Part shown: in pieces, positions 1-64,000 of the stretch
Layout: each line of letters opens with the position of its first letter
Numbering within the stretch: the stretch's first letter is position 1
Assembly (NCBI RefSeq): GCF_018977255.1
Contig: NW_024704742.1
Location: 55,678,001-55,742,000 of the forward strand
Source: Callorhinchus milii
Lineage: Eukaryota
Direction: 5' to 3'
Length of the DNA stretch: 64,000 nucleotides
Translations under genes and position numbers: made by a program
Notes under the pieces: model-generated
The model's input: only the letters and a program-made list of their open reading frames with translations
What the model was told of the DNA's origin: nothing
Databases searched by the model: none

Positions 1-280
1 AGTGTTTGGCAAATTTTTGAATTCAGTCTTGTCTTTGAAATTGTCTTTCTACAGTTCTTAAAATAATTTACAGTGTACTCTGAAATTCCCATATGCTCTG
101 AAATGCTTTGTTGTTAGAGTAAATCTAGACCCAAGTGCAGTTTTTACCCCTTTGGTATACAGTACATTATTATTTATGAAATTAAAGACTTGTCTGACAC
201 AGAACATTCCTTGATCTTTAGGTTGAAATCACAGTTTGGCTGCATATCTGCATGTTTTCCGGAGTAACTTTAATGCAATG

Positions 281-432
281 CACATTTATGTTGTGCTTTC
301 ATGTCGGAGGCAGTCTCAAAGTGCTTGACAATGCTGGTTTGGCACCCGAGCTGGGGTTGGGAGTCGAAGAGAGTGGGGAGGGAATAGACGACTAAAAGCT
401 CAGTCAAAGAGGTATGTTTTGAGATGGCCTTA
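281..432 (-). mobile_element. Degenerate L2-clade LINE 3' end
   Basis: The reverse complement resembles the 3' ends of the better-preserved L2 copies in this window (e.g. 6340-6522). Confidence 0.65.
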
Positions 433-663
433 ATATGTCAGTATCCCTTTTCAGTTTTTGTCGAGATCGGCTAAGCTGGAAAGAAAACAGAATTCACCGG
501 AATTGTTGCAGGTCCAAGGAACAGTTCTCCCATTGGTTGACTGATCTGATAATGTCACTTGTGCTAATTGATGAGTCAATTGGTGTTACCACAATTATGT
601 AATATTTTATTTTTGCTCATGAAATGTCAATATAGAGAAGTGTAAAACGTACATTAATGTCTG

Positions 664-1494
664 ATGAAAAAATGTCAAAAAGAACTGACATCTGCAACTC
701 TGCCTCATAAAATACAAGCCTCTGGTGATCTTCTGCTCAGAAAAATTCTAATGCACGGATGTTCATATAGATTGCAAAATGAAGAGCAGGCTCTGGAGGT
801 AGAAGGTCGTGCAAGGAGGCACAGGGCATATGCAGAGGTTGGGAGACTTCCTCACAGGGAGGAAGTGAGATGGAAAGAGAACAAACGGTGTCAGTTCTTT
901 AGGCACTTTTTTAGTAAACAGTTCCAGAACAGCCCTGAGGAGAGGAACGGAATCGGACTGGGAGTCCACATGAGGGAAGGATGCATACTTTTTTTGTCAG
1001 CTGGGTGTCTGACACATGAGGAAAACCCATCACTGTGCTGCTTAACCAAGCTGAGATTTCCATGCATCCCACCTACATATGGAAATTCCAGAGATAGATT
1101 ATTGTAATGGAATCCGCTCTCTCTCCCTGGAGGGATCCATCCTGCTTACCTAATTGCGGAAACTATTAGGCGCAGGTTGGCAAGAGCCAAGGCTTTGGCA
1201 CCCCAGAGTGTGCTTTGGGATACTCTTGGAGTCTAACAACTAAAACTGCATAACTGGCTGTTGATAGCACTCGCTGGCAAGCTTTCTTGCTGCTTGTCCA
1301 GCTGGGGCCACCCTATCCCTTTACGGCTTTGGCTTGCAGGGTTAACAGGAACTGAGTGGGAGGATTCCCTGCCCCCATGGACTGGTTTGCCTTTTCAAGT
1401 CCTGTCGATAAGCCAGGCTTGCTGTGCTGTCATCAGTAGTGCCCTGGAATATTGCAGACCCACCTGCCTCAGAAGGAAAAATCTCATAAAATAA
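664..1494 (+). repeat. Unclassified interspersed repeat with residual reading frame (copy 1)
   Basis: One frame runs from 664 to 1494 with only two internal TAA stops (1105, ~1234). Bases 1105-1472 align by eye with the reverse complement of 39236-39600. Confidence 0.6.
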
Positions 1495-4400
1495 CAGGAG
1501 GTGAAGAAGCCTTTTCAACCATCTTTCCAGAACATAAACCTGAGCATTTTTGCATTAAAATGTCAAGCTGTTTCTTTTACTGGGCATTTTCCAAACAAAG
1601 TTGAACTCATCTAATTTAGATGTTTATTTTTGCAGATGCATTGATTCAATGGTTGCCTTTATTATCTTTCCTTATTTTTAGAATTATTTTCGTGAACACT
1701 CAAATGATTTTTGTTTTGATTTCCTCACCTCGTGAGGAACTCCCACAAACCTTGCTGATATATTCTGTCTGCCCACCAACATGCATAACCTCCTCCTCCT
1801 CCTGCTTGACTCCACTGGCAAAATTGATATCTCCGAGATACAGCAGCAGAAAATAAATAAGATTAAGTGACTATTTGTTCTATTTGATGTTGAAATTTAG
1901 AAATAAAAGCCCCATAGCAGATTGTCAATACTTCCTTAGTACTACTGTATTACCAACCGCCAAAATGATCCAAATACAGATGATTTGTGCTGAATAATCA
2001 TTTTGTGCAGAATCTTTTTTCCTTTTTTATTATTTTATTATTGCTTTGTATCCTTGGATCTAATTGTAAATATCCATACAGTAGCTTTAGAATTGCATAA
2101 TAAGTTACCCGTGAACCTTTAAGAACAATTGACTTGAGTGATATCACTCTTCTTGACAGCAAATTCAGACAGCATATTCAGTGTTAACATTTGAAGGCTA
2201 CGGCGGAATTCGTTGTAACACAAACACAAAAATATTAGAAGGTGGCACGTTTTTAATTTATTTAGAAATATTGACACAATCCTTTGTGCTTCTGTGAATT
2301 CCTTTATTTCAGAATACTTAACACCAGAAACGTACTGTATTGTTTCACTTGCGCATTTTGTATGCCACATGATAGGACACACATGCAGATTTGAAGGGTT
2401 GTCAAAGGGAATTCAGTGTTCAGAGATCTGAATTCCCTTGAAATGTACTGCACCATTCTTTATCTTCCTTGTCGAATTTTTTGAAAAAATCTCTTCAGGA
2501 GTGGGCCTTCCAGGACTAATTCAGGAAATTATTCATACTTTGCATATTGTCTGAGTCTTTCGTTAAGAAAGGTACATGGAAATGGCTAAGAATATTTGAA
2601 CGAAAGCTATTAATATATCCAGTAATGTAATGGTTCAAACACGCTGCTGAGTTTTGCCTTTCTTTGGAATCTGTAAAACTATCTCCTGGACAATTTGCTA
2701 ATTGTTATTTGTAAATATCACAAGGAACTTGTTATGCAATGCTACAAATTTCACCCTAAGATCTCTCATGAGAAAAGGGTTGATGGATAGATGTCAACGA
2801 ACTGACCAGAAAATTAGCTGATTGTTGCTAGGTAGTTATTTTAAGTCGCTGCAGCTCAATTGGCCTCAGAGCCCATAGAATCGTGAGGGAAATTCAGACA
2901 GTGCTTCCACGGAATGATTAAATAAGTGTACATGGGGTGACGATGGAACCAGCCTTGGCTGTGAGCCCCTCCGTCCCAGCTACTGAATAGCATGTGCACC
3001 CAATGTCATGGTTCAAAGACGGAAAATGGTCACTTAGATGAGGCACTGGAGGGTCCCCTGTGGACCTATACATGGTCATACAAGAAAAATGAGTCAAACG
3101 TTTTGTGGCGAGAAGGAAAGAAGGGTAGAAAAATGGAGAAAAACTGCAGAAAACTAGAATGATTTTTTGTGTCACAATAATAATGCATAGAAGTCACCTT
3201 TTAGTGTGTAAAACCTAATTCAACAATGCATTAGATAAAAAATAATCTAGTTTTGCTTTCAATTCAATCCTATATTAAGTACACAACATATTTGTGAGTG
3301 CCGTGTAGATAGATCGCAGATCATTTAACCTTTTCCTTTGTAACTTATTAAGGTTTTCTGGTGAAAATTAAAGCCTACATCTATTTTTGTTATGGATGGT
3401 CCTCCAATTTTCTATTTTATGAGGGCAAAATGACAAGCTGGTAATGTCAGGAGGTTTTGAGAAAAGAATAATTGTTCTTTAACAGCCAGCTGTGTATTGA
3501 ATGACTATAAACATGTCACAACAGGGCAGGAATCTTCAGCTAATTCAGGGTCAGGCTTGTGAAACCTGCTACTTATTTTACCATTCTGCAGCAGTGGTGT
3601 TACATGAATGTATATATTGTCGGGAGCTTTTCCAGTATTGCTGACAATGCTCAAGTGCAGGAAAGTTGTGACACAGACTATACTTATCTATCCTGCAGAA
3701 AGAGGAGATAGATGCCCTTAACCAGAAAAATGAACCTTTGTTAGAACAAGTAGCTGTCAGCTTGTGGGTTCTTAGATCATTCCGTTAAGCTGCATTATTG
3801 TGCCTTGGGGTACAAGGCAATCTGCAGACAATGCTCTCAGTGTAATTCGTTCACTTTCATCTTTCGTTTATTGAATGGGGGAGAAAAAGGACAAACAAAC
3901 CTTTTAAATAAAAAAGACATTTTTTTCTGCTTTTACCCTGAACAAACCATGACCTCTGTGTTTAGATATCAGAATCAATTACTGTATGAGAGATGACAAC
4001 CCTGCCCTCCAGCAAAGACAAAGCTTGTAGCGAAGGGGGAGAGCGGCACTTCCATGGAAATACTTCAAAATGTGTCTACCTCATTAACAAGTATAGGAAG
4101 CATAAAACAGATATGTTTACTCAGGTTTATGCATGTTAAAATTGTCCAAAAAATCCAGGTATGTAAAATGTTATGGTACCTTATGGAGAACATTTGAATA
4201 TTTATAATAAATTGGTTGATTCATAAGATGGTTTACAAGAAAGTCTGCATTTTCTGAGGTATATTATATTAGTTACATAGAGTTTGCACTTTCTTCTAAG
4301 CTCTGTTCAGTATGAGTTAAATGTTTGTGTACATATACTGTGGCTATTATAACACTCCAAACAAAAATAATCACTCAACGTTTGTGACATCTTTTGAAAA

Positions 4401-4574
4401 TAATTTCCTTACAACATTGATAATTAGTAATAAAACTAACATTAAGGACTGATTCAAAACTATTCAGACACCTCCGGACATCATTCTGAATTCATGACTC
4501 TAAAATAGATATTGTTTAAAAACATTCAATGGCATCAAATAGCTGTATGAATTTGGTTAAACATCATTGTATTC

Positions 4575-5150
4575 CAGTGTTAGAGATCTGGGATGATAAT
4601 TGAATCATCGCTCACCATGTCAAAGCAGTGCGATACAGCAATAAATAAGACAAAAAAGACGGTGGGATATATTGTCAAATCTGATAATTTCAGATTCCCA
4701 GAAGTCCTACCCAAACTGTATGGTGCTCTGGTCAGACATACCAAGATTACTGCATATTTTGGTCACTGTGAGATAAGGGAACTGCACAGGCCCCGCAGAC
4801 TGCAGAGGAGTACAACAGGAATGATCTGCAGTGAAGAGGAATGAGCTGTGAGCAACAATTAGGCCCTGGGGGCCTTCAGTCATGAAAAGAGACATCTCAG
4901 AGTGGACCTTGCAGAGGTATAAAAAATATAAAGATGGGATTGAGAAAGTAAACACAGAACAATACTTCCAGATGTAACAAGACAGCAGGACACAAGTTTA
5001 GAGATGCAAAGGGCAATTTTAAAACAGACAGCAAGAGGTATTTGCCAAGTGGCAATTCCTGACTGGAATCGGTTACTAGGGAGGGTGGACGAGGCCAGAA
5101 CTCTGGCCCCATTTTAAAAAGAACTTGATGGAAAGACATTAGGGTTTCAA
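4575..5150 (+). mobile_element. Old, degenerate CR1-clade LINE, ORF2 C-terminal part
   Basis: Residual peptides RDLG.II..SLTMSKQC and LPKLYGALVR, colinear with the CR1 copy at 36430-37050. Confidence 0.75.
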
Positions 5151-5154
5151 CACT

Positions 5155-6522
5155 ATGGACCACTCCATCCTCCCCCACTGCCTCTTCTCTCACCTCAACC
5201 TTCAAGGTTCTATCCTTGAATTCTGAACATCTGTGATCAGGGCTCCCTCTGCCTCCTTGTCTTCCTCGACCTCTCTGCCGCCTTCGACACTGTCGACCAC
5301 TCCATCCTCATACACCGCCTCTCTGCTTTACTCAATCTTCATGGACCTGCCCTTACCTGGGTCGATTCCTAGCTCTCTCACCATGTCCATTTAGTTGCCT
5401 CTGATGGTTTCTCCTCCAGCCCCCGCACTGTCACATCTGGCGTCCCCCAGGGCTTTGTCCTTGGCCCTTTCCTCTTTGATATCTACATACTCCCCCTTGG
5501 TGACATCATCCGCAGACATGGGGTCAACTTCCATATGTATGCGGATGACACGCAACTCTATCTTTCTGCCTCCACCCTCAACTCCAGGACCACTGCTGTC
5601 CTGACAGACTGTCTGTCGGACATCAAGTCCTGGATGAGGGCAAATTTCCTACAGTTGAATGTGAACAAGACTGAGGCCCTCCTGATTGGTTCACGCCAGC
5701 GCCTCAGCACCTCAGGCTCTGGCAGCATCAACCTCCATGGTTGCTCACTACAACTCACCAGCCAGTCAGGAACCGAGGTGTCTTGTTCAACCCTCAACTG
5801 TCTTTTCTCCCCCACATTCAAGCCATGACCCGCTCTGCCTTTCCTCACCTCCGTAACATCGCCCGACTCCGCCACTACCTCACCCCTCAGGCCACTGAAA
5901 CACTTATTCATGCCTTCATCACCTCCAGGCTCGACTATGCAAATGCTCTGCTTGTCGGCCTTCCCAACTCCTCCCTCCGCAGGCTGAAGATAATCCAGAA
6001 CATTGCTGTCCATGTCCTCTCCTGCACCAAACTCCGTGACCCCATTCCCCCCCATTCCCACCCAACTCCATTGGCCCCCTATCCTTCAGAGGATCCATTT
6101 CAAGATCCTGGTCCTCACATACAAAGCCCTCCATGGCCTCGCCTCACCCTACCTCTGCAACCTCCTAACCCCCTACCAACCCGCCTACTCCCTCCGCTCA
6201 GCCGGTTCCGGCCTGCTCCACTTCCCCTGACCCACCCGCCCCATCATTGGAGGGAGAGCCTTCAGCCACTCTGCCCCCAACCTCTGGAATTTCATTCCCC
6301 AATCACTCTGCCTCGCCCCCTCCTTAGCCTCCTTCAAGTCCCGCCTCAAGACCCTCCTCTTCGATCATGCCTTTAGCCACCCCACTTCTCCTCCCCTCCC
6401 TTACCCCCCCAACCCCAGCTCGAGTCTGAAATATCCAGCTCTGTCTCTACTCTGTCCAGCACCTTGGGACGTCCTCCCGACGTGAAAGGCGCTACACAAA
6501 TGTAATCTTGTTGTTGTTGTTG
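5155..6522 (+). mobile_element. 5'-truncated L2-clade LINE (RT domain to 3' tail), frameshifted
   Basis: Motifs [37 protein letters not shown] and SRLDYANALL. Ends gtgaaaggcgctacacaaatgtaatc(TTG)n. Confidence 0.95.
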
Positions 6523-6529
6523 AATGGTT

Positions 6530-7294
6530 CAGATTTTATCTCTCACATTGTCTCCGCCAATGATTTCTCTTACAACCCCTAAACAGTCTTGTGTGGTGTT
6601 CCTCAGGGCTCCCTCCTCGGTCCCCTCCTTTTGAACCTCTACGTGCTCCCCATTGGTGACATTATCCGCAGACATCAGGTCAATTTCCACATGTATGCGG
6701 ATGACACCCAACTCTATCTCTCTGCCTCCACCCTCAAACACAGGACCATTGATGTCCTGACAGATCATCCAGAACTCTGCAGCTCATGTCCCTTTCCACA
6801 CCAGACTCCCTGCCCTGACTCCATCACCCCCACCCTCCCCCAGCTCAAATGGCTCTCCATCCCTCAGAGGATAGAATTTAAAATCCTCGTCCTCACTTTC
6901 AAGGCCCTCCATGGCCTTGCCCCCTCCTACCTCTCTGATCTGCCGACACCCTATCATCCTGTCCACTCCCTCTGTTCAGCAGGCTCTGTCCTGTTCCATG
7001 TTTCCCGCCTGGCCTGCTCTACCATCGGGGGCTGGGCTTTCAGCCTCTCTGTTCCCACCCTTTGGAACTCCGTTCCACAATCTCTTTGCCAGGCTCCCTC
7101 TCTTGCCTCCTTCAAGGCATGACTCAAGACCCTCCTTTTCGACTGTGCCTTCACCAGCCCTCCTACCCTCTCTGCCGTTCCTCACCCCAACCCTGCCCCC
7201 CCCAACCTCAGGTCCTGATCCCCAACTGTTCAGCACCTTAGGGTATCCTCCTGACGTGGAATAGCCTTTACAAATATAATTTTGTTGTTGTTGT
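6530..7294 (+). mobile_element. L2-clade LINE, 5'-truncated with an internal deletion
   Basis: CGVPQGSLLGPLL and YADDTQLY, then a jump at ~6762 to the C-terminal region (WLSIPQRIEFKIL), then a (TTG)n tail. Confidence 0.92.
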
Positions 7295-7519
7295 GGTGTA
7301 TTCTGGAACGAAGATGAAATGGACCTAAAGGGAATCTTCATCCAAATCTCTCTTGTGATCCTTGGAACCAGCAGATGGATGAAACCTTCATCAGATGGAC
7401 CTGAGATGGATTCAACTACATGATGTAGAGGTGGGAAATTCTATCTATTTAACTTTTCCGAGTGCATTTTTGGTAGCTCTAAAATTTGGCTGCTCATCTG
7501 GCATTAATTTTAATTGCTT

Positions 7520-7647
7520 CCCTTACTTCCCCCTTGCCCTCCACCCTCCCCCACCCCAATCCCCAGCTCGGGACCGTAACTCTGTCTGTCTTGGGACGTC
7601 CTCCTGACGTGAAAGACACTATACAAATGTAATTTTGTTGTTGTTGT
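7520..7647 (+). mobile_element. L2 3' tail fragment
   Basis: cttgggacgtcctcctgacgtgaaagacactatacaaatgtaattt(TTG)n. Confidence 0.85.
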
Positions 7648-8059
7648 AATTCAAAATATTATTGAATTAGTTTCCTGGCCTTCAAAATCATCAATGTTGA
7701 GGATAGTTTTCCACAGTTGTATACTCAGTATCTCCACTCAACCGTTCGCAAGTCAGATCATCGAGATGTAAGATTAAGCTTCTTCTAGGTATTCCACAAA
7801 AGACCTTTGTGCTGATCCTAGTGGAGCACCTCCTACTTTTGTATCAAAATGACATGTCTATTTTCCACAGCAGCCACACTGAATGAGAATTACACTTTAA
7901 TTCAAATTAATGCTGCAATATAACAATTTTGCATGGTGAATGTATGCCTCCAGGAAGTTTGGTCGAGACTGTCAAAACACAGATACAATCTGTAACCTCT
8001 ATGGTTAAGGAGAGGCTGACCTCTTTTTCCCATTTAATCTGGGTTGTTTTTTTCTCCAG

Positions 8060-8079
8060 GTCTCAGAGGTGAATGGACG
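8060..8079 (+). other. Candidate 20-nt microexon
   Basis: Long pyrimidine tract ending ctccag, then GTCTCAGAGGTGAATGGACG, then gtgagc. An upstream gctgac is branch-point-like and the flanks are non-repetitive. Confidence 0.3.
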
Positions 8080-8856
8080 GTGAGCTAATCTATTGCACGA
8101 GGCAATCATCTTCTACATTGTATTTTTAATAGGCATGAACACCAGTTCATTAATGCTTGGTTAAGAACCTTTTATATCATTGCAGTGTGGCTGGTTTATA
8201 ACAAGCCTGTGACAAGCACTGTTAATCAGCTACCAACATCGCACATGAGCTCTTTGCAGCCAAAGGAAAGCAGTTGAAAAGACAATTATGTTATTTATGG
8301 TGAGTAATTGATTTCAATAAATAAACATTAAGCTTAGATTGTTTTAAAATGGTAAATCTTTCCTGAGCGTACTTTTCGAGATTTCCTATCCAGTGATGAA
8401 ACTTAAAAAGGCTGTTTGCCTATTGTCAACTTGAAATTGTTCCTGTAATTTACGTGTGGTGTTTAATATGAAAGGTAATAGATACTCAACCAAGCGTATC
8501 ACATATATAATAATAAATAATAATCCTTGTATTTGGTATAGCGCCTTTCACATCAGGAGGACATCTCACAGGATTTACTATGCAGCGATGCCAGGACAAT
8601 GGGAGAAACTTCCTCTCTTTTTGAATAATATACACCTGATTTGTCAAACCACTAATGAGAAGTGCACATGTATGTAAGTTTGACAATCAACAGTTAATGT
8701 GATATGATTGGCAACAATACCTCTTATACAATATATATAGTGCTGTCAGTATTACATATAACTATGGCATGAGAGAGTTTATTTTGCGTTTTACATATCT
8801 ATCTTCACCAGAGAATCACTCATCTTTTAACAGGATTCCAGTAATAACTACAAAAA

Positions 8857-9254
8857 ATAATAATAATCCTTGCATTTGGTATAATGCCATATCACATCAG
8901 AAGGACATCTCAAAGCACTTCACAGGAATTACTGTGAAACTGAGTGACTGTGTATTTGTAGGCAAATGGGGGAGCACAGTTGTGCACAGCAATGTCCCAC
9001 AAACAGGCAAGAAAGAAATGACCAATTTTATTTGGAGGCCAGATTGCCAGGTCAGCGGGAGAAACTGCTTTCTTTTCGAATAGTGCTGTGGGATCTTTGA
9101 TGTCCATCTGAACAGGCAGATGGGACCTCAATTTAATTTCTCATCCAAAGGACAGCAATGCAAAACCCACCAGCAGTATATTGGAGTGTCACCTTAGACT
9201 ATGTGAATTCAAGTTCTGATGTGGGACTTAAACCTTTATCAAGCCAAGCTGACA
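8857..9254 (-). mobile_element. Deu-domain (SacSINE1-like) SINE
   Basis: The reverse complement contains the Deu core (gaggtcccatctgcctgttcagatggacatcaaagatcccacagcactattcgaa) and ends in tgcaaggattattatta. Confidence 0.85.
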
Positions 9255-9879
9255 ATATAGTCCTGACTCAATCTGGATCTCTGCTGGACACATGTTCTTT
9301 GCTCCAGATGCATTTCCATTGCATAGACATATATCATCCCTCCCTAAACAGTTATCTTGTGATGAATGTAAGTCTGTACAGATTTTGGAATTATTGATAT
9401 TAAATAATTATAGCATTTCGCTAACTAAGTGCTGTCTATGTTCACTTTCTGCAAGAACCATATTTTAAAGCTTCTGTCTAGTACAGCAGGGACATTGATA
9501 GCTAGAAGAAAGAAAGACTGCACTTAATTTGGAGATAGCTTATCCCTTGACTGCTGATGACATTATTATGACTTCACCAAACACGAGCCTGGGTGGCCTC
9601 TAGTTGATGTTTATTTTCCACTGACAGACAAATCGGTTAGTAAACACAATTTCCTTTGTTGCAGTCAGGTGGTACAGGTATGCAAGGCATCATCCACTCT
9701 GGTGAAGGTGAAAAAGTGTCAAAACTGCTCTTAATTAGGAACATTTTAGCTTGACGAACCTGGAAGTCTTCCTGCCATTGACTCAAGTCAGCTCAAATTA
9801 TTCTGAATACTGAACAATCTACAAATTGTTGGATTTCCAAAATCTTATTAACTGCACACAAGACAAAGTCACTGATATT

Positions 9880-10170
9880 CTTCAATCTTTAATTAACGTC
9901 CAAATGTCAATGCACAGCACAAGGGAGTTACTCATAATTCCTTCATACTGAGGGCATCCAGATTACCACAGGTGTTTGACCAAGAGGATTAGATGACTGG
10001 CTGCTTAGAGGGATATGCAGCATCTCCATGGCTAATAACAGCATTCCATAATAGACATACCTGTAAGGTTCACTGACCTGCTATTGGACTTTGACGGCTT
10101 AGTATTTGAGATTTGTTGATCGTGGCTCTCTCAGTCTGATATTCACATCCTGGAGGTCGCTTCCAAGGCA
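9880..10170 (-). mobile_element. Possible PIF/Harbinger DDE transposase relic
   Basis: On the minus strand, GSDLQD is followed after a frameshift by GDAAYP...GNL...TFGR*LK, with spacing like the Harbinger catalytic core. Confidence 0.35.
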
Positions 10171-10230
10171 ATGAATCTGGTTTGTGAATATTGCATTTTA
10201 AACCCTGTGTCTTTGATTATTGGATTCATT

Positions 10231-10465
10231 GAATCATAGAATCCTTCAGCACAAAAGGAGGTCATTCAACTATCCAATCAGTCCCACTCCCCTCTCTTTC
10301 CCCATAGCCTTGCATTTTTTTTCTTTTCAAGTAAATATCCAATTCCCTTTTGAAAGTTATTATTGAATCTGCTTCCACCAACCTTTCAGGCAGTACATTC
10401 CAGATCGTAACAAGTCGTAGCGTAAAAAAAAATTCTCCTCATCTCCCTTCTGGTTCTGATTTAAT
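10231..10465 (-). mobile_element. CR1 LINE 3' end
   Basis: Reverse complement is colinear with 36900-37155 (gatctggaatgtactgcctgaaaggttggtggaagcagattcaataataac) and has an ATTCTATGATTC tail. Confidence 0.88.
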
Positions 10466-10689
10466 TGTTTGGGAGACTTTCGGTTTTTAGTACTATTTCA
10501 GAATTGCCAAAATATATTAAAACCTGTCACCAGCACTACTGGCAAAAAAAGATCATTACCAGTGGATGCTCAACATAAGTGCAACTTCAGTCAAGTGTTA
10601 TTTTCCTGCCTTGGATTACATTTTCCCCATTTGTGCAACATTCCAACTCCATGGATCCGGTTCCTTCACAGGCTCTTGACCCTCCCCCC

Positions 10690-11330
10690 ATCTCTCTTTC
10701 CTCCACCTCACAACAAAATTCCCAATCACACATCTCCAGTCCATTGCCCTCCAATACGTCCAATGCCTCATTAATTCTCCCCATCCACAATCTCATCCTG
10801 GACATACATATCAATATCCTGGTCCTCACTGAAATTTGGCTCATGTTGGCAAACCTTCCCATTCACTGAAGCTGCCCTGCCAGGGAACACATTCCATCAT
10901 ACCCCATGTTCCAGTTGCCATGGAGTGGCATTCATGTGCAAATCTTCTCTAGGCTGTCATCTTACTTCTCCAGATCCTTCTCCTCCTTTGAACATCTCAC
11001 TCCCTGCTAGTCCTCTTATTTATTCCTTAGGATTCTCATTGTCCACCATCCTCCCATATCTTCCAGAAAATCTCCTGTCTAGTATCTTCTTCTATGAATG
11101 CCTCCTCATCTTGGGCAACTCTAACCTTCACTTCACTCCTGCCTGTACCATCTTTGCTGAAGTTTCCATTCTGCTTTTCTCCATCAACCTCATCCTTCTC
11201 ACTAACCCCTCAGCCCACATTCACAGTAGTCTCTTAACCTGGTCATCACCAATACCTCTCCATCTCTGAGACCGCTAATGCTAACAAAGCTATCTATTTC
11301 GTCATCTTCATCATTTCCCATTTCATCCTC
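10690..11330 (+). mobile_element. L2 ORF2 AP-endonuclease domain relic
   Basis: Peptides IHNLILDIHINILVLTEIWL (LTETWL motif), LLILGNSNLH (GDFN.H) and P.AHIH in a C-rich L2-like composition. Confidence 0.75.
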
Positions 11331-11429
11331 TCTGCCAGCCAGCCTTCCACTGTCAGATAGTTTGGGAATATAGCATTTGATATCAAATGTAAAGATTATT
11401 ATAGCTGCTTTTACATCGGTAAAATGTCT

Positions 11430-11720
11430 CAAAATGCTTCACAGGGGCTGAGCGAGGAGAGGTTTGTTCCTGGGGGATGGGACTGATGGGCCTTGTAGAG
11501 AGATTGGGGGATAGGGCAGTCTGGATGGTTACTCTGAAACAGCCATTGGTGGGTGATATGGTGAGCATAGTGGGGGATGGCTGGGATGGAGCAGAGGGAG
11601 AATACGTGGAACGGTCCAATAGAAGAAGAGACGAGAAGGCAGCAGGAGAGCAGAAGGAAGTGACAAAGGTGAGCTGTGAGTGAGGTGCAAGAGGGGCTTG
11701 GTGGCTGGGGAAAGGAGAGA
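11430..11720 (-). mobile_element. Degenerate L2-like fragment
   Basis: G/A-rich on the plus strand like the other minus-strand L2 copies, starting with a tail-like aaaatgcttcacag. Confidence 0.4.
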
Positions 11721-11794
11721 GAAGTTAGGGGGAGCAGAGATGGGAGGCTCGGTTCAGGAGCGGATGGCAATTGCGCAAAAAGAAAAAATTGAGA

Positions 11795-11860
11795 TACAGA
11801 TATCAAATAGAATGGCAGAACAGGCTCGAAGGGCTGAATGGCCTAATCCTGTTCCTACGC
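11795..11860 (+). mobile_element. CR1 3' terminal hairpin fragment
   Basis: gaatggcagaacaggctcgaagggctgaatggcctaatcctgttccta matches 21620-21665. Confidence 0.8.
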
Positions 11861-13024
11861 TCCTCACAGCAGTGGTTTAGTGGGATATGGTCAGGACTGA
11901 ATGAGTGGGGATGGGACTAGGGAGGGGGATTAAGAGAAAAATGTAAAGCAGGAAAGGAGATCAGAGATTAAAGGAGAGGAGATAATTAACCTGCAAGGTT
12001 GACATTTTCAATTTTGCTGGGTTTAAGCAATATAAATTTGTTGAAGGAGAATTTAATCTAACTTTTACACACATTATAAACATTATCTAATGTCATAAAT
12101 ATACAGACTTGTGTAATTTAATTGCATAATCATGTTTTAGTCTACTATAAAATTAAAAATAAAAATGATAGCAGTGACAAGCAGAGAGAGTGCAATGCAT
12201 GAAAACTATTCAGTTCATTACAGAGTAAAATCACATTTAGATTTGTTTTATTGGTATGTATATATATTTCTTAAATTATAAACAAACAACTCAGTGGCAT
12301 CTCGATAATAGCTTTACTGAGATGAAAAGGGTTTTACATTTCATAGGAATCAACGTCACACACATGCAGCTTTGACACTCAATGTGTTCCCCACCCAACA
12401 ATTCACTGCAGATCTTGACAAGCTTCAAGAAGAATGGAGCGTCAACTGGCAATGAACTTGAACCAGTGTCAAAAAAAATTAAATCTAAATACTATCAGTT
12501 GCCCTTGGGTTAATTCCCAGCCCCCATATCTCTAGATAAATTGTTAAGCCTTTTTCAACACTAACAGAATGATTTTATATTGAATTATAAAAACATCATT
12601 GAGTGCTATTGAAATATCGCAACAGAGACTGATGAAAACATGGCTATGATCCAGAATACAACAACGAGTTTGTTCTAGGGCGCTCTTTAATACACAGCTG
12701 AGGATTTTAAGGCGTGGAAAGATGATTTAATTGTGTTTCACTGCTTACAATAGTCAATATGCTTTTTATTATTTTGCTTTGTAGCATACGAATTGTGGCT
12801 TACATTTCAGGATCTAGGCCAACATTTCAGAACAGAATCTCTGCGTTATAGATTCTGTTAGAAAGGCACGGTTTTAATAATAATAATAATCATTGTATTT
12901 GATATGTAAAAGCATTTGATATCAAATGTAAAGATTATTACTATTATAGTGCCTTATATGTCAGTGAAATGCTGCGCAGGATTTATTAGAAAGTGTAGTG
13001 ACTTTGTACTTTGTAAGCAAACAT

Positions 13025-13330
13025 GTCAGTCAGCTTGCTGGGAGGGGTTTTGTACAATCTACTGGAGTCTGCATGGGGAGGGGGGGGGGGGGGCTGAAAA
13101 CTCTACTCCAGTGTGCTTGGTGATGGACATTGGCAGTTTAAGTGATACTGAGGATGTAAAATTCATTGTTGTCTTGGACATCGTGAAATTGTACAACCTT
13201 GTTGCTGACAGACTACAGAGAAGCTGCATCTAAACAAAGACACTGCTGGATTAACAAGGGAGTGCATCTCTGGCTATACAGACTGGTTGGAAGATTCTGC
13301 ATATATTCTCTTGTGTGGTGGATGGACTCT
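13025..13330 (+). mobile_element. Very old LINE RT fossil
   Basis: Ordered remnants QSACWEGFCT (QSGFR.G.ST), FIVVLDIVKLYNLV (V.LDF.KAFD.V), KGVHLWL, DWLED and VVDG. Confidence 0.45.
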
Positions 13331-13607
13331 ACCAAAAGCCAATTGCTGAAAATAATATTGTTTCTGTTGTGTCAAGTGAATGCAATTATCCATTTCAAAG
13401 CTGTAATAATCCTTCCATTTGATACAGTTATCACTTCACCGGGATCTCTCCAAGCACTTCAAGCTATACTGTAAAGTATAGTGACTGTATAGTTTTTTGT
13501 AGTTGTAATGAAAAGAAAAGTTTTAACAGTCAGTGAATTAGACCCCTATGGTGATCTTCCAAGTGGTGTGGTGGACTGATGCTCTTTGTGAGCTCACAAG
13601 GGAATTT

Positions 13608-13835
13608 CAAGCTGGCTCAGTTGGTAGCATTATTGCCTCTGAGTCAGAAAGTTGTGGGTTCAAGCCTCAATTTGGGATTTTGAGCTCATAATCTAGGAGG
13701 ATAATCTGGGCTAGAGAATTGTTAGGAGTGAGCCGCATTTTTCGAGGTACTGTCTTTCAGACAGGATGTTAAAGCAAGGTCCAGTCTACCTGTGTAGGTA
13801 GTCTCTAAAGATACCATTTCACTATTTGAAGAGTT
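13608..13835 (+). mobile_element. Deu-SINE 5' half (tRNA-derived head); a SINE tail lies at ~14045-14154
   Basis: ctggctcagttggtagcattattgcctctgagtcagaaagttgtgggttcaagcc (A box and B box), followed by a degenerate Deu core. Confidence 0.8.
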
Positions 13836-15869
13836 TGCACTTGTCTCATATCGGATCCCCTCACAAACATCTATTTTCAAGGCTGCAGTCACTTTCATAA
13901 CTTATCTGTCAAACACTGGAAATCAACCTGTTTTTCTCCTCTATACATCTACTAAGGCCTTGAAAACCCCCTCATCATGCTTTGACACAGAATTCTTCCC
14001 AAAGTGCTACTACTGGATGTAGGTTTGAGGTGCTTTTCATGTCAAATAAATATATACAGTCAATTCACTTTACATTATATTGTGTGAAGCTTCTTGAGAT
14101 GTCTTGAAGACGTGATAAGGCTCTATATCAAATGCAAGGATTATTATTATTATTAAAAGCATGTCTTACTGGCCTGCTTTTGTATTGGCATGCTCGTCTC
14201 CAGCATTAGGAAGCGAATGGCCTCAAATTGCAGTATAGCATCACTGAGTCAATTTCTTCCCAAATATCACAGATGGAGGCTCATTTTTGTGTGTGTGAGA
14301 GAAAGAGAGAGAGAGGGGTATTTTTCAAAACGGTGCCTTGAAGGATTGTGCGGTGGTTGCAAAAATCATACCAAATGCAAACTATTTCTCCCCAAATTGT
14401 GTCTGTATTGCCACTTTTATGGTGTGCTATTTGCTTTGCAGATTTGCTCTGCCTTGTGAAAGAACCAGTGCTTTTATAGTTCTTTCTGCAATTTTATTGT
14501 GTCTGCAGTCAAAGTTGTGAATTATTTTCTCACTCCCAATATTTGTTGCTACAATGAGCAAAAGGAGCTTTCAAAACGTATAATTTATGCTTTTCTTTAT
14601 AATGTAAGTACTTTTGAATGTGACAGGCATTGCCCATCCAATGCCAGACTGCAGAGATTCTAAGATGTTACAAAGAATCTGATCTGTAAATCAAAATAAG
14701 TAAAAAAACACAAGGAATATTAAGCAATAGGGAACCAGTAACCAAGAGATAAAATTGTATTTCACAAGGAAAATGTCTGTTGGTAATTGACTTCCAAAAG
14801 AAATAACAGGATTTCATATCCTATTTAGAGAGCTTTATATCAGTTGGAAAGTGCATGGATTACGCAATACCTAGGTCTTACAGTGAAATAAATCTCAAAT
14901 CTAACACTTGTGCTCAATTGACTGATGAAAACTGTTATATCTATAATTTTCCTTCAATAGCTCTGGTTCACTGTATTTTCTTGACATTCACATTTTAGAT
15001 CAATTTGGCACACCATCCAGAGCAACATTGTGCTTGAAAGCAGCCATATGTGGAATGAGAAGAGAATAAGTTCCGATAAGATATGTGACACATCACCATT
15101 CTCAATGGGTCAAAGATGCAGGTCCAATAAGGTAATTTTTAATGTGATTCCTTAATAAGGAATGCAAGTGGGCACTTCTTCCAGTGACTGGAAATATGTC
15201 ATTCACGGATCTCTGCTCTGAAAGTAGATCTCGTTGGATCAGAGAAACTGCAGGTCAGAGAGACATATTTCCAGTCTCCTTATTAAGCGATCCAGTTAGA
15301 AATGATTGCATGTTAAACTCCTACATATATCAACCATCTCTATTAATTTGGAATTTTATTAATCTCAGACCGTAAATTCACTGCACATTTTTAATAAAGA
15401 ACATTAGTGTAGAGAAGAGAATTTTCAAGATAACTACCTCCCCCTTTTAGGTCTTCCATTAAAAAGTTTTAATATCTTTCTTTTCTGATAGGAGAAATGC
15501 TTACTTTAATGCATGTGTCACACTCCCATATTCATCCAAAATTCATGCCAGGAAAATACATTTTCAGTAGCACTAGGCTGACTTCATTGACTTCATAGGG
15601 AATGGCATTATTTCCATTCTTGAATGCAGGTTTGCAGTTGCTAATCATTAAATAATGATTTAATGACAAAACTGGCAAAACATTGCTTTGGTCACAACTA
15701 GCAATGGAGCCTTTGATAACTGTTGACATCAATTGGCCTTTCTGTGTGGACGTATCGGGCACGGGCAATGAAAGTAAATGCTTCCACCATAATACTAAAG
15801 GGATTAGTTGGGCTGAATGAATCTGTTTCCATGCCGAATCACTCGATGTAACTCTATGCATGAATAATG

Positions 15870-16065
15870 AAAATGAAGGGAGTTTCTCCTGCTGTCCTGG
15901 CCAACAAATCCCCAAATAAAATTGATCATTCGCTTCCTGGCTGTTTATGGAATGTAACTATGTGCCCATTGACCTCAATGTTACTGCACCTTAAAATAGA
16001 TCCCGTGAAGTGTTTTGAGACATCCTCCTAATGAAAATGGCATTATATCAAATGCATGGATTATG
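15870..16065 (+). mobile_element. Deu-SINE 3' part
   Basis: gggagtttctcctgctgtcctggccaacaaatcccc...attatatcaaatgcatggatta. Confidence 0.75.
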
Positions 16066-16191
16066 AAAATACCATTAATGCATAGATTCTGAGAATACAA
16101 AGGGATTCTGAATCTTTTAAAAAAAACCTGAATTTAATGAATCCCAGGAGTTGCATAGTTAAGGACACTTATTTTAATTTCCCTTTGAAAA

Positions 16192-16501
16192 GGAAGTCCT
16201 GTAGCTCAGTGGTTAGAGAACTCGCTTTGCAAGCGAGAAACCTGGGTTCAATTCCAGGCAGGGCGAAACCTTCGGCAAGTTTCCTTACTCCACACGCCTA
16301 ATAATAATCCCTCCAAAACCAAAAACAATAATAAATTGGTCATTTTCAATCCACGACTGTTTGTGGGACATTGCTGTGCGCAATTAGCTGCCGCGTTAGC
16401 CCACAAACATACACTTTACAGTGCATTCTGTGAAGCGCTTTGGGACATCCTCCCGATGTGAAAAGCGCTATATCAAATGCAAGGATTATTATTATTATTA
16501 T
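16192..16501 (+). mobile_element. tRNA-Ala(TGC)-derived SINE, short form
   Basis: gtcctgtagctcagtggttagagaa-ctcgc-tttgcaa-gcgag-aaacctgggttcaattcc head, then a half CORE-like segment, a Deu 3' part, an L2-like tail and (TTA)n. Confidence 0.92.
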
Positions 16502-17149
16502 AAAAGACCATGGGATTTTGCAATACAAAATGCAAAAAAATTGTATTGTAAAATTGTAAGATTTTAATGGATTATAAACAAAATTACACCAGGCTTTGGG
16601 ACACTGTATTTGTTTCTGGGATAGTTTGAAGCCTTGATGAGCACTGACCATTCCTAAGTTTAATTAAAAGTCAGCCTGGAAAACAAATACTGACTGACCT
16701 ATGAGCCCCATTTAGTGGGCTGATCTATACATAAATAGTGGAGGTTCACGTCATTTACATTCAATCTGAATTAATGCTGGGTAAGACCAGCTATATCAAT
16801 CCCCATCAGCTTCTTCCCATGGGAAACAGCAGGACTACAGTAGACAGAACTTACAGCACTTAATCAACAAAATATACTGGAGGAAAATAATCAACTTTGC
16901 TCTTTATTGGGTAGTCTATCAGTGTGCAGTCACTGTTATCTGTCAAAGATGGATGCTCATGGATCTGACCCTCATAGTGTTTTGGAGCATTGAAAGACTT
17001 GAAAACATTATATTGCAGAACTAAATCAAGCTACATATTTACCGTTGCCGAATGCATAGCCTAGCAAACCTGGTGATGCTTAACTCTTCATGTGAACATC
17101 TGAATACAAGGGACAGATTACCAAGTGGCAGCACAGTCTGACATATAGT

Positions 17150-18322
17150 TCCACAAACGGCTTCTCCTCCAGCCCCCGCACTGTCTCGTGCGGTGTCCCT
17201 CAGGGCTCTGTCCTCGGTCCCCTCCTCTTCACCCTCTATATGCTCCCCCTTGGTGACATCATCCACAGACATGGGGTTAACTTCCACATGTATGCAAATG
17301 ACACCCAACTCTACCTTTCCTCCTCTACTCTCAACTCCACGACCACGATGTCCTGACAGCTGCCTGTCCGACATCGAGTCCTGGACGAGAGACAACTTTC
17401 TTCAGCTCAACGTGCGCAAAACTGAGGCCCTCCTGATTGGCTCACGTCAGCGCCTCCGCACCTCAGGCGCTGACAGCATCAACATCCAAGGCTGCACTCT
17501 CCACCTCTCAAAGCCGTCAGGAACCTTGGGGTTCTGTTCGACCCTGAGCTGTCCTTTCTCCTCATATCCGCACCACAACTGGCACCGCCTTCCATCACCT
17601 CCGGAACATCGCCAGACTACGGCACTACCTCACCCCTCACGCTGCTGAAACTCTGGTCCACGCCTTTATTACCTCAAGGCTGGACTATGGGAACTCTCTC
17701 CTCGCCGGCCTTCCCGGCACCTCCCTCCACACGCTGCAGGTCATTCAAAACTCTGGAGCTCGTGTACTGTCCCGCACCAGGACCACATCACTCCCACCCT
17801 CGCTCGCCTCCACCGGCTCCCCAGAGAATCAAATTCAAGATCTTCATCCTCACCTACAAGGCCATTCACGGCCTTGCTCCCTCCTACCTCTCCGACCTAC
17901 TATACCCCTACCTACCTGCCCGTACCCTCCATTCCTCTGGCTCCGGTCTGCTCCACATCCCCCGCCCCAACTGCCCTACCATCGGTGGCCGGGCCTTCAG
18001 CCTCTCAGCCCCGAGGCTTTGGAACTCCATCCCCCAGTGCCTTCGCCGCTTCCTCCCTTTCCTCCTTCAAGGCCGGTCTCAAGACCTTTCTCTTTGACCG
18101 TGCCTTCAGCTCCCCTCTCGACTCTCTACCCCCTCCTCACTCCCTCCCTTCCCTCCACTCACCATTTTCCCCCTCCTCGCTCCCTCCTTTCCCTCCCCTC
18201 ACCCTGACCATTTTCCCCCCCAAGGCTCAGGTCCTGACCCAACTGTCCAGCGCCTTGGGACATCCTCCCGACGTGAAAGGCGCTCTATAAATGGAATCTT
18301 GTTGTTGTTGTTGTTGTTGTTG
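17150..18322 (+). mobile_element. 5'-truncated L2 LINE
   Basis: [40 protein letters not shown] and a (TTG)n tail. Confidence 0.95.
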
Positions 18323-19821
18323 CATAGGCAGAGCAAATGATGGGTGAAGCTTTTGTGCTCAATTTGAGTGAATGCAGAATCTTGAGATATGACTGAGGCA
18401 GCTCCTTGCAATAATAACAAAATAATAATCCTTACATTTGATACAACTATGACATTTGTATAGCTCCTTTCACGTCGGGAGGACGTCCCAAGGTTCTTTC
18501 TAGAATACCCAAACCTCTCAACATGCTTCACGGATTATTATTGTGACTGTGTAATTGTCAGCTCCTGCTGGAAGTCTAGATTAACTCTTGGACCCCTTGG
18601 ATATTCTAGAGAATTTCAGGCTCCCCAGAATGGCCGTTTTTTCCCCAAAAAACATTAACATTGAATAATATTATTACGAAAATATTATTAATTTGAATTT
18701 TTTTTATCATAATAATAAAACCACAGACATAAAAGAAAATGTATGACTGTACATAACTATAATATGCTTATATATTTAGAATAAGCACTTTGAAACACTT
18801 AAGAATTCTTAAAATGTGTTAAAACACGGTATTTTTTTCTCTTTCCTCTTTTCCCCATCTTTTTTTCTTTTTTATTATAAATTTTATTTTCATTTTATTT
18901 CTGAAATTCCTAATCTCTCTTAACTAATCTATTATTTGTTTTTTTTCTGATGTTTTAACATTGAACATTTTTTGAACAACATCCAAATAAAATTGCCTTC
19001 AATTGGATAGAAACTGGGTCCAAAGACCTGTTTTTTTCTGGTTAATGAAGGATCGAGACACAAAGGATTTGTTTACTTAGTCATGTTAATGAAGCAAATT
19101 ATTCAATCTCTTAGCAACTTTATGAATGCAACACCAAGCACTTAAGAGATTCATTTTGCTGGCTCTGTAGTCTTTTGAAACTGATATTAATGGAATTAAT
19201 TTTCTTACCAGAACAAACTAGGAGATAAAGTCGAAAAAAACAGATGATACTTTGGTTATGGCCTTGTGGCTTTTGTTGAGGAATTGCAGACTGGATACAT
19301 CTCTCAGATTTTACAATGTGTGCTTGGCTAACCTTACCCAGTTCACTTGTTGAATACCTCCTTTACGTGCTCCAGGACGCTATCCCGCATGAAAGGTGCT
19401 ATATAAATGCATGCTGTTGTTTTTGTTAGCTTTGAACCATATTGAATGTAACGAAACAAGCTGTGAGCTATATTAAAGAGGACACAGTATTCTAATAATG
19501 AGCAGCTATAGGCTTTGTGGCTCATTGACATTGCTGGCAGTGACAAATAGGCCAAACTCCTCAGAGAATTCATACTTTTTTAGCTTTTCCAATCACCCGT
19601 GGGAACTCTGCTACAGCTTCCAGAACTAAATTCCCACAGGTTGGCAATAATTATAATGGATCTCCTTAATAAGGAATCTTGTTAAGAAATACTGCAAAAT
19701 AGATCCCTTGTTTCATGTCTCTATTCTCTTTTGGTGGTCTTTGCCCATAATTTTACGCTATAGAGTTCCATTTGAATTTCCAATGGAAATTGCTTACTTG
19801 TACAAGTTGAGAATGGATTAT

Positions 19822-19930
19822 ATAATAATAATCCTTGCATTTGACATAGCCCCTTATCATGTCTTCGAGACGTCTCAAAGCGCTTCACAGAATATACTGT
19901 AAAAAGTAGTGACTGTATATTTTGTGGGTG
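19822..19930 (-). mobile_element. SINE 3' tail
   Basis: (TAA)n-tccttgcatttgacatagccccttatcatgtcttcgagacgtctcaaagcgcttcacag. Confidence 0.8.
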
Positions 19931-20409
19931 AAACTTAAAGATAAAGACAACCATTAAAAAATTCTTAGGCAAAATGCAGCATTTAGAATCTAGGACTAGT
20001 GTATCTATTAGGGCTTTGGCTTGCAGAATTAACTTGAATTTGTAACTATCAATCTTTGGGAAGATTTGTTACTATCTTTGCAAAGGTATCCAAGGTAGAG
20101 CTTGTTTCAAGGTGACTTACCCGACAAAGGTGAGAACAAAGGTAGAAGCAGGGTAGAAGCAGCTGTCAGAAGTGGACTCAGTGACCCCATCTTGAATTAT
20201 ACAGGACTGTAGTATTCCAGTACAATGAGACTTTGAGGTGTAGAAGGCCACTGGGAGATAGGCTTCTTCTCACATTTAGTGGCAAGCTGTTTATTTACAG
20301 TTGGTTTAATTATGGAAATACCCCAATGCTCACCTTAAAGTCCTTATTGTTTTAGCATTGTTAATCCACATCAGTGTTCTCTGGAGATACCCAAGCTTAA
20401 ATTGGAAAC

Positions 20410-20748
20410 TCTTAAGCCCCACATCGGGACTTTAAACTCGTAGTTGAGACTGATACTCCACTGCAGTGCTGGGTGTATGCTGCATTCTTGGAGCTGCCAT
20501 GTTTCAAATGAAATGTTGTTTGGGTGGATGTTAAAGATTCCATGGCACTACTTGAAAAGACAAGGGAGTTTCTCCCGGTTTCTTGGTCAATAATCCCCCA
20601 AATAAAATTGGACATTCTCTTTATGGTTGTTTGTGGTACGTTTTGCCAAAAGATATAGTCAATTCACTTTGCAGTATATTCTGTGAAACAATTTGTGACA
20701 TCTCGAAGACGTAATAAGACGATTTATCAAATGCAAGGATCATTGTTA
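20410..20748 (+). mobile_element. Deu-SINE lacking most of its head
   Basis: ggtggatgttaaagattccatggcactac...gggagtttctcccgg...atcaaatgcaaggat. Confidence 0.8.
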
Positions 20749-21121
20749 TGGATGGAGGATAAATGAATGCCAATTCCACAGTCATCATCACAGCTCTGAA
20801 CTCTCAAACATTGACTCCTCTGTCAAGATTGGCTAATAATACACATAGTGCAGAAGCCACACACAAGCTATATACAGCAGTATTAAATCTCAGTGAAATT
20901 TTAACTACTGTGTTACTCAATAGACCTCAAGGAGAAATTCAATTTAACTAATTAAGAAGCCAAATTATTTAAGAAGTAAGTCATACATTAACCATAAAGC
21001 TGATGATTTGCAGATCTACACTCAATTGCAATTAACAAAACGGAAAATAAATAAACAATCCTTGCAATATATTACCTTTCACATCAGGAGGATGAGCAGC
21101 CATTACTTTCATTTTAGAAAC

Positions 21122-21679
21122 TGAATACTGTGTGCAGTTTTGGTCTCCTTATTTAAGGAAGGATGTACTTGCCTCAGAGGGGGTGCAGCGTAGATTTACT
21201 AGATTAGTACCAGGGATGAAGGAGATAAGTTACGAGGATAGGCTGACCAATTTGGGCCTATATTCTCTAGAATATAGAAGAATTAGAGGGGATCTTATAG
21301 AAACCTATAAGATCATCAAAGGGCATAATAGAGTAGATAGTGGGAGATTGTTCCCCTGGTTGGAGAAACTAAAACCAGGGGTCACAACCTTAAAATCAGA
21401 GGCCAGCCCTTTTGCACTGAGTTGAGGAAGAACTTCTTCATTCAAAGGGTGGTGAATGTATGGAACTCGCTATCCCAAACGGCTGTTGACGCTCAGTCCT
21501 TGAACATATTCAAGACTGAGATGGATATATTACTTATTGCAAAAGGGATTAAGGGATATTTGGATAAGGCAGTGTTATGGTATTAGCTGGAGTTAGATTA
21601 GAAGATCAGCCATGATTGAATGGCGGGGCAGGCTCGAAGGGCCGAATGGCCTACTCCTGCTCCTACATGTTATGTTATG
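21122..21679 (+). mobile_element. 5'-truncated CR1-clade LINE
   Basis: EYCVQFWSPYLRKD..EGVQRRFTRLVPG...YEDRL..LGLYSLE.RR.RGDLIETYKI. 3' hairpin caggctcgaagggccgaatggcctactcctg and an (ATGTT)n tail. Confidence 0.93.
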
Positions 21680-22119
21680 AAGTTCAAATTCAGCCCAGAC
21701 TGATAGGATAATGTCTTCTTTCTTAGATGGCAATAGGTTACATCTCTGCTTGTTGATAGATTCAACCAAACTTTGCCATTACATGCCTATTATTTTCCTC
21801 TTGCTATTAAATTTACAGATTTTTGAGTTTATAATAGTGTTTGAGTTTATAATCATTTTTATAATAGTGAAAAGTGTTTATTGACAATCATCAGTAAGTT
21901 TATCAACATTAAAGTATACACATTTTGATGTTATAAGTGGGTATATTTACCTGAGAAATACCTTTAAAGAGAATAACTTTATAAGATTTTAAATGTGCTC
22001 TGCCAGTCAATCAATCTAATCCACAGTGAGGTTTGCCTACCTATAATTTGGCATTAATTTACCAGTTACAGTCAATGATCACTAGGATGGATGATGTGGG
22101 AAATGGAAAGCGACTCAAT

Positions 22120-22327
22120 TATGCAGAGAAGTGAGTTTCTCCCAGTGACCTGGCCAACAATCTCCCAAATAACATTGGTCATTCAATTCATGACTGTTTG
22201 TGGGACATTCTTGTGCATAAATTGGCTGTGGCATCCGCCCATAAAATACACAGTCACAATATATCATGTGAAGTGCTGTGAGACCTCCTATTTGATGTGT
22301 TATGCCAAATGTAAGGATTATTATTAT
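22120..22327 (+). mobile_element. Deu-SINE 3' part
   Basis: gagtttctcccagtgacctggccaacaatctccc...gtttgtgggacattcttgtgc...aaatgtaaggattattatta. Confidence 0.75.
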
Positions 22328-22679
22328 AGAACTGTGTTTTTTTTTAGGCTGGAGTTATTATTCTGGCAAAGGGAGGTTTTCTCTGCATCTGGCTGTACTG
22401 TGTTTGACCTGCAAATGCTTAGTACTGATACTGGTTGCCAAAAATAGAAAACTGTTCCATTCCCATCATTGATTCCTTTACTTTAATGAGCACAAAATGT
22501 CACTGAAAAATAATTTCTTGTTAACAATTTTGAAAAAAAATCCATGGAAATTAAATTCCTTTAGGGACTGGAATATTATACTCTCATTAATAGTCTGACT
22601 GAACAATGAATGCAGTTGTTTGGATTTAACTGAACCTTGAAGAAATGAAGCAAAAGTAGCAGTGATACATTTACTTACA

Positions 22680-22805
22680 ATGGGGGTAAAGGGAATAGAG
22701 AGACGTGGGGGAGAAGGGAATAGGTAAATGTGGAGTGAAAATCAGCACAGATTAGTTGGACTGAATGGCTTGTTTCTATGTTGTAGATTCTATTTAATTT
22801 TATGT
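22680..22805 (+). mobile_element. CR1 3' tail fragment
   Basis: cagcacagattagttggactgaatggcttgtttctatgttgtagattcta. Confidence 0.65.
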
Positions 22806-24094
22806 CTCTGATTATCCTCTCCCTTGTAACTTTACAAGTCATGAGGCTTAAAAACCTGCCTTTTTGTCACTAGCTCCATTTCCTGCTCAGAAAATCAGAA
22901 AGTGCAACTGAGCAGATAGTGAGGCTGAGGAAAGGCATTTGGTTGTAATCCTTCTCTCTAGAGGACAAAACTTTAGCTACATCTAAGAGAAGGGGAATAG
23001 TTAAAAAAAACTCTGGTTAGCATGAACCTCAGTATATTTTAACAATGGCAAATTAACAGGAATAATTCTTCCAACCTGCTTTTGATTACCATACTCGGTT
23101 TCTTTTAAAGTATTTGGCTGTTGCAACATTATCACCAGCAGAAAAATCTTTTCATCCAACAGAGATCATTACTCCCTTTAACATAAAAAGCAAAATGTAG
23201 ATCAGTGGGTAGAGCACATACGCAACTGCTGATGCGATTATGAAATCTAAAATAAAGATCACAATACTAAAGCACCCGTTTAAAGATTGGCTGAGGACTG
23301 ATGCCTGACTTAGTTTTGTTTGATCAATGCCCTTGCTCTGAGGTACAGGGCACTCTTGTGGGGTCTAAGATATCCTAATCGCTAAAAATAGCGGGGTTTT
23401 TTTNGCTCTGTCTTGAAAATGAGATTTCCCATTATAAAGACATATCGAAAAGGTCATTGATCAGCATGAAATAAACCCTGCTACGTCTTGACTACTTAGA
23501 AATAATATTTGCTTTCCTGCAAAAAACTAAAAGGATCCAGTTGGTGCAGATGCTGGTTTGATGCCTTACTGTCTGAAACCAGCATTTTGTAGCTCCTGAA
23601 TTTTTAAAAATTGCACAACATATAGTTGACTTTGAATTGCACTTTGCTACAAATATTTATACACTGAATGCCGCAGCAATGATGCTCAGGATGAACTCCA
23701 CTGCTTATGTTTTGGCACTGTGTTAGAATGGAACACTTCTCAATGTTTGCAAATAATGATACAGAGTCACAACCTTTACAAGATGTTTAAAGGTTCTCTG
23801 AAATAGCCATCCTTTGGAGGAAGTCATAACCAAGGTTAAAAATTCAGCAAGACTTTTTATAACTCCTGCCTGCAAATTTAAGATGTAAACATTATTTTCC
23901 AAAAGTATTTTCTTAGTAATTCCCAAGGCCCATTAACACCAATTATTTTTACTCCTTTATCTTGTAACTTTGTTCTTCAAGAGAAAATCTAGGTTGAAAG
24001 GATAGAGTGATTTTTTTTCTTGACTTGGTTATTTTTAATTCTGGGTGTTGATGAAGCTGTATTCTCAGAGCAACATTGGTTAGCTTCCTCATCC

Positions 24095-37155: not shown

Positions 37156-37325
37156 AATAATCATTGCCTAAATAACAACAACAAAAAATTGCAGTTGTAC
37201 AGCAGCTTTCACGCATCGAAAACTTATTAAAGCATTTTACAAAGACCAAGTTGGGAATGAGATAAGCAGGATCTGCCAGGGAATCAATGATTAGGGAATC
37301 AATGGAGCCAGGCAACGAGCAGGAG

Positions 37326-37750
37326 ATAATATAATAATAATACACCTTGCATTTGATTCCACGCCTTATTACTTTGTCGAGACATCTCAAAGTACTTCAT
37401 AGGATATACTGTAAAGTGGATTGACTGTGTATTTTGTGGGTGAAATGCAGCAACAGCCATGGAGTGAGTGACACATCATTTTATTTAGGGAGATTGTTGG
37501 CGAGAACACCGGGAGAAACTCCCTTCTCTTTTTGAGTATTGGTATGAGATCTTTAACGTCCACCCAAACAGGCAGATGGGACCTGGGTTTAACGTCTCAT
37601 CCAAAGGACGGCATCTCCGACAATGCAACACATCCCCAGTATCGCATTGGAGCGTCAGCTTAGACTGTGTGATTCCAAGTCCCAACATGGGGCTTGAACC
37701 CACAGCATTCTGACCCAGAGGCAAGAGTGCTACCACTGTGCCAGGCTGAC
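37326..37750 (-). mobile_element. Near full-length Deu-SINE
   Basis: Head gtcagcctggcacagtggtagcactcttgcctctgggtcagaatgctgtgggttcaagcc and core ggatgagacgttaaacccaggtcccatctgcc. Confidence 0.92.
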
Positions 37751-38110
37751 AATAATAATAATAATAATCCTTGCATTTGATATAGCATCTTATCATGTCT
37801 TTGAGACATCTCAAATCGCTTCAAGAATATACTCCAAAGTGAATTGGGAGAAACGGGGCAGCCAATTGTGCAAAACAGTGTCCAACAAACAGTGGTGGAT
37901 TGAGTGAACAAATTATTTTTATTTCGAAGGAATTATTACTCCCGGAAAAGCAATCCACCAATCGACTAACGACCGGGTTCCTACTTACTGCTAGGTAAAC
38001 AGAAACGTGTGGAGTAACGAAACTTGCCCAACATTTTGCCCTACCGGGAAATGAATCCAAGGTCTCTCGCCTGTGAGGCGAGTACACTAACCACTGAGCT
38101 ATAGGACTCC
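37751..38110 (-). mobile_element. tRNA-Ala-type SINE, long form
   Basis: Head ggagtcctatagctcagtggttag, with an extra internal segment ctgtttacctagcagtaagtaggaacccggtcgttagtcgattgg. Confidence 0.88.
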
Positions 38111-38302
38111 AAATGAGATGAACTTGTGGAAGGTAGAGCTGTACAGTTATTAACAATTAACAAGGAATGATTCTCTTATAAATTTGCTGATATAATGTGT
38201 ATAATCCTCCACTGGATTTTCTCATTCTAAGGTCATACATCCAGGTCAGTGGGTTTACCAATACTCACAGTTACTCAATTAAAAATGTAGGGTTATTTGA
38301 AT

Positions 38303-38560
38303 AGCATTTATATTTATATAGTGCCGTTCATGTCTGGAGGATGTCTCCAAATGCTTCACACAGCTGACTGGGAGCTTCAGCTGGGGTTGGGGAAGCTGAG
38401 GAGGGAGGGGAGAGGGAAAGGCGACCGAAAGTACAGTCAGATAGACTGGTCTTAAACGAGCTTCAAAGGTGTGAGGGAAGAGGTGTGGCGGAGGTATTCA
38501 AGGATGGATCGCAGAATGGCTGAAAGTTTGCCCAACAATGATTGGCAGATTGGAAGAGGA
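38303..38560 (-). mobile_element. Degenerate L2 3' end
   Basis: Similar to 281-432 and to the other L2 tails. Confidence 0.65.
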
Positions 38561-39235
38561 AACATGTAGAGGTTTGCTGAACTAATCTGTTGAAACTAGC
38601 AATGCTCCATTTGCCCATTTGTTCAATTAGTGTGGAATAGAACCTTAACTTCACTAAGGGTTGGTGTCATGAAATGCCAAGAGTTTAGCTCAGCACATTC
38701 GGCAGGCATTCCACAGCGCACCAGGCATCATTTTTATTTATCAGAATAATTTCCTTTAAATTTTCTGCCTTTCTTCTTTCTTTTATATTTTCAAAATCTT
38801 TGTGGTCCCATTAAATGTTAATAAGTTAACAGAATCATCGGGACACTGGAGAGGAATTCCCTGTGGAGTACACAGAGACACTGTATACAAAACAGTGCCA
38901 TTTATTTGTAGATCATTCTAAGTTCATTACCAATGCAAGGGCAGAGGATATTGTGAGAGGAAGATGAATAGCTAACATAATGTAATGTAATACCTTAGCA
39001 TCAAAGCCTAACAGTTAATTCTATGATATTCATTTTTACAAGAAAGGATGCACTTACCCAGCTTCTTGCATTTAGTCATGACGTGGATTAGAGTAATGAG
39101 TGGGAAGGACTTGGAGGCTACAGGTGGAACTGCACTTTGACAATGAGCAGCTGAACTGGCTCCAAGATTAAATTCTTGGCAAAAAAAATGTTGGAATCAA
39201 GTCAACCCTCTGTGGTGGTCTCAGAACTCCAATTC

Positions 39236-39600
39236 CTGAGCTGGGTGGGTCAATAGTAAGACAGGCTACTGCCTATGACAGACCGGCTACCCTGGCTCAT
39301 CAGCAGAACCTATTGCAGGGGCAGGATGGGAACAAGGATTCTTCCCTCTCAACTCTTGTTAACCCTGCAAGCCAAATCTCCACTGGGTAGGGTGGATCTT
39401 GTTGGAAAAGCAGTGGGGAGCTTATCAGACAGTCCTCTCAATGTGAAACTATGTGGTTTTAACTTGTTAAACTTCAGCAATACCCCAATACCACACTCTG
39501 GGGACCCCAGGTCTTGGCTCTTGTCAACCTGCACCTAATAGTCTCTAGAATTATGGAACCTGGGTATATCCCTCCTGGGAAAGAGTTTGCATTCTATTTC
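39236..39600 (-). repeat. Unclassified interspersed repeat (copy 2)
   Basis: Reverse complement actattaggtgcaggttgacaagagccaag...ccccagagtgtg...tttggcttgcagggttaaca matches 1163-1350. Confidence 0.75.
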
Positions 39601-41164
39601 TGTTTCCTGTAAATTCTTTTAAGAGGCTTTACAGTTAAAAGTGAATTCAGCAATGTGCCAAATTCTGCATAATCTGAAATGCCACATTAATGGTGTAAAT
39701 CTAGACCCAGGTTGAATTTCTACCTGTAGGTTTGCTTCATAATGCATTTAGCCTTTTAATATAGTTTATTCCCCCCCACCCACACCCATCTCAAACCCAG
39801 ATATTTTCTCTGTGAATCATCATTGCACTCACCCCAAAATCAGTATATCCTTTCTATATTGAGATAGCAGCACTGATCACAGAATTTTCCTGATTGCTCA
39901 CCTCCACACCTTCTCAAAAACAATACTATTGCGCATATAAATAGAAAATACCAGTTACATGATACATGATACTGATCAACCACATTATGATTGAAGATCT
40001 CTTCAAGTTTGTTAATTACATTTCTAGTCCTTGGTGAGTCACTTGTTTTATATCACTGAACTTGAAGCTAGTGCTTTGAAAAATACGCAGCAATTAATGG
40101 AAATTTTTTCCTTGAGCAGCATTGTGTAAATCATAACTTTTTCTCATGTACTCTACATGTACGGTGTGGGTTGATGCATCTGTCAAAAAATAAATGAAAA
40201 AAACTGTTGCACTCTGGAAGGAAATGATTTGCATCTTGAGAACTGCCTTGGTTTCCATTTAAAAGGCTGATATATTTAACTAGAAATATTGTATGCATTT
40301 GCATTCCTATTTTCTTATGGAAGCTTACGTCAGTCATGCAACGCACAATTTCTGGACAGAGCTGAACACAAAATCCCAAAGTAATTATCCAAAAGCATTG
40401 CATTAATAAAATGCTTTCTATTGTCAGTGCAATCCCATTTAGTTCAAATACGAAAATAACTAAAGTCCCTCAGATAAATATGGTGACTGATTCCTGCTGT
40501 AATATGTTCGTTCTAATAGACCTCCTTTATCCTTTGGGGATTACACTGATTTTTGTGTTCACCCTGTCTGATGTTTGGCTCAGAATGTAATAAAACAGGC
40601 TCAGAGACTGAACCCTAAAGCCAGTTCTTTTGAAGATGTTGAGCCTGGAACCAAATGGAGTGACAAACTGAAATGACAGCTGCTTTGTTGTTTACATTGG
40701 TGGCGGGCAGTGTTGAAAGCAAAATGAAGTCGAGAACTCCAACAATCACTCAAAAATAGGCAAATGTCCCATTGAATCCTATCGGGCTTAATAATTTCTT
40801 CAACCCCTTCTCACCCAAAACACAAGCTCTTGTTGGAAAAAAAGGAATTTCTTGTATGTGTGTGGAAGGGCTGGGAGATTCTCAAATTAACTATGTCACT
40901 TTGGAATTTCTGGCTTGCAAATCAACAATCCTAATATGCAGAAATAGATCATTTTGGACAAATATTATTTTTCTCTTCCAATTTTCTCTCTGCCTCCTGT
41001 CCTGAAGGCATTGATCTCCTTTATCTTTCTCCTGAGACATAGCTTAAAGGACACCATTTGTCACCATTTGTATTCGATCACCTCACCCAACTGACTGTAA
41101 CTTACAAGTGACAAGCAGTCTATTCATCCTGGGGACAGCACAGTCAAACCCTATTCTGTCCTTA

Positions 41165-41860
41165 TGATTATAACCCTTGCACTTGATACAGCGCCTTATC
41201 ATACCAACAAAACATCTCAAAGTGCTTCACAAAGTGTAGTGACTGTGGATTTGTAGGTCAAAGCGACAACCAGTGATTGACCAACTTTATCTGGAAAATT
41301 GTTGGCCAGGACACCAGGATAACCATTCTTCCCTTTTCATGTGGAGTCCTGTAGTGTAGTGATTAGTGAAGGATCCGGGTTGGAACCCCAGGCAGGATGA
41401 AACCTTAGGTAAGTTTCCTTACTCCACATGCCTCTGTTTACCTAGCAGTTAAGTAGGAAACCGGTTGTTAGTTAATTGGCAGATCACTTTTCCAGGGATA
41501 ATAATCTATTCAAAATAAAAATAATAATTTGGTCACTTAATCCACAATTGTTGTGAAACACTGCTGTGCTCAATTGGCTGCCGAGTTTCTCCAACACAAC
41601 ATAATCAATTAACTTTAGAGTATACTCTGTGAAGCACTTTGACACATCTAGAAGATGTGATAAGGTGCTATATCAAATGCAAGGATTATTTTTTATTATT
41701 TATTTTCGAACAGTGCTATGGAATTTTAACATTCACATGAACAGACAGATGTAACCTTGGTTTAAAGTCTCATCTAAAGGACGAGACTTTAAACTTTAGT
41801 ACCATTGACAAAGCAGTATCACCCCAGCACTGCACTAGACTATCAGCCCATACTATTAGC
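41165..41860 (-). mobile_element. Deu-SINE interrupted by a tRNA-Ala SINE
   Basis: The tail side is at 41165-41338 and the core resumes at ~41704 (ttttcgaacagtgctatggaattttaacattcac). Confidence 0.8.
41343..41703 (+). mobile_element. tRNA-Ala SINE, long form, anticodon arm deleted
   Basis: ggagtcctgtagtgtagtgattag...aaccttaggtaagtttccttactccacatgcctctgtttacctagcagttaagtaggaaaccgg...(TTA)n. Confidence 0.85.
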
Positions 41861-42749
41861 TCTAGATCTCCATATGATGCTTGAATAATCATAATGATGA
41901 TTGATAAATAATTGATAGTGATAAGTGCAAGGATTAATATTTATCATTATTAATGTTATAATCTGGTGCTCAATGCACTAGGCCCTAAAATGGAAGAGTG
42001 TCCCTTTTCCCAGTACTGATATTCCTTACTTGATGTACATCAAAATTATGTAAAAATAATATAAACATATTATGTATACAAGATAAATGTTATGGCTAAT
42101 CCACATTATACACTTAGTAGATTTAACCTTTAACTCACAGTTAGGTGATTAACTCAGAACTTAACTTGTACTTCAAACCTCATGATGAAAATCTCTAAAT
42201 ATCTTACACAGCTCATTAATTTGTGAATGAATCATCAATCTTACACTCTGGTTTACATAATCTAGTGCCACTGCCATTTTCTGATTGTCCACAATAAATA
42301 AATCATAAATACTAATAAAGGACTTATTAACCGCCTAAGGTTTAGAATAGTCTTGTTGTGTGCTCAAGCAAATCATTTCTATTAGAATGGAACCAATTTA
42401 TGTGGAAAAAGTCAGGAGAGAGGTGAAAATAAGCCTCTGTGACAAATTCAACAGGAAATATCAAAGATATTTGGGACAGTAAATGCATGGCAATTATATA
42501 AAGTACTGTCAAGTTAAAACAGGGGGTTTATGCTTTTTTAATTTTAATTTAATTTATTGCCAGTGTCAAGAAAAGATGATGAAACAATGGGAACCCACTT
42601 GACCTTTGCTGGTGGTTGGCTAGTGGTAGTTAAAGCCAGAGAGGTTTACTCAACCCTAATATCATGCAGTGGTTTTACACGAGATGACTTCACTTTATTG
42701 CTGGCATTAAATTAAACTTAAAAAGGAAAAGTCTTGTTTTAACTTGACC

Positions 42750-43054
42750 ATCTTTTGGATGAGATGTTAAACCAAGGTCATCTGCCTATTCAGGTGGATG
42801 TTAAAGATGCCATGGCACTATTCGAAAAGAGAAGGGAGTTTCTTCTGGTGTCCTGGCCAACAATCCTCCTAAATAAAATTGGTCACTCACTCAATGGCTG
42901 TTTGTGAGACATTGTTGTGTGCAACTGGCTGCCACATTTCAACCCCAAAAATATACAGTCAATCCACTTTACAGTATATCCTGTGAAGGGCTTTAAAACG
43001 TTTCAATGACGTAATAAGGTGCTATATCAAAATGTAAGGATTATTAGTATTATT
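42750..43054 (+). mobile_element. Deu-SINE without head
   Basis: ggatgagatgttaaaccaagg...caggtggatgttaaagatgccatggcactattcgaaaagagaagggagtt. Confidence 0.88.
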
Positions 43055-43829
43055 GACAGAAACTATATAATTGTCCAGTGCTCCGAGATGCTACCTTGCA
43101 CGAAGGGCGCTATATAAATTCAAGTTACTCTTGTTTCAGCATCTAGACTCCAACAGGATATTTTTTTGATTGCATTGCTCAATTCCAATTTATATTGCAG
43201 TTGTCTGTGGGAATTATAGAAATTTAAAGCATAGAAACAGGCCATTCAGCCAAAGTAGGTTTGGAAGTAGGGCTGCCCAGATAAAGGTTGTATATCATGG
43301 ATACTTCCAAACCTATAGATTTCTAAATAATTCCTCAATTAAAAAATTCTGTTTCAAATCATGGAATTAGGAGATGCCCAATACCCATAATTACTGATTC
43401 CAACAATGTTGGCTGTTCAGATATTAAAAAAATACTAAGTAGCCTTTCAATTTCTTCAGAATGATGAACAACAACCGCAAGATTACATTTGTATAGCGCC
43501 TTTCACTTCGGGAGGATGTCCCAAGGCGCTGGATGAAGTAGTGTCGTTGAGATTCCTTTATAGAACAAAAATTGTTATCTCAACAACTTATGTAACCAAA
43601 TCAGGACAATTCCCTGAAGAAACAATTTATCACCTACAGACAGTATTGGATCTGTAGCATTCCTGTTGTTGACAAGAATATGGATTAATGATGTTGTTGA
43701 AGATTCGGCCTGAAATTCCACCTAGTTTTAGTCATTTTATCTTAATTGTTAATGTTGGCCAAACATGTGGAAAATGCTCAAATTCAGTATTTATTTGGAA
43801 GTCAGTTCTAAATCAAAACTGTGGGTATC

Positions 43830-44838
43830 AACCCTCTTGGTGACATCATCCACAGACATGGGGTCAACTTCCACATGTATGAGGATGACACCCAACTCTA
43901 CCTCTCTGTCTCCACCCTTGACTCCAGGATCACTGCTGTCCTGACAGAATGTCTGTCAGACAACAAGTCCTGGATCAGAGCTAATTTTCTTCAGTTGAAC
44001 GTCAGCAAGATCGAGTCTCTCCTGATTGGCTCCACACCTCAGCCCGGACAGTATCACCATCCATGGTTGCACACTCCACCTCACTAAGCCAGTCCAGAAC
44101 CTTGGGGTCTTGTTTGATCCTCAACTATCCTTTCTACCCCATATCTGTGCCATGACCCACTCTGCCCTCCCGCACCTCCGCAACATCACCCGGCTCCGCC
44201 ACTGTCTCACACCGCAGGCCACCGAAACCCTCATACACGCTTGCATTAGATTGAGATTTGACTATGCAAACTCCTTGCTTGTCGGACTCCCCAACTCCTC
44301 CCTCCATAGGCTACAGATCATCCAGAACTCTGCAGCCTGTGTCCTCTTCCGCACCAGGCACCATGATCCTATCACCCCCATCCTCGCCCGACTCTACTGG
44401 CTTCCCATCAAACAGAGGATGCAGTTCAAGATCCTGGTCCTCACCTTCAAAGCTCTCCATGGTCTTACTCTCGCCTACCTCTGCAATCTCCTAACCCCCT
44501 ACCATCCTGCTCGCTCCCTCTCCGCTCAGCAGGCTTCAGCCTGCTTCATGTCCCCTGCCTCGCTCATTCGACTATTGGTGGGCGGGCCTTCTGCCATTCT
44601 GCTCCCACCCTCTGGAATTCTATCCCGCAGTCCCTCCACCTCAACCCATCCCTTGCCTCCTTCAAGACCCATCTCGAGACCCTTCTGTTCGACCGTGTTT
44701 TTGATCACCCTGCATCCCCCACTGCCCTCCACCCTCCCCGATTCCGACCCCCAGCTCGGGTCCAAAACTCTTTCTGTCCAGCACCTTGGAACATTCTCCC
44801 AACGCAAAAGGTGCTACACAAATGTAATTTTGTTGTTG
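43830..44838 (+). mobile_element. 5'-truncated L2 LINE
   Basis: FHMYEDDTQLY, LQLNVSKIE, VQNLGVLFD, RLYWLPIKQRMQFKIL and a (TTG)n tail. Confidence 0.95.
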
Positions 44839-45296
44839 GTAGCACTCTCATCTCTTTGAACTCATAGTCTAGGTTGACACTTCAATACAAAGGAAATGTG
44901 CTGTATTGTCAGATATTGCTGTCTTTTGGGGATATTGCTGTGTACAAATAGGTTGTTTTGTTCACCTGTAAATATACAGTCACTACACCACAGTAAAAAT
45001 TCTGAGAAATACTTTGAGGCACCTCAATAATGCCACAAGGCATTACATCAAATGTGAGGACTGAAGTTAAGAATATTCCACAATTTTATGATTCTTAACA
45101 TTTAAGACAAAAGGTTCTATTGACAAGGGCTGAGACGAGGTGAAATCTCAGACAGTTCTCACGTGAATCATGTCATTGCTTGAATGAGAATGCTACAGTG
45201 TGGTCAGGATGTACAGTGAGCTCATGATAACTCATCACTCCAAAGGAAAAGGGCTCAGTGATGAGTTATCCGGAGTGTCGAGTTAGACATATGTAT

Positions 45297-45396
45297 AAAT
45301 AAATAAATACATAAATACATAAACACATAAACACATAAACAAACAAACCAATCAATGAATGAATGAATGAATGAATGAATGAATGAATGAATGAAT
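45297..45396. repeat. Compound microsatellite (AAAT)n/(ACATAAA-like)n/(GAAT)n
   Basis: Directly visible. Confidence 0.92.
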
Positions 45397-46409
45397 GCAG
45401 CAGGATATTAATAGCATGATAACTAAAGTTGTAGTGACAAGTTAAGTCAGAGTCGAGTTATCAGTAGTTGAGCACCAAGTTAGCAGTGAGGAATTTCCTT
45501 GGTTGCAGAGATGTCTTTCTGTGGATGAAGAGAAATATAAACAAATAACAATGCATTGCATGTTTGATGGCCTGCTTAGCAGCAGTCAGTTCTTAACAAC
45601 ACGAAAGTACACAATGGCAAACCGGATGGCTCTAAATAATTAAGCAATGATGGAAGGGATAAGAAAAGCGAATAAACATTCAGACAATTACCTCTGCAAT
45701 AATGTTATGGAAGTAATGCGATTGCCTTTGGAGTTAAATTTTTTAAATGTAGACCTGAATAAAAAAACAAGTACTGCACTGCAATGTGCACTGGGATTTT
45801 AGGAAGGTTTATTGGGGCATAGAAGAACACTTAAGAAACCGCTGAATGTCAGGCTTCTGCCCTGGAGTCTTATTTGTTAAAATGCAGAACATGAATTAAA
45901 TGACTACTGCTTAACAAGCCAACAAAGATGCAATGTGTTGTCATATATTTCTACAATATTGGTCCCAGGTTCATAGAAAGCCATACCTCTGTTTTGAAGG
46001 ATATGAGTCATCTCAGATTTGCAGACTGGTAAGCCTTTGTGTAATAACCAGCCATATTCAAATCTTTTTATGGGATACCTGTTATGAAGAGAGTCTAATG
46101 TATCACATGGACAGCACTGTGTCAAAGCAATTTGACAAGATGCTGACTGTATCTTCCAATCAGTACTAAGAGTAATAGAATCCTAAACTTTATCAATGTT
46201 ATGAGAATCAAGAAATCCAACGATTTAATAGATTTGGTAACTATCACTTAAATATGGATTCTCATGATTCTCTACAGGGAATAATGATCCTTGTATCTGA
46301 TACAGTGCCTCATCACATCATTGAAATATCTCAAAGCCTTTCACAGGATTTTAATATCCGTATATTTGTAAGCAAATGCAGCAGCCAGTTTTCATGCAAC
46401 AATGTCCCA

Positions 46410-48180
46410 TAAACAACAACAAATTACATTTATATAATGCTGTTCACATCAGGTGCTGGATAGTCGAGGGTTTGCACTGAAGTTTTTTGGGGTGAAAAGA
46501 TAACCCAAGGTACAGTCAAATAGGAAGGTCTTCAGACAGACTTTAAAGGAGACAATAGGAGGAGTGAGATAAAGGGAGTTCCAGAGGGTTGAGGCAAAAA
46601 GTTCGCCGATGGTAGGGTGGGCAGGGTGGGAGACATGAAACAAGCCAGTGCCTGCCAAGTGGAGGGAACGGGTGGGTTGGAAAGATTTGAGTAGGTTACA
46701 GAAGTGGGATGGACTTTAAAAGTAAGGAGGAGGATCTTGAACTTGATCTGGGGAATGCGGAACCAGTGGAGCCGGGTGAGGATTGGGGTGATTGGCTAAT
46801 GGAGCTTAGTGCAGGACATAAACTGCAGAGTTCTGAATAATCTGCAGCTTGTGGAGGGAAGATTTGGGAAGTCTGGTGAGCAGGGAGTTAAAATAATCAA
46901 GCCTGGACATGATGAAAGCATGGATAACGTTCTCAGTGGCCCAAGGGGAGAAGTATTAGCGAGGCGAGCAATGTTACGGAGGTGGAAGAAGGCTGTATGA
47001 GTCAAGGCACAGACAGGTTAAGGGATAGTTGAGAGTTGAACAAGACAACAAGATTTGGTACTGACTGGATGAGGTGGAGTGTGCATCCATGTATAGTGAT
47101 GTTGTCAGTGCTTGAGGTGAGAGGAAGTGGCGAGGCTGGGCGTTATTGAAGAAGCAGAACGATCATGGCATGGATGTGAGGTTTGAAAGACAGTTGAAGG
47201 TCAAACAAGATGCCAATATTCCGTACTGTGTCGGTGAGGTGTATAGTGCATCCATGGATGGTGATGCTGTCAGTGCCTGATGTATGGAGATGCTTAGATG
47301 GGAGCCAAGCAGGAGTGCCTCTGTTTTGCTTTTCAACTGGAGAAAGTTAGATCTTACCCAAGACTTGATGTCTGACAGGCAATCTGTCAGGAAAACGGTG
47401 GTCCTGGAATCAAGGGTGGAAGCAGAGATAGAGATGGGTGTCATCTGCATACATGTGGAAGTTAACTTCATTCTTATGGATGACATCACCGAGAGGGAGC
47501 ATGTAAATATTAAAGAGAAGAGGACCAAGGAAGTAACCCTGAGGAATGCTGCACATGACAGTGCGGGGACTGGAGGAGAAGTCATTAGCAGATACAAAGT
47601 GGAGACAATGGGAAGCATAAGAGTGAAACCAGCCAAGTGAAGATGGAGCTGAGAGTAAAGGCGGTGGAGAAGAATAGAGTGGTCGACAGTGTTGATGGCT
47701 GCAGAGAGATCAAGAAGACTTTGACTCAGGCAGTCTCTCTGTACTATGAGTAGCATGGAAACCAAATTGGAAGGGTTCTTGCAAGGTATGTCGGGAGAGG
47801 AAAGAACAAAGCTGGGAAGCAATGATCCTTCCAGAACATTGGAAAGGAAAGGGAGATTGGAGATGGCATGGTAGTTATGGAACAGAGATGTGTTGAGGGA
47901 AAAAAAATTGAGGCTGGAGATGATGGCAGCTGTATTTAAGGGGGTGGGGACTATGTTGGTAGTCAATTGACATTGCCTCTTAGTAGGGGAGCTTCGAGGT
48001 GGAGCTGGGAGGTCAGGAGAGTTGTAGGGAATGGGTCAAGAGAGCAGGTGATGGGGTTCTTTGGCAAATGATGAAGATACGAGAAGAGGGAGAGACAGAG
48101 GATCAAAGGTGTGGAGATAGGGATGAGTGGAGACTGGAAGGGATGGGAAGGTGGAGAAAGGTGACGGTACCAAGGGCATA
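46410..48180 (-). mobile_element. Composite L2 (two overlapping RT-region pieces)
   Basis: ISNLPFLS, LLDLSAAINTVDH, WVRSNFLQL and FFHLRNIARL. The segment ~46970-47120 recurs at ~47135-47285. Confidence 0.88.
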
Positions 48181-50154
48181 GGCAGCAAAATGTCATAATG
48201 CTTCTTGCTATTGCTTGAGTCCACACATGTTGCAAGTATCCTGTGGACCCACAAAAGCTGTTGTCAACTTTCCTCCAATCACTGTGTAAGAACAGCGCAC
48301 AGGAAATGATGTAATTCCACTTTCACTAGAAGTGAGATCAGCAGTGGCTATTTTTGTATGAAGTGGCATCAGCAGTGGCCATTATTATAGGAAACTAGAT
48401 GACTCAGCTCCATGGTTCATACTTATCTATTGATTTGGAGGGATGTACTGAGGTAGGAATAAACAATTTTAAACTAAAGAAACATAATATTTTTTAAACA
48501 AAATGTTGTCATTGCCAAGGTGATTATGTCAATGCTAGTGCACAGAATAATTTTCTTCCTGGAGTTGCTGGAGCAGTAAGCTATTTGCATTTCACACAAA
48601 AGTCAGGCTTGTGTTTTCTCAAAGAGTGAAAGTGCTAATTTAGTGCCAATTAGTGCAGAACTATAGGCATTTTTGCTCCGCGCTCATTAGCAACTGCAAA
48701 TTTATTTCACTAAGATCCTTAATAACCAATAGGGAGGGAAGATTTCCATTTATTTGGGCTACTTTTAAACACTGGTCCCATGAGTGAAAACGTAATGTTC
48801 TGACTCACTGTACGACCTGAGCCCTGGAATACACAATGAAAAATAACAGTACGTACCCTTATTTGTGAAATTATCCTAATTGTAGAGCACTGCAGAAAAT
48901 ATGACAAGTTCCAGGAATATGCCAGATATGTTGAAAGGTTTAAAGCCAATTTAGTTTGCTTTCAATAGGATTATGGTTATTTTGAATTTCTGGCTTGAAT
49001 GAATTGTAATTTTTCTGAAAATGGTTATGAATGGCTTTGCTTCATCATTAATACTTTTACCTTTTACTGTAAAATATTTGGCAGGACCACTCATTAGTAG
49101 TCTCCTTGGTTCAACACAAATTTGCTTATAACAAAGGTTTGTTTATATCATAGGTCTACTGGACACATAGTGCACTTCTGGCCAACTTCTGCACATTCTA
49201 CAATTGTGCTATGCACTGTCCACTGTGCAGGGTTCTCAGACATTGTTCTATGTGAAGTGCCACATAAATACAAGTTGTTGTTCTTATTGTTGTTGAAGGG
49301 TCCTGTTTCCACTTCCGGATGCTATGTACAGGAAACACTACTGAAGTCAGTACACAAAGGAAGTTTTGTCAGCAACACTTCCTGTGCAGGAAGTTATGTC
49401 TGAGACAACCTGACAACCCCAAAAATACTGACCATTATTTTTTTGCACCTCCTTATAACTCTTAAAATATAATTTAACTTATCTAATAAAAAAAACTCAT
49501 AATGGGGTCGCTTTGCGTTCTTTGAACATAGAACATAGAATTACAAAGCATTCTTTGTAATTCTATGTATTCAATATTTTGGACTCCTGATATATGAATA
49601 ATCTAAAATCACAGTTACTGTGTAGTAGAACTTCTGTCCATTTGTGTGTAATGTGGAAGACTGAAATGTGGTGAATACATCAGTGGGGAATTCATTCTTC
49701 TGGATTCAATTTTGAAATTGTCCCAAAATGTGCTTATTGCTCAAAATTAAATCAACAACAACTTGCATTTATATAGAGCTGTCCACGCTGGGCGGCATCT
49801 CAGAACGCTTAGATAATCAACACATCCAATCCACTTTTTGTCCACTCTATACTAAACAGAGGACCTGTATTTAAGTGTAAGCTAAAATTTGGCAAATGGT
49901 GTACAGTCTCACACTATAGTTTCACATCAGCAATGTGATAACCATCCTTTTGACCTTCAGATGCTATTGGGTAAAACTGCAAGTGAAGCATTGCAGGTAT
50001 AAATTTATGATTCTACCTAATGTATTAAAAAATCCCTCTTTTTACTGTTGCATTCATAGTGGAAAGCCAATTGTATCCTATGTAACTGTCAAATGTTATG
50101 TCAGCCCTATGTTGATTCAACAAATTGCATCATTTTGGACAGGAATATTGAGTA

Positions 50155-50790
50155 TCAACCTGGTTTCCTCTTGCCTCTGAATCAGAAGTTTGTGGGTTCA
50201 AGCCACATGTCAAGACTTAAACTCACATGGCCTAAGCTGATACTTCGATGCAGTACAGTGTTACATTGTCAGAGGCGGACGAAACGTTAAACCGAGGTAC
50301 CGTCTGCTTGTTCAAGTGGACATTAAAGATCCAATGGCACTATTCAAAGTGCTGAATCTTGCCTTCCTTCTGAAGTTTCCTTTCTCAGCATCTCTTCTCA
50401 CCATGACCATGGTGCTATTTCTCATTCAACCTGGTCCAGTTGGTACTACTCTTGCCTCTGAGTCAGAAGGTTGTGGATTCAAGTACCAAATTACGATTTT
50501 GAGCTCAGAGTCTGACACTCCAATCACTGCTGGAGTGATTGGAGTGCTATCCTTCAGATGAGACATTAAGCCAAAATCCTGTCTGCCTGAAGACATTAAA
50601 ATCCCATGGCTCTATTCAAAGAGAGAATAGAGTTTCTCCCATTGTCCTTGCCAACAATTCCCCAGATTGGTCATTTGCTTTATGATTGTTTGTAGGATGT
50701 TGCTGTGTGCAAATTGGCTGCGGCATTCCCATAAGGGCAGTACACAGTCACTGCACTTTGCAGTAGATCCTAAGCTGTCAGAACCTTCAT
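50155..50790 (+). mobile_element. Two tandem Deu-SINEs (50155-50350 truncated; 50425-50790)
   Basis: Two heads (ctcttgcctctga.tcagaag.ttgtgg.ttcaag), each followed by a Deu core. Confidence 0.85.
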
Positions 50791-50794
50791 TTAA

Positions 50795-51578
50795 ACAACA
50801 ACAACAACAACAACAACAAGATTCCATTTATAGAGCGCCTTTCACGTCAGGAGGACGTCCCAAGGCGCTGCACAGTTGGGTCATGACCCGAGCAGGGGGG
50901 AAATGGTCAGGGTGAGGGGAGGGAAGGGAGGGAGCGAGGAGGGGGGAAATGGTCAGGGTGAGGGGAGGGAAGGGAGGGAGAGAGGAGGGGGGAAATGGTC
51001 AGGGTGAGGGGAGGGAAGGGAGGGAGCGAGGAGGGGGAAGGAGTCGAGAGGGGAGCTGAAGTCACGGTCAAAGAGAAAGGTTTTGAAACCGGCCTTGAAG
51101 GAGGAAAGGGAGGAAGCGGCGAAGGCACTGGGGGATAGAGTTCCAGAGCCTGGGGGCTGAGAGGCTGAAGGCCCGACCACCGATAGTAGGGCGGTTGGGG
51201 CGGGGGGTGGAGCAGACCGGAGCCAGAGGAACGGAGGGTACGGGCAGGTAGGTAGGGGGATAGTAGGTTGGAGAGGTAGGAGGGTGCAAGGCCGTGAATG
51301 GCCTTGTAGGTGAGGATGAGGATCTTGAAATCAATCCTCTGGGGGATGGGGAGCCAGTGGAGGCGAGCGAGGGTAGGAGTGATGTGGTCCCGAAGCCTGG
51401 TGCGGGACAGTACACGAGCTGCAGAGTTCTGAATGACCTGCAGCTTGTGGAGGGAGGTGGCGGGAAGGCCGGCGAGGAGAGAGTTCCCATAGTCCAGCCT
51501 TGAGGTGACAAAGGCGTGAACCAGGGTTTCAGCGGCATGAGGGGTGAGGTAATGGCGTAGTCTGGCGATATTCCGGAG
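50795..51578 (-). mobile_element. Young L2 LINE, same subfamily as 17150-18322
   Basis: Closely similar ORF2 C-terminus and tail (gtgaaaggcgctctataaatggaatc(TTG)n). Confidence 0.95.
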
Positions 51579-51589
51579 TTTAATTCAAA

Positions 51590-51736
51590 GGAATGCACCT
51601 CCAACAGTCCAGCATACCCCGAGCACTGTACTGGAGGGTCAGACTAGGCTGTGAGCTCAAAGTCCTGATGTAAGGTTTGAACCTACATCTTCTGACTCAG
51701 AGTTGACTGTGATTACAACTGAGCCAGGCTAACACC
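51590..51736 (-). mobile_element. Deu-SINE head
   Basis: Reverse complement ggtgttagcctggctcagttgtaatcacagtcaactctgagtcagaagatgtaggttcaaacc. Confidence 0.78.
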
Positions 51737-52458
51737 TAAATAACTAGAATAATTAGCAGGGAACATGTCTCTAGTTTCATGAGGAGTGTTTGTTCATCCC
51801 CCAATATGGTCAAAAGCAGCCCTGAACACAAGTTCCAGCACTAGCAATAGTTTTACTTTTATAATGTGTTACACTTCTAGACTTTAATAAGAAAGCGTCA
51901 GATGAAAAATGGCCCTGACAATAAAAGGTTATCAAAAAGAAGTTCTCGGAAGGCCTGAGTTCTTCTGTTTGAAATGTAATTATATCCTGTCCTTGCCAAG
52001 GGCCACTATTCAGTCCTTAGGTCTGAATGCACCCTTCACTGCCTTTCTTGTCTTTAAGTGCATGTGGAAATTATCCTTTCATGCGTCCAAACTGTTGCAT
52101 TTAGGTCTGCCTGCTTCTTTTTTTTAATACCTAAAATATCACAGATATATTGTATGATCGAAAATCAAATGTCCTTTCATTAATTCTGTAAGGCAAAGTG
52201 ATAGGTTCAAGTGTGAATTCTTCATCAGTGACGAAAACAGTCATCTGCCCTGGACAGGAGCATTGGATGCAATTTTATATTTTTCGAGCATTCATGACAT
52301 TTTTCATGTTTCTGTCATTGGCATGAATTTTATTTGACCCCTTATCAAGCTGAAATGACTTGAAACCTTTCTCTTCAACACTTGCGTTGTCACAGCAATA
52401 AATTTCACTGGCAATGAATTACAGTCAAAGAGTTGGTCAAGCACAAAAGCTGTAATGG

Positions 52459-52900
52459 ATAATAATAATAATAATGCTTGCATTTGTTGTAATGCCTTAA
52501 TACGTTGTTGAATCATCTCAAAGCACTTTGCAGGATACACTGTAATGTCGCGTGACTGTATTTTGTGGGTGAACATGGCAGCCAATGTGCGCACAGCAAT
52601 ATCCCACAAACAGCCATGAAATGAATACCCAATTTTATTTGGGGTATAGTTGACAAGGGCATTAGGAGAAGCTTCCTCATATTTTTTGAATAGTGTCATG
52701 GGATCTTTAACATGCACCTGAACAAGCAGATGTGATGTCCATTTAACATCTAATCCGAAGGATGGCACCTCTGACAATGTAACATGTACACCGCCTTAGA
52801 TTGTCAGCATACCTTATGTGGATTCCAAGTCCTGACATGGGGTTTGAACCCACAACTTTTTGACTCAGAGGCAAGAGTATCTCCGATTGAGTCAGACTTA
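52459..52900 (-). mobile_element. Full-length Deu-SINE
   Basis: Head, Deu core and (TTA)n tail are all present on the minus strand. Confidence 0.88.
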
Positions 52901-53414
52901 GCTAGGTTGTCAATTGTTGCCAACTATACTTCTATTTGTAAGAAACCTTATAATGGCTGAATTAAAACTGCAGGGACGAATTATGTGATTAGCACATTTA
53001 TTCTGTTTTGAAACATCATATTTGTTACCTTAATATTTCTAGCAAGTAAAAGTTGCAAAAGGGAGAAGGGCTTATGTGGGAATGAAGGTCTCTAGTTGTG
53101 AGCTATTGGCAGTGAGTGTAAGTATAATTTATGCTTGTGATTAAATCTCTCTCTCTTGTTTGTTTCTTTGTCTCTTTGTGCTTTTCTTTCCCTCACTTCC
53201 AGTCTCCATCGCTGTATGTGTCTTAAAACTGACGTAATTTACTTTTAGAGCAGAGTTCCTGTGAAGTCATTGTGAAATAAGTCCAGTTATCAGAAGGATT
53301 TCCTAGTCAGATTCCTTAACTAAGGAATTCCATTAAAAATCAACATACAATGACCATCATACCTTGGACACATTTTATTTCTGGGGAAAAAAAAGTCCAT
53401 GAGAGGATTCGTGT

Positions 53415-53660
53415 CTAGCATTTTGCCCACAAAATATGCAGTCACTAAACTTTACAGTATGTACTGTGATATGCTTTGAGATGTCTCAACAACGTGACAA
53501 GGTACTGTATCAAATGCAAGGATTATTATTATTATTATATTTCACCCAGTCAATTCAATATACAGTCAATTTTCTTTACAGTCTATTCTGTGAAGCGCTT
53601 TGAAACGTCTAGAAGGCATGAAAAGCATTTTATCAAATGCAAGGATTATTATTATTATAT
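53415..53660 (+). mobile_element. Two tandem SINE tails
   Basis: Two successive ...tatcaaatgcaagga(TTA)n ends. Confidence 0.82.
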
Positions 53661-55617
53661 TACTCATGAAACATGGGAATGAAGACATTCGGGGAAGGAA
53701 GAATTTCTGTATGAATAATTTTTCTCCAAATGAAGACCAAAACCTCCACCAATAGTTGTCAGGTTCAAGACAGTTTGATTTGTGTATTGAAGGGATGGCC
53801 GCAAAATGGATTTTATTATAACACTTCAATTTGGAATCCCTAATATTTGGAAATCTGACAAAAAGAAAGAGAGGAAGGTAAGAAAACATGGAATGAATGA
53901 AAGCCATTCAACTCAATCAGCTTGATCCATAGTCATGCAATTGCCAAAGAGTCGCGAAAGCCATTCCACCACTCTGTCTCCTCAGGAGAACTACAATGTA
54001 GAGATTCTATGAACTGAACCCCCACCTTGATTTTAAAACACTGGAATAGCTGTGCTCATTTCAGTCATCACTCTCGTTTCCATGGCTGGCATTAAAGTGG
54101 ACATGTTTTGCTGGTGCTATACATCTTCTGAGGTTTCAGCAAATACGTTGCTGGGAACTTTACAGGGAACTCTTAATTGCAAGTAACCGAACATGGTTTG
54201 CCATCTTGACAATTAGTTGCAAAGTCACTAAAGCACACCATTCGATAGCATTGATATTTCTTACCTAGATGAACATATTTCACTAGAAAAATCAAAATTA
54301 AACTCAAAATCAATCTCCACAATCTCCACAACATCAGTTATAGTGGATCTGTGCTGCTGTGTCTTTTGAAATGCCACATGCAAAGAACCAATATTATGCC
54401 ATCAACTTTTTTCACCTATCGCAATGTCTTTAACTCACCCACTCTGTGTATTTTGTGACACTCAGAATATGATTTATGTCCTTTTTTGTTAAAAAAATTC
54501 AAATACATATTGAATTTTATAATAAAGGTAGCAGAAGAGGGCAATAACAGATCTCCATTTTCGCAGCAGCGTTGGTTACACATGGTTGACAGCTAAAGTG
54601 CAAATGTTTATAAGGGTAACAATCTTTTTTTGTCAGCAAGAAAACAATTGGATAGTCAGTTTGAAAAGTGTTCAGTTCTCTAAACTAATTCTTCGATGAT
54701 TGGCACACCACTGTGTATTTTATAGCGCAACCCTTAATCATCAAGTAGTTGTACGTCAAAACGCTTTATAAGTAGAATACCATTAGAATGCGGATATCTC
54801 ATATTTTATTGCAAAAAATCCCATAAGTCTTAAAAGTACAGAGAAGAGGATTAGAATTTAAGTAAAAATAGAGGCTTTTCATCCCAGAAACCCTTATAGC
54901 AAAAAAAGTTAGAAATTAATATTATTTAAGGAACAGCCTGATTAGAACCTTTTCAATCCTGATGCGAACAGTGATTCAATTAATTTTCTTGTACTTTAAC
55001 ATGCAGTTGAGCTTCAAAAACACATAATAGCCTCTGTATCAAATCTATTTCACTTTTGTATGATTCGTGATCCATCAAAGCACTTGAAAATATAATCCTG
55101 ATCCAATTATAAAACGTTACCCAATTATTCACATCTTGTACAAATGCATTGTTATCTGTTCTCCAAATGTCAATCACTAAGCCCTTCTTGTGAAAAAACA
55201 TTTTTATCCACCTAGGTTTACATTTCAGTCAGTACATGAGCGACTGAAGATATAGTATGCTACCAGCACTCACAAGTTGTTAAGTAATGTGGTTTTACAG
55301 TACCTTTGAAACAAAATAGCAGAATCATAAGTCTGATCCCTTAGACAGTAAATAAAAGCATTAATTCTCTAAAGCAAGCACAATTTGATGGACAAGATAT
55401 CCTGCTTATACATTAACCCTTCATGTGAGCTCCTTGCAAATAAATAGTTAAATTTTAGCTGTCAATCCTGTTTAACCAACGCTGCTGTGAAAATGAAGAT
55501 CTATTATTATCCTCTTGTACTAACTTCTACTATAAAATTCAAAACCCTCCAAGTCTACCGCCCCTCTCCCCTGAAAGACCTACCTCCTTCCTCTCGGACA
55601 TCTCTTCTCATCCCTCC

Positions 55618-56395
55618 ATTTATACAGTGCCTTTCAAGTGTGTAGCATCTCAGAGTGCTTAACAGTGTCAGAGCCTGACGCTGAACCAGGAGGAGGGGGG
55701 AGGTGACGATAAGCACGATCAAAAAGGAAGGTCTTCATTTGTGATCTGAAAATGGAGAAGGAGGGGGCAAGGCAGAGGGATTGAGAGAGAGAGTTCAAAA
55801 GTTTCAAGGTGTCGTGGCGAAAGCACATCTGCTGGAGGGGACTAGGGACGAGCAGGACGACGGAGCCAGCTAAGTTGAGGCAGCGGGTGATAGAGTGGGG
55901 AGTATGTAGGAAGGGAGGTAATACGGTATGATGGGATTTGTAGACTAGTGTGAGGATCTTTAAGATGATGCATTCTGTGATAGTGAGCCAGTGGAGCCTG
56001 GCAAGGACTGGTGTGTTGAGGAATAAGGAGTTTAGTGTAGGTGAGTATACAGGTGGAGGAATTTTGAATTTGTTGGATTGTGTGGATAGCGAAGCTGGGG
56101 AGATTGAAAGGAGGGTATTGGAACAGTCGATGTGGGAGGTGACAAAAGCATGGACAAAAGTTTGGCTGTGTTGGATGTAAAGTCAGAAACGGCCAATGTC
56201 ACAGAGGTGAAGGAAAGTGGTTAATGACTGACTGTAGTGGAAGAAGAACAGGTAGGGATGGAACCTGATGCTTAGGTTATGCAGAAGTTTGGTGAGTCTT
56301 AAGGAAAGGCTGAGGAGGTTGACGAGGTCAGAGTTGCAGGAGAGAAGACGTTGTCAGGACCCAAGTATGGCTTCACTCTTGTCAATATTCAGACT
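55618..56395 (-). mobile_element. Degenerate L2 (second-subfamily-like)
   Basis: FRSQMKTFLFDRAY and a degenerate LVHAFVTSHID region. Confidence 0.82.
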
Positions 56396-57226
56396 ATACA
56401 AGTTGTTGTTGTTGTTGTTATTTTGAACTCTCACCTAACCTGCTAGCGATAGCAGGGATGCCTATTATCCTTATATTGAACATTAATTTATACAAACAGT
56501 ATGTTCATTAAAATAAATCTTTTAAGGGTTGGCTTGCCAAATACTCCATGCTAAAGAGTGGCTGGACATGGAATTGTGACAAGAACTTGTACAAGTTACA
56601 GTTCCTTTCTTCAGGAGAATGAACGGAATGGCAGCAAAATGCTTCTCATAGAGAAAAAAGTAAATCAGAGGGTGAAGTGCCCTTGAGACTCTCGTACAGC
56701 TTCTTACAAAGCAGTACTGGCAAAGCTGGTCAGAAATAAGTCCTGTTGGCACATAATTTTGTTGGGCAGGGGAAAACTCAAACTCAACAAATATTACATC
56801 AATTTATTTTGAAGCAATGCTTTTACTGATGGATAAGTTGTGACTACTGATCCATTCAGTGAAATCCTGTGATTCTAGCACATTAACTCCCGAAGGGAAG
56901 GATGACTTCAGAGTAAGTAACCGTGCAGTACCTCAGCTTTAAATAAGCTGCAGTGCAACAATTTTGATTTGTTCTTTTAAAAAAACAAAATTTAGAAATT
57001 CTAATCCGAGTATAAACCCGATAGAAGCAGAATCTTTCTTGACAAATTGCTTATGTCTTCATTTGGATTTAACAGTCTTCTGCATTAGCTATCAATTTGT
57101 CAGTGGTATTTTGAAGAGCGTGTGCATCCTGAGTTACAGGGAGAAAATCCACTGAGAAATGATTGGCAACGGAAAGCGTGTTAAATAAAATACTTAAATA
57201 GTGAGAAATTGGCCCTGTGTGCAGAA

Positions 57227-57356
<130 letters not shown>

Positions 57357-57859
57357 CCTTGCATTTGATATAATGAAACAGCAAAGAGCACGCTGTCAGT
57401 TTATGTCTGATTCCATTTTATATCCATACACGTGAGATATTCTTTTGGAAGAGTAAATACTGTAGATTCTGACTTTGATTTTTTCTGAATGATGCACTTT
57501 GTTCACTTGACAGTAATAATATTACTCTAGTACTATCAAATAGAAAATGGGTAACTTGTGCCTTTTTTTTAAATACATTTCATCAGAAATTCAGATATGG
57601 ATTCAACACAAGTAAATCTTATAAGATCAGCCAAATACATTCATTTAGCCAATTATTGGCAGTGGGGAATCTAAATAAGTTTGGCATTTACTAAATTCTG
57701 AGTGATTAATAATAAATCTTGTATTGATATTGCATCTAATCATGTTGTTGAGATATTTCAAATCACAGGATTTTCTTGTGAAGTGTAATAATTGTGTATT
57801 ATGTGGGCAAATGCGGTAACAATTTCCACAAAAAGTGAATGATAATAATAGACACCACA

Positions 57860-58175
57860 GTCCTTGACAAGCTCCACTAGCTGCTTATCACAAAGTAGAC
57901 CAATTTTGAGATCCTCATGCTCGTCTACAAATTCCTTCATGCCATAGCACATCCCAACTCTCTGACCTGCTTATTCCCCCACTCCGCTACCCTCCGCCTC
58001 CGCTCGGTTGGCTCTGGCCTCTTGCTTGATCCTTCGCTCCACATTTGGCCGTGCTTTCAGCCACTACGTCCCGAAACTTTGGAACTCTCCCCTTCAATCC
58101 CTCGTCCTTTTCCTCTCCTTCTCTATTATCAGATCATACCTGAAGAGCTTCCTCTTCAACTGTGGTCACCTCTTA
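57860..58175 (+). mobile_element. Degenerate L2 3' fragment
   Basis: STFGRAFSHYVPKLWNS...YLKSFLF. Confidence 0.8.
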
Positions 58176-59513
58176 GTTGGCGGAGTACCCAGTAAACCTC
58201 TGTTGAGACTGGACTAAAAAGCGACAGTCCTGACTGCTTTCCACGTACAAGAAGTGTACAAAACATAATGGAAGAAATCAATGCTGTACAATGGGAATCC
58301 CTAGCCCGTATGAATTACACTGAGCCCTTGAACTAGGGATAAAAATCACCACAGTAGCTGTTTGTAAAATCTGGTACTGTGGGATACATGCTGAGCTAAC
58401 ATCTTCGGAGCATTTAACCAGTGCTGACATTCCCCCTTTAACTGATATGATGGGAGCTAGCATCTTCCAAAGCCCTGCTAATAATCCTTAAATCTGTTTT
58501 TTTAACAGAATGAAAATGTAATGGAAGCATCACCCATTTCAGTGCTTTCATAGACTGGAATAAACTTTAGTAAATGAGTTTCAGAAATTAATTTCTATGT
58601 GCAGAACAAAGTTAATGCGATTTCTATGCCTCAGCAAACAGCAGTCAGATCCCAACTCATGTAGTGACATGTCATTGAGGGACAATCTCCATCACATTAT
58701 TCGGAGCTATATCATCCTCCTGTGTGTGATGTGCAACTGCTAGTTGCAGGTGCACTCAGCAAATTCTGTGGTTGGGATAAGAACATTAAAAAATGGGTTG
58801 TGAGCTGATCAGTCTTCTAATCCCAACATAAGCACAGATCGGGAATGGGGAGCACTATATCTATGATTAAAAGGACTTTGCGCAATTTTGCCGTTTTAAT
58901 TTAAAACAATTTCTGATGAACCAACTGCACATTAGTTTGCTTCCAGTGATTTTGCTGTGCTACTGTGTTATTCACAGCCACCTCCAGACCTAAAGTAAAG
59001 GCCTTGACCATCCTAATAAGTGACTGCATGATAATACTGAAAGCAGAGCTGATTTCAGGATAGGTTTGCAGAGCATGGTGGACGAGGTCCAGGACTGTGA
59101 CCTACTTTGATGGTGAGGTCCATGAGTCACCAACTCCAAGGTCAGAAGTGAGGCTTCAAGGAAAGTGAAGATGAAAAATATCCAGAAAAATCTGTAAATC
59201 TGCGAAAGGTTTAATGACTTGAAAAAATCAGCCATGGAGAATATTTCAATAGACTGCCAAGCTAGGAGAACGGATCAACCAACATAAGAAGCTGGAATTT
59301 TCAGAAATCAATGTGGCAGAATTGTTCATCCTTGAAAGCCCAGAAGGTGTGAGCAATGCTGAGATGGGACCTAAGTCTACAGAGGATGTATTAAGTCTTT
59401 AACTAGTCAAATTGTACATAGAATACTGTATTCATTTGTGGTGCTTGAAAAATACATATGGATGGGTGGGGTGAATTTGAAGCATTTCACAAATGATATC
59501 AACAACAACATGT

Positions 59514-59835
59514 GGAGTCCTGTAGCTCAGTGGTTAGAGCACTCGCTTTGCAAGCGAGAGACCTGAGTTCAATTCCAGGCAGGGCGAAACTTGGGCAAGT
59601 TTCCTTACTCCACACGCCTAATAATAATCCCTCCAAAAAAACAAAACAATAATAAATTGGTCATTTTCAATCTACGACTGTTTGTGGGACATTGCTGTGC
59701 GCAATTGGCTGCCGCGTTCGCCCGCAAATATACAGTCAATTCACTTTACAGTGTGTTCTGTGAAGCGCTTTGGGACGTCCTCCCAACGTGAAAAGCGCTA
59801 TATCAAATGCAAGGATTATTATTATTATTATTATT
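59514..59835 (+). mobile_element. tRNA-Ala(TGC) SINE, short form, best-preserved copy
   Basis: ggagtcctgtagctcagtggttagagcactcgctttgcaagcgagagacctgagttcaattccagg with intact A and B boxes and a (TTA)n tail. Confidence 0.95.
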
Positions 59836-60562
59836 AACATCAGCTTGATTTATATTGGGCCTCTCATGCAGGGTAGCACCTAAATCCAGCTCTGAAGACT
59901 CCTGCCTGCAGCTTTAGGGAACTGGTTTGCTCTGTAACAGATTTGTTTTTACAAAATGTTATCCATTATCTTGATTTCAAAGCACTACCGAAAGAGTTGC
60001 TCAAGTGTTGCTCAGTACAAGAGCTCATTTTAGAGACACCATCTGAAGCTGCTCTCAAAGGATCTGGACTGACATAACTGCTATCCTACTTTTAATTGTT
60101 AAAATCTGCTATCCTCACTGCGATCAGGAGCTATTTGCTGAGCTAAGATCGTTGGATCACTGGCCCTTAATGGTGGATTATTCCTGCACGAGTAACTCAA
60201 TGATATGGCAATATTTACAGAATGATATCAAGATGTCACTTAAGTATTATTTGATGTTGCCCATCTCCGGAGGCAGTGTAAGAACTCTGCTTTCTAAACA
60301 GGTTTTTGACTCTGAAGTCCCAGATATTGCAGTAATTTAGTGGTATGAACTAGCAATTACTTTCCGTTGTGTTGGCAGAAAACATTTTTAGAGAAGTGCA
60401 GATAATTATTTCACTGCAGGAATTCTGTTCTTTCATAGATAGTCTATTCAAGGCTGCTTCACATTGGCAAGTCTAATAGCTTACAAACCATATAGTCTTT
60501 GATTTTAAGATTAATGTAACTGAAAGAGGGTCAATTATGAACAGACAGTGGTCATTACTGAC

Positions 60563-61879
60563 TGGGCCATTTTAGTTGTGTTTATGATTTCTAATGAAGT
60601 GATAATAATGCTTTAACATTAGCAAAATGGAAAGATAGGACATCACCCTCATGGATGAATGGTTTGCCCTGACCTCCCAGGCCTGTTGGATTAAAACAAA
60701 AGTTGCTTCAATAATTGTAACAGAATTCACTAGAAAATTATATATTCCAATATGGATACCTGTGAAAGGTGCTATATAAATACAAGTTGTTGTTGTTCAT
60801 CTTGCACAGATGAAAATTGCCATGTTGTTCCTCTGCTCTATTTCTCCCACCATTGGTAGGCACCCGCTCTCTTCCCAGATCCCTCCGACTTGCTCCTCCA
60901 CCCCCACACTTTTTCAAGTTATGTCTCAAAATATGCCTCTTTGACTGCGCTTTCAGTCCTTTTCCCCCTCCTCACCCCACTCAGCTCCCATCCTCAACTC
61001 TGGTGCCCAGTTAAAATTGTCAACCACTTTGGAGCATCCTCCTGATTTGAAAGCACTATCTAAGTGTACACTGGATTTTATTTATCCAAGAGCTTGTTTT
61101 GCCATGCTTGTTTGCACATAATAGTCATCTTTACATTGTCAAGATATCTCAAAATGCTTCATAGGATTTTATTGTTAAGTGTAGTGACAGTGTATTTGTG
61201 GATAGATGCAAGGGCCAAATTGCACACAGCAATGTCCTACTGAAATAGAACAAATTGAGTCCTCATTTGCTCATGACAACAAATGGCATATCTCATAAAA
61301 CCTCATTAGAACATATTACATTCCAAAAAATACCAAAGAAACTAACCTTTGCCTGTCCGTTCAGTCATTTTGTGCAACTATTTAGTCACAGCTGCTAAAA
61401 TATGTATTTGTAAAACGGAAGATCCTTGGGCAAATGTGATCTAATCTAATGATTTATCTCATCCTCTCGTCTTTCAAACCTATACTATAGAGCCTCACTT
61501 AAGCTTCTCAACAATAAAATATTCTAATGCAAGCTGGCTTTCTTATTACTTTGAGCAATTTTAAAGCATTGAGTTCAACTTTTTGAATTGTAATAATAGG
61601 CAACATGGGCCATTTTAGTTGTGCTTATGTTTTCTAATGAAGTGATAATAATGCTTTAACATTAGCAAAATGGAAAGATAGGACATCACCCTCATGGATG
61701 AATGGTTTGCCCTGACCGCCCAGGTCTGTTGGATTAAAACAAAAGTTGCTTCAATAATTGTAACAGCATTCACTAAAAAATGATATATTCCAATATGGAT
61801 AACCATGAAAGGTGCTATATAAATACAAGTTGTTGTTGTTCATCTTGCACAGATGAAAATTGCCATGTTGTTCCTCTGC
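60563..61879 (+). repeat. 274-bp direct repeat (60563-60836 and 61606-61879)
   Basis: Ungapped alignment with about 10 mismatches counted by eye. Confidence 0.95.
60837..61065 (+). mobile_element. Degenerate L2 3' end
   Basis: FKLCLKICLFDCAFS followed by an L2-like 3' UTR. Confidence 0.7.
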
Positions 61880-63242
61880 AACATTTTTTGATTGTACATT
61901 GAATTATTATGTTCGTATCATGACAACCACAGAAAATTGCCTCCCATATTCTTGCTTATTTGCACACATAGCAAATTGTAGCATGTGCTGCCCTGGAATA
62001 TAATACAATGCAACAGCTATTTATTTATGAACAACTAATTAATTTTCATGTTAGTTCCACATGTTAGTGACTTGCTAGGGAACATGGTTAGTGTGGATGG
62101 ATTAGAATCTGAAAGAAGAAGGAATCCAAGCTATGTGAAATATTCTTATTTGACTTTATGATGAAATGTTAAATTCAGTTGAGCTATTTTGCTTGAAACC
62201 TGTTGCAGTGTGAAATGTACTTTCTTAAGCAGATCATGTGATAATTGGACTTACAACGTGTTATGAAATATTGCAATTTACACCCCTATGATTCTGTGAA
62301 AAGAATGGGTTTACTCAGGTTCACTTAATAGGAAAGGTGCAGTTCACGCTGCTACTATTTGCCAGACATCCCATGTTTTCTTCCTGTGAATTTTCTAATG
62401 AATACAAACTGCTTTGCTGTTACCATAGTGATGAAATTGACTGAGAGTACAAAATGACTCTTCAGAACAACTCAGCAGAAGTACTTCCATACATTTGAGA
62501 GCTTTTGAACAGAGTGATCTAAAATAGACTTAAAATCTATGGTGTTGTAACCTGCAAGACCATTTTACTTTAAAATTTAAGATGGAGCAGAACTATTGAA
62601 AATTCTCAAACTCTGTCTTAATTCGGTTATTTTTAGACCAGAGAACCAACTTTCAAATTAAGACAGAATTTAAGAATTTTCCACAATTCCACACAATCTT
62701 AAATTTTATGACTGAACAGTCTTAGAGGATAAGAATAGAGGGTAATTTCAGGGCTAATAGTAGAAAGCCACATTTGTTTTACTTGAATTATGACTTTTGA
62801 TTTGCAAATTTCAGTTTGCAAAGATCATGGGTGGAAATTTGCAAATTCCAAACTGGGAAATTCAAAACGATAAGGCTGGCATTTTGCTCATTAGCCTATT
62901 TTCAGACTTTGCTGACTTAGTATGTGGAATATGCTGGTTGCAATTTCCACAATCAGAAATCTCAAATAAGTAACCAAATCTGATCGCCTGATTTGAACTT
63001 TGATATTTTGCACTTCAGTTGGCAGAAAACTTGAATGTGAATTAGTGCTAAAATGCTCCCAAGAAGCCTTCAGAAGTAATTAAGAAAATTCTCTAAACAA
63101 ATATAGCTCCTGGCAGCAAGATCTTGAATAGTCCTTCGGTTTAACATCTCATCCTACCGATGTGAAATGCGTTATACCAAAAGTAAGAATTATTATTATT
63201 TATTGTATGATACCTGCAGTCGATATTTGTAAATAGCAGATA

Positions 63243-63560
63243 ACCATAGATTCATAGATTGTGCAGCTTGAAACAGGCCATTTGACCCATCCAGTCTGCC
63301 TGGTGTTTATACACTACATGAGTGTCGATCCTACACCTCCCTATCCCTTGTCCTATATCTCGGCTTTCTCTCTATATCCCTCAAGTTTATTCTCTCAACC
63401 ATATGTCCAGTTTTTTTTAATGTGCACGTGATTGGCACTCTGACTGTGGCAGAGAATTTCAACTTCCAGCACTATCTGTGTGGAAAAGTTTTTCATAATC
63501 TCCATTCTGGACCTCCCAGTTCTGATTCTAAAACAATGCCCTCTGGTCTAGACCTTTGCT
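63243..63560 (-). mobile_element. CR1 3' end
   Basis: Reverse complement ggatgggtcaaatggcctgtttc...(atctatg) tail and ttccacacagatagtgctggaagttgaaattctctgcc. Confidence 0.78.
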
Positions 63561-64000
63561 ATCAGTTTTCTCATTCCGTGTCCTGCTAAATCCACCACCT
63601 TGTACCATGACACTTCACACTCAGTGTCCTGATGTACAATTAAGAAACAGTATTGCACAATGTACCTGTTCATTGTTCTTCAGATGGATGACGTTTGTAC
63701 CATCCAAGTTAGAAATGTATGCTTTGTATACTGCACTTTTGACTGGTAATCCAGGCAGCAGGACAGAAAGGATGTGGTGGTGAAAATGAAAAATTTCAGG
63801 TCTATGAAGAACTTGACCATTTTCAGTCCGACTATTATGCTGAAGTTGGAGGGAGAGGAGGTGGAACTTAACAGCAAATAAAACCAGATTAGGAGATGTG
63901 ACAATTATAGCTGGTGATAATTATATGACAGACTGCATTTCTCATCCCAAAGTTTCTACATAGTTTATAGTGAATCAGATTTCTATTGATGTCAGCACAA

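Follow-up and report, generated by a model that had tools for sequence, protein, structure and literature searches.

The reading frame at 664-1494

A reading frame on the plus strand runs almost uninterrupted through positions 664-1494 of a 64,000-nucleotide stretch of Callorhinchus milii DNA (hereafter the window), and part of it recurs in inverted orientation elsewhere in the same stretch. The question raised by this locus is whether it holds the fossil of a rare coding element, or whether the similarity between the copies has another origin. The former was the original prediction, in which 664-1494 was treated as a single unit, present in two to three copies and preserving a protein frame. 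The more general part of that view, namely that the locus is a fossil left by a dispersed mobile element, is borne out by the analysis; the repeat is real, the protein frame proposed to be common to its copies breaks down, and the claim of coding is unsupported.

A high-copy repeat next to single-copy DNA

The segment 1096-1474 on the plus strand (copy 1) aligns with 39608-39234 on the minus strand (copy 2) with 261 identities in 370 aligned bases and a BLAST E value of 1e-48. The alignment score is 369, whereas 200 shuffles averaged 74 and did not exceed 97; the inverted recurrence of 1105-1472 had been placed at 39236-39600. Copy 2 belongs to the same family and spans 39200-39608 on the plus strand, its true 5′ end lying at or before about 39200. 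A third match had been proposed for about 20005-20200, and a short remnant is indeed present there: a 19-base motif common to both copies recurs at 20015-20033 with two mismatches (17 of 19 bases; BLAST E 0.012), where shuffled sequences give a mean of 0.01 matches. The remnant extends over about 45 bp on the minus strand (19990-20033), and 36 of its 44 bases agree, as compared by eye, with the loose contig ends of the family combined with copy 1. Nothing further was found out to 20200, and alignment of 19900-20350 over the whole length resulted in scores of 84 and 92, inside the background obtained from 540 windows (mean 77, s.d. 9, highest value 108).

The abundance of the repeat was studied via contigs from four of 24 public runs (X1, X5, X14 and X12), aligned to positions 1-3000 of the window at 80% likeness. 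The contigs placed on this region numbered 26,577 for X1, 18,214 for X5, 12,636 for X14 and 7,184 for X12, and were mostly less than 95% alike. The summed depth in X1 was 123,000 in 1001-1100, 248,000 in 1101-1200, 34,000 in 1201-1300, 95,000 in 1301-1400 and 36,000 in 1401-1500. Across the bins of 901-1500 it ranged from 4,000 to 248,000, whereas the flanks at 501-900 and 1501-2000 stood at about 8 and 8-10, respectively. The resulting ratio of repeat to flank was 30,000 in 1101-1200, 11,500 in 1301-1400 and about 6,000 in 1401-1472, thereby decreasing towards what would be the 5′ side of the element, a gradient that may instead reflect local divergence of copy 1; the ratios (4,000-30,000, of the order of 10^4) are to be read as an order of magnitude, depth being no copy number. 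High depth is confined to about 989-1472, and the same pattern was observed in organisms B and C, that is, in three organisms in all. Run X12, which is guessed to be RNA, also covers the repeat, its contigs carrying neither strand nor level. By contig depth the repeat is a major high-copy family and not an oddity of two to three copies.

The depth profile likewise divides the proposed unit in two. Repeat sequence extends from near 985-995 to 1472, whereas 664-988 is single-copy, with an X1 depth of 8.3 in the bins of 601-900. This flank accounts for the first 108 codons of the predicted frame and lies outside the repeat; it gave no weighty match to Pfam, PHROG or PDB. As 664-988 consists of unique DNA, the open reading frame 664-1107 runs from the flank into the repeat.

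The frame is not shared between copies

The continuous frame was confirmed in copy 1, where 664-1494 comprises 277 codons with TAA at 1105, 1234 and 1492. Such a long near-open frame is uncommon, yet within chance: 20 Markov simulations of the window each contained 0-2 spans of 276 codons with no more than two stops per 64 kb, and 10 simulations at local composition each contained 0-5 of them. The alignment of copies 1 and 2 contains six indels (1, 1, 1, 1, 7 and 3 bases, near 1214, 1239, 1282, 1315, 1378 and 1398, respectively), of which five are frameshifts, and copy 2 read in the same frame has seven stops. The two pairs of peptides from which a preserved frame had been deduced both exist. 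However, the blocks on which they lie, 1096-1214 and 1317-1378, are in one register only because four single-base indels cancel, and between and after these blocks the copies are out of register. A test of codon-position bias between the copies had been proposed together with the coding claim, and yielded 40, 33 and 36 substitutions at positions 1, 2 and 3 (p = 0.71), with no excess at the third position. Judged from these substitutions and the frameshifting indels, the decay of the copies is neutral-looking.

A fossil of an unknown coding element, once translated on the plus strand in the frame of 664, would be consistent with a few features of the substitutions. In this frame, 17 of 40 single-base codon changes are synonymous, against a neutral fraction of 0.30 (p = 0.029 when the frame is taken alone), and 64 of 120 codons are identical in residue (p = 0.059). 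It is the frame with the highest synonymous fraction and the fewest stops among the six, and other members of the family lack its first TAA, as read by eye from the loose end behind 1096. Still, when each value is assessed as the best of six frames, p rises to 0.11 for the synonymous fraction (3,000 simulations) and to 0.14 for residue identity. Moreover, copy 1 differs in length from other family members: it has one additional base near 1316 (92, 77, 57 and 53 contigs, one figure for each of the four runs) and, as determined by eye from loose ends, about seven bases fewer at 1022-1043 and one extra near 1097. The continuous frame of copy 1 is therefore its own accident and not a property of the family. 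With the frame broken both between the copies and relative to other family members, no bias in codon position, a first half made up of unique flank and no homologue among 35 candidates or in PDB or Pfam, a coding origin on the plus strand appears very improbable.

Searches for related proteins and sequences

No reverse transcriptase, endonuclease, integrase or transposase motif had been recognised by inspection, and this was confirmed by Pfam, which returned no family in any of the 12 frames of the two copies, nor in 38500-39900 or 601-1601, three upstream frames included. The open reading frame 664-1104 gave only a sub-threshold Pfam match (Ned1_M, E 0.14); PHROGs likewise gave sub-threshold matches only (E 0.07), and PDB gave none. 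Word-seeded searches yielded no homologue among 355, 35 and 90 candidates, respectively. Protein searches with two plus-strand frames of copy 2 were also empty, including, for one of these frames, a HMMER search over 1.84 billion representatives, and no usable match was obtained from the ESM Atlas. In total, these large homologue searches took in three frames, out of six per copy. DNA motif scans of metagenome and viral contigs gave no match. A set of 66 metagenome matches to an 18-base pattern could not be extended beyond alignments of 52 bases, with a best E of 3e-4, and was dropped as chance.

Ends, tail and fold of the element

Copy 1 occupies 989-1472, most probably with its sense on the minus strand. 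Its left end is fixed at a run of seven A on the minus strand (989-995, T7 on the plus strand), which coincides with the edge of the high-depth zone and is a candidate poly(A) tail. The depth of bin 901-1000 is what 10-16 bases covered as deeply as position 1022 would give, placing the left end at about 985-990. Outside the A run, an inverted similarity was observed between 968-986 and about 1059-1078; of 1,744 background windows, 0.8% score as high, the comparison having been picked post hoc. Because of this similarity the left boundary, at about 965-995, is uncertain by about 25 bases. The terminal 130 or so bases on the minus strand (978-1110) are predicted to fold into a long stem-loop (z = -2.68, with one of 200 shuffles as stable), the corresponding value for the plus strand being z = -1.57. 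The stem-loop is absent from copy 2, and no match to 900-1120 was found near that copy. The 380 bases shared by the copies show no unusual fold (z from -1.54 to +0.82).

The right end of the repeat is variable. Copy 1 stops at 1472, where 220 contigs of X1 and 96 of X12 run on with unlike sequence. A loose end of 30 bases behind 1472 matches 39233-39204 of copy 2 at 24 positions, as counted by eye, and copy 2 therefore extends further 5′ than copy 1. On the opposite side, a second apparent 3′ end point was noted at a short CATTC-like doublet (1096-1119, minus strand), where a subset of contigs have T-rich loose ends. Loose ends before 1119 were found in 279 (X1), 226 (X5) and 161 (X14) contigs; they are T-rich on the plus strand, with a mutual agreement of only about 0.5. 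The alignment of the copies ends at 1096/39608, the same point as this cluster, and copy 2 thus ends there too. The cluster is only suggestive of an alternative, shorter 3′ terminus.

A target-site duplication was not seen near copy 1, the best direct repeats being 8/11 and 9/13; the insertion is old, and some LINE clades make no such duplication. In copy 2, the tandem stops TAG TAA (39254-39259, plus strand) follow directly upon a hydrophobic stretch ending in QFLSWVGQ, and we take them to resemble the ORF2 C-termini of the I-group and RTEX. Speculatively, they could represent the end of a LINE ORF2, in which case the untranslated region would be about 460 bases long. The assignment is unsupported, as searches of the frames of copy 2 found nothing.

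Probable assignment to a truncated LINE tail

In our assessment copy 1 is, with a probability of roughly 0.7, the dead, 5′-truncated and mostly untranslated 3′ end of an abundant and old non-LTR retroposon of the LINE type. The best explanation for copy 2 (39200-39608) and the 45-bp scrap near 20000 is that they are further fragments of the same family. The minus strand is most likely the sense strand of the element, which would consist mostly of 3′ untranslated region, and longer copies would be expected to carry a reverse transcriptase gene further 5′. The mechanism is that of established LINE biology. By target-primed reverse transcription, the RNA of the element would have been copied into DNA at a nick in the genome, beginning with its A-tailed, stem-loop 3′ end, and early termination of synthesis would have left copies that are anchored at the 3′ side and variable at the 5′ side. 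The truncated copies would then have decayed neutrally. An A-rich tail at the fixed end is seen in copy 1 only, and variable 5′ truncation is observed directly at two ends, in addition to the loose contig ends. Against the LINE assignment, no reverse transcriptase or endonuclease is linked to the family, albeit the copies examined may be too short to include one. The A run is just 7 bases long and copy 2 has none, there is no target-site duplication, the shared 380 bases lack an unusual fold, and a weak synonymous excess is present in the plus-strand frame.

Several other types of element have to be weighed against a truncated LINE. A non-autonomous retroposon, SINE-like or akin to a Penelope-type terminal repeat, would have no coding body and would be mobilised in trans via its A-tailed hairpin end. 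This is compatible with the lack of protein homology in the copies searched, the very high copy number, the two apparent 3′ end points and the inverted similarity outside the A run. However, nothing near the gathering score was obtained from Rfam in either copy, with no match to tRNA, 5S or 7SL, and no tRNA-like head as in tRNA-derived SINEs was seen in either copy, neither of which reaches the 5′ end of the family. The minimal hammerhead ribozyme expected in a terminal repeat of a Penelope-like element was absent both at the gathering score and at E up to 10 in Rfam, which may miss minimal forms. Furthermore, the tail is unlike the SINE or L2 tails of the window and the right ends are variable, making a non-autonomous retroposon an unlikely source of the repeat.

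A solo LTR or DIRS-type terminal repeat on the plus strand, starting with TG at 995, is less probable still. The left edge does read TG right at the end of the T run, and the element is non-coding, at least about 500 bp long and of high copy number. On the other hand, its right end is not fixed, copy 2 running further, the depth is uneven along the element, no target-site duplication of 4-6 bp was seen, and the clustering of T-rich loose ends at 1119 suits A tails better. The least probable of these origins is an internal fragment of a non-autonomous DNA transposon or Helitron. A hairpin near one end, the non-coding character and the high copy number would all suit such an element. Yet the two ends of copy 1 show no inverted match to each other in a search of 900-1120 against the window, which covers the right end of copy 1 and not the true far end of the family, and this type of genome is reported to contain few DNA transposons (PMC4350176).

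Relation to known repeats

The family resembles the 5′-truncated LINEs of vertebrates in being 3′-anchored and A-tailed, with a variable 5′ end, a 3′ stem-loop, high copy number and advanced decay. It is unlike them in having no linked reverse transcriptase or endonuclease, no target-site duplication, and two apparent 3′ ends about 110 bases apart. A 3′ stem-loop is common in the tails of stringent LINEs, according to the accessible part of PMC3747384.

The elephant shark genome is reported to be almost wholly derived from retroelements, with many old and degenerate copies (accessible parts of PMC5381603 and PMC4350176), and to be dominated by L2, CR1 and SINEs (the same sources and PMC5499810, likewise in part). 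Named C. milii repeats include L2-2_CM and CR1 elements as well as CmiSINE and SacSINE1-CM (accessible part of PMC5499810), and the rest of the window is filled with the same kind of debris. The regions 500-1700 and 900-1120 gave no match to the L2, CR1 or SINE fragments of the window, and the repeat therefore belongs to another family. A survey of the elephant shark from 2007 lists ten abundant repeat consensus sequences, of which three are LINE-like and one unknown (GenBank DQ524329-DQ524339; PMC1845163, accessible part), and a family this common could be among them. The accessible literature holds no description tied to the family, including under Repbase-style names. The available portion of the supplement of PMC13343379 contains no match to the family motif, and none of PMC9004415, PMC3747384, PMC5753468, PMC12952989, PMC11203168 and PMC3964593 describes the repeat sequence in the text accessible to us.

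In summary, the repeat is a genomic fossil of an ordinary kind. A family this abundant is presumably already part of a de novo repeat library. In a genome full of decayed retroposon fragments a further one matters little, and its significance would rise only if the family fell outside known clades or if the antisense frame had been under selection. Both would apply if the repeat were the tail of a very abundant holocephalan retroposon whose clade is uncatalogued, which could end at either of two 3′ positions about 110 bases apart and in whose 3′ untranslated region an antisense frame was once selected. The basis for such selection is the synonymous excess (p = 0.03 for the frame taken alone), and we regard this combination as very unlikely.

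Age of the insertion

The CpG observed/expected ratio is 0.20 and 0.04 in the two copies, both being depleted. A contig of organism B that covers 1408-2844, and hence the junction at 1472, shows 182 differences over 1437 bases. The insertion is thus present in organism B as well and is older than a split that amounts to about 13% sequence divergence. Copies of the family could accordingly serve as presence/absence markers for chimaera phylogeny, given an insertion shared with a relative that is about 13% diverged. Further along, the unique stretch 2057-2844 aligns at about 87% in both organism B and organism C, its depth being slightly raised at 2701-2900, also in X12.

Other repeats in the window

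Pieces recognised as L2 and CR1, together with tRNA-derived SINEs, crowd the window. A CR1-type fragment at 35827-37110 (plus strand) includes an RVT_1 match at 35842-36336 (E 2e-15) and a C-terminal part that is open over 203 codons, and a further CR1-type piece lies at 21096-21425. L2-like C-terminal fragments were found at 5259-7297, 17142-18322, 30419-31485, 32605-33265, 43832-44859, 46615-48035 and 50796-51738, several with long open frames and with a mutual identity of 68-90%. SINE copies headed by a tRNA, as identified by Rfam, occupy 16195-16503, 34331-34645, 38006-38115 and 59509-59836. Older, diverged tails akin to the L2/SINE 3′ end are present at 265-424, 38309-38497 and 60879-61084, with 69-72% mutual identity.

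A separate second repeat, 13-148 / 39596-39724, is 66% identical over 139 bases (E 2e-6) and adjoins the 3′ break of copy 2; in the bins of 1-200, which contain it, the depth is about 100 times that of the flank. Finally, 60563-60836 and 61606-61879 constitute a direct duplication of 274 bases with 96% identity, about 1 kb apart and younger than the surrounding repeats.
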